Shown: piece by piece, positions 1 through 64,000 of the stretch
How positions within the stretch are numbered: the first letter of the stretch is position 1
Layout of the letters: each line of letters starts with the position of its first letter
The notes under the pieces: model-generated
The model's database searches: none
The model's input: the letters and a program-made list of their open reading frames with translations, nothing else
What the model was told of the DNA's origin: nothing
Program-made: the position numbers and the translations under genes
DNA from: a virus
Taxonomy: Duplodnaviria; Caudoviricetes
Length of the DNA: 64,000 nt
Virus record (IMG/VR): IMGVR_UViG_3300046318_000439
Location: 96,001-160,000 of that record
Strand: one strand, 5' to 3'

Positions 1-94
1 ACCTCGGAAGATCTCTTCCATCATGGCTACTCGTTCTTCTAATTCCTTCACCTGACCTGGGTATGCTTCAACTGCATTATTCATTTAATCTCCA

Positions 95-904
95 TTATCT
101 CTTTGCCATAACAACATTACACTGCCTAACAGCAGTCACAACTAATCTATCCATTGACTCTATCATACTATCTTCTAACAATAAGTCAACATCTCGCTGT
201 ACTTTAGTAGAGCCATCAATAACTATTTGATTATTAATGAACTTTGTCATGTCGTGACTGAACGCAACGCATTTATTCAATACAATATTGTTATCTTGAT
301 CGAATACTTCTACCTTCACCGCAACATCAGAGAATGTGTTATTCAACATCGCGTAACGCTTATAGTCAGCAGTCCATACATCATAGGTCTTTGGAATCCA
401 GCCACCAACACGAACAGCTAACCTATACCCATGCTTACGTTCGTGATAAAGAACACCTTCATTAGTCTTCACCAATGCTTCACCCAACGCTTGCAAGTAC
501 TCAGGATTCCATTTAATCACAACAGGTATAGTCATAACAACAGCACGACTGCTATCAATGGTAATGTTGTTTGTCTGTATAGTGAACGCTCTTAAAGGAT
601 AGTCATTCAATACAGCCTTGAGAACTTTATCACCATTAACTGTTTGATTATTAACGGAATCTAGTCTAGCCTTGATGTTCTTGCCATCAATCCTACTCTT
701 ATCCGTAGAATGATTGACTAGGCGCTGAGCAATCTTAGACTGCTTCACCCATACATCAATCACAAGAACAACATCACTACCAATCGTCTCTTTAGACTTC
801 ACTTCATACTTAGAAACATAACCACTGCTATACTGAATGATTTCATTTCTAACTACTTGATTATCAACGACTTCTCGTTCGGAAAGAATTATCTGACCAA
901 CCAC
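95..904 (-). CDS. Hypothetical protein, apparently 5'-truncated at the junction near 899-909
   Basis: The 269-aa ORF starts abruptly at VVGQIILSERE with no RBS; the upstream sequence belongs to a different gene. Confidence 0.6.
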   Translation of the reverse strand: MVGQIILSEREVVDNQVVRNEIIQYSSGYVSKYEVKSKETIGSDVVLVIDVWVKQSKIAQRLVNHSTDKSRIDGKNIKARLDSVNNQTVNGDKVLKAVLNDYPLRAFTIQTNNITIDSSRAVVMTIPVVIKWNPEYLQALGEALVKTNEGVLYHERKHGYRLAVRVGGWIPKTYDVWTADYKRYAMLNNTFSDVAVKVEVFDQDNNIVLNKCVAFSHDMTKFINNQIVIDGSTKVQRDVDLLLEDSMIESMDRLVVTAVRQCNVVMAKR

Positions 905-1223
905 CCCACTCTAATCTAGGATCTTGTTTAACAAGTTGTTTCCATCTGTCATCGGGAACATCAAGGGATGTAGCATGTTGCAGATTATTTTTTACAATTC
1001 TGTGCCACCGTTTTTTTCCTGATGTATTTCCAATACTAGGAAAATTGCCCATATACCCAGTATCGATATAATAGAAATCTCTATTAATTTTTTGACATTC
1101 GACTATTTCACTTTTACTGGTGACTCCTCGCACAACCATAGGCTTGGAAATTTCATGCATATTTGTTGTGCAAATATTATTTGAACCTTGCACCAATGAA
1201 TCTTCTAAACCGATTTCTTTCAT
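864..1223 (-). pseudogene. N-terminal part of a capsule-type glycosyltransferase-like protein, cut at about 905
   Basis: ATG at 1223 overlaps the upstream stop (ATGA); motifs RDFYYIDTGY and WHRIVKNNLQH; runs into the unrelated gene after RLEWGGW. Confidence 0.5.
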
Positions 1224-1660
1224 AACTGTAATAATTCTTTTGCCTTGCCGTTTTTTAATTCCGAATTGTGGAACTGACCATATGCTAAGTGGCAACCCCA
1301 TGCATATAATTTATCTTGATCTGCGTAGTAAGGGGTTTCTATTTGACTCAAATCTTGTCGCGCTACCGGACTTGCTGCATTTGTTGGAGCAGTAGTAAAT
1401 GCTGGAATACCGTGAAATATTGATTCAATTGCTGCAACGCTGTTAAATGTTACTAAAGCAAATACATCATTATCTAGTGCTTGTTGTAATGTATCATTGA
1501 CTATTCGGTCAATTCTTTTTGATGCTCGTTCTCGAATTTCTATTGGGCGATCTGAATATTGTTTAATAGTATTAATAGTTTGATTAATCCAATCATCTTT
1601 AGTAATGCCATAAAATCTGCAAGGTTTATCATCAGGAGCGGCCATTAAAATTTTACCCAT
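1220..1660 (-). pseudogene. C-terminal part of a capsule-type glycosyltransferase-like protein
   Basis: Motifs ALVTFNSVAAIESIFHGIP and LAYGQF; the N-terminal half is missing and the ORF begins MGK-ILMAAP. Confidence 0.5.
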
Positions 1661-2129
1661 TTTGTTCTCCTTTGAAGAATTCTTCTATTGGTAGATTGTA
1701 TTTAATACTATCCACCTTGTGTACCCCTATCAAATAGAGTACATAACTTGCTACGCTTGATCCGCGACCTACACCCCAAACTACATTATTTTCTCTAAGA
1801 GTATCAACAATATATTTCATAGCATGTAATACTTCATACATATTGTTTTTGATAAACAATTCAAGTTCTAAACTTACGCGATCGGTTTGCTCTTGAGTTG
1901 TGCATTGTCCGTATAAAAACTCTACAAGATTCGGACAATAGTCTTTAGGAATAAACCAATGTGTTGAATCTATTGCTTTTGGAGGAATTGGATAATTTAA
2001 TCGTTCTTGATTGATACGATTGACATATTGAGTTAACTCATCTGAGGTTTCACATTGTTCCAAAATATCTGGACCATGTTTAAGCACCCCTTCTATAAGT
2101 TGTTGTTCAGTATTGTTTTTAGTCCACAT
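1653..2129 (-). CDS. Stand-alone DNA polymerase III alpha (DnaE) middle-domain fragment
   Basis: WGVGRGSSVASYVLYLIGVHKVDSIKYNL matches the DnaE GxGRGS motif. Confidence 0.75.
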   Translation of the reverse strand: MWTKNNTEQQLIEGVLKHGPDILEQCETSDELTQYVNRINQERLNYPIPPKAIDSTHWFIPKDYCPNLVEFLYGQCTTQEQTDRVSLELELFIKNNMYEVLHAMKYIVDTLRENNVVWGVGRGSSVASYVLYLIGVHKVDSIKYNLPIEEFFKGEQNG

Positions 2130-2349
2130 TAATCAATTGATCCAAGTCACCGTCATTCTGTTGAGATTTACGAGCATATCGTTTACTTAACTCTTCTCTA
2201 TATATTGTAATGAAAGTTGACAGTTGTGTCAAGAGATCTTTGCTGCCCAATCGAGCAGCAGCATAGTATTTTTTGTTCAATTCAATCAGTTTCTGTTCAA
2301 CTTCGTTATCTTTAAGAACAGATAAATCAGTTTCAAGAGGATGAAACAT
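2119..2349 (-). CDS. Hypothetical protein
   Basis: 76-aa ORF coupled to the DnaE fragment. Confidence 0.6.
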   Translation of the reverse strand: MFHPLETDLSVLKDNEVEQKLIELNKKYYAAARLGSKDLLTQLSTFITIYREELSKRYARKSQQNDGDLDQLINVD

Positions 2350-2434
2350 TAACTAAATTCACCTACATAATTTAAAAATATGTTGGTTGAATTGTGTTGC
2401 CACACTTCAACAATAACAGGATTAGTTGGAGATG

Positions 2435-2677
2435 TTACAACAATTGTCGGATTTTCTGAAGAACCGCCCCACGCCAGACTTCAGCATATCCAAATGCTTC
2501 AATCTTTTCTACTTCACCACCGAACGTGTAAGTAACACGAACACCTTCTCTCTTAAAGTCAGTAGAGAGGCGTTGCTCTTTAACAGGAGTGATGTCTCCA
2601 GGATGTATTCCTACTTGCTTTGTTGAAGAACAACCAACAAGAGCTAGTACACATAATGAAACAATAGTCTTCTTCAT
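2435..2677 (-). pseudogene. Lipoprotein interrupted at about 2462-2472
   Basis: Signal peptide and lipobox (LALVGC); after EVWRG the sequence switches to the tail of another gene (GGSSENPTIVVTSPTNPVIVEVWQ...GEFS* in another frame). Confidence 0.55.
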
Positions 2678-2802
2678 TTAGACATCTCCACAGATTGCGT
2701 TTTAATCTTCTCAACGCCATGATCAAGAATTCTAGCAACACCACTAAACCCTACTGTAGCAATCACTAGACCAAAAATGGTACCTAATACAAAGTTTCTC
2801 AT
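2674..2802 (-). CDS. Small membrane protein (42 aa)
   Basis: MRNFVLGTIFGLVIATVGF...; ATGA overlap with the lipoprotein gene; directly downstream of a sigma70 promoter. Confidence 0.55.
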   Translation of the reverse strand: MRNFVLGTIFGLVIATVGFSGVARILDHGVEKIKTQSVEMSK

Positions 2803-2832
2803 AATATAAACCTTCTCAATTAATACATGATT

Positions 2833-2861
2833 ATTATCCCATTTTGTGAGGAAAATGTCAA
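2833..2861 (-). promoter_or_regulatory. Sigma70-type early promoter
   Basis: TTGACA-17-GATAAT; very similar to the promoter at 12067-12095. Confidence 0.7.
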
Positions 2862-4107
2862 CTAGTCTTGATTCAGGTATTTGCGGTATGGTCTAGCATC
2901 AAAAAGGACACCATGGTCCTTATCAAAAACCACATCTACAACATCATAATAACCATAAGGCGTTAACACCTTGATTGGTAAGGAGAAATTTCCTTTCTTG
3001 AGCTGACCTGCATCATTGCTGGACATTGCATTCTGCTGCCAAAGGTCAAGAGCCTTTTTTATGATATCATATGCGTCATTCATTCTACTATGATCCTTAT
3101 GCCTTCACATGTGTAATATTCTTCCATTCTTTCACGATCCACCACCTTCGCGTAGTGTCCCTCCTCCAAGAACCGGTCAAACTCTATAGAGCTTAATAAG
3201 AAGTAATCAACAGGCCTATCGCCACCGAGGATATAATCCATTTGCTCAGTAATCGTACGTTCTCTATAAATTGCTTTCATTGCTTATCCTTGAACTTTTT
3301 TATTTCGAAGTTGAAATCGCGTTCCGTTGATATTAAACGATTTTCCAAATTCTGGATTCTACTAGATATCTTTGTAACTTTCAAGGATAATAGTATTATA
3401 GCTATAATAAGCAGGGAAACGGTTAGACCAAGGCCTGCCACTAGTCCAGTTATCCAACCCCATACCTCATTCAGTTCAGTTAAAATAGTATGAATCATTA
3501 TTTGGAACGACTATAAGATATACTACCAAATAAAATCAACGCGGCTAACCAAGTAGTAAACGTGAGAGGAATGTTAGCTATTGGGAATAGTACATTGATT
3601 GACCATATCACTGCAATTGGCATACATGCGATTAAAATAATTGCGATTACCAAGAGAATTACATTTCTAACAAGTGATCCCATTACTTACTCCCTTTGAT
3701 GTTGAAGAATTCTTCTACTGCTTTAGCTACTTGATCAATCACGCAAGCAGCAATCTGATGATCCCAAGTTGTAATCGCACATGCATTACCATTCTGATCC
3801 CTGATCACCTTTAAGCATTCTAAAATTGTTATTTCTCTTTCTGTCATATTTTTTCCTAGTGCATTGAATAATTGGTAAACCGCTCTCCATGTTCAGTCTT
3901 ACCTGTTATAGTAGTTAGTAGCTGTATAAAGTCTCTTTCGCTTCCAGCTTCTCTATTTGCACAAATAAGTCTTGCATTTACTACCGCGGATAGGGATAAT
4001 GGGGATAGTTTATATTTGAGAGCAAGTATTGCTAGTACTTCATCAACCTCTGCTGACAATTCTTTAATTTCCACATCTTTCAACATGTTAAGCTCCTTTT
4101 TCGTCAA
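2862..4107 (-). other. Run of small early hypothetical ORFs (2862-3083, 3080-3280, 3277-3498, 3498-3683, 3856-4107); two are membrane proteins
   Basis: Tightly overlapping minus-strand ORFs downstream of the promoter at 4107-4135. Confidence 0.6.
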
Positions 4108-4135
4108 TTTTACATTAAAAATAACATTTAGTCAA
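4107..4135 (-). promoter_or_regulatory. Sigma70-type early promoter
   Basis: TTGACT-17-TAAAAT. Confidence 0.6.
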
Positions 4136-4138
4136 CAT

Positions 4139-4146
4139 CATAAATA
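4139..4146 (+). promoter_or_regulatory. T4-type late promoter
   Basis: CATAAATA (T4 consensus TATAAATA) 27 nt before the ATG at 4173. Confidence 0.55.
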
Positions 4147-4172
4147 GTTAAAACATACTTAACGAGTACATA

Positions 4173-5054
4173 ATGAATAGTCTGCAAGAAAAGAAAATTC
4201 TCGTCCACATGAAGCAACGCTTAGGCGAAGAGGTACCACAATCTTTGTTGAATGAGATTAATGAGGAAGAAGCAGCAATTGTTGCTGCAGAGCAAAAACA
4301 GCTAGCACTCCAAGAAGAACGCAAAAGCGCGTTCAAAGGTATCTTTGCAGACCTATCATTACAACTTGGTCAGCTGATGGCTGAGGAGAAGAAAAAGACA
4401 GAAGAAGAACAAGCTCTATTAGATCGCTTCGCTAATGTTTTAGAACATGTCGATCAAATCAAATCTCAAATAGCAGAACGTAAGGAACAAACGACAGAAG
4501 AGTTTATCGAGGATATTATTCCACAAGAGATATTAGAAACTACTTCTATTGTTCTTGCTCCAGAAGAACCACCAAAGCGACCTCCAATCAAAGATCCTAT
4601 CAAAGATGTTGTAGATAAGATAAAGGCAACTAAACCCTCTTCAATGTTTATTCAGCCAGATCCGGTACCAGTGAGCAGAGATATCAAAGATATCCAAAGC
4701 AAGCTAAAGATGTTAGAGGGATGGGTTAGCAAGATATCAATGACTGGTCCTGGGGGTGGTGCTGGTAGCGTCGATCAACTCGATCACAGAACGCACGTAG
4801 TGGTTAGCGATAGTTATAATATTAGCAGGCATGACTATTACGTCGGAATTGATTATCCTGGAAATGTTGCTGTGTACTTGCCTACAACTGTATCAAATGG
4901 CCGAGTGCTCGTAATCAAAGATGAATCAGGCAGTGCCGCTCATTATCCTATTACAGTGGTTGGAAGAGTAGACAATGACCCAGATGGTTTTATTTTAAAA
5001 ATTAACAATGGAGCCGTGCAACTCATATACAGTAACGGCTGGAGAATAATATGA
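4173..5054 (+). CDS. Putative virion protein (N-terminal coiled coil, C-terminal beta-rich domain)
   Basis: Late promoter upstream; C-terminal GRVLVIKDESG...GAVQLIY resembles phage fibre/collar modules. Confidence 0.45.
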   Translation: MNSLQEKKILVHMKQRLGEEVPQSLLNEINEEEAAIVAAEQKQLALQEERKSAFKGIFADLSLQLGQLMAEEKKKTEEEQALLDRFANVLEHVDQIKSQIAERKEQTTEEFIEDIIPQEILETTSIVLAPEEPPKRPPIKDPIKDVVDKIKATKPSSMFIQPDPVPVSRDIKDIQSKLKMLEGWVSKISMTGPGGGAGSVDQLDHRTHVVVSDSYNISRHDYYVGIDYPGNVAVYLPTTVSNGRVLVIKDESGSAAHYPITVVGRVDNDPDGFILKINNGAVQLIYSNGWRII

Positions 5055-6286
5055 CATTTTTATTTAAAGAACCAAACGTCGATGCGTTTGGCAGACAAAT
5101 GGTTACTGTCCCATTTACACTTGGCGACTATAAACATCTATATGGTATTGATCCTAACTTCCTGGAGTATATTACTAATGGAGCGACGGTAGCATATCAA
5201 AGTAATAAAGCATGCGCACGTCTGACAACATCAAGCAACTCGGCAAGTCGCATCGTGCATCAGTCGAAGTTCTATCATCACTATATGCCTGGTAAGAGTC
5301 AGTTGATACTATCCAGCTTTAATTTTTACACAGCTGTTCCTAACGTAACCAAGCGAACAGGATACTTCGATGACAACAACGGCATATACTTTGAACAAAC
5401 AGGCGATGGTACGTTGAGCTTTGTTATCCGTAGCTACGTCAGTGGAAGTGTAGTAGAGACAAGAGTTCCGCAGTCTAGCTGGAATAGAAATAAGTGTAAT
5501 GGTGTTGGTCCAAACGCGTGGACAATTGATATCACGAAGACTCAATTAATATTCATTGATTTTCAGTGGCTAGGCGTTGGTCGTGTAAGAGTTGGTTTTG
5601 TCCATGATGGTGAGTATATTGTTGCTCATGTGTTTGATCATAGCAACGCGTTACCTACCGTTTATATGAGTACACCAAACTTACCAGTGCGTTGTGAAGT
5701 TGTCAATGTGGGAACAACGACTGGTGGATTTATCGATCAAATTTGTAGTACGGTAGTATCGGAAGGTGGCTATGTTGAAGCTGGTTCCGATTGGGCAGTC
5801 GCATCTCCCACACTAAGAACGCTTGCTGCCGGTGCCACATTGCCAATATTGGCAATACGTTTAAAGAATGCATATAAAACATATCCTAACCGAATGATTG
5901 CTAAGATGGGGCAAGTCAATATTTTATCTACAGGCGCTAACATTAAGTACCGTCTAATCAAATTACCAAATATATCACAATTAACTGTTGGTGGTAGTTG
6001 GGTGTCTGTCGATGATGATAGCGGTGTAGAATATATGGCTGGTGCAACTGCATTTACTGATGGGGATGAACATCTTAGTGGGTTTGTTGCTGCTAGCAGT
6101 CAAAACTTAATACAAACGCAAGGTGGTGCGCCTACGCCTAGTACACCATCATCAGCCAAGAAAAATTACATTGTTCAAAACTATGATAGTACAGATTCGG
6201 AAATATATGTACTGGTAGCAACTAATATACATGCCACCGATTCTACTACTGTTGGCGTATCAATGCAATGGCGTGAAATATATTAA
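5051..6286 (+). CDS. Putative virion structural protein (beta-sandwich/lectin-like)
   Basis: 411 aa, beta-rich, DAFGRQ start and DFQWLGVGRVRVGF motif; ATGA overlap with the upstream gene. Confidence 0.5.
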   Translation: MTFLFKEPNVDAFGRQMVTVPFTLGDYKHLYGIDPNFLEYITNGATVAYQSNKACARLTTSSNSASRIVHQSKFYHHYMPGKSQLILSSFNFYTAVPNVTKRTGYFDDNNGIYFEQTGDGTLSFVIRSYVSGSVVETRVPQSSWNRNKCNGVGPNAWTIDITKTQLIFIDFQWLGVGRVRVGFVHDGEYIVAHVFDHSNALPTVYMSTPNLPVRCEVVNVGTTTGGFIDQICSTVVSEGGYVEAGSDWAVASPTLRTLAAGATLPILAIRLKNAYKTYPNRMIAKMGQVNILSTGANIKYRLIKLPNISQLTVGGSWVSVDDDSGVEYMAGATAFTDGDEHLSGFVAASSQNLIQTQGGAPTPSTPSSAKKNYIVQNYDSTDSEIYVLVATNIHATDSTTVGVSMQWREIY

Positions 6287-6299
6287 ATAGGAATAAATA

Positions 6300-6405
6300 T
6301 ACAGATATCACACAAATACACACCTTAGGACCGTTATCTTACAAGTGTGTAAAAAGGAGGCCCCTGCCTACTACATCGCTTATGCGAGGACACAAGTGGG
6401 GAACT
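6300..6405 (+). ncRNA. Candidate structured RNA
   Basis: Hairpins ACACAC/GTGTGT, AGG/CCT and TCGC/GCGA plus CCCC/GGGG pseudoknot pairing; lies between late-promoter boxes at 6292-6299 and 6414-6421. Confidence 0.45.
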
Positions 6406-6413
6406 AATAAACT

Positions 6414-6421
6414 TATAAATA
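6414..6421 (+). promoter_or_regulatory. T4 late promoter
   Basis: Exact TATAAATA abutting the ATG. Confidence 0.7.
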
Positions 6422-7506
6422 TGACCATGGACATCGAAACTAGACGTAAAATCTCTCGCTCAATGAAGGGCAAATCAAACTTTGAAGGTAAGAGACATTC
6501 TCACGCCACAAAGCTTCAGATCGGTTTCTCTCAAGAGGGGCACCGTAATGTTAAGGACCACAAGTGGGTTACTGACAAAGAAACAGGCGAGGAAAGCCGC
6601 GTAAAAGGCAATAAACCAAAAGGTACTCGTTGGGGCCGTAGTAGAAGGTCATTCAACGAGATGGTAAACGATCCATGTTGGAAAACACATAAGATGGTTG
6701 GGATGAAGAAAAAGAACGGTAAAATGGTACCAAATTGCGTACCGGAAAGCACACAAATGGCAGAACAAGATAACAAGAAATGGAAAACAAAAACTCCTTG
6801 GATGAAATCTAAAGAGGCTGTTACAGATAAATCTGGTGCTGTTCACACTCCAATGTCTCGTGCCCGTAACTTAGCTCGCATGGCTCTCAAATCAAAGAAA
6901 CAAAGAGAAGAAGTAAAAGAAGCGTCAATTTTTTCTTCTTCTATGGCTGGTCGTGGTCAGACTGGTATGGTAGGAAAGAAACCTAATGCTTCAGATATGC
7001 CTTCTTATGGAACATACAATGTCACTGTCAAACATGAAGGTGGCGAAAAGACATATAAGCTAAAGGCAATGAAGGATCATAAGCATGCCGTTAACGTAGC
7101 TTCTAAACTACACGCTAAAGACAATCCTGGCCAGAAGATCAAAGATGTATCACACATTAAAGAAGATACAGCCGTAAACGAAGTATCTAAGCAATTGATG
7201 GGCCGCTACATTGAAAAGGCTGCTACATCTATGTCAACAGCTGCATTCGGACAAGGTCAAGCATCTGCATCACGCCGTCCTCCATCAGAGAAAGATCAGA
7301 AGACAGGTTCGAAGCGTATGGCTGGCATTGCTAGAGCAACATCAAAACTTACTAAAGAAGAAACTTTAGAAGAAGCAAAGGCAACATATTGCGGTCGTTG
7401 TGGTACAACTCACGTTGCTCCTAAGTTTGGCGGCAAGTGTCCTGCTCTTAAAGAAAGCATGAGTCCAGTGACAAAGCGCGTATGTGCTCTTCTATCTAAA
7501 AAATAA
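6421..7506 (+). CDS. Modular basic protein: NUMOD3-like N-terminus plus Glu-bounded modules (putative internal head polyprotein)
   Basis: ETRRKISRSMKGKSNFEGKRH; CWKTHKMVGMKKKNGKMVPNCVPE; repeated xxE/EE junctions. Confidence 0.5.
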   Translation: MTMDIETRRKISRSMKGKSNFEGKRHSHATKLQIGFSQEGHRNVKDHKWVTDKETGEESRVKGNKPKGTRWGRSRRSFNEMVNDPCWKTHKMVGMKKKNGKMVPNCVPESTQMAEQDNKKWKTKTPWMKSKEAVTDKSGAVHTPMSRARNLARMALKSKKQREEVKEASIFSSSMAGRGQTGMVGKKPNASDMPSYGTYNVTVKHEGGEKTYKLKAMKDHKHAVNVASKLHAKDNPGQKIKDVSHIKEDTAVNEVSKQLMGRYIEKAATSMSTAAFGQGQASASRRPPSEKDQKTGSKRMAGIARATSKLTKEETLEEAKATYCGRCGTTHVAPKFGGKCPALKESMSPVTKRVCALLSKK

Positions 7507-7512
7507 AGAGTA

Positions 7513-8043
7513 ATGTATAGGATATTTCTACAATCTAAGAAACTCATTGTAGTTGAAGCAACAGAAAAAGAGTTTAGACAGAAGTATCCTGGCTCATACG
7601 AACTTATCCAATCAATCGCTGAGTACGACAACCTTGATAAGGTGATCGAGCGTTTAAAGAAGGATTATCGCGTTTCAGAAGTAATCAAAGATTATGCTGA
7701 ATTGAAACGCTGGGGTTGGAAATATTTCACAGAAGAAGTAAGACGTCGATGGCTCCAAGCTAAAATAGGAAAGCCACGACCAGCTGCATCCAATGCTAAG
7801 GTTTCAGCTAAGATGAAAGGTAAGTCTAACTTCGAAGGCCGTCGTCATGCTAAGATGACTAAGATTGTAATAGCATCAAGACGATATGGCAAGGCTACCA
7901 TTAAAGGACAAAAGTGGTGCCATCATCCTGAATCAGGAAAAGAGCTACGCTGCTTCTACGAAGACCTACCAATCGGATTTGTTTGGGGTAGAAGTCCAGA
8001 AATTAGAGACTATCTAAGACCAGCTAAACGCAACAGCAATTAA
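7513..8043 (+). CDS. NUMOD3-like DNA-binding domain protein, paralogous to the N-terminus of the upstream gene
   Basis: KVSAKMKGKSNFEGRRH...KW...G.E.R...P.G..WGRS shared with 6421-7506. Confidence 0.5.
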   Translation: MYRIFLQSKKLIVVEATEKEFRQKYPGSYELIQSIAEYDNLDKVIERLKKDYRVSEVIKDYAELKRWGWKYFTEEVRRRWLQAKIGKPRPAASNAKVSAKMKGKSNFEGRRHAKMTKIVIASRRYGKATIKGQKWCHHPESGKELRCFYEDLPIGFVWGRSPEIRDYLRPAKRNSN

Positions 8044-8486
8044 TAAGGCCAAGTGCCTTTCGGGGAATCTTCTTCTTCCTCTTCTTCTATTTCTTCGAGA
8101 AGCTCAATTTCTAATGGACCGATGAAGGTAGTTTCTGTGTCCCATTGACTCCAATCAAGTTCCTCAATGCCCTCATATCCATTTTCGTCCCACGCAGCTT
8201 CAAACTGCTCTTTCTCTTCATCGGTGACGTTATCTGAGTAATTGAACCACAACGCAACGCCGTCATCGAACCCTTGATCTTCTATTGAGTAGTCCGACAC
8301 TAAAAGGCCATTCGGATTTGTTGGGTCGATCTCATCCTTTTCAACACCACTTATGATAACATACCCCCAGCGCCACCACTGCTCCATTGTAACTCTTTGT
8401 GTTACGCCATTTACTACTCGTTCGAATATTTCTTCTTGACAAATAGACTTTTTATCTTGTGTTGAGATCTTATAGACGCAGCTCAT
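8040..8486 (-). CDS. Acidic hypothetical protein
   Basis: 148-aa ORF convergent with the + cassette. Confidence 0.6.
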   Translation of the reverse strand: MSCVYKISTQDKKSICQEEIFERVVNGVTQRVTMEQWWRWGYVIISGVEKDEIDPTNPNGLLVSDYSIEDQGFDDGVALWFNYSDNVTDEEKEQFEAAWDENGYEGIEELDWSQWDTETTFIGPLEIELLEEIEEEEEEDSPKGTWPY

Positions 8487-8622
8487 GTTTACTCCATATA
8501 TTCAAAGAACGTGTTACAGACTTCTCTACCTTTATTGAAACAGTAGGCAATAAAGTTCCAAAAGAACCCTAACACTAGGAAAGGAATCGCTAATGTAAAA
8601 CTAATGGCAATGGCTATATTTT

Positions 8623-8907
8623 TCATTCTTCACTTTCAATAATTAAGTTAGAGTACTTTTTAAGTTTGTTGCGTTTCTGCTCAACGAACCGCTCAATGCG
8701 AGTAAAAGAAATATGGTCATGTTGATGTAGTAGCTCAATCATACACATGAAGTCACCAATCTCTTTTTCTAGGTGAGCCATATTGTCATGAACACCAAAC
8801 CGAATACACTTACTTGCTTCTTGGATCACCTCAGCAGCTTCTTCCATAAGAACTGTTAGCAGCTCATGATCGTAGGGCATCTTAGAGATTTGTACTTCAG
8901 TTGTCAT
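8623..8907 (-). CDS. MazG-like NTP pyrophosphohydrolase
   Basis: LMEEAAEVIQ...LEKEIGD acidic motifs. Confidence 0.6.
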   Translation of the reverse strand: MTTEVQISKMPYDHELLTVLMEEAAEVIQEASKCIRFGVHDNMAHLEKEIGDFMCMIELLHQHDHISFTRIERFVEQKRNKLKKYSNLIIESEE

Positions 8908-10058
8908 ACGAAACCAACCTTTCTACCAATTGTTTTTGTTTCATGTTTTTGAACATCACCATTAAATATTTCAGCAAGCGTCCATTTATCTTTTGTAGCA
9001 ATGGTACGTCCAGCTTTCTTAGCTACTACCTCTGCCTCATCTTGCGTTAGCGTATCGAAGTGAAGAATATCGAAGCAGCGGCCAGGACGAACAAGAGCAG
9101 AATCAACATCTCTAATAGATGGTAAGTTTGTAGAGAAGATTAACTTCTTACCTTTAGTAGTTACGAGGCCATCACCAACGTTAAGGAAGCGATGCATCAT
9201 TGAGTTGCCTTCGCTTCTAGCCTTTAGGAACGTATCAGCATCTTCCATCACCATCACGTTAGTATCATTCTCAATAAACTGAGCAAACACATAATCCTTT
9301 TCTAGGATTGCAGCATCATATGTTACAATAGCACTTGACTTAGTGTGTTGTAGGAATCCACGAATGAATGTAGTCTTACCAGTTCCTGGTGGACCAATCA
9401 ACAACAAAATAGAAGCATCCGATTCTAAGAAACGATCGTAGAAATCTTCTACTGCCTCACCCTTAAGGAATGGATACATCTCTGTAGAGGGTGTACGGTC
9501 AGTACGTAAAGGAACGTTCACTGATTGACCATCAGTCGAATACATCCATTCAACATAAGATTCTGCAATCTCAAACTTGCCACCAACGATATCCATGAAT
9601 GCATCGATCTCATCTTGTGTGCCATATACCTTAACATCGATTGCATTAGCATTTAATGAAGCATCAATCCATGAGTTATCTTCTTGATTAATGATCAGCA
9701 TTCCGTTGGAAGAGTAATGAATGATTTTGTATTTCATGTCATCAGTACTAAATCTATTCTTAACATACTCACTCCAACCTTGGCGTGTTGCTAATAGTGT
9801 AGCTTCTTCTAATAACGTATTCTTATCTTGACGATTGAAAAGCAACCGCGTCGTCATATGATCAGATACATCTGATGATGCTAGAAAGAATTCGTTGTTT
9901 GTTGTACTCATTGGTGTTTCTCTATATGGATAGCGTTTATTAAATCTGTTAACCGTCACTCGGCGTACAAGCGATGTCGTATTTGAAGCTCTAGAAGCTC
10001 GTTTTAGTTTTCTAATTTGAGCTGGCGTGAAGCCCATCTCTCTAAGAAACTTACTCAT
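8904..10058 (-). CDS. AAA+ ATPase
   Basis: Walker A GPPGTGKT, Walker B VMEDAD, STN sensor and ALVRPGR arginine finger. Confidence 0.9.
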   Translation of the reverse strand: MSKFLREMGFTPAQIRKLKRASRASNTTSLVRRVTVNRFNKRYPYRETPMSTTNNEFFLASSDVSDHMTTRLLFNRQDKNTLLEEATLLATRQGWSEYVKNRFSTDDMKYKIIHYSSNGMLIINQEDNSWIDASLNANAIDVKVYGTQDEIDAFMDIVGGKFEIAESYVEWMYSTDGQSVNVPLRTDRTPSTEMYPFLKGEAVEDFYDRFLESDASILLLIGPPGTGKTTFIRGFLQHTKSSAIVTYDAAILEKDYVFAQFIENDTNVMVMEDADTFLKARSEGNSMMHRFLNVGDGLVTTKGKKLIFSTNLPSIRDVDSALVRPGRCFDILHFDTLTQDEAEVVAKKAGRTIATKDKWTLAEIFNGDVQKHETKTIGRKVGFV

Positions 10059-10371
10059 CTGTGTCTACTTCTGTATATTCTTTTTCAATTTCTATACGTA
10101 ACAAGTTTTCATAATCTTCTAAGAGATCATAATCAGAGTAGTCCTCGTACTGCTCGGCCTTTGCTCCGCCAAGGCCTCTGATACGATCTACTATTTGTTG
10201 TCTTAGCGGTTTCATTATTTTGCCAGTTGTTGTGTGAATAATATCATAATGATGATTATAAAGCAGGTACTAAAATAAATCCACTCTGATGAACTAAACT
10301 TTGAATTATTTTTACCACAAGTACATGGATCTCGTCCTTGTCTGCAATTGCAATCTTTACAATTGTTCATA

Positions 10372-11697
10372 TTAGCCTTTCAGTTTATCTAGTGTGTCAG
10401 CAGTATCCTTATCTTCACGCACTTCTAAAAAGATAGGAAGGAATAACGACTTAGTATCTTTTGTTTTATCATCAACAATAGCATTGTACTTCACTGTAAT
10501 AACTTTACCAACGACATCTGGAGTAATGTTATCACGATCAGCATCAGTAAGACCTGAGCCAACACCAACCTTTAACTTACCACATGCAGACTCAAGCTGC
10601 AGAGCTCCTAAACGTCCAGCATTCTTACCAGTACCTTCCTCCCAAGCTGTACAGATAAGGTCACACTCATACTCACCTTTGAATTTAATCTGATGCTTAG
10701 CACGTTTGTCTTCCCAAATACCATCACGAGTCTTTAGGATAATGCCTTCTTGTCCTTCGCCTAGGAACTTCTCAAACAACGCTTGCGCTTCTTCTTTGTC
10801 CTTAACCTCTTTATGCCACACCAAAGATGCTAAGTATCCAACACCTGACTTCTCTTTCATATCAGATAATGCATTACTTAACTTCGCAATACGAATGGAG
10901 TATGGTTCATCAAACTTACCTTCTGCAAAGTTTTCTAATGGAATAGCATCCCAAAGAGTAGCACGAACATCCAAGGCCTCATCGCCTGACATTGTACCCT
11001 TCACTGCTTTATTGAGAATACCATTACCAGTCTTACGATCGAGTGGCTTACTACCAGAGATGTCTACGACAAGCAGCTCACCATCAAACACCATATCGCA
11101 CCCCCAGAATCTAGCCATGTGAATAAATGGAGCTCCAATAAGGGTGGATGGAATGTCGATCAACTTACCATTACGACTGCGGAACTCACACTTACCGTTT
11201 TTAACGATAGCATTGAATCGCATTCCATCCATCTTTACTTGCACAAATGCAGGCCACTTCACCTTCTGTACAAGTTTATCTTCATAAGCGCTAGCCAACA
11301 TACACGGATACTCTGGAATCAAACCAGGCCACACCTTATTAACTGTTGACTCAGATACTCCACACTTCAGATCTTTCTCAATGATGCGCTCGATTACTCT
11401 TGCTTTATCTGTTGGCAGATTGCAAAGGATATTCCTCAGGTGTTCGATGGCAGCATTGCCAGTCAACGTTCGACCAGATAGTACTGACAATTGGTCCATT
11501 GCCTCTGTTAGGCTGATATCGACGTTGTCTATTTGTTTGTACTCAGGAATCTTTCGGATGAAGAATTGAGTGTATGGGTCTAATGCAAGAAAGATTGCTC
11601 GCTTGAGTACCTCATTGTTTTGATGTTGTTTGAGGTAATCAATTTTAAAATTACGACCATTATCACTAGCGAGAGTTTCAAATATTTGATTAATCAT
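10372..11697 (-). CDS. gp30: ATP-dependent DNA ligase
   Basis: KMDGMR (KxDG), FDGEL, EGIILK and WEEGTGK motifs. Confidence 0.95.
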   Translation of the reverse strand: MINQIFETLASDNGRNFKIDYLKQHQNNEVLKRAIFLALDPYTQFFIRKIPEYKQIDNVDISLTEAMDQLSVLSGRTLTGNAAIEHLRNILCNLPTDKARVIERIIEKDLKCGVSESTVNKVWPGLIPEYPCMLASAYEDKLVQKVKWPAFVQVKMDGMRFNAIVKNGKCEFRSRNGKLIDIPSTLIGAPFIHMARFWGCDMVFDGELLVVDISGSKPLDRKTGNGILNKAVKGTMSGDEALDVRATLWDAIPLENFAEGKFDEPYSIRIAKLSNALSDMKEKSGVGYLASLVWHKEVKDKEEAQALFEKFLGEGQEGIILKTRDGIWEDKRAKHQIKFKGEYECDLICTAWEEGTGKNAGRLGALQLESACGKLKVGVGSGLTDADRDNITPDVVGKVITVKYNAIVDDKTKDTKSLFLPIFLEVREDKDTADTLDKLKG

Positions 11698-12046
11698 TGC
11701 GTCTCATCTTCGAAATATCAACAGCAGCTTCTTCGCTGAAAATAGGAACCAGGTTTGATTTGTGCATTGTACCAATGCCAATAACTTTACTGCCAGTGTA
11801 TACATTAGCACTTGGCTTAGTAGCAGTCATACCGCCACTATCAACCGATTGAATAGTTTTAAAGTCCATTGAACCTGGACGTACAAACTTAGGTGTAGGA
11901 GTATAAGTCTTAACTATTTCATATGTCTTAGCTTTATTCTCAACTAAGCCATACTTTGCCTTATACTCTTCCCAAGCATCCTTTTGCTTCTCGCGTTGTT
12001 TACGAGTAGTCTTTGATTTAGTACTGAATTGAATAACAGCCATCAC
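11690..12046 (-). CDS. Conserved T4-like hypothetical protein
   Basis: YTGSKVIGIGTMHKSNLVPIF motif, recalled as common next to ligase in T4-like phages. Confidence 0.65.
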   Translation of the reverse strand: MMAVIQFSTKSKTTRKQREKQKDAWEEYKAKYGLVENKAKTYEIVKTYTPTPKFVRPGSMDFKTIQSVDSGGMTATKPSANVYTGSKVIGIGTMHKSNLVPIFSEEAAVDISKMRRND

Positions 12047-12066
12047 TTTTCTCCATAATATAATAC

Positions 12067-12095
12067 ATTATCCCTTTTTATGAGAAAAATGTCAA
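12067..12095 (-). promoter_or_regulatory. Sigma70-type early promoter
   Basis: TTGACA-17-GATAAT. Confidence 0.7.
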
Positions 12096-12096
12096 C

Positions 12097-12330
12097 TCAA
12101 TCGTGGTAGAATTTTCGCTGTACTCCAAGCACATGGTGAGTTATTTTGTCCTGAATCATGTCAGGTACCGTAAGATATGGCCACTCTAACACAAAAGGAC
12201 AAACGAAACTTTTCCAGCTCTTATGCTGCAAGAAGTGCTTATATTCTTCTCTGTCCTTTTTCTTAGACGGATCAAAGCGACGCTTGACATTAACAGCTTG
12301 ATGCCATTCAAATAAACGTGTACTATACAT
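12097..12330 (-). CDS. Hypothetical protein
   Basis: 77-aa ORF, CPFVLEWPYLTVPDMI. Confidence 0.6.
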   Translation of the reverse strand: MYSTRLFEWHQAVNVKRRFDPSKKKDREEYKHFLQHKSWKSFVCPFVLEWPYLTVPDMIQDKITHHVLGVQRKFYHD

Positions 12331-12566
12331 TATTGTATTGTCCTTTTCGCAGTTTGATAGTTGAGTTTATAAGCTACAGCATCCATCACTAATGCTTTAA
12401 GCTCAACTACCTCTTCAAAGGTCAAATAGTCTTCCGACAAATCGCCTCGAAGTACTAATTTCATACGTTCTTCTTTGGTTAGTTTATGTGTGTTCATAGG
12501 TCTGCTATCTAAAATTAAAGAACAGACCTATGAAGCCCAAGAGGGCAACATAGGGATTGATGATGC

Positions 12567-13049
12567 TTACTTAAATACGCGAGACACATAATAGTACGCG
12601 TTGGCGAATGTAATACCAAGTTCTACCTGGATCAGTTTAGCTACATCACTAGCCTTCTTATCGCGATTAGCTTCAAAGATTTCTAATGCACGTGCCTTCT
12701 TATCATTTACTGGCTTTGCTGCTGCTTCCATTTCACTCTCCTTCATAACAAACATATATGGGTGTTTAATCTTCATAACATACAATTTTTCTTGAGCAAT
12801 CAATAGAGCTGCTTCAGGATTGTAGTCTAGTTTGTTGATGATCGCTTGCTCCATCAATGCTTTCGCGATGATAGTAGCATCTACGGTACCTACAACAAAC
12901 TTACCACCAAGTTGTTTGATTATTTGATTAGACATTGCTGATGGATCTGGCGCATCAGTAATACGGTCTCCTACTTTCTGGACCGCACGGATCACAGAAG
13001 CATTAGGGTCAATGTCATACTTTTTGAACACAGACTGAACATCCATCAT
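12567..13049 (-). CDS. Hypothetical early protein, possible C-terminal HTH
   Basis: SD AAGGA; directly after a sigma70 promoter; VAKLIQVELGITFANAYYY. Confidence 0.6.
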   Translation of the reverse strand: MMDVQSVFKKYDIDPNASVIRAVQKVGDRITDAPDPSAMSNQIIKQLGGKFVVGTVDATIIAKALMEQAIINKLDYNPEAALLIAQEKLYVMKIKHPYMFVMKESEMEAAAKPVNDKKARALEIFEANRDKKASDVAKLIQVELGITFANAYYYVSRVFK

Positions 13050-13081
13050 TTTTACATCCTTTATCAGTTAAGGTATAGCCT

Positions 13082-13110
13082 ATTATATACAGTTTTTGAC
13101 CGGAAGTCAA
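13082..13110 (-). promoter_or_regulatory. Sigma70-type early promoter
   Basis: TTGACT-17-TATAAT. Confidence 0.75.
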
Positions 13111-13130
13111 CAGGCTATAACTATCTGATT

Positions 13131-13859
13131 TTAAACGTTTAATTCAGGATTTTCACGGGGATAATCAGCAGGGCTGGGAAGCGTATATAATTCATGGTAC
13201 CGCGCAAAAAGGTCTCTTGCCTTTTGACGGTAATCTGCTGTTTTCTTAACGAAAAGTTGATGCTTACTTTCACCACCTTCAACTGCAACAATGATTGCTA
13301 ACTGAGGAATGTGTAATGGTTTGATATCCTTATACATCTCTTCAATCATAATTGCATATACTGTCGATTGGATAAAGTAATCCTCAATCCAACCTTCTTT
13401 CTTGTTCTTGCTTGCTGTCTTAAAGTCAGCAATTGTATTCACACCTTGAAATCTACAGAACACATCAGTACGACCAGCTGTCTTTAGCTCATGTGAAAAT
13501 AATGCCATTTCATTTCCATAAACAATCTCAATGTTCTCATCGATTACAGGCTTTATATTCTTGAACAACTCTACAGCTATAGGCATGCTCTTACCAATAT
13601 AGTTTTCTTTATTACGGAGGTAATCCTCGCAGATTTGATGCATTTCTGTACCGCGATCTGTTGCTCGCTTTGAAATACGATTAGCTTCTGCTAAACCAAC
13701 TCTTTTTCTCCACTCGATTAAGAATGTTTGATCCTTCATTGCTGAAAGAACAGTAGTCACTGATGGGTAAAGCGCTCCGTCAGGAGTACGATAGTAGCGC
13801 TTCCCATCAATATAAGTTGAATCTAAATCAATTACCGGAAGTTCTTGTATTTCGAACAT
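13131..13859 (-). CDS. PD-(D/E)xK (Cas4/RecB-like) exonuclease
   Basis: YPSVTTVL, RGTEMH, AGRTD, IADFKT and QSTVYA motifs; likely start at 13859. Confidence 0.85.
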   Translation of the reverse strand: MFEIQELPVIDLDSTYIDGKRYYRTPDGALYPSVTTVLSAMKDQTFLIEWRKRVGLAEANRISKRATDRGTEMHQICEDYLRNKENYIGKSMPIAVELFKNIKPVIDENIEIVYGNEMALFSHELKTAGRTDVFCRFQGVNTIADFKTASKNKKEGWIEDYFIQSTVYAIMIEEMYKDIKPLHIPQLAIIVAVEGGESKHQLFVKKTADYRQKARDLFARYHELYTLPSPADYPRENPELNV

Positions 13860-14622
13860 CTTTCGCGGCTGCTTGGTCTTCGAGTTGAATCTTTGCAAGG
13901 ATATAATCTTTCACTAGGGAACTTCTAACAATATCATCAGTAGTAAACTCAATCTTCGTAAATGCACCCATTAGCTGTGCTACATCAAAAAACTTCTGTA
14001 GTCCAGATTTGTCATCACGTTTCTTTAAGTCACACTGTCTATAATCACCACACCATATAATCTTGGATCTGTGTCCAACACGAGTCATTACGGTATCAAT
14101 TTCCTCGTACGTCATGTTCTGCATTTCATCAACAATAATGATTGCATCATCGAATGTCATGCCTCGGATAAATGAAGTTGAAATAAACTCAACAACTCCT
14201 TGCTCCTCTAAACGCGCATAGGCGTCCTTTCTACCAAACAACGTTTCACATATTTGTCTATATGGTTGTTGATAAATTTCAAGCTTACCTTCAATGTCGC
14301 CTGGTAGATGTCCAATTTCTCTACCCTGCACAGCCGATCTAACTATAATAACCTTGTCAAATGGGTTGCTCTTATCTAATACTTCTTCTAACGCTTTATA
14401 CACCGCAATAAAACTTTTACCAGTACCTGCTACGCCATGTAAAGCTACAAAATAATCGCCTCGCTTATATGCATCATAAAACTTCTTCTGATTATTTGTC
14501 AACGGATCAAAAGTTTTCATATGATCCAGTTTAATCTTTAGAGGCTGATGCTGCTTTGATGGTTGCTCTGCGTGAGCTTCATTACTTACTATATGTAATG
14601 CATTGTTAGAGCGCTTGGCCAT
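13828..14622 (-). CDS. phoH: PhoH-like ATPase
   Basis: GVAGTGKS, IGHLPG, SFIRGMTF, IVDEMQN and GDYRQCD motifs. Confidence 0.92.
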   Translation of the reverse strand: MAKRSNNALHIVSNEAHAEQPSKQHQPLKIKLDHMKTFDPLTNNQKKFYDAYKRGDYFVALHGVAGTGKSFIAVYKALEEVLDKSNPFDKVIIVRSAVQGREIGHLPGDIEGKLEIYQQPYRQICETLFGRKDAYARLEEQGVVEFISTSFIRGMTFDDAIIIVDEMQNMTYEEIDTVMTRVGHRSKIIWCGDYRQCDLKKRDDKSGLQKFFDVAQLMGAFTKIEFTTDDIVRSSLVKDYILAKIQLEDQAAAKDVRNTRTSGN

Positions 14623-14640
14623 GTTTCTCCCGTATTTTTA

Positions 14641-14946
14641 TTATGACGGATTTGAGCTCCTCCACTTTCGGACAGCTCGTTCCGTTTGGACCTGCTTAAT
14701 AGATTTCCTTCCGTGATTATCTGCTAAGGGTGAATCGGGATGTGCATCAGAAATTTTAGACAATACGTCTCTAAACCCTCCAGCTACCTTATCTCTAACA
14801 GACACTCCAGAAACAATGTTTGGAGCTCCATCGATATAACGTTCGTGGGTTGGGTTCTGAGTTTTATACTCATCTAAGTCCTTGATACTCATCATGATAT
14901 CAAACACCTCATCAGTTTCAGTATCTTTGAAGGAATAGATTGGCAT
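14641..14946 (-). CDS. FmdB-like small regulatory protein
   Basis: MPIYSFKDTETDEVFDIMMSI N-terminus. Confidence 0.55.
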   Translation of the reverse strand: MPIYSFKDTETDEVFDIMMSIKDLDEYKTQNPTHERYIDGAPNIVSGVSVRDKVAGGFRDVLSKISDAHPDSPLADNHGRKSIKQVQTERAVRKWRSSNPS

Positions 14947-15116
14947 ATTACTTCGTTGTTGTCTTTTTTTGACGTGGCTTACGTGTAGCTTTAATTTTTG
15001 CTGGTGTTGCAGGCACTTCAGCTACTGGAGCTTCTTCTACCTTTACTTCTTCGGCTTTAGGTTTTGACAACCCAAATAGTTTAGCTAATGTTGAAAACAT
15101 TTTTATCTCCTAGTTA

Positions 15117-15299
15117 TTAAAAATCATCCATATCGACTAAGTTTCTCAAACTCTTTACTCTCAATGCTTTGTCAATTGCATTGTTAGCTTTTTGCTGCAT
15201 ATGCGTTTTTATCTTCTTAGATAAATGGTGGCTGTTCTCGCCATACTCTTTAAAAGATAAATGCGACTTTTTACTTTGCTTATGAGGATTGTGCTTCAT
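15117..15299 (-). CDS. Hypothetical protein
   Basis: 60-aa ORF overlapping the upstream gene. Confidence 0.55.
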   Translation of the reverse strand: MKHNPHKQSKKSHLSFKEYGENSHHLSKKIKTHMQQKANNAIDKALRVKSLRNLVDMDDF

Positions 15300-15738
15300 T
15301 TGTTACTGGCTCTGCAATAAGACCTGGAAAGGCTTCTTTTACTAATTTGTTTGTAATACCTTTGTACGGAATCTTCTTATCTTTTATTGCTACGAGTAGA
15401 TTAGCATCTTCTGGATGTACAGACTCAAGCAATTCAATATAAAGCGATTCGCGTTTTAATTTAGTGAGATTTGGATTACCTCCCTTGATAAACAAGTAGA
15501 GGCGTCGTGTCTCTGCCATCAATCTCATTTCCTGTGCTGGATATGGACATGGTTTGTAAGGTGGTGCACCTGTAGGTAGATCCCAAACAATACTAGGGTC
15601 AAGAGCATACTTCAAAATCGTTTGAAGTGCTGGTGAATTATTAGCTCTCAAGAATAATACTTTATCCTCTGTGCCTTTTAGTTTAGATGCTTGTTCGAGT
15701 ACTTGAAAAATACCTAGTCTCATATTAAAAATCGCCAA
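15280..15738 (-). CDS. Conserved T4-like hypothetical protein (rnh neighbour)
   Basis: WDLPTGAPPY...KRESLYIELLESVHPEDA motif. Confidence 0.7.
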   Translation of the reverse strand: MAIFNMRLGIFQVLEQASKLKGTEDKVLFLRANNSPALQTILKYALDPSIVWDLPTGAPPYKPCPYPAQEMRLMAETRRLYLFIKGGNPNLTKLKRESLYIELLESVHPEDANLLVAIKDKKIPYKGITNKLVKEAFPGLIAEPVTNEAQSS

Positions 15739-16585
15739 TCAGTTCAGTTAATGAATTTAGTTTATGTTTTTTTAGATATGCCAACAATAAGTGCTTAGTC
15801 TTACCTGCTTGGGCTTGATAAGCTGCCATAATATCGACACGCAAATTTTCCGGAATCATGTGTAGATCAATTAGCTGTTCGTTGCGTTTAAAATTCTTCA
15901 ATTGATCTTCCGGTAAGACTGTGGAAAGATCGGCAACGCTTGTGAGAAACTCAATACGCTTCGCTGGAAGTGATTTCTGACGTTCTCCCTCAGCAATACA
16001 ATTGTCTGCAGACATGATGTTAGGAATACCGTCTCCGCGGTCTCCTTTAAGGATGTGTTCTCGCAGATATCTGTGAGGATCCACGTGCTTAATGTATTTT
16101 TTAAGAACAGGGTTGTACTGTTCGACATTTCCATATACTTGTAACTGAACAAAATCTTTATCTCCAGAAAGAATTATAATTTTTTCCGAAGAATTAAGGA
16201 TAGTACCAAATTCAATGCAGAGTGTAGCAATAACATCATCAGCTTCTGCTCCATCCACCTGAACTACTCTATAAGGAGAATTCGTCTTTAATTCGTCCTT
16301 AACCTTATTTAGACAATTGAATATTTGGTTCCAATCAACATCTGATTCTTCCCTTGCCTTTTTGCGGTTAGCTTTGTAATACGGGAATATTTGTTTACGC
16401 CAGTAAAATTTATCATCACAGGCGATTATCATTTCTCCGTGATCCCGGAACTGCTTACGGTAAGAACGCAATGCGTTAAGGACCATGTGTCTAAACAGGT
16501 CCTCTTCGATTGCTGTATTTGTGTGGTTTCCAAGTTGAGCCATTATGTTGGCAATCATAACTTGGTTAATGTCGACTATTATCAT
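15725..16585 (-). CDS. rnh: RNase H / 5'-3' flap exonuclease
   Basis: IIVD, YYKANRK, EADDVIA, ILSGDKDFVQL and GDRGDGIPN motifs. Confidence 0.93.
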   Translation of the reverse strand: MIIVDINQVMIANIMAQLGNHTNTAIEEDLFRHMVLNALRSYRKQFRDHGEMIIACDDKFYWRKQIFPYYKANRKKAREESDVDWNQIFNCLNKVKDELKTNSPYRVVQVDGAEADDVIATLCIEFGTILNSSEKIIILSGDKDFVQLQVYGNVEQYNPVLKKYIKHVDPHRYLREHILKGDRGDGIPNIMSADNCIAEGERQKSLPAKRIEFLTSVADLSTVLPEDQLKNFKRNEQLIDLHMIPENLRVDIMAAYQAQAGKTKHLLLAYLKKHKLNSLTELIGDF

Positions 16586-16591
16586 TCCGCA

Positions 16592-16620
16592 AGTATATCA
16601 TATTTGATTAGTAAAATCAA
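16592..16620 (-). promoter_or_regulatory. Sigma70-type promoter
   Basis: TTGATT-17-TATACT. Confidence 0.55.
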
Positions 16621-16623
16621 CTG

Positions 16624-17565
16624 TTAGGCAACACCTTTATCTTGTAGGATAGATGTCAAAAAGGCTTTCCACTGTTGTTCCCGGTATTGCCAGCTATAAA
16701 ACACATCAGCATACGATTTTTGACCACCTAAACGCGTTTGTACTCCATCCGTCCAGTAATTATCAATGCCTGCTGCAAGGTGATTGTACAAAATCTTTGC
16801 GTGGTCACGTTTATCTTGAGCCCACTGGTACATCCATGTCCAGTTAGCAGCCGTTTCATACAAAGCTCCATAATTGGGATGGATGCATAAACAACCAGCA
16901 CTCATTCCTTCCATAAGAGCCATGCATGATGTCTCTAACCATATTGATGGATATGCTTGAATGTGAGCTTCAGCCAATGCTGCTCGTACTACCTCATTTG
17001 GTTGGTATCCATGATAGTTAATTTTAGGATGATCTTCACAGCGTTTAAACAGCTCTTTATACGGTTCATCACGTTCTTCCCATCCATATGCCTTAAAAGA
17101 AGAGAACACGTCTAATTCGATGTTATCGTAGTTTTTACACAGCTCCTCAAACACAGGAACGAGAATCTCCAATCCACGGTGGGGAGTTGTATTGTAGATA
17201 ATTTTAATCTTATCTTTTGACTTTTCTTTTACTTGGATTGGTTCAATGGCATTTTGAATAACGACAGATTTATACCACGGTAAACCATAATGTTGTTGAT
17301 ATTGTTGGAACTGCCAATTAGAAACAAAAATAAGTTTTTCGAATTGATTCCAGCCACCATTAGCTAGGTGAGCTGATTCTGGGTCACTAGGTAGGTCATG
17401 CAACCAATATAGTTCAATCTTACCAGGTTCTGTTCCACGAAAACGGCTAGCAGTGATGTGAAACTTATCTAGGAGTTCAGGTTCAATCCGATCCTGCAAA
17501 CCATGCTTCATCATTTCTGTGCCGCCATTAGCATTCTTACTCATTTCATCTGTTGCAATAGACAT
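16624..17565 (-). CDS. GT-B glycosyltransferase (GT4-like)
   Basis: NGGTEMM, TTPHRGLE and YPSIWLETSCMALMEGMSAG (E-x7-E) motifs. Confidence 0.85.
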   Translation of the reverse strand: MSIATDEMSKNANGGTEMMKHGLQDRIEPELLDKFHITASRFRGTEPGKIELYWLHDLPSDPESAHLANGGWNQFEKLIFVSNWQFQQYQQHYGLPWYKSVVIQNAIEPIQVKEKSKDKIKIIYNTTPHRGLEILVPVFEELCKNYDNIELDVFSSFKAYGWEERDEPYKELFKRCEDHPKINYHGYQPNEVVRAALAEAHIQAYPSIWLETSCMALMEGMSAGCLCIHPNYGALYETAANWTWMYQWAQDKRDHAKILYNHLAAGIDNYWTDGVQTRLGGQKSYADVFYSWQYREQQWKAFLTSILQDKGVA

Positions 17566-17567
17566 AA

Positions 17568-17900
17568 TTATTCAATTCCGAATTCAATTGTATTAACAGT
17601 ATCTAGTCGGAAAGATCTCCACGCATTCTTTTCCATATCCCATACTGCAAGCGTTTCTGTATTTTCTTCTTTCACACGCTCGGTTGTTTTTTCGTGCGGA
17701 ACCACAACACCTTCTTGGAGTGTACACTTCATTTTACGTTCCGTACCATCCTTCTTAGTGAAGGTCACATATACAGGACCCATTTTGAGGTGAGATTTCA
17801 ACCAGTCTCTGCCTTCTTGTGTTGCAAGGGGCTTTTCACATGTTGTAGTGCCTAGTGGTCCGTTTTCCATAATCATTTTCCTTTTCTCACGATTAACCAT
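17568..17900 (-). CDS. WYL_2/SH3-like conserved T4-like protein
   Basis: FTKKDGTERKMKCTL...VWDMEKNAWRSFR. Confidence 0.7.
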   Translation of the reverse strand: MVNREKRKMIMENGPLGTTTCEKPLATQEGRDWLKSHLKMGPVYVTFTKKDGTERKMKCTLQEGVVVPHEKTTERVKEENTETLAVWDMEKNAWRSFRLDTVNTIEFGIE

Positions 17901-18073
17901 GATTCTTTTGCAAAAGATAGCTGAGTGGCTCCCCTACTAGGAACGTTCATTACCCAATAGGATTTGCCATCAATATCTCGCTCATTCACAATGTTACCAT
18001 AAATCATCTCACTATTGAAACGATTCTTAATAACAGCGTCATATTTTATTTGGTATTGATTCTTTTTCATCAT
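17873..18073 (-). CDS. Hypothetical protein
   Basis: 66-aa ORF downstream of the tRNA. Confidence 0.55.
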   Translation of the reverse strand: MMKKNQYQIKYDAVIKNRFNSEMIYGNIVNERDIDGKSYWVMNVPSRGATQLSFAKESWLIVRKGK

Positions 18074-18082
18074 ATCATTTTA

Positions 18083-18159
18083 TGGTGGGCCGAGTAGGAC
18101 TTGAACCTACGACCAACGGGTTATGAGCCCGCTGCTCTAACCAACTGAGCTATCGGCCC
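18083..18159 (-). tRNA. tRNA with CAT anticodon, probably Ile2 (lysidine type)
   Basis: Full cloverleaf with encoded CCA; C4-G69 and C5-G68 pairs fit TilS/IleRS determinants; elongator Met cannot be excluded. Confidence 0.8.
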
Positions 18160-18304
18160 TATTCATACTCCCTTGTTGGAATATCAGCTGTGCCTCGTCT
18201 TACCTTTCCATTCATCTTGTGAATGGTGTGGTCTATTCTATCCTTCCAATATGGAGGGACAAAATTTCGTAGCACATTTAAAAATTTAACTAATTCGTCT
18301 GGGT

Positions 18305-18508
18305 TCATTTAGTGGAGTGTATTTTATCTTTAAAAGAGTTCCATTGGTCCATAGACATTTGAAGTCTTTGCATTTGACCATCTCGATCTTGGAACACTTC
18401 TACATTATACATCCCAACGTAGGCAGAAATCAACGCTTCGCCAACCTGCTGTTCAAAGTCAGGCTTTCTTTCTGGTTTTGGGTGGAGTCTTCCTAGTACT
18501 GCTTTCAT
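18305..18508 (-). CDS. Hypothetical protein
   Basis: 67-aa ORF. Confidence 0.5.
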   Translation of the reverse strand: MKAVLGRLHPKPERKPDFEQQVGEALISAYVGMYNVEVFQDRDGQMQRLQMSMDQWNSFKDKIHSTK

Positions 18509-18905
18509 TTAAAATATGCTTTCTATGTACTCGACAAATAACCCAATCATTATAATACAAATCTGGATTTAAGAGAACATCTCTTTGTATTTGTTCTTTA
18601 GTCTCCAAATAAGAACACTCACCTTTAGATTTGCATAAGTGTAATATTTCTCGTTTGAAAGCACCTTCTCCAAGTAGCTCTACGTCTTTATTGAGGGCAA
18701 TAGATGACCCGTAGTAACTTTTCCAGTCACTCTCGCCCAAGTATCGTACTTTTTTCTTTTTGAGGATTTTGGTTTTCTTAAACCAAAAAAGTTTCTTACC
18801 AATATATTGCTTGCCTGTTTGCAAGTTGGTAATGTTGTATACAAATCCATAATGCTCTTCAGCTGGACTTTCAAACACTTCCCCATTATAAAACCATTCA
18901 TTCAT
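18459..18905 (-). CDS. Stand-alone GIY-YIG endonuclease domain
   Basis: GFVY-x10-YIG, YYGSS, conserved E and YYN. Confidence 0.85.
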   Translation of the reverse strand: MNEWFYNGEVFESPAEEHYGFVYNITNLQTGKQYIGKKLFWFKKTKILKKKKVRYLGESDWKSYYGSSIALNKDVELLGEGAFKREILHLCKSKGECSYLETKEQIQRDVLLNPDLYYNDWVICRVHRKHILNESSTRKTPPKTRKKA

Positions 18906-19307
18906 TATACTATATATTCAAAAGGAGACAACTATGTTATTTTGGTTATTATTTTTCGCTGTTGCTAGTCTTATCGTCATCGGTATGATAAAATTGAGAG
19001 ACTGGATCGACGGCCCAGAAAACAAATAATTTACTAAGTATTCCTATATACTTATCCATGTTAAAATATATTATGTTTTATGCTAAACGAGGGATGAATA
19101 TGATTCGAATATTTACTCGTAGGGCTAAATCTTTATGCCTTTCTGCCATTGGCAGGAAACCTAACAGTGGTTGGAGTAAAGAGTTGTATAGAGATGGAAA
19201 GAGCAACTACTACGACGCTAAGGCTGATAGCACCAACACATACAACCTTCATAAAAAGTAACAAAAGTTACACAACTAACTTCCCACCCGTAAAAACTGT
19301 TTAGAGT

Positions 19308-19315
19308 AATAAATA
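19308..19315 (+). promoter_or_regulatory. Late-promoter-like box
   Basis: AATAAATA 29 nt before the ATG at 19344. Confidence 0.4.
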
Positions 19316-19343
19316 TTTTCATACAACAAAGGATTAGTTCGAT

Positions 19344-21773
19344 ATGAATAATATTACAAATGTAAGTCAAGCTCAGATTCTCGATGACTTAACATCACTC
19401 CAACAAGACACTCCTAAATTAGATAACGCCAAACAAGATGTGGCCGTCAATTCGGAAACCGTCAAATCAGATGACCCATCCCTATCAAGACCTGAAGAAA
19501 AGAAGATTGATTCTCGTGGATTACCAGAAGGCGGTAAACCATACGAATATGATGTACAATCTACTGAATTAAAAAATAATTTCGAATTAACTAACAAGCA
19601 AGACAATCAAAGAACAGAAGATAACATAAAAGTAGATTCAACGGAACTCAGTCTCGATAATCAAACAGCTAAAGCAAATTTCAGTGAAGTTGTAAGAAAT
19701 CTCAAATCAACTCCATTGGTTGTTGCTACAGACGCGAATAAATCTATCACACAAAATGAATCTTCTAGACCAAATATTGACAATAATCAAAACCAAAAAC
19801 CAAACACTGATGTAATACCACAACAACCTACTGAATTTACTCCAGATGAACCAACTCGTGGCACAGAGGGATCCTACAATAGTGGTTATAGCAGACCAGT
19901 GATTGCAATTGAAATTGATGATACTATTTTGGACGTTGGAGATACTACTGCTGTATATTTTAGAATTTACACCTCAGAATTTGGATTGAATACATCTAGC
20001 TTTACGTTAGATGATATTCAAGTTACTGGTGGTTCACTAAATGATTTTGAATACATTGGTTATCAAACCGATGGCCAAAACTTTTCTTATTTGTATATTG
20101 CAACTTTCACAAAAGATGATAGTAAAACAGGCGGAAACGTATTTGTTGATAGTGATAAGTTTTATGATTACTCACAGGAGGCTTCTTGGGCAAATGAAGA
20201 TAGTGGGTATAATAAAGATGGTGCAGATTTAAATAATACTGTTTCAGTTGAACCTAAACTGGTTGTTAGTAGTTTAACAAATAATATTACTAATACTGAA
20301 ACCAGTATATCAGACCCACAAGTTACCACAACTTATACTGATAATACTTTCTGTCAAAGTGATACAGCTAATAACAGAGAAGTTGACACTACAATCCGTA
20401 ACTATACAGATACGACAAGTATTACAACAACGAAAACCACAACAGTTACGCCTTATACCGTATACACATATAACGATGGCACGACGGAAACAATTTACGA
20501 CAATCCTTTCGTCACGGTAGAATCCACAACTGATAGTACTATTGCAACAAGACAAGAAGTCATCAGCACAGACATTGAAGAACCCACAATCGTTACAGCA
20601 TACGAAGAAACTGTTAATACTACAACAAATCCTTCTTCATCCACAACTACAACATTAGGTTCTCAAACAGTTAGAACAACCGACGATGAGAACGATCGTT
20701 GGGTGGATACAACTACTACAAGTTACCAAACAGTAACCACACAAGATACCGTCACAACAACCACAAGGACTCCAATTTATACGATTACCTATTGCGATGG
20801 AACAATAGAGGTTGAGACTGGCACATCGACGATGACCTCTCAAACAAACACGACAACACAAACGAGTTATTTTGATGAGGTGACTGATGTATCGTATGTA
20901 GATTATCCTGAACCAGAGAAAGAACAAGACAACAACGGACATGGAAACAATCAAGATGGAGAAGATGACTCCAATCCAGGTCAAGGTAGTGGGGGTCCGA
21001 ACGATAATAAAGATACTACTGATGAGGATGAAGGAGCAAACGGAAATACTGATGACGACAATCCAGGCAGTGAAGAAAACAATCAAGATGGTAATGATGG
21101 TGGAGATACAGAACCGCCAATAGACCCACCTGTGGATCCTGAAGAACCTGATAACAACACTGGACAAAATCCAGGAAACGACAAAGATGTTGGCGGTAGT
21201 CCGTTTGATGGTGAAACAGGAGATTCTGGCCAGTCAGGAAATGGCCAAACTCAAGATGGTATAGATACAAATACCAATAATCCTCCTGGTCAAGACGGCA
21301 CACAAGATAGTGGTTCGAGTGCTAGTGATAATAACACAACGCCTACTGATAATGGAAATTCTAGTGGCAACGGTGGCCCACAAGGTAATAATGGTTTTGG
21401 TAATGGAGACCAAGAATCGCCTGGTGGTTCAGAAGATAACAACAATGCAGAAAATAATACACAAACTCCTACAACAGACCTGTTGGATACATTTGTTTAT
21501 GATCTGGACAGTTTATTACCAAATGGAAATAAGATCACAGAAAGTAATCTTAACGATTGGGTTCGTCTGGTAGATAATGCTGATGGTTCAACCACGATAC
21601 AAGTTGATTTACATAGCGGTCGTGGTCAAACTTCTAGTGGTTGGATAGATGTTGCAGATGTACCTGATGTTGATGGACGTCAATCATATTTCGACCCAAC
21701 ACAACAAACATTAGATTTCACAAATCAAAGTGGCGATTGGGTCATAGACCACGAAACACCACCTCAAGTGTAA
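19344..21773 (+). CDS. Acidic adhesin-like protein (Ig-like domain, Thr-rich repeats, T1SS-target-like C-terminus)
   Basis: DDIQVTGGSLNDF...YIATFT...DGADLNN; two TxxYTYxDGT repeats; NNGFGNGDQESPG; WVRLVDNADGSTTIQVD. Confidence 0.55.
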   Translation: MNNITNVSQAQILDDLTSLQQDTPKLDNAKQDVAVNSETVKSDDPSLSRPEEKKIDSRGLPEGGKPYEYDVQSTELKNNFELTNKQDNQRTEDNIKVDSTELSLDNQTAKANFSEVVRNLKSTPLVVATDANKSITQNESSRPNIDNNQNQKPNTDVIPQQPTEFTPDEPTRGTEGSYNSGYSRPVIAIEIDDTILDVGDTTAVYFRIYTSEFGLNTSSFTLDDIQVTGGSLNDFEYIGYQTDGQNFSYLYIATFTKDDSKTGGNVFVDSDKFYDYSQEASWANEDSGYNKDGADLNNTVSVEPKLVVSSLTNNITNTETSISDPQVTTTYTDNTFCQSDTANNREVDTTIRNYTDTTSITTTKTTTVTPYTVYTYNDGTTETIYDNPFVTVESTTDSTIATRQEVISTDIEEPTIVTAYEETVNTTTNPSSSTTTTLGSQTVRTTDDENDRWVDTTTTSYQTVTTQDTVTTTTRTPIYTITYCDGTIEVETGTSTMTSQTNTTTQTSYFDEVTDVSYVDYPEPEKEQDNNGHGNNQDGEDDSNPGQGSGGPNDNKDTTDEDEGANGNTDDDNPGSEENNQDGNDGGDTEPPIDPPVDPEEPDNNTGQNPGNDKDVGGSPFDGETGDSGQSGNGQTQDGIDTNTNNPPGQDGTQDSGSSASDNNTTPTDNGNSSGNGGPQGNNGFGNGDQESPGGSEDNNNAENNTQTPTTDLLDTFVYDLDSLLPNGNKITESNLNDWVRLVDNADGSTTIQVDLHSGRGQTSSGWIDVADVPDVDGRQSYFDPTQQTLDFTNQSGDWVIDHETPPQV

Positions 21774-21795
21774 TCAGCAGGCATATGCCTGCTGA
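21774..21795. terminator. Bidirectional hairpin between convergent genes
   Basis: Perfect palindrome TCAGCAGGCATATGCCTGCTGA. Confidence 0.65.
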
Positions 21796-21802
21796 ACCAC
21801 AA

Positions 21803-22279
21803 TCACTTAGCTAATGGATTATCCAAAGCCTTTTGGATCTTGTTATCTATTTCTTTTCTCAATTGTCTGATATCTTGATCTGTTTCACGTGATAGCTGTT
21901 TGCCGTCACGCTCTACCTGTTCTACTACCTTTTCCAATCTGCGGATATCATTCTTCAAATCATTTTTAATGTCACGTGTATAGTCAGTAGTTTTTTGTGA
22001 ATTCTCTTCGATTACAGATAAACGCTTATCAAACTCTGTTAAATCAGGAGCAACATACTTTTCAATTTTAGTCTTCATATCTTGATATGATTTGTATACC
22101 TCAAATGTTCCATATAGACCACCTAAGATTGATGATACTAATGTGAATGCTACCATTAACTTTGCTGGTGTGAATTCATAGCCACCAATACTAATGACAG
22201 TATCTTTACTGGCATACTTCTTAACAGCTGATTCCGCCTGATCTATTTTCTTATTAACATCTTTAATTTCTTCTGGCAT
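21803..22279 (-). CDS. Single-pass membrane protein with coiled coil
   Basis: TM segment LMVAFTLVSSILGGLYG followed by heptad repeats. Confidence 0.65.
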   Translation of the reverse strand: MPEEIKDVNKKIDQAESAVKKYASKDTVISIGGYEFTPAKLMVAFTLVSSILGGLYGTFEVYKSYQDMKTKIEKYVAPDLTEFDKRLSVIEENSQKTTDYTRDIKNDLKNDIRRLEKVVEQVERDGKQLSRETDQDIRQLRKEIDNKIQKALDNPLAK

Positions 22280-22288
22280 TTTATTTCC

Positions 22289-23698
22289 CTATTTGTATTG
22301 TGAATCGACAATTTGATTATATTTTTCATCATTAGGACCAAATAATCCACGCAAAGCTCTTCTGTTATCCACATTCTTTTGATTTTTATAAACTTCGTAT
22401 GGTTTATAAAAAGGTACATCAGCTAGTACAATAGAGTATGCATTAAATCCCTCTGGAGCTTTTGCCATAGTACTCAAAATGCTTACTTGCGTTGGGACAT
22501 TGTCAGTATCATTCTTTGTTTCAGTTTTTTGTACAGAAACTGTTCTTGTTGTGTTTTTGTTTTCGCTTTTCGAATCAGTTTTTGTTTCTGTTTTAACTTC
22601 TTTACTTGCTACCACATTCGTCGGAGATGCTGGTGATGAGGTTTGAGGTGCAACCACACTTGTTACGCTTGTTACAGATGTTGGAGATGTTGTTGAAGTT
22701 GTTGTATTACTTTGACTAGTCGATGAAGGGCTTGGACTAGTATTAATAGTTGTATTGACGAGTGTATCGAAAGAAACACCCTCAGCTAGAGATTGGGGTT
22801 CTGTTGCTGCAACATTTGTTGATTCTTGTGTTGCTTGTAGAAGGTTTCTAACAACAACTGCTTCTCTATACCCAGGGCATGATTCGTTGTATAATGGATT
22901 CAGATTGCATTGTGCTATAAAATAACCAGGGCAATCTGACATGTATAGTGGGTTAATAGAACATTGTTGAGCATGGAAGGCTTGTTGATATGTGGGGCAT
23001 GATGGATCGCTTAATGGATTAACTGCGCACAAATCAACAGCCGTAGAATTTGCTGTCCATGATAACCCATTTGTATTGAATCCAACACCATGATAGTATT
23101 GAAAATATTCACCTCTTGATATATCTCCAATCATACCAACCGTGACTGGCTGGTAAGCAAGAACAGCACCACCATATCTAACATCTACCATTCCGGTAGA
23201 ATCGATCTTTAATTCAAAACTACTGTTGTTGGTCCTATTACTATACTCAGACACTCCATACCAACCATATGTCATTGAATTAGCTGTGCTTAGATAATAA
23301 TGACTGCCACCACTTGCAATCAAGTCTGTCCAAAGTGGCGCAATTGAATAATTATAATTTGTGTCTGTCAGTGTCGTTATGTTCTGTCCTGAGCAACAAA
23401 ATCCTCCAGGAGCATTAGGTCCAACGAAGTTCACGACGCCGTTGGAGTACATCCACGAGTTATTAAATGTTTTACCGAAATAAGGAAAGTTAAACTGCAA
23501 AGGTACGTTGACATTACTATCATCCCCCATCGTTATATTGACAGAGGAAGGATTAGTTCTTATATCTTGAAGAGGTAATGCATTGCTTCCAGTTCCAACG
23601 ACTACACTTAGCCCAGCAGCACCTGGTATTGGTATTGAAACTATTTCTGCATTAACATTCAAGCAGAAGAAACAAAACAACAACAGTAGTTTTTTCAT
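22289..23698 (-). CDS. Secreted NIDO-like domain protein with Cys-rich repeats and Thr/Ser linker
   Basis: Signal peptide; FNFPYFG...MYSNGVVNF...IAPLWTDL; three CxxNPLxxxxCP repeats. Confidence 0.65.
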   Translation of the reverse strand: MKKLLLLFCFFCLNVNAEIVSIPIPGAAGLSVVVGTGSNALPLQDIRTNPSSVNITMGDDSNVNVPLQFNFPYFGKTFNNSWMYSNGVVNFVGPNAPGGFCCSGQNITTLTDTNYNYSIAPLWTDLIASGGSHYYLSTANSMTYGWYGVSEYSNRTNNSSFELKIDSTGMVDVRYGGAVLAYQPVTVGMIGDISRGEYFQYYHGVGFNTNGLSWTANSTAVDLCAVNPLSDPSCPTYQQAFHAQQCSINPLYMSDCPGYFIAQCNLNPLYNESCPGYREAVVVRNLLQATQESTNVAATEPQSLAEGVSFDTLVNTTINTSPSPSSTSQSNTTTSTTSPTSVTSVTSVVAPQTSSPASPTNVVASKEVKTETKTDSKSENKNTTRTVSVQKTETKNDTDNVPTQVSILSTMAKAPEGFNAYSIVLADVPFYKPYEVYKNQKNVDNRRALRGLFGPNDEKYNQIVDSQYK

Positions 23699-24150
23699 TT
23701 CTTAGGTTGTTTGTCTGGGTTTTGTTCCCACGCAGCCTTTGCTTCTAAGCCAATCTTACCTTCAATCGGACATGGTGTGCCAGCATTCATCATGGCTTCG
23801 AATACTCTTGTATCTTGACATAGTGTAGATACTGCTGCTACTTTCATTCCCATGTCGTATAAACTCTTAGCAAGTTTTAAACGTTCGCAGTTCATGTCTC
23901 TGGTAGTAGCACCAAAAGACATACCTAGAATTTGTGTTTGTACAGCACCAGAAGCACCGACAGTACACAAATCATTATTAATTGATGTAATTGTTGGTGC
24001 TATTGCTGTTGGGGGTGGTGATTTGACAGTGGTTGTAGTTTCATTGCGTGAAACAGAATTACTGTTTGATGTCGATTCAGTTACAATTGGCTGAGCAAGT
24101 GTAAGGTGTGAAGCCATGACCAAAAATACCGCGAAGGTCTTTTTGAACAT
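23695..24150 (-). CDS. Secreted Cys-containing protein
   Basis: Signal peptide from MFKK at 24150; SPPPTAIAP, DLC, NCERLKLAK, LCQD and GTPCP. Confidence 0.65.
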   Translation of the reverse strand: MFKKTFAVFLVMASHLTLAQPIVTESTSNSNSVSRNETTTTVKSPPPTAIAPTITSINNDLCTVGASGAVQTQILGMSFGATTRDMNCERLKLAKSLYDMGMKVAAVSTLCQDTRVFEAMMNAGTPCPIEGKIGLEAKAAWEQNPDKQPKK

Positions 24151-24239
24151 CTTTGTTATCCTTTTTAATTGTTTATGTGTGATAAAATGCAGTTCAACAA
24201 AACATAACAAACAATTAAAAAATCAGTATACCTTTATTT

Positions 24240-24270
24240 AGGGATTCGAACTACTCGAATCCCTTGTTTT
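24240..24270. terminator. Hairpin with T-tract on the + strand
   Basis: AGGGATTCGA/TCGAATCCCT followed by TGTTTTTT; overlaps a CTAAATA-like box on the minus strand. Confidence 0.4.
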
Positions 24271-24276
24271 TTGCGT

Positions 24277-24471
24277 TTAATTTAAATACGGACCATCTTC
24301 TGATTCATCCTCGATGTCGTCATCCTCTTCCTCATCTTCTATGTGTTGGAACCCACAGAATGGACAAAACTCTGGCTCTTGCTGTTCATCATCTATTTTT
24401 GTTATCGTATACTCTGCATCACAATTTACACAAAGTATGATGTCTTGATCTTCTTCATCGTATTGAAACAC
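24277..24471 (-). CDS. Small zinc-ribbon protein
   Basis: CVNC...CPFC with acidic tail; GTG start inferred. Confidence 0.6.
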   Translation of the reverse strand: MFQYDEEDQDIILCVNCDAEYTITKIDDEQQEPEFCPFCGFQHIEDEEEDDDIEDESEDGPYLN

Positions 24472-24508
24472 ACTACCCCCTATACAAGTGTTATTATTAG
24501 TTCTATCC

Positions 24509-25495
24509 CTATGCTGCCTTAGCCCAAACATCATTCCATGAACCAGACAAAGCTCCTTTTGAATAGTCTGTTGATCTATTTTCAAAGAAGTTTGTATGTG
24601 TTGGTGCATTAATCATTTCTTCAACCCACGGTAAAGGATTCTTCTTTACTTTGAAGATGCCTTTAAGGCCAAGGGAAATGAGGCGACGGTCAGCAATATA
24701 CCGAATGTATTGTTTGACGTCAGCAGGAGTAAGATTAGGCATGTCGCCCATATCGAAAGCGAGATCAATAAACTTGTCCTCGAGTACCACCATCTTTTCA
24801 GCAATAGTATAAATTTCACCTTTGAGCTCATCATTCCAAATATCCCTATTTTCTTCCACAAATGTTCTGAATAATTTAATCATTGATTCTGCATGCATTG
24901 TTTCATCAACAATAGACCATGTAACAATCTGACCCATACCTTTCATCATGCCATGGCGTGGGAAGTTTAAAAGCATGATAAACGAACTAAACAACTGCAT
25001 ACCTTCCGTGAACGCTGAGAAGGCAGCAATCTGCTGAGCAATCGTTTGTTGATCCTGTCCAGCAAGGTTCAAGAAGTATTCGTGCTTATCCTTCATCGCT
25101 TCATATTCTAAGAATTGATTGTATGTTGATTCCGGTAGTCCCAACGTTTCAATCAAATGACTATAAGCTGCTATATGCAAAGCTTCGCGCGCTGCAAATC
25201 CAGTAAGCATCATTCGCACTTCTGGCTGTGGAAAGTATGGTAGGTAATTCTTTACGTAACCACCTGCCACGTCCACATCGCCTTGTGTAAAAAATCTAAA
25301 GATGTGAGTCAGGAATTGTTTTTGTGCTGGAGTCAACTTCTTCTTCCAGTCTTTTACATCTTCTAACATTGGTACTTCTGTATGCAACCAGTGACTCTGT
25401 TCGTGCTTTAACCAAGCGTCATATGCCCATGGATAATTAAACGGCTTGAAATTCGAACGCTCGTCTGTTAATTTTATTTTATTTTTTGTTGCCAT
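24509..25495 (-). CDS. nrdB: Ribonucleotide reductase class Ia beta subunit
   Basis: FFTQGD, EALHIAAY, FTEGMQLFSSF, DETMH and NFFE motifs. Confidence 0.95.
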   Translation of the reverse strand: MATKNKIKLTDERSNFKPFNYPWAYDAWLKHEQSHWLHTEVPMLEDVKDWKKKLTPAQKQFLTHIFRFFTQGDVDVAGGYVKNYLPYFPQPEVRMMLTGFAAREALHIAAYSHLIETLGLPESTYNQFLEYEAMKDKHEYFLNLAGQDQQTIAQQIAAFSAFTEGMQLFSSFIMLLNFPRHGMMKGMGQIVTWSIVDETMHAESMIKLFRTFVEENRDIWNDELKGEIYTIAEKMVVLEDKFIDLAFDMGDMPNLTPADVKQYIRYIADRRLISLGLKGIFKVKKNPLPWVEEMINAPTHTNFFENRSTDYSKGALSGSWNDVWAKAA

Positions 25496-25502
25496 GTTAT
25501 CC

Positions 25503-25823
25503 TTATATTCTGAAACTTTCTCCGCAACCACAACGATCTTTTTCGTTAGGGTTGATAAACTCAAAGCCTTCGTTAAGGCCCTGTCTCTTATAATCTACTT
25601 CTAAATTTTGTAGGTAGGGTTGATCTTTTTTATTAACGATGATACTAAAACCATCTAATACTACTGCATCATCCCCCGTTTGTAACTCATCCACATATTC
25701 TAACACATACGCCAATCCAGAACATCCAGTCGTTCTTACTCCAACACGTATTCCTAACCCGCCTCCACGACGACTAAGTTGTTGAATAATCTTTTTAGAT
25801 GCTTGTTCTGTTACCGTTATCAT
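25503..25823 (-). CDS. iscA: A-type Fe-S carrier IscA
   Basis: [12 protein letters not shown] and CGCGESF. Confidence 0.9.
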
Positions 25824-26140
25824 ACACTAAAGGATGATCCACATCCACATGTAGTTGTTGCATTAGGATTAATAATTTTAAAATGATTGCCATTTAAATC
25901 CTCAACATAATCAACTGTAGCTCCCATCAAGTACTGCATACTCATTGAATCTACTAAAAGTTTAGACCCATTGTGCTCTATAGTTATGTCATCTTCATTG
26001 ACTAAATCTTCTATCATGAAGTTGTATTGGAACCCTGAACATCCACCACCCTCTACAAACACTCGTATAGAGAGACTTGGATCTTTTTCTTCTTCTAAAA
26101 TCTGTTGAATTTTACTTGCAGCTGAATCGGTTAATGTCAT
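25820..26140 (-). CDS. erpA: A-type Fe-S carrier ErpA
   Basis: [14 protein letters not shown] and [14 protein letters not shown]. Confidence 0.88.
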
Positions 26141-26142
26141 TT

Positions 26143-26517
26143 TTAGTGCCTCTTTCTATAATCTTCAATTGCCGCCTTTATCGCATCTTCAGCGAGAATG
26201 CTGCAGTGGATCTTAACAGGCGGGAGCGCGAGTTCTTCAGCAATTTGGCTGTTCTTAATTGCGCCTGCCTCGTCAAGTGTCTTGCCCTTGACCCATTCGG
26301 TAACGAGTGAGCTGCTCGCAATGGCTGATCCGCAGCCATATGTTTTAAATTTCGCATCTGTTATAATTCCTTCTTCCACTTTGATTTGCAACTTCATCAC
26401 GTCTCCACACGCTGGAGCTCCCACCATACCAGTGCCGACATTTGGATCATCCTTTTCGAAAGACCCAACATTACGAGGTTGTTCATAGTGGTCAATAACT
26501 TTTTCTGAGTAGGCCAT
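26143..26517 (-). CDS. iscU: Fe-S scaffold IscU
   Basis: [21 protein letters not shown] and LPPVKIHCS motifs. Confidence 0.97.
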
Positions 26518-26598
26518 ACATTGTATCCTATGCTTTATAAAAAGCCAAACAGCGAGAGGGTCGCTGACCCTCTATTTAGAATTACTATTATAATCCAA

Positions 26599-27111
26599 TT
26601 AGCTGTTTAGAACTTTTGCTACGCTGTTAATTACAGCAGCGATCCGTCCAATATCACGAAGTTGTTCTACTGTAAATCCTTCTTGCTTCAATGTGTCGTA
26701 GTGAGCCTTCACGCAGAAGTGACACTTGCCAACAATTGAGGCTGATAAGGAATATGCTTCAAAAAGTGCTTTAGTAGTACCACCATGTGATGCAATAGCA
26801 TTCATTCTCAATTGGGCTGGTAAGCCTTTTAGATTAGGATCTTCTGCCATTTCGACGTATGGATACCATACATTATTCTGAGCCATGATAGCAGAAGCTG
26901 TTAGTGCTGCATCACGTTCAATTTCATTCTCAAACCCAGCACTAATGAATGTGACTAACTTACCATTACCGGTTGCCATAGCTGCAGCCAAAGCACAGCC
27001 GTTTACAATATCGGTATCTAGCGTACTGCGTTTAATAACAGCGTCTAAATTTAGCTTCGTGTCCTTAGCATATTCCGGTAAGGCTTCTTTAATTTGATCA
27101 ACCCATTGCAT
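26599..27111 (-). CDS. ahpD: Alkylhydroperoxidase AhpD
   Basis: MAQNNVWY and GKCHFCVKAH (CxxC). Confidence 0.92.
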   Translation of the reverse strand: MQWVDQIKEALPEYAKDTKLNLDAVIKRSTLDTDIVNGCALAAAMATGNGKLVTFISAGFENEIERDAALTASAIMAQNNVWYPYVEMAEDPNLKGLPAQLRMNAIASHGGTTKALFEAYSLSASIVGKCHFCVKAHYDTLKQEGFTVEQLRDIGRIAAVINSVAKVLNS

Positions 27112-27208
27112 AATATTTTCCTTTATTTAAGTGGACAGTCGGGGCATCCTAGCCTACGACAAAATTCTAAGTATTCGTTGTATTCGCTATTCATGCCCCT
27201 CATCTCCT

Positions 27209-27748
27209 TTAAAGCGTCTCGCCGCCTACTGAACGGTTACATGCACACAACTCACCAGTCTGTAATGCATCAAGTACGCGTAATGTTTCTTCTGGCGAAC
27301 GTCCCACATTTAAATTGTTCACAGTAACGTGTTGAATGACGTTATCTGGATCAACGATGAACGTTGCACGAAGTGCTGCTCCAGCAGGCTCAAAGAAGAT
27401 CCCTAACTGATTAGCCAAAGAGCGCTCGTCTCGAGCAGTATCAGCAAACTGAGTATGCTTAATAGTTTTAAGGTCAGAATGAGCATTTTGCCAAGCCACT
27501 TTACAAAATTCGTTGTCAGTAGAACCCGTTAACAATACAGCATCGCGGTCTGCAAAGTCTTGGGATAATTTATCATATGCTACAATTTCTGTAGGACATA
27601 CAAATGTGAAGTCTTTTGGATAGTAAACGATTACTTTCCATTTACCAGCAAATGATTCTTCCGTGATAGGAAAGAATGCATCTTCCGGCTGACCTGGTTT
27701 AACACCTGTTACAACAAACGGTTCAATTTTATCATTAATTGTTTTCAT
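27209..27748 (-). CDS. ahpC: Peroxiredoxin AhpC
   Basis: YPKDFTFVCPTE peroxidatic motif; resolving Cys in GELCAC. Confidence 0.95.
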   Translation of the reverse strand: MKTINDKIEPFVVTGVKPGQPEDAFFPITEESFAGKWKVIVYYPKDFTFVCPTEIVAYDKLSQDFADRDAVLLTGSTDNEFCKVAWQNAHSDLKTIKHTQFADTARDERSLANQLGIFFEPAGAALRATFIVDPDNVIQHVTVNNLNVGRSPEETLRVLDALQTGELCACNRSVGGETL

Positions 27749-27798
27749 ATTTTTCTCCATTGATTAACAAAAACTAACATTTTCATGTTATGATAGTA

Positions 27799-27826
27799 AT
27801 TATACATCAAATTGAAAAAAATGCAA
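27799..27826 (-). promoter_or_regulatory. Sigma70-type promoter of ahpC
   Basis: TTGCAT-16-TATAAT. Confidence 0.6.
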
Positions 27827-27872
27827 GCTTTCCCCCATGATATATTTTGATCGATCTTATTAATAAAATCAA

Positions 27873-28031
27873 TCATCGACCTCGACCAGCACTTCTCTTC
27901 ACTGGTTTAGTGGTAATTTTAAGTCCACCATTCTTAGTCTTCTTACTTTCAGTAACATATTTGTTGCCACAACTATAAGATGTTTTCTGCGATTTACCTG
28001 ATTTATTTTTAAACGCGTTCAAAATACTCAT
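27873..28031 (-). CDS. Small basic hypothetical protein (52 aa)
   Basis: SD GGAGG; MSILNAFKNKSGK...RGR. Confidence 0.45.
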   Translation of the reverse strand: MSILNAFKNKSGKSQKTSYSCGNKYVTESKKTKNGGLKITTKPVKRSAGRGR

Positions 28032-28048
28032 AACTTGCCTCCAATATA

Positions 28049-29845
28049 TTATCCTTCACAAGCCAAACACACATCGCCTTCAGCCAAAGACTTCAAATCG
28101 ATCTCTTGAATTACTTGACGTTCAATCTTCTTAGATACCTTATCTGCTTTGGCTAACTTCTCAGAGCGGCAGTAATATAAAGTCTTCAATCCTTCTTTCC
28201 ATGCTTGGAAGTGTACAGCATGCAAATACTTCACGTTACAATCTGGTCTAAAGAATATGTTCAACGATTGAGCTTGGTCGATGTATTGTTGACGATCAGC
28301 AGCGTGCTGAATTAACCAACGTTGATCAATCTCCATTGCTGTCTTATATACATCCTTAGTCCACTCATCGAAGAATGTTAAGTGTTGTACAGAACCATCA
28401 TTAGCAATAATTGATGACCATACTTCTTGATAATCTAACTTCGGATCTTCTTCACACTTTTGTTTGATTATCTTATCGAGGTGTTTGTTTTTGTTGAGGC
28501 TAGATCCGGATAAGGTATCTTGCCTGTAAGCATTGGCTCTAAAAGGTTCAATTGAAGGTGATGTGTTGCCCATGATAATAGAGCTACTTGCATTAGGAGC
28601 GATGGCCATAAGATGGCTAAAGCGTAAGCCTGTTCCTGCAGCATCCGGAGCCTCTCCTCGTTCTGCTCCAAGTTCTTTGTTTGCTTCATCTAACTTACCT
28701 CTGATGTGTTTAAAAATTTGTTGGTTACGGCCAACTGCCATTGCTGATTCCCAAGGTAAGTTATTCTTTTGCAGGTATGCATGATAACCAAGGGCTCCAA
28801 TACCGATTGAGCGCTCTTGCATAGCTGAGTACTTTGCTCTTGCTACTGGCTCTGGAGCATTGTCAATAAAGTATTGCAATACATTATCCAACATCTCCGC
28901 CATATCCTTAAGGAACAATGGATCATTCTTCCACTCATCATAATATTCTAGATTGACTGAACTTAAGCAACAAACAGCTGTGCGGTCTTTATCTGTTGGT
29001 AGAATAATCTCAGAGCATAGATTAGATTGTTTAATTGATAAGCCTTTTTTCTTTTGGAATTCTGGCATCATTCTATTTGATGTATCAATAAAGTGAATGT
29101 ATGGCTCACCAGTTAACATACGCATTTCAATGATACGCTGCCACAATTCACGAGCAGGAATAGTATCACGCACTTCATTGTTGTGTGGATCTCTTAACTC
29201 CCACGTATCATCAAACGATGGGTCTAACATAGACTGCTCGATGATATGCATAAACTTATCTGTAATGTTAATACCATGATGCAAATTCAAACAACGCATA
29301 TTCTGATCGCCTGTTGGCTTTCTCATCTCTAAGAATAAAAGAATATCTGGGTGATCGATATTGAGATAAGCAGCATAACTGCCACGACGCGTACGTCCCT
29401 GACGATATGCTAAACTACTTGCATCATATGTTCGTAAGTGTGGCATAATTCCTACAGACTTATCATCAGCACTACGAATACCAAGACCGATACCAACTCC
29501 ACCTCCAAGCATTGATAGCCAATTAACTTCAGCTAGACAATCTACCAAACCTTCCGCACTATCGTGTAGATACGGTAAAAAACATGAAATAGGCAAACCC
29601 CTACTACTGCGGCCAAAAGAAAGAATGGGTGTAGAATAGCTAAGCCAATGTTTGCTAGCGTAATCGTATAACCTTTGCGCATGTTCTTTGTTTGTGCCAA
29701 ACGCCTGAGAAACATATGCGAACCTTTCTTGGGGTGATTGTTCTTCTTCTTTCATATACGACTCTTTTAGTCGCTTAATACCTAATTCATCAAATAGTGC
29801 ATCACGTGAATAGTCTACTTTAATACCATGGACGATATCTTCCAT
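28049..29845 (-). CDS. nrdA: Ribonucleotide reductase class Ia alpha subunit (no ATP cone)
   Basis: PISCF, GGGVG, SNLCSE, VCCLSS, APNASS, KTLYY and C-terminal CxxC. Confidence 0.95.
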   Translation of the reverse strand: MEDIVHGIKVDYSRDALFDELGIKRLKESYMKEEEQSPQERFAYVSQAFGTNKEHAQRLYDYASKHWLSYSTPILSFGRSSRGLPISCFLPYLHDSAEGLVDCLAEVNWLSMLGGGVGIGLGIRSADDKSVGIMPHLRTYDASSLAYRQGRTRRGSYAAYLNIDHPDILLFLEMRKPTGDQNMRCLNLHHGINITDKFMHIIEQSMLDPSFDDTWELRDPHNNEVRDTIPARELWQRIIEMRMLTGEPYIHFIDTSNRMMPEFQKKKGLSIKQSNLCSEIILPTDKDRTAVCCLSSVNLEYYDEWKNDPLFLKDMAEMLDNVLQYFIDNAPEPVARAKYSAMQERSIGIGALGYHAYLQKNNLPWESAMAVGRNQQIFKHIRGKLDEANKELGAERGEAPDAAGTGLRFSHLMAIAPNASSSIIMGNTSPSIEPFRANAYRQDTLSGSSLNKNKHLDKIIKQKCEEDPKLDYQEVWSSIIANDGSVQHLTFFDEWTKDVYKTAMEIDQRWLIQHAADRQQYIDQAQSLNIFFRPDCNVKYLHAVHFQAWKEGLKTLYYCRSEKLAKADKVSKKIERQVIQEIDLKSLAEGDVCLACEG

Positions 29846-29866
29846 TTTAACTCCAAATTGTTCTAA

Positions 29867-30553
29867 TTATTTTTGTATGAATTGCTCAGCCATCGGAAAG
29901 ATGGTTGCAATGACTTTTGCGCATTCCTTAGCTATAAGAATATGCTCTTTTTGTGTACCGTGTGCTGCTCTTAGTTGAATATAATGAATCCATGATCTTA
30001 ATGTGCCATTCATGTAAAGTCTAGATATTGTCAGCCCTTCTGGTAGGACTGCGCGTGCTTGCTCTTTTGCTATATTATTAGATACTGCCCACTTGTATGT
30101 TTCGTTTGCTAATTTAATAATCTCTTGTTGCTTTGTGTGCCACTCTCTTGATACTTCTCGTGCATCCAAATCGTTCACTAAATCTAACTCAATTGAATTT
30201 TGACGATTCTTAGTATCTTGCAGACGACACTCTCGGGCTACAAAAGATAAGTCTTCTGTTGGGTCTGCATATCGTTGTGAAAACTCTTGGAAAGAAAATG
30301 AACGGTGGCGCAACATCTGTCTTGCAATGTCTCTAGTCGTTTCAATTTCTAGGCATGCCGATACCATTTCTAGAGGTGACCAATGTTGATGCTTAATCAG
30401 ATAATTGATTAGCTTCTCAGACGTTTCTGTGTTAAATTGATTTGATGGATTTGAAACTCTAGCACAATATGCTACTAGGTCTTGACAATCGTATAGTCCA
30501 TCCGCAACAAATTGTCTTTCAGGCTTACTATATGATACCAGCTTTACTTTCAT
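29867..30553 (-). CDS. thyX: Flavin-dependent thymidylate synthase
   Basis: RHRSFSFQEFSQRY; QKEH. Confidence 0.95.
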   Translation of the reverse strand: MKVKLVSYSKPERQFVADGLYDCQDLVAYCARVSNPSNQFNTETSEKLINYLIKHQHWSPLEMVSACLEIETTRDIARQMLRHRSFSFQEFSQRYADPTEDLSFVARECRLQDTKNRQNSIELDLVNDLDAREVSREWHTKQQEIIKLANETYKWAVSNNIAKEQARAVLPEGLTISRLYMNGTLRSWIHYIQLRAAHGTQKEHILIAKECAKVIATIFPMAEQFIQK

Positions 30554-30612
30554 CTCTTCCTCGTCAATTACTCTTTGCGCCCACATCTCTTCATTTTCTA
30601 GGATGGGTATAT

Positions 30613-31635
30613 TTAATTCTTCTTCCATTGTGTTAATGCTGCCTTCGCTGTAAGCCCACGTTTAATATTTTGCATGATGATCCACTCTGGATCTAACCCA
30701 GCCAGTATCATATCATTAACATCTTTTTCTACTATATCTTCTGGCCAGATACAAACACTATACCCCTGTTCGATGTATTTGTCAATACGATCAACAATTT
30801 GTTTGTTTCGTGGCTCATTGTCCATTACAACTACAATCTCATCTTTAGATTTGTTTGGGAAGATTACTTCTAGATCAACAGACGATCCTGCCATAGCAAT
30901 ACAGTTAGGCAAGAACATAGAATCTATAGGACCTTCTACAACTAAAATCTTACCTCTCTCATCAATAGTGTCCAAACCAAATACCTTTGGCTTAGAATCA
31001 TCAATCATGATGGTAATGTATCTTATACCATCTTTTTTAAATCCTCTACCCTGAAAACCGAACATATTTCCGTCTTTGTCCAGGAAAGGAATGATCAACC
31101 TTGGCTCATCATTCTCAGCGTTAAACTTCTCAGGAATAATGCTATTTACCCAATCTTTAAACTTGGGAGCGTAGAATAATTTATAATGCAAACTGCTCGG
31201 AATCATGCGTTTTTGAACATATTTTTTAACATAATGTTCAGGGTCAAGTTGCGATATTTTCTTAAGCTTTTTAAGCGGACTATCAGCCTTCATAAACGTC
31301 GGAACAGTTACTTTACTGATATCCCTCTTCTCTTCTTTCGGTTCAGGGTTCTCGGCGTTCTTTTCGATGAATTTATCGCGTTTATACTCTTCTGCTAATG
31401 TAGAATCAATCCGTTTAAGGAAATTAAGAAGTGAAATAGACTCATGACAGTTATGACAATAGTAGAGTGTGCCTACTACAGGCTTCTCTACTATATAACC
31501 ACGTGTTTTGAATTTATTTGTTTTTGAGTCTCCGCAAAGAGGACAGCGGAGATTGTAGGTAGTACTATTGACCCTCTTAAACCGATCAACGCGGTTACTA
31601 ATAAGACCAATGTACTTTTGATCAATCCAATCCAT
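30613..31635 (-). CDS. gp61: DNA primase
   Basis: CPLCGDS...YCHNC zinc finger; VVEGPIDS, DNE and KDVND Toprim motifs. Confidence 0.93.
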   Translation of the reverse strand: MDWIDQKYIGLISNRVDRFKRVNSTTYNLRCPLCGDSKTNKFKTRGYIVEKPVVGTLYYCHNCHESISLLNFLKRIDSTLAEEYKRDKFIEKNAENPEPKEEKRDISKVTVPTFMKADSPLKKLKKISQLDPEHYVKKYVQKRMIPSSLHYKLFYAPKFKDWVNSIIPEKFNAENDEPRLIIPFLDKDGNMFGFQGRGFKKDGIRYITIMIDDSKPKVFGLDTIDERGKILVVEGPIDSMFLPNCIAMAGSSVDLEVIFPNKSKDEIVVVMDNEPRNKQIVDRIDKYIEQGYSVCIWPEDIVEKDVNDMILAGLDPEWIIMQNIKRGLTAKAALTQWKKN

Positions 31636-31662
31636 AATATATTCCTATAACCAAACACATTG

Positions 31663-31691
31663 ATTATAGGAGCATTTGCGACCTATGTCAA
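31663..31691 (-). promoter_or_regulatory. Sigma70-type promoter
   Basis: TTGACA-17-TATAAT, a perfect consensus. Confidence 0.8.
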
Positions 31692-31695
31692 CTGA

Positions 31696-32055
31696 TTAGA
31701 ACAATTTATCTAGTTTAATGTGAGCAATCACATAACCAATAACGCCTGCAGCTCCCATAATCATCCAACGCCATTTTTCAATGGTACTGATTTTGTCACG
31801 CATTGCTTCATGGTGCTGCAATTCAGCATCCATATGTTCCTTCAGCATAGACATCATCTGATCATGCTTTTTGTCTATTTCAGAACGCAAGTCGTCTCTC
31901 ATATCACTGATACGAGAATGGAGTGTTTGATATTGTCCTTCAACTTTTTGCTCAAGTTTGTCAATGTTATTAGCAATTGAACCTATCTGTGTTTCCAGAA
32001 TGGTCACTCTTGCTCTCATATCAGAATCGCGGACTCTAGTTACTATATCCGCCAT
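31696..32055 (-). CDS. Coiled-coil protein with C-terminal TM segment
   Basis: Ends EKWRWMIMGAAGVIGY. Confidence 0.6.
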   Translation of the reverse strand: MADIVTRVRDSDMRARVTILETQIGSIANNIDKLEQKVEGQYQTLHSRISDMRDDLRSEIDKKHDQMMSMLKEHMDAELQHHEAMRDKISTIEKWRWMIMGAAGVIGYVIAHIKLDKLF

Positions 32056-32058
32056 ATA

Positions 32059-32265
32059 TTATTTCTTCGTAGGAACTTCTTTACCCTCAAGCTTCTTGTG
32101 AACCTTGATGGTTTTGCATTGTTGTTTTACGGAACCGTCTTTATTCTTAACAACGTTACCGTCTTTGCCTAGTACATCCTTACATACAGTTTTCTTTTCA
32201 CCTGCAGCATGGGCAGTACCAATAGCTAATGTAGCTAATACAATTGCTGTTAATATTTGTTTCAT
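32059..32265 (-). CDS. Small secreted protein
   Basis: Signal peptide (AHA-A); two Cys residues. Confidence 0.6.
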   Translation of the reverse strand: MKQILTAIVLATLAIGTAHAAGEKKTVCKDVLGKDGNVVKNKDGSVKQQCKTIKVHKKLEGKEVPTKK

Positions 32266-32273
32266 TTTTGTCC

Positions 32274-32774
32274 CTATAACATTGGTTCGTCTACTGCAGG
32301 AGGAGCTTTCTTACCACCAAAGCCTGTCGTTACAGCCGATGGAGTATTTAGGGTGAATGGTTGTTGGGGGACCACAGGAACGCTTGGTGTTACTGGAGCG
32401 CTTGGAACTGATGGAACGCTTGGAACTGATGGAACACTTGGCGTTGATGGTAGTCCAGGAATAGATGGAATTGATCCACCCGTCGCACCAGCTAACTTCT
32501 CCTGGCCACGACTCCATGCAGTGATACCAAGTACAGCACCCATAGCCATATGGAACAAACCTGCTCCTTGTAATGTCAGCGGTTGCCATTGTCTAAATGC
32601 GTCATTGGCTGCTTGTGTTTCCCAAAACTGTACCACGGCCCATAATATAGGTGCTACAATAAAGTCAAACGCACATACGCTCATATACATTATGGCCATC
32701 ATTGGACGCCACTTCTTTGTCATCCAATCTTCTGCTTCTTTTTCTACTTTTGTTGGCTTGTTATTATCTGCCAT
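32274..32774 (-). CDS. Putative holin (3-TM holin-like)
   Basis: KKWRPMMA...WQPLTLQGAGLFHMAMGAVLG; adjacent to the endolysin. Confidence 0.65.
   Translation of the reverse strand: MADNNKPTKVEKEAEDWMTKKWRPMMAIMYMSVCAFDFIVAPILWAVVQFWETQAANDAFRQWQPLTLQGAGLFHMAMGAVLGITAWSRGQEKLAGATGGSIPSIPGLPSTPSVPSVPSVPSVPSAPVTPSVPVVPQQPFTLNTPSAVTTGFGGKKAPPAVDEPML
32401..32444. repeat. Short 9/18-bp tandem repeat encoding PSV repeats
   Basis: ttggaactgatggaac(g/a)c occurs twice. Confidence 0.6.
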
Positions 32775-32785
32775 TTTATTTTTCC

Positions 32786-33406
32786 TTAGTGAGCACCTAA
32801 AACATGAAGTGCGTGTTCATAGTGTTTGATTCGATCATCTAAACCAATATAACCACCATTAATGGCTCTCGTCAAGCCTTTAATATCACTAACATCAGCG
32901 AATCTATTTAAATTGTTTGTTTCCCAAAACCAACATGCTGACTGCGCAGCACCTTCAAAAGTAGCAAGATATGCTGGCACATCTTCTACATCCATTTCCA
33001 AACTGTCAGCAAAGTTCTGATAGTTCGTTTTACCTGTCAATTGAATTAGCCCTCTACCGCAATATCGGAATCCATCCCCTGACGATTCATCACCATTGCC
33101 CATACGGTTAGCATAAATCCTATTTGCAATTAATTCCTGCTTTCCAGCATATGCGGCTGCGATCTCATCTGTAGGGAAATATTTACTAAACAATTTACGC
33201 AATGTAACTGCTCGGTAATTTAAATTTTCCTTAAGAGTTCTAAAGTTGCCACTTTCGTGCGCGCATTGCGCAACAAATGCAGCTACCCGGTGTGGTGTAT
33301 CAATCTCATAATCTGGTAGTAAAATTTCTAAAGCTTCATGCCAGTCGGCAACATATGGGTTGCCAGGAATCATTTGTGCTAGTTGTTCTTTTGTAAGTAT
33401 CGACAT
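32786..33406 (-). CDS. Glycoside hydrolase family 19 endolysin
   Basis: AQCAHES, ENLNY, GRGLIQLTG, SACWFW and INGG motifs. Confidence 0.92.
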   Translation of the reverse strand: MSILTKEQLAQMIPGNPYVADWHEALEILLPDYEIDTPHRVAAFVAQCAHESGNFRTLKENLNYRAVTLRKLFSKYFPTDEIAAAYAGKQELIANRIYANRMGNGDESSGDGFRYCGRGLIQLTGKTNYQNFADSLEMDVEDVPAYLATFEGAAQSACWFWETNNLNRFADVSDIKGLTRAINGGYIGLDDRIKHYEHALHVLGAH

Positions 33407-33409
33407 TTA

Positions 33410-33613
33410 TTAAACCATTGATGTAGCTGCAATAGCTGCGTTGATGTATATATTAAGTTCTTCTTTAAATTTTAACTCTTCTTCTGAATGAGCTATCACT
33501 GAGGATATATCCAACCCCTTCATTAAATCTCCATACTCACCTGCTGTTATCTCTTTACTTTTTAGCATCGAACCATACTGCGTTGCCAGTTGATGTATTT
33601 CTTGTAACGTCAT
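33410..33613 (-). CDS. Hypothetical protein
   Basis: ATGA-coupled to the upstream lipoprotein. Confidence 0.55.
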   Translation of the reverse strand: MTLQEIHQLATQYGSMLKSKEITAGEYGDLMKGLDISSVIAHSEEELKFKEELNIYINAAIAATSMV

Positions 33614-34014
33614 CTTGGTTTTGCTCCTATAATCTTCTGTGAGGAAATCGCGTTCTTTTCTACTTGTTGCATTTTCAATTTGCAATAAGCAGCACTCACT
33701 GTCTCATTCTTTTCATAATGTTTCTTTAACTGTTCTGTTATTAAGAACAAATTATATGCAATAGTGCTCGTGTCATCGTTTCTTGCTCTTAATTGAGTAA
33801 AGTTTTTAAAGTATGTTGCTGTGATAAACATTTCATTAATGTGCTGCTCTGTCTTCTTTTTATCAGCGCACGACTCTTGTGCTACCTCAGCTTGTGTTCT
33901 TAATTGTGTAATCGCTGCATATTCATTTGTGTCATATTTTGCCATAAAGTATGCATCATAGAGAGCACACCCAGATAACATATACACTGCAAGCGCGAGT
34001 ATTACTTTTTTCAT
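33610..34014 (-). CDS. Lipoprotein
   Basis: Lipobox MLSGC. Confidence 0.7.
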   Translation of the reverse strand: MKKVILALAVYMLSGCALYDAYFMAKYDTNEYAAITQLRTQAEVAQESCADKKKTEQHINEMFITATYFKNFTQLRARNDDTSTIAYNLFLITEQLKKHYEKNETVSAAYCKLKMQQVEKNAISSQKIIGAKPR

Positions 34015-34577
34015 TCTATTATCTTCTGCTGTTCTTTAACCCACCGTTGTAAGGAAATGAGTTGTTCTTTCAACTCATGATATGTTCCGTAGTTCTCTGT
34101 TACTGTTTTGGTTGTGGTAGAGAGCGTAACTCCGGAGGCGCTTTCATTAGTGAGTCTGGCGGCGTCGGGAACTTTGTTGTGTGCGGCACTGTCATGCAAG
34201 ACGACAACATTGTTAGGAATAACGCACTTAGCATCAGCTTCTTTAGTAATGTACTTGTCAACATATTTAACAATTGTCTCACCTTTTTGTTTTGTTAATA
34301 CTAACTTGGTTTGATACTCCTGCTCAATTTTTGCAGTAGCTTCTTTTGATTCTTTTTCTATGCGGGCAACTTCAGCACGTGCTTTTTCAATGTAATGGTT
34401 ACCACCTTCTAACCAAACACCCCATGTAAACAAAACTGCGCCAACGAGAGTAATTATAGATCTATAAGTTGATACAAATGGAATGAAAGAAATCGTTTTA
34501 CCTATTGTAAGTAAAACGACTCCAGAAATAAAGATGGTATGGATGGACCAACTAGGAAGGAAGTTTAGAACCCACAT
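34011..34577 (-). CDS. i-spanin (Rz-like)
   Basis: N-terminal TM segments, coiled coil, CVIPNNVVVLHDSAA...QLISLQRW; located in the lysis cluster. Confidence 0.7.
   Translation of the reverse strand: MWVLNFLPSWSIHTIFISGVVLLTIGKTISFIPFVSTYRSIITLVGAVLFTWGVWLEGGNHYIEKARAEVARIEKESKEATAKIEQEYQTKLVLTKQKGETIVKYVDKYITKEADAKCVIPNNVVVLHDSAAHNKVPDAARLTNESASGVTLSTTTKTVTENYGTYHELKEQLISLQRWVKEQQKIIE
34100..34234 (-). CDS. Embedded o-spanin (Rz1-like lipoprotein)
   Basis: Alternate frame inside Rz: MLSALFLTMLSSC then Pro-rich KFPTPPDSLMKAPPEL. Confidence 0.6.
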   Translation of the reverse strand: MLSALFLTMLSSCMTVPHTTKFPTPPDSLMKAPPELRSLPQPKQ

Positions 34578-34725
34578 TTGGAACCTTTCGCTTCAACATA
34601 TTTTTCACTTTAGCGAGCAGTGCTTTGTGTTTTGGAGGCTCACCCTGTGGACCTACGCCTAGACCAGCAACGTTTCCGCCACCGACATTATTAACCGATA
34701 CGTCTTCTTTAAGTTGCTTGTCCAT
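34552..34725 (-). CDS. Small late protein (57 aa)
   Basis: LKEDVSVNNVGGGNVAGLG...GEPP. Confidence 0.55.
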   Translation of the reverse strand: MDKQLKEDVSVNNVGGGNVAGLGVGPQGEPPKHKALLAKVKNMLKRKVPNVGSKLPS

Positions 34726-35119
34726 CAATTTTCCTTAATACTTCTACAATGTTTGGTTCAAGAGGAATGTCGCTAGTGTAAATGTCTTTACCCTCTACGC
34801 CAATCTTCCTTACTACGTCTGGTAGTGTTCCCATCATCACAAGAAACGGTGTGATTAAATGGAGATAATCCTTAAGCTTCAAAAACAAGAGCCGAGTACC
34901 AGCCTCAGCCCCAAATACATTATAGATAATTGTCAAGTGATTTATAATCAACCGATCTTTGATATCGCCTGATTCTTCATACTTATTCAATAATCGTTTA
35001 ATGTACTTAAAGCGATTTAAATCTTCATAAAACTCAATTGTATCATAGCAGTGTGGATTGTCATAATGTTTTGCTGCATATAATAAAAAGTTTGTTTCGT
35101 CAACTTGGTCAATAATCAT
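34709..35119 (-). CDS. Conserved T4-like hypothetical protein
   Basis: NFLLYAAKHYDNPHC...EFYEDLNRFKYIKRL...NHL. Confidence 0.75.
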   Translation of the reverse strand: MIIDQVDETNFLLYAAKHYDNPHCYDTIEFYEDLNRFKYIKRLLNKYEESGDIKDRLIINHLTIIYNVFGAEAGTRLLFLKLKDYLHLITPFLVMMGTLPDVVRKIGVEGKDIYTSDIPLEPNIVEVLRKIDGQAT

Positions 35120-35121
35120 AA

Positions 35122-35451
35122 TTAGAATGTACTTAGAGCTGCCCTCTTTATTGTACCATTTGCTGTGGCCACATAAATGTAGTTATCATCAAACCAAATA
35201 GACCCCTGTACGTCACTTGTTCCAGTAGACAATACGGGAGTGTTTTTTCTACGGATCACTAAATTATTAGCCGACAAATAATGAGTGTTACTTACAGTCA
35301 CATTGGCTTGGCTGTTATTTAAAAAGTTTTGTACAGTAACCTGCCTCGTTACCGCGTTGCCAGATGGGGCATCCACGATAACGAGCAAGTCGTCTGTTGA
35401 CGGCGCTGTTAGAGCTGTGAGCTCTGAAATCTTCTTTGCGCGATCAGCCAT
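35122..35451 (-). CDS. Putative virion protein
   Basis: KISELTAL N-terminus; WFDDNYIYVATA...KRAAL C-terminus. Confidence 0.55.
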   Translation of the reverse strand: MADRAKKISELTALTAPSTDDLLVIVDAPSGNAVTRQVTVQNFLNNSQANVTVSNTHYLSANNLVIRRKNTPVLSTGTSDVQGSIWFDDNYIYVATANGTIKRAALSTF

Positions 35452-35454
35452 CTA

Positions 35455-36093
35455 TTACGCTACGATAGTGATAACTGCGTTTGAAGAGAACACTGCATCA
35501 GCACCAGTTGCAGCTACACGTACGCGATAGATCTCTGCAGTTGTTGCTGTGTTAGCTAATACTGACAATGTTGCTGTTGTAGTGTTGCTATAGGCACCAG
35601 CATTTGACAAGTTAGCGAAAGCTGCGCCATCATACTTCTGCCATACGTATGTCAATGAAGCACCTGTCGGTACAGAAGCGGCAGCGACTGAGAAGTTCAC
35701 GATATCGTTATTGCTTGCGTCACCTGTATTAGCAGCAGGCTGTGTATTGATTACTAACTTGTAATCTGGTACAACAGTATCATCAGAAGCGTCTGTCGAT
35801 AAACGAACAGCTACTAGTGTCTCGTACTGCGTACGACCAGCACGGCCGCCTGATCCAACTGTACGCAACTGATATCCAGGTGTCACTACGCGTGTGTTTG
35901 CACCAGCGCGTGCTGCACGTGCTTCGGCTACGTCTACACCAAAGATACCTTTTGTTGTGCCAGATACGAATGCGTCAGCTGTCGTGTTGCCATAAAGCGC
36001 ATCGCGGTTAGTTGTATTTTGTGTTGCTTGAACTGTAGAGCATACTATAACGCTAACGTTACTAGCAGCATCTGATTTTCCATATAATGCCAT
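35455..36093 (-). CDS. Ig-like virion protein
   Basis: MALYG start; INTQP...LTYVWQK...YRVRV Ig fold pattern. Confidence 0.65.
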   Translation of the reverse strand: MALYGKSDAASNVSVIVCSTVQATQNTTNRDALYGNTTADAFVSGTTKGIFGVDVAEARAARAGANTRVVTPGYQLRTVGSGGRAGRTQYETLVAVRLSTDASDDTVVPDYKLVINTQPAANTGDASNNDIVNFSVAAASVPTGASLTYVWQKYDGAAFANLSNAGAYSNTTTATLSVLANTATTAEIYRVRVAATGADAVFSSNAVITIVA

Positions 36094-36097
36094 TTGT

Positions 36098-36319
36098 TTA
36101 TTCCCCTTTTGTTGTTAAATCTTCTAAGTATTTAGAATTCTTATATACTACTTTCTCAATACCATTCTCGATGACAGTTACTTGTTTTGATTTGGTCGGA
36201 AAAGTAGCTGCATTTTTTCGCGAAACTTTCTCTGCAATTGATATATTGCGTTCGTTCATTAGTGTTTTTTTATCGGCCACTACATCGTTTATAACGACTT
36301 TGCCTGCTTTAATAGCCAT
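36098..36319 (-). CDS. Hypothetical late protein
   Basis: 73-aa ORF in the late operon. Confidence 0.55.
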   Translation of the reverse strand: MAIKAGKVVINDVVADKKTLMNERNISIAEKVSRKNAATFPTKSKQVTVIENGIEKVVYKNSKYLEDLTTKGE

Positions 36320-36326
36320 TTTTATC

Positions 36327-36854
36327 TCACTTCAACATTGAATGAACTGACTGAAAGTTCTCATGTGATTTGTATACATGAGAAGCCGCTTCAGCGCGAT
36401 CTGCTGGCTTTAGCTTTTCAAGCGCTGATAATACTTTATGTGCATGTTCTGATTTAACGAAATGTTTTTTACCATTTTCGAAATGAATATCTGCACCACC
36501 TTTTTCCGACTTACCGTCTACTGCACGTTTCAATTGCATATGGATGTTTTGGTTAGCCTCAGGTCCTTTATCTTCTAACTCATCTTCACCCTCATCTTCG
36601 TGCTCTGATTTAGCAGGAGCAGACTTAGGACGGCCGCGAGCAGCCATCTCAAGGATGTCTCTTAGTGAGCTTTCTTTGATATGTTTGATCTTACCACCCA
36701 TTTCATGGAAGTCATCCAACTCTGTATCGGATAGATGCTCACCAACTTTAATACCACCAGAAAAGTTTTTACCAACAGCGTGTACTTTATATTTTGTACC
36801 GCCAGCTGTCTTTACTGGTTTAACGTGTAATGCGTCTGGATGTAGGGTTGCCAT
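36327..36854 (-). CDS. Modular late protein (Glu-bounded)
   Basis: IKE, ILE and ELE junctions separate short basic and acidic blocks. Confidence 0.55.
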   Translation of the reverse strand: MATLHPDALHVKPVKTAGGTKYKVHAVGKNFSGGIKVGEHLSDTELDDFHEMGGKIKHIKESSLRDILEMAARGRPKSAPAKSEHEDEGEDELEDKGPEANQNIHMQLKRAVDGKSEKGGADIHFENGKKHFVKSEHAHKVLSALEKLKPADRAEAASHVYKSHENFQSVHSMLK

Positions 36855-36855
36855 A

Positions 36856-38463
36856 TTATTCCTTTGAATCAAACTGTTTTGATAATTCTTCAATACGAGC
36901 CAACTCTTCTGATGAGAGTGTAATGTTCTCTTCTACTTTTTCTTTTTCTGGCTTCTTCGTGTACACAGTACCAGTTGAAATCTTTTTCTTTTCAAACTTA
37001 CCAGTACCTTCTTGCTCTTTACGCTTCTTCAACCAAGCGTCCATTTCAGCAAATCCTTCTGTATACAAACCGCCATAACTTTCCTTACCACGCTTCTCTA
37101 GTTCTTTAGAAGCATGAATGACGCGATCGCGTTGATCGTGAGATACATGATACTCAGAAGTACCACTATCTTCATCATGAGTAATCTTGCTAATCTTTGC
37201 ACCAACTTTATCCAACGCTGCCTTAGCATGCTTCTTCATAAAATCAGTAGCGCCAGATAAAATATGAGTAGCTTCTTCTAACTCATTTTCTTCTTTAACT
37301 TCTTTATCTTCTTTGTCTTCTGGTTTAACGCGAGGCTTACCAAACTTTAAATTCTGTTTGTCTTTAATTGTATCCATCACATTACCGCCACCGATAATCT
37401 TACCATCTTTATCGAGAGTTAGCTTTTCATCTAATTCTGTTGGCTCAGTATCTTCTTTAATTTTTTTTACAAGACTTTTAGTGGCTTTATTAATACCCAC
37501 TAAACGGTTTGCGAACTTGTTAGCAGTTTTATCTTCTTCTTGTCCTGCTCCCATGCGATATGCATCACTAGCAATTGAATGCTTAGCTTTATTGATATAG
37601 CTGGCTAACGTTTTTGCTTTCAATTCATCAATCTGTTCTACTTCTTCTTTAGCAAGTTGCTTTTCTTTCTGAGCAATCTTTTTCTTCATATTCATGGCTC
37701 TGCCAGCATAGTGCTGAGCAGCATATTTGTTATCATCCATGTGCGATTGGAATGCTTTATTGCCTAGCTTTTCTTTAGCAGATTTCATTGTGTCGATTGA
37801 GATTTCATCAAGCTGCTCGCCTTCAACTTCTACACTCTCCATTGGCTCTTTCTTGCCTTTGATGAATGCTTTCAATCCTTTTCCTACGTTGTGTAGAGGA
37901 CCTGGCTTCTTACCAGCTGTCTTTAACCATGACTTATCTGACACGTCAGTATTCTTAGATGGGGTAGCTTCTTCAATCTTCTCACCATTAAGAATTGTTT
38001 CATCAGCTACATCTGCTTGCATTTTAGATTTACGGCTACGGAGCACTTCGAAATCGTGTGCATCAATCTTACCGTTCTTGTTAGCATCAATCTTTTTCTG
38101 ATTAGGATGTAAGGCTTTAGCTTCATCTACTGACTCTGTGACTGGCTTAGCAGCACCACGAGCAGCGTATGCACGTTGAATGGCTTCTGATTCAGCTTTT
38201 TGCTGTGCTGCTGATTCAGCAACTGATTTTGCATATACAGCACTGATTGCGTCATTGACACGGCGCTCTGGAGCTTTAGAAGCGTAAGTATTTACTTTAG
38301 CTTCTTCTGTAGACAATGGACGAGCAGCCATCTTTGTATACTGAGATGATAACTGTTCATTTGTGGTTTTAGCCGCTTCTGCTTTAACTTTGGACGAATC
38401 TTTAAGTACGCCAGAAACTGAGTCTAGCAACCCTTTTGATAATCCTAAATCTAATTCTTTCAT
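36856..38463 (-). CDS. Putative internal head polyprotein
   Basis: Repeated VTE/VDE/IEE/LDE/IDE/LEE junctions; EF-hand-like DANKNGKIDAHDF; GATAAATA late box at 38496-38503. Confidence 0.55.
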   Translation of the reverse strand: MKELDLGLSKGLLDSVSGVLKDSSKVKAEAAKTTNEQLSSQYTKMAARPLSTEEAKVNTYASKAPERRVNDAISAVYAKSVAESAAQQKAESEAIQRAYAARGAAKPVTESVDEAKALHPNQKKIDANKNGKIDAHDFEVLRSRKSKMQADVADETILNGEKIEEATPSKNTDVSDKSWLKTAGKKPGPLHNVGKGLKAFIKGKKEPMESVEVEGEQLDEISIDTMKSAKEKLGNKAFQSHMDDNKYAAQHYAGRAMNMKKKIAQKEKQLAKEEVEQIDELKAKTLASYINKAKHSIASDAYRMGAGQEEDKTANKFANRLVGINKATKSLVKKIKEDTEPTELDEKLTLDKDGKIIGGGNVMDTIKDKQNLKFGKPRVKPEDKEDKEVKEENELEEATHILSGATDFMKKHAKAALDKVGAKISKITHDEDSGTSEYHVSHDQRDRVIHASKELEKRGKESYGGLYTEGFAEMDAWLKKRKEQEGTGKFEKKKISTGTVYTKKPEKEKVEENITLSSEELARIEELSKQFDSKE

Positions 38464-38503
38464 TTTATCTTCCTATTAATTTAATTGTGTTAAGCTATTT
38501 ATC

Positions 38504-39019
38504 CTAGAGATCTCTTGGGTTCAGAATGTATGTTTTAACTTCTTCTGTGACCGGCTCTGGTTGTTTTTCTTCTTGAACAGGTGCTCCCATCATACTTGAT
38601 CTGAGCATCCATCCATGTTTCTTGTGAGTATCAATACGACCTTCTAAGAAATTCACCAATCCACGTTCATTATATCTTTCCGCTGCTTCGTGTACTTCTT
38701 TAAGCACAGCAATAACTGTTTCATTATCGCGATACAAAATAGACACCATCTGCTGTAATACAGGAACACTTGTTTGACATTCAATTTCTGATAGACTTAG
38801 GTATTGCGTGAATGATCCATATGCAACTCCATCGAGAGCGCGAATTTGTTCTGCTGTCTGATCTACTGCCTCGTATGCATCTCCATACAATTCTCCAAAG
38901 AAGTCATGGAACTGGAAAAAGTCTTGTCCCTTAACATTCCAATGGAAGAATTGCGACTTCAAATAAAATGCAAACGTTGTTGCAAGAAGTTTGTTTGATT
39001 TTTCAATTAATTCACTCAT
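38504..39019 (-). CDS. dps: Dps / ferritin-like protein
   Basis: FHWNVKG...FHDFFGELY...DQTAEQIR and HKKHGWML. Confidence 0.9.
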   Translation of the reverse strand: MSELIEKSNKLLATTFAFYLKSQFFHWNVKGQDFFQFHDFFGELYGDAYEAVDQTAEQIRALDGVAYGSFTQYLSLSEIECQTSVPVLQQMVSILYRDNETVIAVLKEVHEAAERYNERGLVNFLEGRIDTHKKHGWMLRSSMMGAPVQEEKQPEPVTEEVKTYILNPRDL

Positions 39020-41133
39020 TATGCCCCTACCTTTTTACTTGCTGACCATGACCAGTTGCATGACCAGTAATTTGCTTTCCATTTTGGACCTGGATTATCA
39101 CAGCCATGTCTAGCACGATATGCTTTACGACGGTCTGGATCATCGCGTTTGATTTCTAAGTTTGGATCTCCAAATCCTAGCTTAATAACATTACCTTTGT
39201 CATTCTTTACATAGACGGCAAACTTCTTTGGGCCACCTGGTGTACGGAATGGTTTATTCAAAGCACGTCCTTCGTTATTCTCTTCTACAAGAGTATTCCA
39301 TTGTTCTTCTGTCCACTCTTCGTAAATGTAGTCTTCTTCCGGTACGCATACGTTTTCTTGCTGTACACGCTTACCACCAGCTAATTTTTCCTTAGCAAGA
39401 TACAGAATAACGTTTGCTACAGTATCATAGTCTTTTTTCTTAAGGGCAGCAACAATCCTTTCCTTCATCATAGCCAATTGTGGAGATTGTCTGCGTACGA
39501 TTTTATTAGCTGCGCGAGTGAATACTGAGCTATCCTTTGCTTCGATAATCTTACGATTCATCTCGCCAGTAGCGCGTCTAATTAACTCAGCTTTCTTACG
39601 AGCAGCTTTTAATTTGTCTTCTTTTTCTAACGCTTCAATTTCTGCTTTAATAACACTGTGTTGACTGAATGAATGAACTTTAGGTAGGTTCTCCACATCA
39701 ACGTTGGTCATATCGCGTGCTGTATATTGTACAGTCTTACGCTCTAATAGATCAGCATCTTCCTCAGCTGCCTTACCATTCGATAGGAATGAATTGACTC
39801 TTGCAAATGCATATTGTTGTGGTGTTAGTGTAGAATCGCTAGGGTATGATTTAATCCCACGAGCAAATACTTCCACAATAGCTTCAAACTCAATTCCAGC
39901 CTTATGTGCTTTTTGCTTGAGAGCAATCGCTGCTTTCTCTGTTAGTGTTTTATTACCATCTATTTCATAAGACGCTATAAGAGGAGTTGGAGCATTGCGA
40001 ATTTGTTTGCCTCTAGCTATAGAAGCAAGACGGTTAATGTCATCACGCTTAACTCTTGGTGCCAAACGATTAGCCATCTTGATAATTTGCTTCTTACGCT
40101 TATCTGCCAAACGATCAACTGCTATCTTATCGCCAACTGTTAGCTTGTTATAGTTTGTACCACGTTGACCAGCAATACGTGTTCTGATTACTGCACGAGC
40201 ACGCTTCAAAGCTCGACGTCGCATTTGTACGGCCTTAGCTAAACGCTTACGAGCAATACGACGAGCTGCTTCTAATTTCTTAGCGTTACGTTTCATCGTA
40301 ACAGCTCTACGCAACCGCTGTTGCATCGATAGTGCTTCGGACAAATCTTCTTTAATTGATGATATGTGTTTAATCATTTCTTTTGCATGAGGCTGTAAGG
40401 CTTTTGGTAAGCCAGATTTAAATTCTTCATGGTTTCCAGATTTTGCATGTTCACGCATCTTTGTACCTGACATTCCTTCTACACCCTCTGCATCTGGATC
40501 GCGATGACCGGCTGAAACTACTTTAATAGATTTAAAGTTATAGTGACCGTGTTTTGATGGTACATTGTTGTATTTCGTCAACATTTTGTGATATTCAGCA
40601 ACACGATCGCTACCAGCAACTACTACTAAATGTTTGTGGCCTTGATTATGTAAATTGGCTGCAGCGTGTAAAATACTTGGTTCTTGCTTTGATGATCCCA
40701 TCACCTTTGTGTCTTTATCAGCAACTTTATGCAAGTAACCTATCTTCTTATCTTGAGGTAGTGGGTCTTTTTGAGTACCTTCTGAGTGGCTAGCTACGAT
40801 GTGAGGAGTGCCGCCATGTTCTTTAGCAACATCTTCAACTTTATGAATCAGCTTTTCGTGACCAACAGTAGGTGGATTGAATCTACCAAAGGCCATTACA
40901 GCTGTTGACTCTTTAGCTTCTAGAATTGGAGGTGAATCTGGATTGATTACAACCTGATCTGCAGGTTGTCCAGTCATTGTAGTACCAGCCTTTTGAGCAG
41001 GAGCAGCTACTGTTTTAGCTTCCTTCTTAGCTGGTGTTTTTTGTTTAACTTGTTGTTTCTTTTCGCTTTTTTCCAATTTTTGGATATCTTCTAGCGAAAT
41101 GTCGCCACTAAATGGCTCGTTATTTTCAATCAT
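39019..41133 (-). CDS. HxGH nucleotidyltransferase (cytidyltransferase-like) fused to Glu-bounded modules
   Basis: FGRFNPPTVGH, AGSDR and MSGTKMR; later modules QYAFARVNSF and RARHGC...ANYWSC. Confidence 0.8.
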   Translation of the reverse strand: MIENNEPFSGDISLEDIQKLEKSEKKQQVKQKTPAKKEAKTVAAPAQKAGTTMTGQPADQVVINPDSPPILEAKESTAVMAFGRFNPPTVGHEKLIHKVEDVAKEHGGTPHIVASHSEGTQKDPLPQDKKIGYLHKVADKDTKVMGSSKQEPSILHAAANLHNQGHKHLVVVAGSDRVAEYHKMLTKYNNVPSKHGHYNFKSIKVVSAGHRDPDAEGVEGMSGTKMREHAKSGNHEEFKSGLPKALQPHAKEMIKHISSIKEDLSEALSMQQRLRRAVTMKRNAKKLEAARRIARKRLAKAVQMRRRALKRARAVIRTRIAGQRGTNYNKLTVGDKIAVDRLADKRKKQIIKMANRLAPRVKRDDINRLASIARGKQIRNAPTPLIASYEIDGNKTLTEKAAIALKQKAHKAGIEFEAIVEVFARGIKSYPSDSTLTPQQYAFARVNSFLSNGKAAEEDADLLERKTVQYTARDMTNVDVENLPKVHSFSQHSVIKAEIEALEKEDKLKAARKKAELIRRATGEMNRKIIEAKDSSVFTRAANKIVRRQSPQLAMMKERIVAALKKKDYDTVANVILYLAKEKLAGGKRVQQENVCVPEEDYIYEEWTEEQWNTLVEENNEGRALNKPFRTPGGPKKFAVYVKNDKGNVIKLGFGDPNLEIKRDDPDRRKAYRARHGCDNPGPKWKANYWSCNWSWSASKKVGA

Positions 41134-41174
41134 ATTTTCCTTATCAGGTTTGCCGGGGCCTTACTGAGATGGGG

Positions 41175-41182
41175 TATTTATA
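41175..41182 (-). promoter_or_regulatory. T4 late promoter
   Basis: Exact TATAAATA. Confidence 0.75.
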
Positions 41183-41188
41183 ATTCTT

Positions 41189-42376
41189 CTAGCCTCTTAC
41201 CTTTGCAAAGTTGGCTTTACTGAATTCTTTCCTATCGACAATCTTGGTAGGTCTATTATTAATTACGGCTACATGGCCTTCTGGTTTTGTTTCGGCACCA
41301 TCAATTGAGTGACCATATGATGTGTGGGATGATAATGCATTTGCTAATACATTCTTAGCAGATTGTAAATGGTGATGCAGTTGTAAAAGATTACCGAAGT
41401 GCTCTGAGTTTTTATCTACATGCCCAGTTAACTGTTTTCCTGCACTCAATATCTTATTCTTACCAGCTTCTGTTTTTAGTTTATCAGCAGCTTTGGTGTG
41501 GTGAAGGGTAAGGTGATCGTGATAACCTTCAACAGAAGGGGTTTCGTCGGTTCTTACCGTCTTATTAATATAAGTCTTCAAGTGGTCGGCGTGAGCTTCA
41601 GCAGCGTCATATCCCCCACTCTTTAATTTCTTGTGTAGTGCCTCAGCAGCTTTCATGTGTTGTTGGAACTCAGCAGCATGCTCAGGCTTGTATTTTGTTT
41701 TTGAGGTTTCGTGGTTAGTGTTAATTATATGCACATCTGGATGGTGAGTAAACCCCTCAGCATCAGAATTAAACTTTGCTTTAAGATCCCCAAACGAATT
41801 ACCACTATACGATGTGTGTACAGCAACTCCAATTTTAGAATCTTTAACATCTTCTGATTCTCCAGGCTTGTGAGTAGAGTATGTAATTGTATTTGGTGTA
41901 AAGTGTGCTTGACCTTTACTCAATGTAACATCACCATGTGGATTATCTTTGCTCTTTACGCCACTATGCATGATATCACCTTGGAATACACCTTTACTTG
42001 GTGTAACTTTAGGTAAATGCTTGAGAGCTGCTTTTAATTTTTCAACCAATCCTGGTGCATGTCCGTGATTCTCTTCAATATCTTTTTCAGAATAATTAAT
42101 CTTAGGATTCTTATTGAATGCAGATTTAGATGCTACGAAGAATTTACCACTTTCTGGATGTCGGCCAAACACAATTGATGGTGAACCATCATACTTTGTA
42201 CTAATAGACACATTACTTGTTTTACCTTGCAATGCATTATGAATACCAGTTAGCGTCTTTTTGGCATGATCAAACCCAGCAGAGCCAGCATTGAGGACGT
42301 GGTCTTCAGCATGCTCTAAGTGAGTTAGTTTATCTTCAGTTGTTGCCTCGGAAAGGAATTCTTTTATGTTTAGCAT
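41189..42376 (-). CDS. Conserved T4-like late hypothetical protein
   Basis: LTHLEHAED, TKYDGSPSIVFG and PEGHV...KIVDRKEFS; CATAAATA at 42382-42389. Confidence 0.75.
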   Translation of the reverse strand: MLNIKEFLSEATTEDKLTHLEHAEDHVLNAGSAGFDHAKKTLTGIHNALQGKTSNVSISTKYDGSPSIVFGRHPESGKFFVASKSAFNKNPKINYSEKDIEENHGHAPGLVEKLKAALKHLPKVTPSKGVFQGDIMHSGVKSKDNPHGDVTLSKGQAHFTPNTITYSTHKPGESEDVKDSKIGVAVHTSYSGNSFGDLKAKFNSDAEGFTHHPDVHIINTNHETSKTKYKPEHAAEFQQHMKAAEALHKKLKSGGYDAAEAHADHLKTYINKTVRTDETPSVEGYHDHLTLHHTKAADKLKTEAGKNKILSAGKQLTGHVDKNSEHFGNLLQLHHHLQSAKNVLANALSSHTSYGHSIDGAETKPEGHVAVINNRPTKIVDRKEFSKANFAKVRG

Positions 42377-42392
42377 GTATGTATTTATGAAC

Positions 42393-43787
42393 TTAGTATA
42401 TCTTAATAAAAGGTCCAGCTGTTGACAACTCTTTTTTGGCTCCGTAGAACAATACTCTCAAAAAGTCCTCTAATACACCTTTATTTTTAAAAACCAACAT
42501 ACTGGCTGCGTAATGCATGCCTTGTAGTTTGTTGGAAAAGCTGTTTGCAAACTTAACGCTATCTTCTTCTTTAAGGATAGCATCTTTTAGAAAAGCTTCA
42601 AATTGAGATGTAGTACGAATATAACTGCCCCAGTTTACCTGATCGTTGATAGTATCAAACAACTTTACATATTGCTTTATATCTTCTGGAGTCCAATTTC
42701 CAACTTTCGGTAGTTCCGATCCTTTGACGCGAGTTTGAGCATATCGTGTGAAAAAGCCATCTATCACGCCTGTTGGTACTTTACCTAATCGAGCACCCCC
42801 AGTGAACTTCGTCAACTCCGTCTGTACTGTTTCTCGTTCTCCCTGACCTGGGAACCCTCTTACCTGAGCTGGCACACTGCCATTCGTTTCACCTTCTATT
42901 CCAATTTTAAATGACATTTCTCTTGTGGTAAAGTCGGAACCCTGATAATCCAAATTTATAGTAATATCAGATAACAGTTTAAACTTTTCTTGTTTGGTAT
43001 TCTTTGTGGTTGACGCATTTGTTTCTTCTACGTGAGCTACTGAGCGCGTGTCTCCTAACCGTTTGAGAGAAATACCAATCAAAGTCTTTGATGCTAGCTG
43101 GGTTCGCATATATGCATTAAGAGCATCTAATCCTCCCTCACCATCATGATTTTTTCTCAACTTCATTATGGCTGCAGTTATTGATGATTCCTTATCTTTC
43201 TTAACAATATACACGTCTGCGGGGTTCCATGAGTCTTTACTCTTAACCCCAAACATTTTAGCGGTTGATTCAACAACCTCCATAATGCCATCTCCACGAT
43301 AGTAGTTGTAGGATTTGTTTGATCCCAAATACTTCTTAAGAGCAATGGACTGCTGTTCGAAAGTGTGTATCCATATATCGTTTACTAAAGGGTATATTTT
43401 ATACACCGATTCTGGCGATGGATACTTTCCCTTTTCAATATAGCTTTCAAAATAGAGACGAGAGCAATTTTCCTGCTTAGCTGTTTCGGCCGCATCACCT
43501 ACAGTTTGTTTGGCTTCGCCTGCACTACCAGATCCAAATTTAATATCAAGTTTTGATACATCGATGTTAGATTTCTTAAGAGTGGCAATCACTTCTTTAA
43601 TTAAAATGCCACTCCGTTCCACCTCGCGTGGAATCTTTACTGTTCTGAAATTTGTAGTAGGATCGAGAATTATACCGACTTTGTATACTTTTTGCACTAC
43701 ATCAAATAATAATGCTACTTGAGAAGAATACGCTTTCTTTTTGTCGACTATCTCTTTACTGGTTTTGGGAGCGAAGTTGAATGCCAT
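42393..43787 (-). CDS. Hypothetical protein with PD-(D/E)xK-like motifs
   Basis: QE...WNPADVY...LIGISLK; GATAAATA at 43804-43811. Confidence 0.5.
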   Translation of the reverse strand: MAFNFAPKTSKEIVDKKKAYSSQVALLFDVVQKVYKVGIILDPTTNFRTVKIPREVERSGILIKEVIATLKKSNIDVSKLDIKFGSGSAGEAKQTVGDAAETAKQENCSRLYFESYIEKGKYPSPESVYKIYPLVNDIWIHTFEQQSIALKKYLGSNKSYNYYRGDGIMEVVESTAKMFGVKSKDSWNPADVYIVKKDKESSITAAIMKLRKNHDGEGGLDALNAYMRTQLASKTLIGISLKRLGDTRSVAHVEETNASTTKNTKQEKFKLLSDITINLDYQGSDFTTREMSFKIGIEGETNGSVPAQVRGFPGQGERETVQTELTKFTGGARLGKVPTGVIDGFFTRYAQTRVKGSELPKVGNWTPEDIKQYVKLFDTINDQVNWGSYIRTTSQFEAFLKDAILKEEDSVKFANSFSNKLQGMHYAASMLVFKNKGVLEDFLRVLFYGAKKELSTAGPFIKIY

Positions 43788-43850
43788 TATATTTCCTTTA
43801 TTTTATTTATCGCCCTAAAACGATAACAAAAAAGGTCAAATGACTATAGA

Positions 43851-44241
43851 TTACAATCCAAAGATTTTAGGACTATATTGAGTAGATCCATCGTTACGGA
43901 AATGATCTTCTAGCATCTCAAACACGAACGCTTCATCTTCCTTGCCACGACGCTCGAATTCTTCCTTAGCTGTTTTGAAGAACTGCACTAATCCCATATG
44001 GCTAATATGACCTGCACCAAGAGCTGCTGGTTTAGTATTTGCTTTTCGTTGAAACATCACTCTCTCCATATATTAATTCAGTTAAAAATGCATGTGCTTT
44101 GACTTCACACTCAAAGTATCGCACAATTGACGTATTAAAGTCAACATTATAAAAGATTAAACATATGGAATCGTTGTTAAAAACGCTGCCTTGTATCACC
44201 CAACCGTTCAATAATAAAGGTCTAAGCGACACCAACTTCAT
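43851..44241 (-). other. Two small hypothetical ORFs (43851-about 44003 and 44032-44241)
   Basis: ORF track and tight packing. Confidence 0.5.
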
Positions 44242-44243
44242 GA

Positions 44244-44732
44244 TTAGTTGTCGCGTTCGTACTTAGTACGGTGGTACTTTATCTTGTGTTTGTGAGCAAA
44301 ACGTGACCAAAGACCATATTCTCGTCCGTGCGCTTCTATTTCCCACGGAGTATCCCAGTAGTCCATAGAAGAAGGCATTCTTTTGCCTTTCCACACACTC
44401 ATATTCTCGTCTAACTCACCCAAAGCATATTGTTTTAAGTGGACAAATTCATGAGCCAAGGTCATCATCATATAACGCTTGGATTTATTTTTACGGATCT
44501 GAATAGTGAATTCACGAGGCTTTCCTCGCACATTATGACCAGTTACTTCGCAGTATCCATCCGCATCTTTATCGAGTTTGCTCATAAAGTCGATGTCTAC
44601 TGAGATGTGACGAGCGATTCTGTTGGATAAAAGCATACTAAGATAGAACTCACATGCTTTATGCACGGCGTTCTTGAACTTATTATCGGTTAATCCAGAA
44701 ATGCCTACTAACATACGGTTTTTAACGAACAC
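44244..44732 (-). CDS. HExxH zinc metallopeptidase-like protein
   Basis: LAHEFVHLKQY...PWEIEA. Confidence 0.8.
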   Translation of the reverse strand: MFVKNRMLVGISGLTDNKFKNAVHKACEFYLSMLLSNRIARHISVDIDFMSKLDKDADGYCEVTGHNVRGKPREFTIQIRKNKSKRYMMMTLAHEFVHLKQYALGELDENMSVWKGKRMPSSMDYWDTPWEIEAHGREYGLWSRFAHKHKIKYHRTKYERDN

Positions 44733-44920
44733 GTCGTCCCTCGTAGATTATTACTCGTCTTCTATATGTATCTGTTTTAGCTCTTTGTCAAGCTCCCACC
44801 ACAGGTCCACGGGCATGTGGAAAATAGCCATAAAATACTGGAATCCCATCACCAACGTCGTAAAAACGAAGTTGATGGGGAAGAGTACTGTCCAAGCACC
44901 TAGAATTGTTATATATTCTT

Positions 44921-46309
44921 TCAACTGAAGTTCTCAAAAACGTTTTTGTCAAATTTACGTTCAGACTTCATACGCTTTCCAGTATCGGTATTATCAAATA
45001 ACGGCTTATCATCCACAACATCATCTTGCGCATGTTGTTCAACGTCGTATAGCTTCATTTTAGCTCTATCTACACCGATAACAAACCTACGATGTACAGA
45101 TGGATCTCCAAAACGATTCTTCAGCTGTTTGACCATAATTTGATTCATTTCTTGCAATTCTTCAGTAGAAATTAATGCAAACATAAGGTCAGCTGTAGCT
45201 GGTAAACCAAACGACTCAGATGTATCCTCTAAACCAAGATCGGAACTCGTAAATCCTGAACGCGTTGTTTGTGTAGCACTCACAATTGGCACGTTAAATT
45301 CAACGGCTAATCCTCTAAGCTCTTCAGCAATGGCTTTAATGTATGTGTATGAATTAACATTAGAACCATACTTCAATCTAGAAGAAGCACAAATATTTAG
45401 ATAATCAATGTAAATGATATCCGGTATAAAGTTTCGTTTTAACTTTAATTCGTTCAATAAATGTCTAAAGTGAGCTGCTCCAGCACTTGCTGTTGGATAT
45501 TCTTTAATAATCAGTTTACCAGGAGATGAGGATCTGATACGTGCAACTTTCTTCTCGTAGATATCTCTTGGCAATAAAGCTAACTCATCCATCGATACGT
45601 TTAGTAGATTTGCATCAACACGTTCAGCGATTCGTTCTTCAGCCATCTCGCAAGTGATGTAAAGAACATTCTTACCTTTCGATATATTACTTGCAGCACA
45701 GTGACACATGAATAAAGACTTACCGACGTTAGTGCCTGCCAAAATAATATTCAATGTCTTGTTAGGCAAACCCCCTTTAGTAATACGATTAAAGTAATCC
45801 AAGTCAAAAGGCACGCGTGTTTCTTTACGGTGGTAGAAATCATAACGCGATTCAGCATCTTCTAAAAAGTCATGGCCAATGTGAGTATCAAATGAAACTC
45901 CCAATGCATCAGATAATATCTTAGGAATTGCTCCCTTATCTTCTGATGCATTCTTATTGTCGAGAATACCAATACTTTGATAGATCGCATTGTAGATTGC
46001 TTTGTCTTGACAGAACTTCTCAGTTTCATCTAGAAGCCAATTAACGTCAGCTGGTTTATCTTCTAACACATCAATAGCTTTTGTTAGCTTCTCGTGCTCA
46101 TCATCAGATAGACCAGGATAGTTATCTGCTTCAACATAAAGGGCTGTCTTTGTAGGAAAGTTATTATACTTCTCAACAAACTTTGCAATCACATTAAACA
46201 ATGACTGATCAACGCGACTCTGAAAATACTCCTTCTTAAGAAAAGGAATAACCTTTCTACCATACTCTTGATTAAATACTAGGTTAGCAAAAATTGTTTG
46301 CTCGATCAT
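44921..46309 (-). CDS. gp41: Replicative helicase
   Basis: AGTNVGKS, TCEMAEE, IDYLNI, ATQTTR, SESFGLPATAD and KQLKNR. Confidence 0.96.
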   Translation of the reverse strand: MIEQTIFANLVFNQEYGRKVIPFLKKEYFQSRVDQSLFNVIAKFVEKYNNFPTKTALYVEADNYPGLSDDEHEKLTKAIDVLEDKPADVNWLLDETEKFCQDKAIYNAIYQSIGILDNKNASEDKGAIPKILSDALGVSFDTHIGHDFLEDAESRYDFYHRKETRVPFDLDYFNRITKGGLPNKTLNIILAGTNVGKSLFMCHCAASNISKGKNVLYITCEMAEERIAERVDANLLNVSMDELALLPRDIYEKKVARIRSSSPGKLIIKEYPTASAGAAHFRHLLNELKLKRNFIPDIIYIDYLNICASSRLKYGSNVNSYTYIKAIAEELRGLAVEFNVPIVSATQTTRSGFTSSDLGLEDTSESFGLPATADLMFALISTEELQEMNQIMVKQLKNRFGDPSVHRRFVIGVDRAKMKLYDVEQHAQDDVVDDKPLFDNTDTGKRMKSERKFDKNVFENFS

Positions 46310-46317
46310 ACTGTCGA

Positions 46318-47385
46318 TTACTCCTCAGTGATCATTTTAAGTTCTTCGTCAATTGATTCATCCGTAGACATAATCGAACCAGTAGATACTTGATAAGTTT
46401 TCTTAACCCAATCTTGGAATCCTTTATTCTGAATAACAGGGGCCCAGAAATCTTTCGTATCCGTATCCTTGATACGGAACTTCTTATCTTCTACAACTCC
46501 ATCTTCATCGACACGCGAGTACCAACCATTAGAAGGTTTGATAACGTGACCTGATTCTAAAGCCATATCAAGTAAACCAGACCAAGTTGAAATACCACCA
46601 TCATGTCTTACGGTAATAGGAATCTTAGACTTCTCACGCACATGACGTGATTTCTCTACGTTGATAATAAAGTTATAACCAATCAACTCAGTACCTTCTT
46701 TTTCTTGCTGACGACCTAAGATGAAGATATTATCAGCAGAGTAGTAAGAACCAGTACCGCCACCAACAACATCTTTAGAATATAACTCCAATGTCTTGTA
46801 TGTGTGATTAACAACAACCATTGGGATATCCTTTAGAGTTAGATGCGGTGTTACCATACGGAACAAACTCTTCATCTGTTTAGCACGACTCATATCTGCA
46901 GCAGACTTACCTTCCATTGCATCCTCTACTTCTTTCTTAGAAGCTAAGTTACCGATAGAATCAATAACAATGATCACATGCTCTTCACGTTCGATGCCGT
47001 GTAGCTGTTTCATAATGTCAAACTTTAATTGCTCTACGTCAGTAATAGGAGTGTGAACAACACGACCTAAGTCAATGCCAAACGATTCGAAGTATGATTG
47101 TGGTGTGCCAAACTCTGAGTCATAAAACAACATAACAGCATCTGGATACTTGTCCAAATAAGAACGAGCCATCAATAAGCTGAATGCAGTTTTGAAATGT
47201 TTAGATGGACCTGCCCACATAGTTAAACCAGGAGTCAACCCGCCATCGAGTCGACCACTCAAAGCAACGTTAATAGCTGGAATAGCTGTCGGAATCATAT
47301 CCTTTTTCTGAAAGAACTTAGAATCAGAAAGAATTTCAGTATCACTGATTGTACTATTCTTACGTAGTTTATTAATCAAGCTCAT
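46318..47385 (-). CDS. uvsX: RecA-like recombinase
   Basis: GPSKHFKT, DSEFG, IDSIGNL and GGGTG. Confidence 0.96.
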   Translation of the reverse strand: MSLINKLRKNSTISDTEILSDSKFFQKKDMIPTAIPAINVALSGRLDGGLTPGLTMWAGPSKHFKTAFSLLMARSYLDKYPDAVMLFYDSEFGTPQSYFESFGIDLGRVVHTPITDVEQLKFDIMKQLHGIEREEHVIIVIDSIGNLASKKEVEDAMEGKSAADMSRAKQMKSLFRMVTPHLTLKDIPMVVVNHTYKTLELYSKDVVGGGTGSYYSADNIFILGRQQEKEGTELIGYNFIINVEKSRHVREKSKIPITVRHDGGISTWSGLLDMALESGHVIKPSNGWYSRVDEDGVVEDKKFRIKDTDTKDFWAPVIQNKGFQDWVKKTYQVSTGSIMSTDESIDEELKMITEE

Positions 47386-47594
47386 TTTATTTCCTTTTCA
47401 AATTGGGTAGTGCCTAATATCCTTGTTAGTTTGACTAAGAAAACGCTCTCTTGCCAAACAAGTAATCTTATAATCACATAGGCAGCCATTGAGGCTACCG
47501 TAGAAAAGATCATTGATATAGTTGCTGCTGCTAATAATAAAATAGCAGCAACAATAACAACAATCATAGTAAAGGGGAGAAATACAATTTTCAT
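47382..47594 (-). CDS. Small membrane protein
   Basis: Long hydrophobic stretch. Confidence 0.5.
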   Translation of the reverse strand: MKIVFLPFTMIVVIVAAILLLAAATISMIFSTVASMAAYVIIRLLVWQESVFLVKLTRILGTTQFEKEIK

Positions 47595-47603
47595 AGTGTA
47601 GTT

Positions 47604-48692
47604 TTATTTCATATTAACGATAGAGTCTTTCTTAATCTCTACTATACCATCTTTCTTTTTCTGAATCAACCCTCTTGCACGTTTATACCATTGAGGGGAC
47701 CATGATTCTTTTTCTTTAGGAAAGGAGGTATCGGATGGCATGTGGTTCAGTTCCTCTTCTTCTGTTTCGAAAGGAGTATCTTTAGCATCACATCTTGGGT
47801 TAGGACAGAAGTGTCCTATTCCATCAGCATACACAACCGCTGTGTTGCATTTTACACAATTGCCATAATCTCGACTTCCCTTAGCGTGTAGGAAATCAAA
47901 CCAATCATCAACAATGCCGTCACCGTCTTGATCTTTGTTCGGTTGTACTGGTTCAATAATTTCCTTTTTGGATTGGGCGATGGAGTGATTAGCTGCCAAC
48001 AATAACATAATCGCAAGAGGATCAAACACAAACACTAAAATTAAAATAACAGCTCTTACAGCTTTTCCAATAACTCCCTCAGTTGAATCTCCGTAGACCA
48101 AGTCGGCAATGTATTTGATTGGTCCAACTTCTGCTTCAATTTTGAGGTTTTCTTTTCTGAGAGGAAGAGCTTTTGTATTGAGATCCTTAATAGCATTAGA
48201 CGCAGAAGCAATCTCAGTACCCAACGCTTTACGTTCCCTTGCCTGGCCACCACGTAGCTTGACAGCGGATTCTGTATCAGACTGATCAACCAATCGATCG
48301 AGAGCAGTAAGAGATTTCTGAGCATTTTCTAGCCTTCTTTGTTCTGATTGTATTTGTTGATCTAATAATTTTAACTCAATGCTCGTGTCACCACTCACAA
48401 GTGTTTGGTCGAGGTGAGCCTTAGACAAAAAGCCAAAAATCCCCATGCTAGTAATAAACATGAGGACTACAACAGCTAGAGTTAAATAATATTTAATGAA
48501 TCTTGGGGAATTGTTCCAATTCCTATACAACCATGATGCTGCCACTACCTTACCAGCTTCAAGCGTTGATGCCATAATAATAACTGGTATCATGGCTGCT
48601 GAGAAAATAACTGCAAGACCAACAATACTATAATACGCTGCCACAAAAGACAACATCAACGCTACCGCTAATGCAAGGTAATTAACTATCAT
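47604..48692 (-). CDS. Multi-pass membrane protein with coiled coil
   Basis: AAYYSIVGL, LEAGKVVAASWL, GFLSKAH, EVGPIKYIA and VFDPLAI. Confidence 0.7.
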   Translation of the reverse strand: MIVNYLALAVALMLSFVAAYYSIVGLAVIFSAAMIPVIIMASTLEAGKVVAASWLYRNWNNSPRFIKYYLTLAVVVLMFITSMGIFGFLSKAHLDQTLVSGDTSIELKLLDQQIQSEQRRLENAQKSLTALDRLVDQSDTESAVKLRGGQARERKALGTEIASASNAIKDLNTKALPLRKENLKIEAEVGPIKYIADLVYGDSTEGVIGKAVRAVILILVFVFDPLAIMLLLAANHSIAQSKKEIIEPVQPNKDQDGDGIVDDWFDFLHAKGSRDYGNCVKCNTAVVYADGIGHFCPNPRCDAKDTPFETEEEELNHMPSDTSFPKEKESWSPQWYKRARGLIQKKKDGIVEIKKDSIVNMK

Positions 48693-48975
48693 CGTTTACT
48701 ACGTCCTGTACTTTTTTAATGAATGCATCCATCTTCTCTTTACGATCAGGCCAATAGATGTAGTCTTTACCTTCATCCTTCGCTAGATTCTTTAGAAGTG
48801 GCATAATCATATTATAGAGCGTGCCTAACTTTTCTTGATAGGATTGATACACTCGTTTAATCTGCTGTTCCTGATTGGCAACAGTAGCTTCCAACTCTCG
48901 CTCAATGCTTTTCAACTCTTCTTCACTAACAGCTGAAAACCCAAAGTCAAAATCGCCAAGATCCTTGATTGTCAT
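48682..48975 (-). CDS. Conserved hypothetical protein
   Basis: FDFGFSAVSEEEL...KDYIYWPDR. Confidence 0.65.
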   Translation of the reverse strand: MTIKDLGDFDFGFSAVSEEELKSIERELEATVANQEQQIKRVYQSYQEKLGTLYNMIMPLLKNLAKDEGKDYIYWPDRKEKMDAFIKKVQDVVNDDS

Positions 48976-48976
48976 A

Positions 48977-49537
48977 TTATAAACCTTCGTAGATTGCTGA
49001 ATTGCCAGCATGCTCAAACACTTCAGCACTCTTTAGCTTAACACCTGATCCTACATTATAACGTGCTTGGAAGACGCGACCATCTGGATGTGTCCATCCC
49101 TTACCTTCTTGATACGCTGTTAATATTTCATTCATTGCTGTATAAGCTAGCTTTGAAAACAATTCACAACCAACACCATCCACTACGCGTAGATCACATA
49201 ATGCGCCACGCTCATTAGGTATCTTACTTAAATGATTTTCACTCTCTACATCAACAATTTCATTCATGTGTTCAAAAAAGTCTAGCATAGGATCATCCTT
49301 AGCTACAACCAACGTATGATCAAACATATAGTCAGCCCATTCCTTAAATGCCTTCAGTCCTCCAAAGTCCATAACCCAGTTACGGTCATCTAAAGTTTCT
49401 GATTCGAAAATAAGTTTAATGCCAATTGAGTATCCGTGTAGCAAACTACAGTGACTATGTCTGCTACGCCATTGGCGGAAGCAGCATGATAATCCACGAT
49501 CGGTACCATATGTTTTTGTTGAAAGATATTTTGCCAT
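48977..49537 (-). CDS. queD: 6-carboxytetrahydropterin synthase
   Basis: HCSLLHGY, WVMDFGGLK, FDHT and GCELF...EH. Confidence 0.88.
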   Translation of the reverse strand: MAKYLSTKTYGTDRGLSCCFRQWRSRHSHCSLLHGYSIGIKLIFESETLDDRNWVMDFGGLKAFKEWADYMFDHTLVVAKDDPMLDFFEHMNEIVDVESENHLSKIPNERGALCDLRVVDGVGCELFSKLAYTAMNEILTAYQEGKGWTHPDGRVFQARYNVGSGVKLKSAEVFEHAGNSAIYEGL

Positions 49538-49610
49538 TTGTTTCTCCTATGTTGTACTATATCATAGGCTTGCAGAATTTATAAAGCGGGATGAATGCCA
49601 CGAGGCCGCT

Positions 49611-52133
49611 TTAGAAGAACGCATCTAACGTGACACGTTTTTCTGTGTGCCATCCAAGCACATCCAATATTGTTTGGAGTGGATCGATGAATGACTTTGT
49701 GAATTGAGTATCATAATCAATATACTCAATTAAGTCAAGCTCTTTGGGTAGTGAGCCTGATGTTGCAATGATGTTACTCATAGCGGGGTTAGGTAACTTG
49801 AGATGACAAAATTTAATCTTCTCACCTTCACCTATAGCTTCATATTTAGTAGTCAGCCCATGCTGCTTTAGCATGTTGTTGTAAATCAAAGCACCACGAA
49901 CATGGATTGGTGTAGACTTGCGGAATATAGTAACTGGGTCATAGTATTCCGTCAAGCCACGTACTGTACGTGGGAAAGCAATATCTTGAAATGGTAATGC
50001 TTTGAACTCTTCTCTGAAGTTGGCAATAAAATCTACTAAGTCTTCTTCTGTAGAAGTCATAATCAACTTGAGGGCCTTCTTAATGTTGTCTCTGCAAGCC
50101 GAAGGTGTTGAAGAACGAACAGCTTCAATACCAGACAACTTTAACTTTGGTTCTGAGTACTGCACACCTTCGTTGTTGTAAACGTTGAGGATGTATCGTT
50201 TCTTAGCAGTCCAAATACCCTTATCAGCAATTGCTTCACGCTTCATTTTCATCTTCTGATCATAAGCGTTCACGTATGTTGCTAATTCTTCATACGACTT
50301 ATCAATAAACGGTTCAAATACTTTCTCACAAACAGTATCCAAATACTTAACAGTTTGTTCAGTAGTCTTACCTTCACAAGTCTGCTTTACGAACTCGCCT
50401 AGATCAAGGTACATGGAGTCTGTATCGCAAGCAATAACATAGTCAACGTCAGTCGTCTTCAATACTTTATTCAAGTATGCGTTCATCTTACGTTCCATCC
50501 AGCGGATAGAAAGCTGACCAGACTTAGTAATAGATTCTGCTAGGTCTCTATCGAACCAGCGGAAGTAGATGTTTGACAAAGCGCCATAAGCGGAGTTGAG
50601 TTGGATCTTTTTAGCAAGTTGCATGTTGTGGCATCTTGCGATCTCTTTCTCATTTTCGTATGACTTGTCTGTTTCGTAGCGTTGCTTAGCAGCCAACATT
50701 TGCTTTTTAAACTTAACACGGTCATTATACATCTTCTCCATAAGAGTTGGTAGGAAACCTTGAAAGTCACGATCAAACACACAACCAGAGGCAGCGATTG
50801 TTTGATTACGTGCTACTAAATCATTCTGAATCATATGGTTGGGTGCTGTAAGAATACCATCCAACATACCTTCAATACTAATACCTTCGATCTGGCCAGC
50901 ATATGTTTCTGGTGAGATGTTGTATTGCATAATCAAGTGTGGGTACAAACTATTCAAGTCAAACGACACAACCCAGTTATGCATACCAACTTGCGGATCC
51001 TTCACATAAGCTCCAACGATTTGAGAATCCTTAGAACCTTTATCTGTCATAGGTACAACAATACCTTTATTGAGAAGGTAGTTGTGGATAATGATATCCC
51101 ACATACGCACAGACGTAAAAGCATCACTATAGTTAACGTGGCCGTCATATGCAATCGCATAGATCTGCTCTAAGAACTTTAACTTGTCTTCTAACTTATC
51201 AACAAGTTCGACGTCTCGGATGTTATAATTAATGTAGTTGCGGAAGTCGCCTTTGTAGAACTCATCTAACGTCTCAAAGCCAAGTTCTGTATAATCTAAC
51301 TTACGCTCGCCCAATTCGATAAAGGCGATATGATCTAGTTTGAATGACTCTTGTTGAGCGAAAGAAAACTTCTTATATGCTTGCATGTAGTCAATAATAT
51401 TAACACCGACTGGAGTAAAAATTGTATACTCTCTACCCATAATCTCAATCGTGCGTTGATCAAGAAGACTCCATGGCGACAAACGCTTCGCAGATGCATC
51501 GCCCATGGTTCTTCTAATGCGATTAACGAGATATGGAATATCGAAGAACTCAATATTCCAACCAGTGATTACATCTGCGTCGAGTGCTTTCCAGGCTTGC
51601 AAGAACTTATCAAGTAAGTCATGTTCATCCTTACATAGCAAGTAGTTAACATCTTCGCTCTCTGGTGTATATTCTTTAAGACCAAACACATATGACTTAC
51701 CTCTCTTGCGCAGAGTGATAGCAGTAACCATTCTATCTGCTTGTGCAATGTCTGGGAAACCACCTTCAGAGTCAACCTCGATATCCAGAGATACTAAACT
51801 AATTAACTTAGGGTCGTAGTCGATGTCGCCTGGATAATTATCATTGATGTAGGTATAGACAAAACTATCCATACCATACAGTGGCTTACCAGGAATACCC
51901 TTAAACTGTTTAACATGCTCGCGCGCTTCATACACGCTGTCAAACACTTGCTTATAGACAGGTTCACCCTTTAATGTTCTAAAGGGTGTTTCGACTCCAC
52001 GTTCACGATACACGCGATTAGGTTCAAAGATGTATGGTTGGTAACGTACTTCTCGCTGAAACCGTTTACCGTTTTCATACCCTCTTACAAGAATGTTTGC
52101 TTTGTGGAGATGTACATTAGTATAGAAATTCAA
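49611..52133 (-). CDS. gp43: Family B DNA polymerase
   Basis: DIE exonuclease, FDLNSLYP, KIQLNSAYG, CDTDS and KKRY motifs. Confidence 0.97.
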   Translation of the reverse strand: MNFYTNVHLHKANILVRGYENGKRFQREVRYQPYIFEPNRVYRERGVETPFRTLKGEPVYKQVFDSVYEAREHVKQFKGIPGKPLYGMDSFVYTYINDNYPGDIDYDPKLISLVSLDIEVDSEGGFPDIAQADRMVTAITLRKRGKSYVFGLKEYTPESEDVNYLLCKDEHDLLDKFLQAWKALDADVITGWNIEFFDIPYLVNRIRRTMGDASAKRLSPWSLLDQRTIEIMGREYTIFTPVGVNIIDYMQAYKKFSFAQQESFKLDHIAFIELGERKLDYTELGFETLDEFYKGDFRNYINYNIRDVELVDKLEDKLKFLEQIYAIAYDGHVNYSDAFTSVRMWDIIIHNYLLNKGIVVPMTDKGSKDSQIVGAYVKDPQVGMHNWVVSFDLNSLYPHLIMQYNISPETYAGQIEGISIEGMLDGILTAPNHMIQNDLVARNQTIAASGCVFDRDFQGFLPTLMEKMYNDRVKFKKQMLAAKQRYETDKSYENEKEIARCHNMQLAKKIQLNSAYGALSNIYFRWFDRDLAESITKSGQLSIRWMERKMNAYLNKVLKTTDVDYVIACDTDSMYLDLGEFVKQTCEGKTTEQTVKYLDTVCEKVFEPFIDKSYEELATYVNAYDQKMKMKREAIADKGIWTAKKRYILNVYNNEGVQYSEPKLKLSGIEAVRSSTPSACRDNIKKALKLIMTSTEEDLVDFIANFREEFKALPFQDIAFPRTVRGLTEYYDPVTIFRKSTPIHVRGALIYNNMLKQHGLTTKYEAIGEGEKIKFCHLKLPNPAMSNIIATSGSLPKELDLIEYIDYDTQFTKSFIDPLQTILDVLGWHTEKRVTLDAFF

Positions 52134-52959
52134 TTATTTTAATCCGCAGTTTAGATCGTAGCAAGTATGGTTGCCGAGTTGTTCCGACGTTAGACCGCAT
52201 ACTTTACATCTTTCATTCGGAAAAGACAACTCTGCTCCACCAATTGTACCAGGCATTGGCATCGTGTATGTGTATTCCTCACTGATGCAAACATCTTGGG
52301 GCATTGGTTCTTCTTTACAATCCTCATCAGAACAAAAATCCAACTCACCTCTAAAGTGATATCCTGATCCGCGGAGGAATTGTTCGAACCCCTGAAGTAC
52401 TTCAGGGAGGTAGCTTGCATCAAACTCTAAAGTGTTAATCATATCCTCACCACCATCGCCGTTTATGCATGTGAATTTGAACTTACTCATCTTTTTAGAT
52501 CTTTCTCAAATGTAATGAATGCTTCTTGTTTGGCTTGATCGTCCCAAGTCTTACAGTAGTGATTATCTAAATCACAAAGTGCAATTGCTTCTTCCAATGT
52601 GATTGGTCGATGTGACACAATAGTTTCTCCAAGATGTTCTTGTGAGAATTCTTTTGCTTGATCAGATACTACAGTATCAAGAGCCCAATCTTCCTTCCCT
52701 TCAGGCACTTCTACAACATAGCGATGTCTGAACATCTGTACTGTCTCAACTAAAACAAATTTATTTCGGGCCATTACCAATCTCCATTATCTAACCAAAC
52801 TCTCACCGTAATACCTAGGAAGCCAAAGGCCCACATATAATCATGGACCATCGGCCACTCCTTATTCCGCTCACGTCTGAACCATGGTAGCACTTTCCAA
52901 TACAATGGATTTAAACTCAGTATAATCGATGCTCCAGAATAACGAATCCATTTTATCAT
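52134..52959 (-). other. Three small hypothetical ORFs (52134-52490, 52487-52780, 52774-52959)
   Basis: Overlapping start/stop codons. Confidence 0.55.
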
Positions 52960-53876
52960 ACTTGTACCACCTGTGGTAAGAAACGATCTGCGATACTCTC
53001 ATGTCCACTATATCCTCGTGGATTACATACTACACGAGTTGTACCAACCATATAATCAAATCGGTCGTGTGTATGGCCGTGAGTCCATAATTTAATTTGA
53101 GGGTGGTCTAAGATCAAATCGCTCAAGTCGCTATGATAACCACCATTCATTACTTTATCATCAGCATACCGAGGATGGCAACTAGCATATGTTGGTGTGT
53201 GGTGAGTACATACAACTACCTTTTCTTTACCAGCAACAGTATCTTTGAGGAATGAAATAAACTTCTTATGTTCTTCTACTGCATCTTCTGGTGAGAATGT
53301 GCTAGGCTCTTCTTTAACCTTTTCACTTTCTTTGATGTAGTATCCATTGGAATCTAGAAGATACTGACCAGAGCCATCTGGATTCTTAGCATACAGAGGA
53401 ACACGTCGTTGCAACATTTTATTACTATTCTTCACACCGCTAAAATCATTCATACGACGACGGATGAAAAATAATGTATCTGGATCTTCTTTATTCATAT
53501 CAGTCCACATCGTTCCACCTACAAATGTCACTCCATCAAGCTCGATGGCTTCATTATCTAAAAAGTGAATGTTATCATACTTACATGTAGTAGCATGAAT
53601 TGTGATTGGTGTGTATTTGAAGTCGCCATGATAGTGTTCATGGTTGCCCATGATGTATATGACATGCTTATATGATTGACTGACTCTATTGAAAAACTCG
53701 AGAGCATCTCTTCGTCGACTGAAAGTGCGAACGGCACCTTCCTGCAGGTCTGCAGCTACGAGTATGTCTCCGCCTAAGATAAGAACATCAGCTTGTTCAA
53801 CATTTTTAAACAAAGCGTGCTCTGGATGGATTACATCAAATTCTAAATGCAGATCGCTGCATACTGCAATTTTCAT
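52956..53876 (-). CDS. Calcineurin-like metallophosphoesterase
   Basis: SDLH, GGD, GNHE, THH and HGHTH. Confidence 0.9.
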   Translation of the reverse strand: MKIAVCSDLHLEFDVIHPEHALFKNVEQADVLILGGDILVAADLQEGAVRTFSRRRDALEFFNRVSQSYKHVIYIMGNHEHYHGDFKYTPITIHATTCKYDNIHFLDNEAIELDGVTFVGGTMWTDMNKEDPDTLFFIRRRMNDFSGVKNSNKMLQRRVPLYAKNPDGSGQYLLDSNGYYIKESEKVKEEPSTFSPEDAVEEHKKFISFLKDTVAGKEKVVVCTHHTPTYASCHPRYADDKVMNGGYHSDLSDLILDHPQIKLWTHGHTHDRFDYMVGTTRVVCNPRGYSGHESIADRFLPQVVQV

Positions 53877-53895
53877 AACAAACGTCCTAAATGTA

Positions 53896-54343
53896 TTAGG
53901 CTTCTAGTACAAAGTCTTCTGCTATATCTTCTGCCTGCTGTGATGTATCAACATACACGTGGTTAATTTCTTTAGTATCCTTATTACAATAAACCACATA
54001 CGTGTGCTCATCCATCAGATATACTTTAGCTAAACGACCATTGTTATCGCCATAATGAGTAGATAAATGCTTCATATCAATTATACTCGCTTTTGAATTC
54101 ATTGTCAACGTCTGTAATGAATTGATTTATAAGAGATTTTGCTTGGATAATTTCGTTGTATGGAACCCCAGCATACGCCAGTGTAAGGTCTGCTGTGTCC
54201 ATTTTAATTAATTCCTCGTAGGTCCAATCTTTACATAAGTCCAAGCTATACCAAAGACTCAGTACCTGTTCTTCTTTTGAGGGACCAGAATTGTCGCTCC
54301 AAAAAGAATACCACGGAGAAGAGGACCAACGAGAATAAGACAT
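53896..54343 (-). other. Two small hypothetical ORFs (53896-54108, 54077-54343)
   Basis: ORF track. Confidence 0.5.
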
Positions 54344-54636
54344 TAGATTGCCTTAGCGATTTGAATACCAGAACCAAACATACGATTGTAATTGTTTAAC
54401 ATATCAACACCTGGTTCGAATTGAACCATTACAAAAGATTTATTGAATGGAAATGCTTTATCATCAGCATATGGAAGAAAAGGCATTAATCCTAATCCTA
54501 CTTGACCTTGTTGGCCACCTGGCATCATTACAATAGATGCTACATCTTTCAAATCAATCGTGGTGCTTGTTTCATTTTGAAACTTACCAACAACCTCTTC
54601 CCCAGACGTTAATTTTAAACATACAATTTTTTCCAT
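54343..54636 (-). CDS. Conserved T4-like Sm-fold-like protein
   Basis: LKLTSGEEVV...GLMPFLPY. Confidence 0.6.
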   Translation of the reverse strand: MEKIVCLKLTSGEEVVGKFQNETSTTIDLKDVASIVMMPGGQQGQVGLGLMPFLPYADDKAFPFNKSFVMVQFEPGVDMLNNYNRMFGSGIQIAKAI

Positions 54637-54920
54637 AACAATTCCTTAATATTAAGACCACTCATTTAATTTATATCTACGCTTTGCCTGCATAGCACGA
54701 GTTTCCACTATTACATCAAATAAGACAACGAAAAAATTGCATATGTGTTTCATATGAACCCTCTGCGAGTTAAAATATTCATACGATATTCTAGATCCCA
54801 GCGGTCAGTTGCTTCATTGAGAAAAGCTTCAATCTCTTTTATATAGTGAGGGGCAAATGTTCGCTTTACCCAATTTTGAAATTTTGTTTCCATGTGCGTG
54901 TTTATACCCATATAAGATTT

Positions 54921-54953
54921 AAAGAAAAAGAAAGCCGAGAGTTTCCTCTCGGC
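54921..54953 (-). terminator. Rho-independent terminator after hsp20
   Basis: GCCGAGAG-GAAA-CTCTCGGC followed by TTTCTTTTT. Confidence 0.8.
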
Positions 54954-54963
54954 CTTTATTACA

Positions 54964-55425
54964 TCAGTCTACTAAAAGTTCTTTTTTAGCTTTCGACTTG
55001 ACAGGGATCTTCTTTGGTTGTTTATGTTCCGGAACCAAACGTTCCAAAGCAATTTTTAACATACCATTAAACATCTCTGCATCTTTCACTTCGATCTCAT
55101 CATTTAGTGCGAATGTGCGAGTAAAAGCTCTATTCGCGATGCCTTTGAAGAGGAAGTTGTCTTCTTCTCCATCAGTAGCAATATTGCCACGTACAACTAA
55201 CTTTCCGTCATTCATTTCAATGTCAATGTCTTGCTGACCAAAACCTGCAACAGCAATTTCAATAGTATAATGATTCTCTCCTACCTTCTTAATATTGTAA
55301 GGAGGGTAGTTAGGAATGTTCTTAGTTAAGTCATCATGTAGTTTTGCAATCTGATTAAATTGCTCATCAAACCCAATGAAAAAACGGTCGAAGTCTTTGA
55401 ACTGTGGAAATGTAATGTTAGTCAT
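54964..55425 (-). CDS. hsp20: Small heat-shock protein (IbpA-like)
   Basis: NYPPYNI, AVAGF, KGIANRAF and NGML motifs. Confidence 0.95.
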   Translation of the reverse strand: MTNITFPQFKDFDRFFIGFDEQFNQIAKLHDDLTKNIPNYPPYNIKKVGENHYTIEIAVAGFGQQDIDIEMNDGKLVVRGNIATDGEEDNFLFKGIANRAFTRTFALNDEIEVKDAEMFNGMLKIALERLVPEHKQPKKIPVKSKAKKELLVD

Positions 55426-55438
55426 ATCGCCTCCAGAT

Positions 55439-55678
55439 TTATTTTGCAAAAGCGAAAGCTTTGCTGGCATCAAACTTAACTAATTCTTGTGTAGACAAGT
55501 TAGCTACTTCAGCTGCAGTTTTAACAACTTGCTTACTGAATTTTGTTTGTGCATCAATAAATGAATTGAGGGATTTTGCGATATCTGCGTTCTTTACGAA
55601 AGTCTGAACGAAAGATGTTTTTGCACCTTGAACGGTGTCGATGAATTGGCTAGCTTGAGCCGTGAATTGTTCACTCAT
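55439..55678 (-). CDS. Small helical hypothetical protein
   Basis: SD AAGGAG; FIDTVQGAKTSFV...FIDAQT. Confidence 0.65.
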   Translation of the reverse strand: MSEQFTAQASQFIDTVQGAKTSFVQTFVKNADIAKSLNSFIDAQTKFSKQVVKTAAEVANLSTQELVKFDASKAFAFAK

Positions 55679-55817
55679 TTGTATCTCCTTGAATTAAGCG
55701 AGTTTAAAATAAAAACACTACCCCGAAGGCATAGTGGGTTCCAGCTTACCGACTACTGGGGTACCATATCGTTGTACCGGTATAATATATATAACGTCCC
55801 ATCCCTGGGTATTAACC

Positions 55818-55846
55818 ATTATAGTAAAATTTTTGTAAAAAATCAA
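55818..55846 (-). promoter_or_regulatory. Sigma70-type promoter
   Basis: TTGATT-17-TATAAT. Confidence 0.65.
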
Positions 55847-57337
55847 CTATACTGATAATTTTTTGTGTTTGTAATGCTCTACAAATTTGATGAAGTTGTT
55901 CTCATATGGTTTTCTCGTGTAGTCGGTGAGGAATAACTTTTTATCGAGTGTAACTTGATCCCCATTATCTTCACACATGATTGATGATAGAGCAAGAGCA
56001 TCGATCACTCGCATGTTGAATTTTCCAACTTTATATAAATCATATAGTGATTTTGTCCACACATCAGCTTCATAAATTGTCATGTGTTCATTTTCCCATT
56101 GAAGATAATGTCCTACTGTATCTTCTTCTGGTGATATGATCCGATGGTTGCCACTTCCATCTTGCTGTTGTTCTCGTACTTGCATGTATCCATGTTCTGC
56201 GTAGTTTTTTGACAAGTAAGAATTCTTGTCATTTTCTTCTGCTACGATTTCTAATACTTCACTGTGGGCATAAAGCGGATGCCATTCATCTCGTACCCAT
56301 TCATAGGTAGAGTTAAGACTCTCCATCGTTTCGTGTGGGAGTCCAGCAATGAGGTTGATAGTTGGTCTATACCGATGACCAACACGTTCAGTGAAAAAGT
56401 CACGTACTTCAATTAGGCCTGCCTTAACGCGAGCAGGACCCATACCTTTTCCAATAAATTTTGCTGATCGAGCATTGAAGCTTTCTATGCCATAGAATTG
56501 CCCAAGCATACCCATGCGCAACAACTCTTCACGATCCAATTTACGAGATATTAATAGATCGGCCCGAATAAATCCTGTAAACCATGGTTTAAAAGATAAC
56601 GTATCCACGACGTCAGCAAACTTTGTAATCTTTTCAGTTGTGTCATTGAATGTATTGTCTGTGATTACATAGTTCGATATACCAAACCTGTCATGCGCAT
56701 CCATCAATTGCTCATATGCACTTTCCGAACTACGTGTAGCATCGAAGTTGGCATTCCTAATAGGGAAATTACAAAACGCACAATCGAACTTACAACCCCT
56801 TGCAAACTCTATCGATCCCCACTCGCCAGGAATTATAAAATCTCTATTCTCATACTTGATCATAGGATTCTTCCATGGAGCTGCGGGATAGTCGTGCATT
56901 GTTTCTATTACACAAGTACCTTTTACGACCTTAGTCTTTGGAGCTACACCGTTACTAAACTTATATTTGAGAATTGCGTCAAGAGCATTTTCTCCATACC
57001 CAGCAACAAAGTAGTCAATATAATCAAGATGGAATGGTTCGAATTGGCCGCCCCCTATTAGAACGATATCTGGATATGTTTTTTTAATATACAAACAAAA
57101 TTGTTCTAAAAGAGTTTTCCTTGTTGTGAAACTGTAGATGAATGAGAAACCAATGAATTTAGTTTCAGATGTGATGCGCGAATGGAGGAGAGCAATCAAC
57201 TCATCGAATGTCCAGTATTCGAAAAAATCAATAACCTCTGCATCCCACCCCTGCTCGCGCATATAGGTTGCCATGCGATGAGAACCAGGACCTCTATAAC
57301 GACTTCCATCGTTAATTGATATCATTAAACAATGCAT
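55847..57337 (-). CDS. B12-binding-domain radical SAM enzyme
   Basis: ARGCKFDCAFC (CxxxCxxC); N-terminal GFSF...IGGG...GYGE region; DNTFN and GIES. Confidence 0.85.
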   Translation of the reverse strand: MHCLMISINDGSRYRGPGSHRMATYMREQGWDAEVIDFFEYWTFDELIALLHSRITSETKFIGFSFIYSFTTRKTLLEQFCLYIKKTYPDIVLIGGGQFEPFHLDYIDYFVAGYGENALDAILKYKFSNGVAPKTKVVKGTCVIETMHDYPAAPWKNPMIKYENRDFIIPGEWGSIEFARGCKFDCAFCNFPIRNANFDATRSSESAYEQLMDAHDRFGISNYVITDNTFNDTTEKITKFADVVDTLSFKPWFTGFIRADLLISRKLDREELLRMGMLGQFYGIESFNARSAKFIGKGMGPARVKAGLIEVRDFFTERVGHRYRPTINLIAGLPHETMESLNSTYEWVRDEWHPLYAHSEVLEIVAEENDKNSYLSKNYAEHGYMQVREQQQDGSGNHRIISPEEDTVGHYLQWENEHMTIYEADVWTKSLYDLYKVGKFNMRVIDALALSSIMCEDNGDQVTLDKKLFLTDYTRKPYENNFIKFVEHYKHKKLSV

Positions 57338-57338
57338 A

Positions 57339-57929
57339 TTAGGCAGTTTTGAACCCCACAGCTCCACCTTCTGCTTCAATACGCTTAATTACATCCTCAA
57401 ACAGTATAGGCGCAAAGTCTGGTAGTTGCTCTACGCTGACGTTATGATATCTAGTATCAATCTCATCACCATATAGAACCTCTCCTGTCTTTGCATCAAC
57501 ACCTCTTGGCTTCATAACTCTATTAGAATGTAAGTGGCCGTGAATGTTAACACCAAAGCGACCTAAGCTATCAGAGTGAATAGGAATATGGCTTAGGATC
57601 ATTCCGTTCAATATGTGGTAGGCACGAAGCTCCCGGAAGTATTGTCTGTATTCATCGTCTCGGAAGATATCATGATTACCGCGGATCAATACCTTATCAC
57701 CATTGAGACGAGCTAATGTAGGCAATGCTTTACGATTAATCACAACATCCCCTAAGTGATAAACCTTGTCTGTAGGCTTAACTCTCTCGTTCCATGCTTT
57801 GATCATATCCTCATCCATCTCGGCAGGATCGTCCCATGGACGAAGTTTCGTAACGCCATCGCTACGTGTGAAGCGGCAAACGCCAGTGTGACCAAAGTGC
57901 GTATCGCTTACTAGAAATACTGACGGCAT
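57339..57929 (-). CDS. Calcineurin-like phosphoesterase
   Basis: SDTHFGH, HLGD, GNHD, SHIP and HGHLH. Confidence 0.9.
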   Translation of the reverse strand: MPSVFLVSDTHFGHTGVCRFTRSDGVTKLRPWDDPAEMDEDMIKAWNERVKPTDKVYHLGDVVINRKALPTLARLNGDKVLIRGNHDIFRDDEYRQYFRELRAYHILNGMILSHIPIHSDSLGRFGVNIHGHLHSNRVMKPRGVDAKTGEVLYGDEIDTRYHNVSVEQLPDFAPILFEDVIKRIEAEGGAVGFKTA

Positions 57930-57949
57930 TTGCTACTCCTTTCAAAAAA

Positions 57950-58040
57950 GATAGTTTGCTTCTACTGAAGGAGATCTATCAACTCCCACTCACATTTATT
58001 TTAACAGGTCGTGAGCTTGACAGACACAAGGCCTCCTGTT
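57950..58040 (-). ncRNA. Candidate tandem H-type pseudoknot RNA
   Basis: AACAGG/CCTGTT crossed with CTCAC/GTGAG; GGAG/CTCC crossed with GATAG/CTATC. Confidence 0.5.
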
Positions 58041-58042
58041 TT

Positions 58043-58126
58043 TGGTGGAGCATCCTGGGATCGAACCAGGCATGTCTAAGACGGCGGATTTACAATCCAC
58101 TGCATCACCATTGATGCTTCTGCTCC
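58043..58126 (-). tRNA. trnY: tRNA-Tyr(GTA)
   Basis: Cloverleaf, long variable arm, encoded CCA; one acceptor-stem mismatch. Confidence 0.9.
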
Positions 58127-58130
58127 AAAT

Positions 58131-58252
58131 TAGTGCTGGGTATGAAATCCAGCGACACTTTCTCGGAGTGTCCGATCCTCTTGCTTCAAACGCTGGTATG
58201 CTACCACAAGCCTCCCGTCGTCTATTGTTTATACTCGCTTCCGAACCCGAGT
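58131..58252 (-). ncRNA. Candidate structured RNA between tRNA-Asn and tRNA-Tyr
   Basis: ACTCG/CGAGT, TGGTA/TACCA and GACAC/GTGTC hairpins; loop-loop TCGGA/TCCGA complementarity. Confidence 0.5.
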
Positions 58253-58269
58253 TTTCTTAAACCACAATG

Positions 58270-58342
58270 CTCCGGGTCCTGGATTCGAACCAGGCTTCAC
58301 GGATTAACAGTCCGCCGCCTTCACCTAGATTGCTCACCCGGA
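58270..58342 (-). tRNA. trnN: tRNA-Asn(GTT)
   Basis: TCCGGGT/ACCCGGA acceptor, CTGTTAA loop, G discriminator; CCA not encoded. Confidence 0.88.
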
Positions 58343-58352
58343 GCATTATGGT

Positions 58353-58775
58353 CTATCCATACATTTTTAATCCTTTTGACTTCCGTCCATTGCCCATATT
58401 CTTGGCTCCGAAAGTTTCAGATTGACTGTCGCAGTTGGGGCATATCAAACGAAAATTCGAAGGGGCATTGTTTGAAGCATCCCCATCTATATGATCTACC
58501 CACAATCGAATTGGTTTATTGTTCCACTCCGTGATACTACATACAGTACATTTATTACTGAATCGCTTCACAAGAATTTCATAAATGTCTCTTCTCGTTG
58601 TAAGCTGGCCAGCATCAAATAGCTTTGTTTTCTCTTCCATTACCAAGACATGCTTTTGTTCTGCTTGACATTTATTACTACAATACTTGTGGTTGTAGCT
58701 ATGGCCTTTGAATTTAATGTCAACTCCACAACCACAACACTTATACACCTTATCTTTTACACCCTTATAATTCAT
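58353..58775 (-). mobile_element. Free-standing HNH homing endonuclease
   Basis: CxxC zinc motifs; VDHIDGDASNN...LICPNCD. Confidence 0.85.
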
Positions 58776-58807
58776 AAGTAGGACCTCCTATATGGTATAT
58801 AGGGTTT

Positions 58808-58830
58808 TCTACCGACTGAGCTATATGCCA
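58808..58830 (-). pseudogene. 5' remnant of a tRNA
   Basis: TGGCATATAGCTCAGTCGGTAGA = acceptor 5' strand plus D-arm, then ends abruptly. Confidence 0.55.
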
Positions 58831-58851
58831 ATATTACTACAACAAATTGTT

Positions 58852-58938
58852 TGGTGCTGACCATAGGATTCGAACCTACGTTGGGATTACTCCGCCTGAT
58901 TACAAGTCAGGTGCCTTCAACCGCTCAGCCAAGTCAGC
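58852..58938 (-). tRNA. trnT: tRNA-Thr(TGT) with a long variable arm
   Basis: GCTGACT/GGTCAGC acceptor; CCTGA-CTTGTAA-TCAGG anticodon arm; 15-nt variable region; CCA. Confidence 0.8.
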
Positions 58939-58945
58939 ATTATTC

Positions 58946-59023
58946 TGGAGCGGGTGGGGAGATTCGAACTCCTCACTTCAAGTTTGGAAGACTTACGTGC
59001 TAGCCGTTAAACACTACACCCGC
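58946..59023 (-). tRNA. trnG: tRNA-Gly(TCC)
   Basis: GCGGGTG/CACCCGC acceptor, CTTCCAA loop, T73, CCA. Confidence 0.9.
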
Positions 59024-59431
59024 TTTTGGAACTTCTAAATTATATTTGTGTATCTTCGCATGACAGTTTCTGCAAACCACAATACACTTCGAAAGTTCCT
59101 TTTTTATTTTTTCCAATGACGAATCTCTCAACAGTGAAGATATAGTATGTTCTTTTACAGAGGGATCGACGTGATGAAAATCTAAGCAAGCCTCCTCACT
59201 TTCTCCACACATACAACAACATAGAGTTGACTTCCACATACGGAAAGAATCTCGCTTTGCTGTAGCTCGAACAACATTCTCTCTTATTACCTTCTGTCTG
59301 TGTTTTTCGTAATATCTTTTCTTTATTTCTCGATCGCACACTCGACAATAATTTTTCTTGATGCCTTTTGTTTTATTCTTCCAGTTAAATTCTTCAGCTA
59401 ATTTTATTTCTTTACAAACCATACATTTCAT
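59000..59431 (-). mobile_element. Free-standing HNH endonuclease
   Basis: CxxC motifs; CLDFHHVDP...KCIVVCRNCHAKIH. Confidence 0.85.
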
Positions 59432-59500
59432 ATACTCCTCCTTCCTCTATTTATCGAAGTTTTGCCTTCGAAATCTAATTGAGGTTGGAATATATAAATT

Positions 59501-59529
59501 ATTATACCTATGTAGCGTTTTAACGTCAA
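59501..59529 (-). promoter_or_regulatory. Sigma70-type promoter inside the tRNA cluster
   Basis: TTGACG-17-TATAAT; a GATAAATA late box follows at 59448-59455. Confidence 0.7.
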
Positions 59530-59536
59530 CACCATA

Positions 59537-59653
59537 TGGGTACTCTCTGTGGTGCTTGAACCCACGATAGCCCTACTCTTCCTTGGCATAAAGTATGACT
59601 GGTCGACTTTGCAACTCTATGTTTTATTTCCAAGTGTAGCTACTCAGAGAGTA
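59537..59653 (-). ncRNA. 117-nt tRNA-like RNA
   Basis: 8-bp acceptor, T-arm and CCA, with a long irregular stem in place of the D and anticodon arms. Confidence 0.65.
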
Positions 59654-59659
59654 TTCATA

Positions 59660-59734
59660 TGGTACACCGTAGGAGAATCGAACTCCTCTTACCTGCGTGA
59701 AAGGCGGGTGTCCTAACCGATAGACGAACGGTGC
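59660..59734 (-). tRNA. trnE: tRNA-Glu(TTC)
   Basis: Canonical cloverleaf, CTTTCAC loop, CCA. Confidence 0.93.
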
Positions 59735-59736
59735 AA

Positions 59737-60204
59737 CTATAAATTTTCTACAAAGATAATTTCAACCCCAGCTTCATTAAACATCTGAAGTGATTCTTCT
59801 AGATTGTTGTGTGTTCTATTTAAATCTGGACGAGTTGTGACGACTGTTGTAATTCCCTTTTGGATAATGCCTTTAGCACATTCATTACACGGAAATAGCG
59901 TGCAGTATAACGTTGCACCTTTAATATCCATGTATGCATTATCCAATGCATTGCGCTCAGCGTGTGACACAAACTTATATTTGGTTTCTTTATCTTGATA
60001 GCGTTCTGCAATGTCTTCCACTCCTCGTGGAAAACCATTAAATCCTAAACTTAGGACTTGCTTGCTATCATTGACCACACATGCACCAACTTGCGTCGAA
60101 GGGTCCTTAGACCATTCTGACACGTGCTGAGCAAGCTGATAAAACCGTCTATGCCATTTATTAACCATCTTATCATTATACATATAATTCTCATGAAAGG
60201 TCAA
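59737..60204 (-). CDS. cd: dCMP deaminase
   Basis: SKDPSTQVGA, HAERNA and PCNEC motifs. Confidence 0.92.
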   Translation of the reverse strand: MTFHENYMYNDKMVNKWHRRFYQLAQHVSEWSKDPSTQVGACVVNDSKQVLSLGFNGFPRGVEDIAERYQDKETKYKFVSHAERNALDNAYMDIKGATLYCTLFPCNECAKGIIQKGITTVVTTRPDLNRTHNNLEESLQMFNEAGVEIIFVENL

Positions 60205-60210
60205 CAGTCT

Positions 60211-60618
60211 TTATTTTTTACGGCCTATATTGTATTTGGCTACTAATTCCCACTGATCCTTTTCTTTATAAGAAAGGACCTTGATTTGGGAGAGTGGTGC
60301 TACTGGTGCAGCACTTTTGCTTGAATCAATCAACTCTACAAGTCCCCACTCCGCCATTAAATTAGCGATAGTGTTTCTGCGAGATAAATCATCTTCTGAT
60401 ATATCAGTTGGTTTTCCGTCTAAAGCAAATAACTCTTTAAAATGAACGATGTAGTATCTACCCTGCTTGTGCAAGATATGACATGATTGGTATATTTTTT
60501 GATCTTTTTTGGAAGCGACGCCTATCCGCGTGAGAGTCTCACGAACTTTCAGAAAATCATCTTCATTAACTAATTTTACTTCGACTAAACTATCGAGCTG
60601 TATCATCCTCAACTCCAC
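60211..60618 (-). CDS. regA: Translational repressor RegA
   Basis: DFLKVRETLTRIGVAS...QSCHILHKQGRYYIVHFKELF. Confidence 0.97.
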   Translation of the reverse strand: MELRMIQLDSLVEVKLVNEDDFLKVRETLTRIGVASKKDQKIYQSCHILHKQGRYYIVHFKELFALDGKPTDISEDDLSRRNTIANLMAEWGLVELIDSSKSAAPVAPLSQIKVLSYKEKDQWELVAKYNIGRKK

Positions 60619-60991
60619 TTTGTAATGTTGTTTTTATCATGGATAGTTGTTCATATGACAGCAATGGTAAAACTTGTTTGGCCTTGTCAATACCGTACGA
60701 AAAGTATTCCATTACAAGTTGGAGATCGCTATCTTCCCTTTTTGCCCATTTAGAGAATCTCTTGCCTGGACGAATAGTATTTAGGAGATAGTGGAATTGG
60801 AGTTTATTGTCCAAAATATTATGTATATTCACGTGGTTAGCATACATTATAGTGTCTGGAAAATACGATAAAGCTCGATTGACAACGAACGGCACATAAG
60901 CCTTTTCGGCCAGCTCGTCGTTGTCTGTACCCGTCATTAAGTCTTTCTTAGACAGGTTTATTGCATTTACATACTCAAATGGGTTACTCAT
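60590..60991 (-). CDS. gp62: Clamp loader small subunit
   Basis: NPFEYVNAIN, YVPFVVNRALSYFPD and RFSKWAK; upstream of regA. Confidence 0.92.
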   Translation of the reverse strand: MSNPFEYVNAINLSKKDLMTGTDNDELAEKAYVPFVVNRALSYFPDTIMYANHVNIHNILDNKLQFHYLLNTIRPGKRFSKWAKREDSDLQLVMEYFSYGIDKAKQVLPLLSYEQLSMIKTTLQSGVEDDTAR

Positions 60992-61793
60992 ATCATCCTA
61001 ACAAGACCAATAGTGTCGATTGTAGTTAGCAAAATGTAGTTAGCCAGCATGCCAAACGATTTCCTAGTATAAGCAGCCCAAGCGTACATAGCGCAACCAA
61101 TAATCCAGATAGGATACAGAATGAGCAACGGAGGGTTGGGGACAGTAAGAGCCATGGCGATCGAACAGCCAATAGAAATAGCCCAAGCAAGCAACTCAAT
61201 AATAAAACGAAACTTACCGCTATTCCAGTCATCCTTTATCCATCCAAACGTGTTTAAAAATATGTCATTCATAATCATTAATATCAATATTTGTGTCTAA
61301 AAATATAGGAGTGTACTCTCCAACATACGATCCGACAACGTTATAATCCATGTGCTCAATTGCTTCTTCCTCTGTCATTTCATCACGGACAATAAGAATA
61401 TCCACACACTTGTTGTAATCGTATATGGCAAGCAACTTTGTATGTTGATGGCCAAAGCCAATCAACGCATCTTCAAAACCATCTGCTAATAGTGTATCAG
61501 TCATTCCAATTAAATCCCATAATTTTGTATGCTAGTTTACGATACCAAGGCATTGGTCCACCCTTGATTGTTAACCCATCACTATTGAGGGTTACTCTTG
61601 ATGTTATTGCAATCGCAGGAGGGTCTGCTATGTACACAGTTCCAGTAGGAAAAGGTCCATGCCGTCCAGCGATACCTTGCGCTCTTAACCAGTATTGGTG
61701 AGGAGAACATTGACTGAAATCTAAGTCTAAAGGTATTTGTTCAGTAAGAGGAAAAAAGAATTCAATTTCAGTTTGTTTCACTTGCGCCCCCAT
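60988..61793 (-). other. Three small ORFs (60988-61287 membrane, 61265-61504, 61497-61793)
   Basis: ORF track; ADGFEDALIG...YVGEYTP in the middle ORF. Confidence 0.55.
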
Positions 61794-62023
61794 TTAACTC
61801 TGCTCCATACACGTTCATGCATCCAATAAACAAAGGGCTTAATAACCATTTCCGTTGCTCCGATAGCCAAGGAAACTATAAACTTACCAGTAATAACGTA
61901 GGAAATAATAATAGTGGTTAGAGTACCGCAACACCTATAGCTGTATGCTTTAACTAAACTACGGAGGGCAGTTTCACTGCTATTTAAATTCCACTTATCA
62001 ATAAATTTAATAAACCAACTCAT
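61778..62023 (-). CDS. DUF2061-like membrane protein
   Basis: RSLVKAYSYR...YWMHERVW. Confidence 0.75.
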   Translation of the reverse strand: MSWFIKFIDKWNLNSSETALRSLVKAYSYRCCGTLTTIIISYVITGKFIVSLAIGATEMVIKPFVYWMHERVWSRVKWGRK

Positions 62024-62025
62024 GA

Positions 62026-62865
62026 TTATTTCAAACCCATCTCTTTGCGAATTTTTGTAGCAGAAATGTTATGTGTTGCTTCGTCAAATACTTCTTGCTC
62101 AATCGTATATCCTACACCACGACCATAGCCAATATGCACAATGTTAGGTACTACTTGGATTTCGTATTGTCCTTGATAGATAGGATCTAAGTCTCTACGA
62201 ATGAATGCCTTAACTTTTTCTACTTCAAATGGATTACTGCCCTGCCAGCCTTGTACATCGCGTATTTGTATTACCACTTGCCCTGTACGTTGTATTAATC
62301 GGTCAAATAAGGCTCGATGCCCATCATGCCATGGTTGCCAGCGACCTAACATCTGTACTGTTTCTTTTTTCCAATCAAATGTTGGACGACGTCGATTTTC
62401 AATAATATGGTTTCCGATAAACTCAGCCCACTTTTCTGCGTTCTGTTCCGTCACCCTGAAGTCGTATACCTCAGGCTCCACAAAGGCTGCATTGGTATCA
62501 GCATAGCGACCTTCACGAATAGTATCAACCCAGATAGTCCAATCCGCCTTAAAGTTATTACGCATTTCAACTAAGGGAGCAACAAAGTCGCAGATAACAT
62601 AATCTCCGCCTGCCTCCAACGAGAATTGGAACATGCGAATGCTTTGACGGATCCGACCCTCATTACTGAAATCCCAGTCATTAAACTTACGACGGACATC
62701 GTCAGCATTGAACCAAGTTACTTGGGCATTAAGCCCTGTAAGTGGTAGAGATTCAGCACGGTATGAACTGATTGTTCCGTGTGCCTCCAAATACTTCTTA
62801 AGTGCGCTTGCCAACATTGTTTTACCAGCGCCAGGTAAGCCCATAATTAAAATACGTTTACTCAT
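62026..62865 (-). CDS. APS-kinase-like P-loop kinase fused to an HxGH nucleotidyltransferase
   Basis: GLPGAGKT, NADDVR and CDFVAP; LGRWQPWHDGH and ISATKIR. Confidence 0.8.
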   Translation of the reverse strand: MSKRILIMGLPGAGKTMLASALKKYLEAHGTISSYRAESLPLTGLNAQVTWFNADDVRRKFNDWDFSNEGRIRQSIRMFQFSLEAGGDYVICDFVAPLVEMRNNFKADWTIWVDTIREGRYADTNAAFVEPEVYDFRVTEQNAEKWAEFIGNHIIENRRRPTFDWKKETVQMLGRWQPWHDGHRALFDRLIQRTGQVVIQIRDVQGWQGSNPFEVEKVKAFIRRDLDPIYQGQYEIQVVPNIVHIGYGRGVGYTIEQEVFDEATHNISATKIRKEMGLK

Positions 62866-62877
62866 CTCTGCATCCCT

Positions 62878-63819
62878 TTACTTAAATTCACATTCAACCA
62901 TTACTTCAGTTAAAAAGGCAACCATGTTAATTTCACTATCCGCTACAAACGCTTGCTTGTATTGGTATTCTGCAATTAACAATACTAACTGTGGGATTGC
63001 AGAAGGCTTAAAATACTCAATAGACGAGTCATAAAACTTTCTAAACAACACTACTGGATCTGTATCTAAATTCTCTCCTACCCACTTACGCACGTGTGTA
63101 AAGTCTTTTGTTTTCAGATAACCAATTAAGTCTTTAATCGACGTATCCTGCACGTTAACAAGAATACCAGAATCAATCGTACCAGTAGCACTGTAACGCT
63201 GAAGTTCATTAAGTGTACGGCGGAAATCAGGGAAATGCTTTTCTACAACAGCAGCAACTACTTTAGGCTCGAATGTAACGCCTTCATCCGTTAAAATGGT
63301 AGTTACACGCTTATAGAAGCCTGCTGCTAGTTTTGGTTTTTCTTTTGTAGGAATCCTAAACTCTATTACACTACAACGACTGTGTAAAGGTTCAATGATA
63401 CGATTCTTAAAGTTGCATGTTAGAATGAATCCACAATTCTTACTAAACTCCTCCATGAAGTTACGTAGAGCTGGTTGTGTAGAGTTTGGATTTAAATAGT
63501 CTGCCTCATCGAGGATCACATACTTACGACCGCCTGTCAAGGAAACGCTAGAAGCAAAGTTTGAAATGTCGTTACGGAGTGTATCAATATTACCATTCAT
63601 ACTACCGTTGATAATAATGTAATCGCATCCTAACTCTTCGAGCATAGCTCTAGCTACAGTCGTTTTACCTGTACCAGCTTTGCCGGATAGAAGTAAATTA
63701 GGAACTAGTTGATCGTTTATAAACTGCTGGAAAGTTTGCTTAAGTTCGGCCGGTAGAATAGTTTCTTCAATAGTCTTCGGACGATACTTCTCTACCCACA
63801 AGAAGTGGTCATTCATCAT
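62878..63819 (-). CDS. gp44: Clamp loader large subunit
   Basis: WVEKYRP, GKAGTGKT, LDEAD and SRC motifs. Confidence 0.97.
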   Translation of the reverse strand: MMNDHFLWVEKYRPKTIEETILPAELKQTFQQFINDQLVPNLLLSGKAGTGKTTVARAMLEELGCDYIIINGSMNGNIDTLRNDISNFASSVSLTGGRKYVILDEADYLNPNSTQPALRNFMEEFSKNCGFILTCNFKNRIIEPLHSRCSVIEFRIPTKEKPKLAAGFYKRVTTILTDEGVTFEPKVVAAVVEKHFPDFRRTLNELQRYSATGTIDSGILVNVQDTSIKDLIGYLKTKDFTHVRKWVGENLDTDPVVLFRKFYDSSIEYFKPSAIPQLVLLIAEYQYKQAFVADSEINMVAFLTEVMVECEFK

Positions 63820-63838
63820 ATAAAACTCCTCAATTAGA

Positions 63839-63979
63839 CTAAGAGTTTATTTGTGCTTTTAGTCTTTCAATTTGCTGACGTAATTCATTAACAACGTCAG
63901 TATCATAATTACTACTAGATATCAACGAGGCAATCGCTTCTTCTAATTCATAGATTTCATCAATTACCTGTTGATTCAT
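63839..63979 (-). CDS. Small coiled-coil hypothetical protein (46 aa)
   Basis: MNQQVIDEIYELEE...; TATAAT directly upstream. Confidence 0.45.
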   Translation of the reverse strand: MNQQVIDEIYELEEAIASLISSSNYDTDVVNELRQQIERLKAQINS

Positions 63980-64000
63980 TATATCACTCTTTTGATTGTT

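Follow-up and report, generated by a model that had tools for sequence, protein, structure and literature searches.

Besides its tRNAs, the tRNA operon of bacteriophage T4 carries at its end the genes for two small non-tRNA RNAs, rnaC (species 1, 139 nt) and rnaD (species 2, 119 nt), which are co-transcribed with the tRNAs, excised by the same enzymes and stable; to our knowledge, their function has remained obscure for decades. HDV-like theta ribozymes have been described at the 3' ends of phage tRNAs, with the cleavage site no more than 1 nt away from the tRNA 3' end in 77% of cases (PMC10879173). A survey of viral RNAs lists 10,006 candidates, 8,495 of which are unnamed IMG/VR candidates (PMC10690425). 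The window analysed here (64,000 nt of DNA, positions 96001-160000 of an IMG/VR virus record that measures 202,272 bp and has direct terminal repeats) carries on its minus strand, directly after a tRNA-Tyr gene, a 90-nt element of a kind that is already known and unexplained, i.e. the passenger RNAs of phage tRNA operons. With respect to Rfam the element is new as a family: no Rfam family matched two of its copies searched alone at E <= 10, or the element within a 3-kb stretch at E <= 1.

The element and its surroundings in the window

The surroundings of the element are the tRNA region of a T4-like phage, with genes on the minus strand for the RegA translational repressor (PF01818, E = 8e-43), a dCMP deaminase and a radical-SAM/B12 protein. 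The same strand carries tRNA genes for Glu, Gly, Thr and Asn identified by ARAGORN, a weak HNH-type match between the tRNAs (PF13392, E = 1.4e-4, under the curated cut-off) and another short frame, rich in Cys and His, for which Pfam gave no match. The element and its immediate neighbours are as follows:

58043..58126, minus strand: tRNA-Tyr (GUA) with encoded CCA at 58045-58043, the upstream neighbour of the element
57950..58039, minus strand: the whole conserved element, 90 nt (covariance model R1, 118.6 bits)
57930..57949, minus strand: U6 run (57944-57949) and AAGGAG ribosome-binding site (57936-57941) of the phosphoesterase gene
57339..57929, minus strand: calcineurin-like metallophosphoesterase gene (PF00149, E = 1e-06), the downstream neighbour

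The tRNA-Tyr gene was missed by ARAGORN and is identified by the Rfam tRNA model (RF00005, 33.5 bits at 58046-58126). Its CCA is followed by AA and then by AACAGG from 58040, which leaves a gap of 2-3 nt before the element; at the other end the element finishes with CTATC at 57950, and the ATG of the phosphoesterase gene lies 20 nt onward, at 57929.

Several features of the tRNAs themselves are unusual. The tRNA-Tyr(GUA) of the window exhibits an atypical D region, and its homologues in two of the related contigs described below (L314 and L317) score only 29.2 bits, at the Rfam threshold. The tRNA-Thr(UGU) (58852-58938, minus strand) is 87 nt long; in the Rfam alignment its variable region contains an insertion of 12 nt, which gives it a long-armed body, unusual for Thr. 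Between tRNA-Asn and tRNA-Tyr lies a 142-nt non-coding stretch (58127-58268, minus strand), whose predicted fold is unremarkable (z = -0.49); since the same tRNA pair is spaced by 5-9 nt in L083 and L314, this stretch is an insertion specific to the phage of the window. In another related phage contig (L026) ARAGORN predicts a tRNA with a CUA anticodon (4452-4525, plus strand), labelled Pyl, which could be an amber-suppressor tRNA.

The preliminary description of the locus, whose letters, coordinates and distances all agree with the window sequence, had proposed that the element consists of two tandem H-type pseudoknots, here called PK1 and PK2. The parts of the model to which the analysis led are listed below in the 5' to 3' order of the RNA:

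58035..58039, minus strand: 5' strand of P1, ACAGG (stem 1 of PK1; the same in all six copies; partner 58004-58008)
58022..58034, minus strand: P2 hairpin, AGGC, loop CUUGU, GUCU (predicted independently by RNAalifold)
58016..58021, minus strand: conserved unpaired junction GUCAAG (GUCAA invariant, final base G or A)
58011..58015, minus strand: 5' strand of P3, CUCAC (stem 2 of PK1; partner 57989-57993)
58004..58008, minus strand: 3' strand of P1, CCUGU (invariant in all six copies)
57994..58003, minus strand: A-rich loop 3 of PK1 (sequence variable)
57989..57993, minus strand: 3' strand of P3, GUGAG (covaries with 58011-58015)
57983..57986, minus strand: 5' strand of P4, GGAG (stem 1 of PK2; invariant; partner 57970-57973)
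57976..57980, minus strand: 5' strand of P5, GAUAG (stem 2 of PK2; covaries with 57950-57954)
57970..57973, minus strand: 3' strand of P4, CUCC (invariant except for AUCC in L083)
57960..57969, minus strand: P6 hairpin, UUC, loop AGUA, GAA (invariant across copies)
57950..57954, minus strand: 3' strand of P5, CUAUC (end of the element)

PK1 is drawn as a knot because the 3' strand of P1 lies inside the loop of P3. The window copy can add a sixth pair to P1 (A58040-U58003), P5 encloses a loop of 21 nt, and the last C of the P4 strand CUCC has an alternative partner, G57959, with which it would extend P6.

Taken by itself, the window sequence says little about these pairings. The minimum-energy nested fold of 57930-58042 is ordinary (z = -1.45; 18 of 200 shuffles fold as well). 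It had been argued that four crossing helices seem unlikely to arise by chance. A tandem (5+5) plus (4+5) knot pair occurs in 19 of 5000 dinucleotide shuffles (0.4%), which is rare for one stretch of 93 nt; a perfect H-type knot of 5+5 bp by itself is present in 1184 of 5000 (24%). Even the figure for the tandem has to be read against the approximately 1400 stretches of 93 nt that, by our estimate, the 64-kb window offers on both strands, so that the statistics of the window alone prove little. The minimum-energy fold of the window copy also contains a long-range helix between GUCUGUCAA and UUGAUAGAU, which was rejected as the other copies lack it. Nested minimum-energy folds vary from copy to copy, and the scheme of six helices is common to all.

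Search for relatives

Relatives were sought with sequence and pattern scans of viral contigs for pieces of the element, combined with a covariance model (R1) built from three copies. These searches revealed six distinct copies in five phage lineages and seven IMG/VR contigs: the window copy, L082, L083, L314 (identical in L315 and L316) and two copies in L317 (a and b). The five copies other than that of the window obtained R1 scores of 84-121 bits. When the five carrier records were searched whole with R1, each proved to contain one copy, except L317 with two.

Beyond these carriers the element was not found. R1 yielded no match in 40 whole related contigs, and INPHARED cultured phages yielded no genuine match. 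Scanning of 185,579 bacterial and archaeal genomes gave zero matches or chance matches that failed R1, two scans of metagenome contigs gave nothing or chance matches, and nearly all matches of 14-mer scans of viral contigs were due to chance. With filters off, the T4 tRNA region reached at most 7.5 bits with R1 (E = 1), and the weak matches do not fall on rnaC or rnaD. The sole new match of a stem-only pattern (L313) was discarded as a chance hairpin, the new loci obtained with a pattern of the PK1 core (L320-L325) were discarded as chance matches in coding sequence, and a third, combined pattern found no further copies in viral contigs.

For the neighbouring DUF458 gene, 6,831 homologues were found. 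A search anchored on the phosphoesterase gene covered the 80 nearest loci (protein identity 84-91%), none of which contains an R1 match to the element; other genes lie upstream instead, and in the loci examined the DNA similarity to the window ends 14-28 nt upstream of the phosphoesterase start codon. The element is thus not tied to the phosphoesterase gene. It should be added that members of the phosphoesterase family adjoin the element on either side, downstream in the window (57339-57929, minus strand) and upstream in L317 (1557-2165, minus strand), and that the 80 other loci homologous to the phosphoesterase locus do without it. Its absence from these 80 loci and from the 40 related contigs indicates that the element is dispensable for most of the clade. 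On the strength of the matches found, the element family is real but rare.

Covariation and structure

The structure was evaluated on a model-based alignment (A4) of the six copies, with all six helices counted, including the crossings; these sequences represent three PK1 types and four PK2 types in total. Standard pairs occupy 98.1% of the pair cells, compared with 36-58% after a shift of the partners by 1-3 columns. The preliminary description had named similar pairing in shuffled controls, or a lack of covariation, as outcomes that would speak against it; what was found is a covariation score of 0.240 against 0.109 +/- 0.022 in shuffles, with none of 500 shuffles reaching the observed value. 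Five pairs exhibit changes on both sides, and the covarying helices are P3 and P5, i.e. the second stem of each proposed knot, together with the hairpin P2. The conserved form of P2 is AGNC/GN'CU, in which the pair at columns 11-20 is G-U in three copies, C-G in two and U-A in one. P3 reads CUUUC/GAAAG in L314, with two compensatory pairs, and CUCAU/GUGAG in L317, with one C-G to U-G change. P5 exhibits two compensatory pairs and is stretched to 7 bp in three copies, its variants elsewhere being GCUAG/CUAGC, UGUUGGU/AUCAACA and UGUUAGU/ACUGACA. The CTTG/CAAG inner hairpin of the preliminary description has to be given up: it is missing in L314 and L317 and clashes with P2, which replaces it.

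P1 (ACAGG/CCUGU) and P4 (GGAG/CUCC) are invariant, save for one G-A break in P4 of L083. As they never vary, the knot crossings are compatible with the data and covariation is silent on them; likewise, the invariance of P6 neither supports nor contradicts its pairing. RNAalifold is unable to represent knots; its own prediction contains P2, P3 with one extra pair (G-U/A-U, alignment columns 28-58), P5 and P6. The crossing order of P1/P3 and P4/P5 is pairable in all six copies, again except for the G-A in P4 of L083. Two indirect observations speak for the crossings. After masking of the covarying helices, P1 and P4 come out as the best pairings left in every one of the six copies; when the covarying helices are fixed in the window copy, the leftover bases pair at -8.7 kcal/mol, compared with -2.1 +/- 1.7 for shuffled bases, a value equalled in 13 of 3000 shuffles of the unpaired bases. 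Loop 2 of PK1 measures 2 nt and its loop 3 measures 10-12 nt and, as the preliminary description had it, is A-rich, in all copies; loop 1 of PK2 spans 5-7 bp with 2 nt, and loop 3 measures 15 nt. By general pseudoknot geometry these lengths are sterically possible. The tandem-pseudoknot drawing can be called half proven, as the alignment shows covariation in one stem of each knot and an unchanging sequence in its partner stem; the two modules are most simply read as H-type pseudoknots, in which P1 and P4 would make the crossings.

G-U pairs account for 13 of the 168 pair cells, and these would be mismatches on the other strand, which identifies the strand of the RNA with that of the tRNAs. A protein-coding reading was rejected, as no frame is open across the copies. 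About 25 unpaired bases of the element are invariant. As far as six sequences can tell, there is selection on RNA pairing on the tRNA strand, and the element is a genuine, conserved, structured RNA.

Genomic context and modular halves

All six copies are located inside rows of tRNA genes:

Window copy: preceded at 2-3 nt by the CCA of tRNA-Tyr; followed by the U6 run, AAGGAG and the phosphoesterase gene
L082: preceded by about 170 nt of non-coding sequence after tRNA-Asp; followed by a U run, a ribosome-binding site and an ORF
L083: preceded by tRNA-Asn, tRNA-Tyr and the stop codon of an HNH gene; followed after 4 nt by tRNA-Thr
L314: preceded at 10 nt by tRNA-Ile; followed after 5 nt by tRNA-Trp, in a row of 16 tRNAs
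L317a: preceded by about 90 nt of non-coding sequence after tRNA-Ile; followed after 6 nt by tRNA-Trp
L317b: preceded by the stop codon of a phosphoesterase gene; followed after 4-5 nt by tRNA-Thr

Thus four copies lie 4-6 nt before the 5' end of a following tRNA, two lie 2-10 nt after a preceding tRNA, namely the window copy (2-3 nt) and that of L314 (10 nt), and the other four lack a tRNA directly upstream. The element-to-tRNA spacings resemble those between the tRNAs themselves, and in its placement the element behaves as an extra gene in the tRNA row. The initial description placed it at the 3' terminus of the operon, which holds for this window only. An intrinsic terminator was considered and rejected: the loop of P5 is as long as 21 nt, a U run follows the element in two of the six copies (the window and L082), and none was called on the minus strand at the element. 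As a separate observation, the sequence downstream of the element in L082 (580-600, minus strand) resembles that of L083 (3595-3690, plus strand) with the tRNA-Thr exactly removed, a U/A-rich tract and AAGGAGAGUAA coming next in both; judged from this comparison, the junction seems to have gained or lost a tRNA gene.

The two halves of the element (PK1, A4 columns 4-57; PK2, A4 columns 58-100) differ in their relationships, as the following pairwise identities demonstrate:

Window and L082: PK1 half 100%, PK2 half 81%
Window and L083: PK1 half 100%, PK2 half 79%
L314 and L317a: PK1 half 70%, PK2 half 100%
L082 and L317b: PK1 half 78%, PK2 half 100%

These discordant values indicate that the PK1 and PK2 halves have been reshuffled as modules between phages, presumably by recombination within the invariant GUGGGAGUU joint. 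The type of the PK2 stem goes with the downstream tRNA, GCUAG with tRNA-Trp and UGUURGU with tRNA-Thr. The PK1 halves of the window and L083 are identical, whereas the tRNA-Tyr and tRNA-Asn genes of the same two phages share 83.5% and 80.5% identity, respectively; where otherwise diverged phages have identical halves, the cause may be recent lateral exchange and not selection.

Possible functions of the element

We see roughly an even chance that the element, lying in the tRNA operon of an uncultured T4-like phage, specifies a small non-coding RNA of ~90-100 nt with a tight fold. Such an RNA would be co-transcribed with the tRNAs from the minus strand and excised by the tRNA-maturation machinery of the host, its 5' end arising when the preceding tRNA has its 3' trailer trimmed, and its 3' end, if another tRNA comes next, when RNase P cleaves 4-6 nt downstream. 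The six short helices would fold into two modules and these into a compact particle, which would resist exonucleases and accumulate. Its probable action in trans would use the invariant unpaired GUCAAG and UUCAGUAGAAGCAAA to bind a protein or a second RNA. Release by tRNA processing, suggested in the preliminary description, draws support from the context, i.e. from the slot that the element occupies in the tRNA rows, 2-10 nt after or 4-6 nt before a tRNA. Against excision it has to be said that an RNA still attached to the neighbouring transcript would look identical in the DNA, and that after two copies, those of the window and of L082, a U run and a ribosome-binding site take the place of a tRNA, which leaves the 3' ends of these copies undefined. 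Should the RNA remain attached, the element might be a cis-acting stabiliser or insulator of tRNA-mRNA junctions, its fold being kept on the end of the neighbouring mRNA after the tRNA-processing cuts and blocking 3'-to-5' exonucleases or the 5'-end-dependent entry of RNase E; this would be the exonuclease-blocking element of the preliminary description. Four of the six copies do lie where mRNA and tRNA meet, in the order ORF stop codon, element, tRNA (L083 and L317b) or element, ribosome-binding site, ORF (window and L082); yet the element of L314 sits between two tRNAs, with no mRNA to protect, a plain GC-rich hairpin would suffice for the purpose, and the approximately 25 invariant unpaired bases suggest specific recognition over bulk stability, so that we regard this role as unlikely. 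A reading with no function at the RNA level, in which co-conversion associated with homing endonucleases has spread a DNA tract between phages and its pairings are incidental, could appeal to the HNH genes beside or near several copies and to halves with different histories, such as those of L314 and L317a. It is disfavoured by the covariation, with compensatory changes in three helices, G-U pairs confined to one strand, and P5 rebuilt with unrelated sequence and another length and still pairing, and we consider it very improbable.

The small-ligand riboswitch of the preliminary description fares no better, and we would be most surprised if it proved correct. Its mechanism would be competition of the CUCC strand of PK2 for the Shine-Dalgarno sequence of the next gene: the nested minimum-energy fold of the window brings CUCCUUCAG into pairing with the AAGGAG site in front of the phosphoesterase gene, the same complementarity is present in L082, and PK1 is shaped like the small pseudoknot aptamers, with an A-rich third loop. 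However, four of the six copies precede a tRNA and not a ribosome-binding site, no Rfam aptamer matches at E <= 10, and the element is unlike the folE leader pseudoknot of this very phage. The CUCCUU strand formed by P4 and P6 complements the AAGGAG site 30 nt downstream (57930-57973, minus strand), and as any CUCCUU strand complements any strong Shine-Dalgarno sequence, this match carries little weight. A self-cleaving ribozyme of a new class that separates the tRNAs from the neighbouring RNA would have a precedent in the ribozymes directly beside phage tRNAs (PMC10879173), and it would suit the compact, possibly doubly knotted fold with its many invariant unpaired bases and the start of the window copy 2-3 nt after the CCA of tRNA-Tyr. 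Arguing against it, none of the Rfam ribozyme models matches even at E <= 10, the order of the helices (P1, P2 hairpin, 5' strand of P3, 3' strand of P1, 3' strand of P3) differs from the HDV order, and the distance from an upstream tRNA amounts to 2-3 nt for the window copy and 10 nt for that of L314, the remaining four copies having no adjacent upstream tRNA; this role appears quite improbable. Another idea is that the two stacked knots mimic a tRNA or another substrate and thereby act as a decoy for a host nuclease that targets tRNAs in phage defence. For this decoy and the new ribozyme freeing tRNAs jointly, i.e. for a new class of functional RNA linked to tRNAs, we see a slender prospect.

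Comparison with known systems

The likeness of PK1 to classical H-type pseudoknots (the preQ1-I and SAM-II riboswitches, viral frameshift signals) lies in its stems of 5-6 bp and its A-rich loop 3, which could lie in the groove of stem 1, and the 2-nt loop 1 by which PK2 spans a stem 2 of 5-7 bp is the usual geometry of such knots. PK1 differs from them in that its first loop holds a whole hairpin and GUCAAG. Compared with pseudoknot aptamers, the element lacks a ligand-contacting consensus, its loop 2 being only GA or AA, and in contrast to pseudoknot riboswitches most of its copies are not in a 5' leader. The preQ1-I, -II and -III, SAM-II and -V, fluoride and guanidine-III models gave no match (3 kb at E <= 1, two copies at E <= 10).

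In tobacco mosaic virus, a eukaryotic RNA virus, the 3' untranslated region contains an upstream pseudoknot domain followed by a tRNA-like structure. The element resembles this arrangement in having tandem knots 5' of a tRNA shape, with a real tRNA after it in four of six copies, and is not known to bear any sequence relation to the viral domain.

In HDV ribozymes the strands are ordered P1, P2, P3, P3', P1', P4, P4', P2', with the catalytic C in J4/2. This is a nested double knot, in which P2 opens before the P3 hairpin and closes last, and the order of the element is a different one. Theta ribozymes are likewise small pseudoknotted RNAs beside phage tRNA genes, with a proposed role at tRNA ends; however, most of them abut the tRNA, whereas the element does not come within 1 nt of it and more often precedes a tRNA than follows one. 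They also come mostly from gut phages, whereas the contigs with the element are derived from environmental metagenomes.

The closest counterparts of the element are the rnaC and rnaD genes of T4, which likewise specify small non-tRNA RNAs within a tRNA operon, lie a few nt from tRNAs and have genes for homing endonucleases in the same cluster. There is no homology of sequence or structure between them and the element (R1 <= 7.5 bits). T4 rnaC ends in a tRNA-like T arm, whereas the element lacks a T loop and a CCA and its two ends do not form an acceptor-like helix, the 5' end being paired internally and not with the 3' end; the Rfam tRNA model does not match it. By analogy, it is thus the role and not the ancestry that would correspond to species 1 and 2 of T4. 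The element would then represent a second kind of passenger RNA in phage tRNA operons, with a fold unrelated to that of the T4 species and carried by an abundant but uncultured group of T4-like phages. With its clear covariation, its compact and probably knotted build, its defined helices and its invariant loops, it offers a testable object of 90 nt for the question of what the non-tRNA RNAs in rows of tRNA genes do, be it in processing, in stability or in interference with host defences aimed at tRNAs, a question that it shares with species 1 and 2 of T4.

What the first reader, a model, noticed from the sequence alone, without database searches (positions are those of the whole stretch)
59537..59653. 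tRNA-like RNA with an acceptor and T-arm but no D or anticodon arm
Seen in sequence: TACTCTCT/AGAGAGTA (8 bp) plus C-CCA, and a T-arm GTGGG-TTCAAGC-ACCAC. The middle 80 nt form one long irregular stem: GTAGC/GCTAT, TAC/GTA, CTTGG/CCAAG, an AAATAAAA bulge, CATAGAGT/ACTTTATG and a loop of about 19 nt. It begins 6 nt after the tRNA-Glu CCA. Established: T4 tRNA clusters yield stable RNAs C and D of unknown function, and tmRNA and Y-like RNAs also mimic the tRNA top half. Inference: a tRNA decoy for anticodon nucleases, synthetases, RelA or EF-Tu, or an uncharacterised adaptor.
Basis: partly seen in the sequence, partly recalled or inferred. Interest (0 to 1): 0.7.

Follow-up and report, generated by a model that had tools for sequence, protein, structure and literature searches.

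The report
Phage tRNA-like RNA with self-pairing loop
The 117-base stretch is one member of a large, unannotated family of small RNAs in the tRNA gene rows of uncultured freshwater phages. Members keep a tRNA's acceptor and T arms but replace the rest with a long arm whose tip always carries a self-complementary six-letter word, so two copies probably pair tip to tip.

Summary
On the minus strand (59653-59537), 6 nt after tRNA-Glu, lie an acceptor-like helix, a T-arm-like hairpin and a long arm. It is not a chance fold. A covariance model built only from distant relatives finds it (47.6 bits, E 5e-9). More than 100 IMG/VR loci and over 60 metagenome variants share the architecture, with compensatory changes in every helix (92.5% of cells paired against 32-49% when partners are slid). 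Rfam 15 and ARAGORN report nothing. Cultured phages gave no blastn match, and the motif-pattern hits in 185,579 bacterial genomes were all rejected by the model.

- The 3' CCA is not a family trait (3 of 45). In this window it lies inside an outer helix that also pairs with the CCA of tRNA-Glu.
- The tip loop holds a hexamer that changes between lineages (GUCGAC, UCUAGA, CUGCAG, CCGCGG, CUCGAG, ACCGGU, UCCGGA, GCCGGC) yet stays self-complementary. That is the signature of a kissing-loop homodimer.

The function is unknown. My best reading is a tRNA top-half mimic made by the tRNA-processing machinery. Earlier notes of this scan describe analogous tRNA-chassis RNAs in other phages, but none has a sequence resembling this family.

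The parts
59660..59734 (-). tRNA-Glu(UUC), the upstream neighbour. Its 3' ACCA forms part of the outer helix.
   Evidence: ARAGORN; Rfam tRNA model, 50.6 bits.
59656..59665 (-). Outer helix, 5' strand: (GU)ACCAUAUG. It overlaps the 3' end of tRNA-Glu.
   Evidence: Read from the sequence. It pairs with 59529-59538 as 7 Watson-Crick pairs, then A-U and two G.U pairs. Flank helices of 6 bp or more occur in 62% of 84 members against 15% of shuffles.
59645..59653 (-). Acceptor-like helix, 5' strand: UACUCUCUG.
   Evidence: All 9 pairs show compensatory changes; 96.9% of cells are paired.
59639..59643 (-). P2, 5' strand: GUAGC. A possible D-stem analogue.
   Evidence: Pairs with 59567-59571. Covariation shown.
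59635..59638 (-). Invariant UACA, the 5' side of the conserved internal loop.
   Evidence: Invariant in alignments A3-A6. It is kept in L112, which escapes the search pattern.
59630..59634 (-). P3, 5' strand: CUUGG.
   Evidence: Pairs with 59582-59586. 100% of cells are paired, with compensatory changes.
59614..59621 (-). P4, 5' strand: CAUAGAGU.
   Evidence: Pairs with 59587-59594. The tip hairpin covaries across the family.
59595..59613 (-). Apical loop, 19 nt.
   Evidence: Unpaired in the minimum-free-energy and centroid folds.
59602..59607 (-). Self-complementary hexamer GUCGAC in the apical loop. This is the proposed kissing-dimer site.
   Evidence: At the same loop position, other members carry UCUAGA, CUGCAG, CCGCGG, CUCGAG, ACCGGU, UCCGGA or GCCGGC.
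59587..59594 (-). P4, 3' strand: ACUUUAUG.
   Evidence: The homologue L135 keeps the helix with changed letters.
59582..59586 (-). P3, 3' strand: CCAAG.
59572..59581 (-). Conserved 3' side of the internal loop: GAAGAGUAGG. GAAGA and the final GG are invariant.
   Evidence: Alignments A3-A6. The GG was not forced by any search pattern.
59567..59571 (-). P2, 3' strand: GCUAU.
59550..59564 (-). T-arm-like hairpin: UGG(G)-UUCAAGC-(A)CCA.
   Evidence: Two stem pairs are always paired and covary (GC, AU, UA, CG). The outer pair is weak and the pair next to the loop is purine-purine. The loop letters U, C and A of UUCRA are invariant.
59541..59549 (-). Acceptor-like helix, 3' strand: CAGAGAGUA.
59537..59540 (-). 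The CCCA tail. CC faces AA in a 2x2 internal loop, and CA lies inside the outer helix.
   Evidence: Read from the sequence. Not conserved.
59529..59538 (-). Outer helix, 3' strand: CAUAUGG(UGU).
59501..59529 (-). Sigma-70-like promoter, TTGACG-17-TATAAT, directly after the element. It would serve the next ORF (59431-59000).
   Evidence: Consensus scan, 11 of 12 matches. This is a consensus match only.

Best explanation
The stretch is a gene for a small non-coding RNA of about 110-120 nt. It belongs to a large family, not found in Rfam 15 or the papers searched, that occurs only in uncultured, mostly freshwater phages and sits inside their tRNA gene rows.

Shown by the data:
- The RNA closes with an 8-9 bp acceptor-like helix that meets a short T arm carrying a UUCRA T loop. 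Together these reproduce the 12-13 bp upper arm of a tRNA.
- A third helix, P2, leads into an invariant internal loop (UACA opposite GAAGA...GG).
- Beyond that loop comes a variable arm that ends in a loop carrying a self-complementary hexamer.

Inferred:
1. The RNA is transcribed together with its neighbouring tRNAs. The tRNA-maturation enzymes cut it out: RNase P at the 5' side and exonucleases at the 3' side. In this window the precursor also forms an outer helix with the CCA end of tRNA-Glu.
2. Two molecules pair through the palindromic loop to make a two-headed particle.
3. That particle acts in trans as a mimic of the tRNA top half. It would serve as a decoy or scaffold for a factor that reads the acceptor/T-arm elbow rather than the anticodon. 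Which factor that is remains unknown.
For: Family membership:
- Model R1 was built from 36 subtype-B sequences that do not include the window. It hits 59538-59654 on the minus strand at 47.6 bits, E 5.4e-9.
- Model R2 scores the window at 105.6 bits.
- There are 102 family loci in IMG/VR.

Structure:
- In A4, 95.7% of cells are paired, 20 pairs change on both sides, 0 of 500 shuffles reach this, and slid controls give 32-45%.
- In the raw MAFFT alignment A5, 85.4% are paired against 35-53% slid.
- In A6, 92.5% are paired and 26 of 26 pairs show compensatory changes.

Context:
- 91 of 102 loci have tRNAs on the same strand, with a median of 11.
- 62 have a tRNA within 20 nt downstream and 29 within 20 nt upstream.

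Self-complementary loop:
- At one loop position the family carries eight different perfect 6-mers.
- In a sample not selected on the loop, 59 of 62 arms hold a Watson-Crick palindrome of 6 nt or more, against 26.9 expected (P < 2e-4). Among cluster representatives the count is 8 of 9 against 3.8 expected (P = 0.005).
- Among the members that lack GUCGAC, 7 of 11 have one against 1.7 expected (P = 0.0004).
- A 6-nt palindrome cannot fold back on itself, so its partner must be a second molecule.

Absence from known catalogues:
- Rfam gives nothing at E <= 10 or on six related loci.
- Cultured phages give no blastn match.
- The 12 pattern hits in bacterial genomes are all rejected by R2.

Precedent: ROOL and GOLLD are phage RNAs encoded 'often near tRNA islands' that self-assemble through kissing loops (PMC12286853).
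Against: - Nothing here shows that the RNA is expressed or processed.
- The 3' tail is mostly NCCU or NUCU, not CCA, so tRNA-like 3' maturation is an assumption.
- In subtype A, which includes the window, the T stem has only 2-3 Watson-Crick pairs plus a purine-purine pair, so it departs from a true T arm.
- Phylogenetic non-independence weakens the palindrome statistics. Only 9 clusters remain at under 80% similarity.
- Three related loops have only a 4-bp CCGG core or need G.U pairs.
- The outer helix seen in 62% of members fits a purely cis processing role just as well.
- No partner protein was identified. The phage itself lacks L7Ae, a CCA-adding enzyme, Ro60 and RtcB.
Confidence: 0.6

Rival explanations
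1. A cis-acting processing or insulating element of the tRNA transcript. The long closing helix (acceptor plus outer helix, about 18-19 bp with an internal loop) would be a site for RNase III or another nuclease. It would separate tRNA-Glu from the downstream mRNA, or transiently mask the tRNA's CCA. The excised piece would have no job of its own.
For: - The outer helix includes the ACCA of tRNA-Glu.
- Flank helices of 6 bp or more occur in 62% of members against 15% of shuffles.
- In the closest relatives, L003 and L004, and in many other loci, unrelated inserts sit after the same tRNA-Glu inside similar long closing helices that begin at the CCA.
Against: - 38% of members have no outer helix and sit in the array with ordinary tRNA spacing, for example the L123 type.
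- A mere cleavage site does not explain the invariant UACA / GAAGA..GG loop, the T loop, or the maintained palindromic tip across more than 100 loci.
Confidence: 0.15
2. A small mobile or recombining RNA cassette, MITE-like or spread by homing, that inserts after tRNA 3' ends. Its conservation would reflect spread rather than a function for the phage.
For: - Members lie next to many different tRNAs: Ser, Glu, Lys or Leu upstream, and Met, Gly or Cys downstream.
- The window's closest relatives carry a different insert at the same site.
- The flanks form inverted repeats of the CCAUAU...AUAUGG type.
- HNH-like ORFs lie within the array.
Against: - The inverted flanks covary rather than keeping one terminal sequence. 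That points to an RNA helix, not a transposase site.
- No target-site duplication and no single-copy 'empty site' was seen.
- The element occurs once per genome here.
- Internal helices evolve by compensatory change, which requires selection on the RNA fold.
- Mobility and function are not mutually exclusive.
Confidence: 0.1
3. A decayed tRNA gene, or an ordinary tRNA carrying an intron or insertion.
For: - An acceptor helix and a T loop are present.
- It lies in a tRNA row.
- tRNA genes score weakly against the family model.
Against: - Neither ARAGORN nor the Rfam tRNA model hits it, even at E <= 10.
- There is no anticodon arm in any of more than 100 members.
- The non-tRNA parts are the most conserved and they covary. 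A pseudogene would not show this.
Confidence: 0.02
4. A reduced relative of tmRNA or of a YrlA-type Y RNA. In other words, a tRNA-like domain serving ribosome rescue or a Ro60 protein.
For: A three-way junction of acceptor, T arm and one long helix resembles the tRNA-like domain of tmRNA. Earlier notes of this scan report tmRNA-like and Ro-linked RNAs in other phage tRNA islands. Those notes are leads only.
Against: - ARAGORN finds no tmRNA, and Rfam finds no tmRNA or YrlA match.
- The third acceptor pair is not G.U, and there is no tag frame or pseudoknot.
- The phage genome has no TROVE/Ro60 gene.
Confidence: 0.03

Closest known systems
Bacteriophage T4 stable RNAs rnaC (species 1, 139 nt) and rnaD (species 2, 119 nt)
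   Same: - Both are small non-coding RNAs encoded on the same strand inside a T4-like phage's tRNA cluster, directly after a tRNA, and of similar size.
- T4 rnaC also ends in a canonical T-arm hairpin.
- Function is unknown in both cases.
   Different: - There is no detectable homology. The alignment shows only chance identity.
- Model R2 run without filters gives no hit on either gene.
- The T4 RNAs lack the UACA / GAAGA..GG loop and the palindromic tip.
Canonical tRNA and the 8/4 'allo-tRNA' acceptor-branch variant (PMC5389517)
   Same: - An acceptor helix closes the 5' and 3' ends.
- It has a T arm with a UUCRA loop.
- Subtype B has an 8 bp acceptor plus a 4 bp T stem, giving the same 12-bp branch length as allo-tRNAs (abstract seen).
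- It lies in tRNA rows with tRNA-like spacing.
   Different: - It has no anticodon arm and no canonical D arm.
- CCA is not conserved.
- tRNA models do not recognise it.
Kissing-loop dimerisation elements such as the HIV-1 DIS hairpin (from my own knowledge)
   Same: A 6-nt self-complementary word sits centrally in a hairpin loop, flanked by A-rich unpaired bases. Self-complementarity is kept while the word itself changes between lineages.
   Different: - The loop is larger (12-19 nt against 9 nt).
- The setting is a phage small RNA rather than a viral genome.
- Dimer formation has not been shown.
ROOL and GOLLD RNAs of phages and prophages (PMC12286853)
   Same: Both are phage-encoded, lie near tRNA islands, have no known function, and have self-assembly through kissing loops supported by covariation.
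   Different: - ROOL and GOLLD are 500-800 nt and form 8- to 14-mer cages.
- This family is about 115 nt, carries a tRNA-like module and has one self-pairing loop, so a dimer is expected.
- Rfam gives no ROOL or GOLLD match.
tRNA-like domain of tmRNA
   Same: It has a three-way junction of acceptor helix, T arm and one long helix, with conserved purines placed where they could contact the T loop.
   Different: - It has no G3.U70, no tag reading frame and no pseudoknots.
- It is not found by ARAGORN or Rfam.

Membership tests
Canonical tRNA (Rfam RF00005) | Acceptor helix formed by the 5' and 3' ends | tested here: met
   The helix is 9 bp in the window. All 9 pairs show compensatory changes and 96.9% of cells are paired.
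Canonical tRNA (Rfam RF00005) | T arm: a 5-bp stem closed by G53-C61, with a 7-nt UUCRANN loop | tested here: inconclusive
   The loop consensus is met (UUCAAGC in the window). Subtype B has a canonical 4-bp stem with G-C closure. The window's subtype has 2-3 Watson-Crick pairs and a G.A or A.G closure.
Canonical tRNA (Rfam RF00005) | D arm with G18-G19 | tested here: inconclusive
   There is no canonical D arm. However, P2 plus an invariant GG placed 0-1 nt before its 3' strand occupies the equivalent place. A tertiary contact cannot be tested here.
Canonical tRNA (Rfam RF00005) | Anticodon arm with a 7-nt loop | tested here: not met
   It is absent in every member. The centre is a long arm with a 12-19 nt loop.
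Canonical tRNA (Rfam RF00005) | 3' CCA, encoded or added | tested here: not met
   CCA is encoded in tRNA register in only 3 of 45 members. Post-transcriptional addition cannot be tested here.
Canonical tRNA (Rfam RF00005) | Recognised by tRNA models | tested here: not met
   ARAGORN gives no call. Rfam gives no hit at gathering score or at E <= 10.
T4 rnaC / rnaD | Sequence and structure homology to the T4 genes | tested here: not met
   The alignment shows no real similarity. R2 without filters gives no hit at E <= 10 on either gene.
T4 rnaC / rnaD | Encoded in a T4-like phage tRNA cluster on the tRNA strand | tested here: met
   The window encodes RegA, clamp-loader and DNA-polymerase homologues. 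The element lies 6 nt after tRNA-Glu. The T4 layout is shown.
T4 rnaC / rnaD | Accumulates as a stable processed RNA | not testable with these tools
   No RNA run that was laid holds the element.
tmRNA | G3.U70, tag reading frame, pseudoknots | tested here: not met
   The third acceptor pair is C-G. ARAGORN finds no tmRNA and Rfam gives no hit.
YrlA / Y RNA with Ro60 | Match to the YrlA model and a Ro60 (TROVE) gene in the genome | tested here: not met
   Rfam gives no hit. PF05731 is absent from the 202-kb genome.
Kissing-loop dimerisation hairpin | Self-complementary word of 6 nt or more exposed in a hairpin loop | tested here: met
   GUCGAC lies at 59607-59602, in a loop that is unpaired in the minimum-free-energy fold.
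Kissing-loop dimerisation hairpin | Self-complementarity kept while the word changes among homologues | tested here: met
   Eight different perfect hexamers occur at the same loop position. Counts are 59 of 62 against 26.9 expected, and 8 of 9 cluster representatives against 3.8 expected. Among members without GUCGAC, 7 of 11 against 1.7 expected.
Kissing-loop dimerisation hairpin | Dimer observed | not testable with these tools
   This needs native gels, SEC or a solved structure.
Kink-turn | Canonical helix, 3-nt bulge, then tandem sheared G.A / A.G pairs | tested here: inconclusive
   CCAG-GAA-GA opposite A-CUGG fits the bulged strand and the first G.A pair. The second pair would be A.C rather than A.G. 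The comparison with Kt-7 is from memory. The phage has no L7Ae gene.
ROOL / GOLLD | Match to the Rfam models | tested here: not met
   Only tRNA hits were returned on the window and related loci.

The most novel reading that the evidence does not exclude
The family is a new class of phage RNA: a tRNA 'top half' (acceptor, T arm and elbow) fused to an arm that dimerises through a kissing loop. The result would be a symmetric two-headed tRNA mimic, made by the host's own tRNA-processing enzymes. It would titrate or bridge a factor that reads the tRNA elbow or acceptor end, such as a tRNA-directed defence enzyme, a maturation or repair enzyme, or the ribosome. That would add a non-decoding layer to the known role of phage tRNA islands in countering host attacks on tRNA.
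Probability: 0.2. Interest if true: 0.85.

Novelty: new variant of a known kind. Interest (0 to 1): 0.7.

Why it matters
Phage tRNA islands are increasingly seen as counter-measures to host attacks on translation, yet the non-tRNA RNAs within them (T4 rnaC and rnaD, ROOL, GOLLD) have had no known function for decades.

This finding defines a compact family of about 115 nt that is very common in freshwater phages. It has a clear three-way-junction fold, an invariant internal loop, and a simple prediction of homodimerisation that can be tested directly. Its small size makes it much easier to study by biochemistry and structure determination than the giant ornate RNAs.

The family also shows that phages reuse the tRNA upper body as a chassis for other RNA functions. 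Finally, it gives annotators a model for a gene that current pipelines leave blank.

Tried and rejected
1. Folding energy of the single sequence was not significant (z = -1.23).
2. blastn and nhmmer of the element against 80 loci fetched through RegA found nothing. Homologues came only from scanning for the neighbouring tRNA-Glu and then from motif patterns.
3. An exact-pattern scan on the window's own T arm found nothing.
4. Rfam returned nothing for the element at gathering score or at E <= 10, on the window or on related loci.
5. Neither cultured-phage blastn search found the family.
6. The bacterial-genome pattern scan gave 12 hits, all rejected by model R2.
7. T4 rnaC and rnaD showed no homology.
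8. For expression, no RNA holder of the element was listed. The four freshwater metatranscriptome contig sets that were laid cover only the tRNA-Glu part, which comes from other organisms. This says nothing either way about expression.
9. The looser pattern returned mostly false positives, which were filtered by eye and by the covariance models.
10. Minimum-free-energy folds of the central arm were unreliable for delimiting the tip loop, because palindromes pair spuriously. A stem-finding script and the alignments were used instead.
11. The phage genome has no L7Ae, CCA-adding enzyme, Ro60 or RtcB gene, so no partner was suggested.
12. Literature searches found no description of this family. 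The catalogue of 8,495 IMG/VR candidate RNAs (PMC10690425) could include it anonymously, and I could not check that.

Full report
WHAT IS THERE

The window is part of a complete 202-kb phage genome with direct terminal repeats, taken from IMG/VR. Nearby genes are T4-like: RegA, a clamp-loader subunit, dCMP deaminase and DNA polymerase. The genome is found in freshwater metagenomes.

All tRNA genes of this region lie on the minus strand. Read on that strand, tRNA-Glu(UUC) ends with its CCA at 59662-59660.

- an acceptor-like helix, UACUCUCUG with CAGAGAGUA
- GUAGC with GCUAU
- CUUGG with CCAAG
- an AAAUAAAA bulge
- CAUAGAGU with ACUUUAUG around a 19-nt loop
- a hairpin with a UUCAAGC loop

The fold energy alone is unremarkable (z = -1.23). 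ARAGORN and Rfam 15 report nothing here, even at E <= 10.

IT IS A MEMBER OF A LARGE FAMILY

Direct similarity searches failed at first. I then scanned IMG/VR for the neighbouring tRNA-Glu, which gave one close homologue (L135) and one distant homologue (L123). These share three short motifs: CUACAC, AAGUCGAC and AGGAAGA. A pattern built from those motifs found 87 viral stretches.

The family has two subtypes:
- Subtype B has a 7-bp P2 helix and a fully canonical T arm, UUGG-UUCGAUU-CCAA.
- Subtype A, which includes the window, has a 5-bp P2 helix and a T arm of the form GUGGa-UUCAAGC-gCCAC.

Covariance model R1 was built from 36 subtype-B sequences only. It finds the window at 47.6 bits, E 5.4e-9. 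Subtype-A model R2 scores the window at 105.6 bits. In all, 102 IMG/VR loci carry a member.

The family was not found outside uncultured phages:
- Neither cultured-phage blastn search gave a match.
- The motif pattern hit 12 places in 185,579 bacterial and archaeal genomes, and model R2 rejected all of them.
- The phage carries a single copy.

THE FOLD IS UNDER SELECTION

| Alignment | Cells paired | Pairs changed on both sides | Controls |
|---|---|---|---|
| A4, subtype B, MAFFT | 95.7% | 20 of 31 | 0 of 500 shuffles reach this; slid partners 32-45% |
| A5, subtype A, raw MAFFT, some 5' ends misaligned | 85.4% | 23 of 26 | slid partners 35-53% |
| A6, 44 distinct sequences of both subtypes aligned to R2 | 92.5% | 26 of 26 | slid partners 32-49% |

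The A6 alignment was fitted to the model and so leans towards it. The two MAFFT alignments do not have that bias.

The supported helices are the acceptor helix (9 pairs), P2, P3, the tip hairpin P4, and two to three pairs of the T stem.

CORRECTIONS TO THE tRNA PICTURE

1. The CCA tail is particular to the window's lineage. L135 has CUCA. Most members have NCCU or NUCU. Only 3 of 45 have CCA in tRNA register.

2. In the window the helix does not stop at the acceptor. After a 2x2 internal loop (AA opposite CC), the sequence ACCAUAUG pairs with CAUAUGGU just downstream of the element. That ACCAUAUG includes the discriminator base and the CCA of tRNA-Glu. Such outer helices of 6 bp or more occur in 62% of 84 members, against 15% of shuffled flanks. 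Others, such as the L123 type, sit in the array with plain tRNA-like spacers.

3. In subtype A, the T-stem pair next to the loop is purine-purine.

4. The label 'no D arm' may be too strong. P2 starts 1-2 nt after the acceptor helix. An invariant GG lies 0-1 nt before the 3' strand of P2, which is where G18-G19 precede the D-stem 3' strand in a tRNA. This GG was never part of a search pattern. P2 then joins the T arm through only 2-3 nt. One reading, which is inference, is a tRNA that has lost its anticodon and variable arms and has gained a long arm inside its D loop.

THE NEW FEATURE: A SELF-COMPLEMENTARY TIP

The apical loop holds GUCGAC in the window (59607-59602) and in most members. Members that the models found without that word carry another six-letter palindrome at the same loop position: UCUAGA, CUGCAG (often extended to UUCUGCAGAA), CCGCGG, UCCGGA, ACCGGU or GCCGGC. 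The metagenome sample added CUCGAG.

The stems that close the loop also covary, for example CUUGC/GCAAG, CUCAC/GUGAG and UUCAC/GUGAA.

A few related loops are imperfect. GCCGGU and AUCGGU need G.U pairs, and GCCGGA keeps only a CCGG core.

Statistics:
- Among 11 loops without GUCGAC, 7 hold a Watson-Crick palindrome of 6 nt or more, against 1.7 expected (P = 0.0004).
- In the metagenome sample, whose search pattern put no constraint on the loop, 59 of 62 arms hold one, against 26.9 expected (P < 2e-4).
- After clustering at under 80% similarity, 8 of 9 representatives hold one, against 3.8 expected (P = 0.005).

A six-letter palindrome cannot pair with itself inside one loop. Maintained self-complementarity through complete changes of sequence therefore points to pairing between two copies, that is, a kissing-loop homodimer. 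A palindromic DNA operator is a weaker alternative. The word always sits at the tip of an RNA hairpin that covaries, and it changes freely between lineages.

THE INVARIANT INTERNAL LOOP

UACA lies opposite GAAGA...GG, between P2 and P3. This loop is kept even in L112, which has changed the adjacent pairs. The strand CCAG-GAA-GA opposite A-CUGG resembles the bulged strand of a kink-turn. The second tandem pair would be A.C rather than A.G, so I rate this only as a hypothesis (my own knowledge, not tested). The phage has no L7Ae-type protein.

CONTEXT AND LIKELY BIOGENESIS

Of the 102 loci, 91 have tRNAs on the same strand, with a median of 11. A tRNA lies within 20 nt downstream in 62 loci and within 20 nt upstream in 29. 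The neighbouring tRNAs vary: Ser, Glu, Lys and Leu before the element, and Met, Gly and Cys after it.

In the window no terminator-like site follows the element. A consensus-like promoter for the next ORF starts immediately after it.

From this I infer that the RNA is co-transcribed with tRNAs and released by the tRNA-maturation enzymes. This has not been shown. No RNA data set that I could lay holds the element.

WHAT IT IS NOT

- It is not a decayed or intron-bearing tRNA. The non-tRNA parts are the most conserved, and they covary.
- It is not tmRNA or YrlA. The models do not match, there is no G3.U70, and there is no Ro60 gene.
- It is not a relative of T4 rnaC or rnaD, although it occupies the same kind of place and T4 rnaC also ends in a T arm.
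- It is not ROOL or GOLLD. Those RNAs do set a precedent for phage RNAs near tRNA islands that self-assemble through kissing loops (PMC12286853).

VERDICT

The tRNA-mimic reading is partly right: the top half holds, the conserved CCA does not, and an anticodon-nuclease decoy is unlikely.

The most likely mechanism is a processed, dimeric mimic of the tRNA top half acting in trans on an unknown elbow- or acceptor-reading factor. The fold and family membership are well supported. Dimerisation is supported by covariation only. The function is inferred.

The rivals are a purely cis processing element and a mobile cassette. The second is consistent with a separate observation: the closest relatives carry a different insert at the same site.

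Earlier notes of this scan describe tRNA-chassis RNAs and tRNA look-alikes with self-pairing loops in other phages. None resembles this family in sequence. I used those notes as leads only.

Noticed in passing
L003:6641-6766 and L004:7229-7349; also L100, L111, L131, L133, L139, L156, L159, L169, L183, L194: In the window's closest relatives the same tRNA-Glu is followed by a different conserved RNA of about 100-125 nt. Its shared blocks are GUAAGC.., ..GUAACU.., ..UAGCAAAUAGUGC. It is enclosed in a long closing helix that starts at the tRNA's CCA. Rfam gave no match for L003 at E <= 10. z = -3.9 for L003.
   Followed up: partly
L102, L106, L110, L113, L114, L122, L180, L182, L191, L199, L202 (directly after tRNA-Glu): A third, longer insert class begins CCAUAUUAAAAUACAUUGGGUUACCAAUUCCAGUAGGUGAC... 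and follows the same tRNA-Glu in many viral contigs. L106 gave only tRNA hits at Rfam gathering score.
   Followed up: no
L236:3996-4200 (and upstream of most subtype-B members): An ORF-free stretch of about 200 nt precedes subtype-B members in many contigs. It ends in the conserved GGUGUGAGUAGCUAGACAC and contains AGGACUCGAC. It is probably another unannotated structured RNA.
   Followed up: no
window 58046-58126 (-): The Rfam tRNA model finds a sixth tRNA here (33.5 bits) with a long variable region and a GUA (Tyr) anticodon. ARAGORN misses it. A Limnohabitans phage tRNA-Tyr matches this region at 84% identity.
   Followed up: partly
window 58852-58938 (-): An 87-nt tRNA with a long variable arm (class II body) is called Thr(UGU) by ARAGORN. 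Thr tRNAs are normally class I, so its identity and decoding deserve a closer look.
   Followed up: no
window 59501-59529 (-): A near-consensus sigma-70 promoter, TTGACG-17-TATAAT, lies directly after the element. It overlaps the end of the outer helix and precedes a 143-aa ORF (59431-59000) with no Pfam match.
   Followed up: partly
window 58353-58775 (-) and 55847-57379 (-): An HNH-like ORF lies between tRNA genes. A B12-binding radical-SAM protein and a metallophosphatase lie just beyond the tRNA row.
   Followed up: no
L099, L112, L138, L193, L087 (after tRNA-Glu): Further unrelated inserts of 60-130 nt sit inside closing helices of the CCAUAUUGAAACACA...UGUGUUUCAAUAUGG type. The site after this tRNA-Glu seems to be a general slot for exchangeable structured-RNA cassettes.
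   Followed up: no
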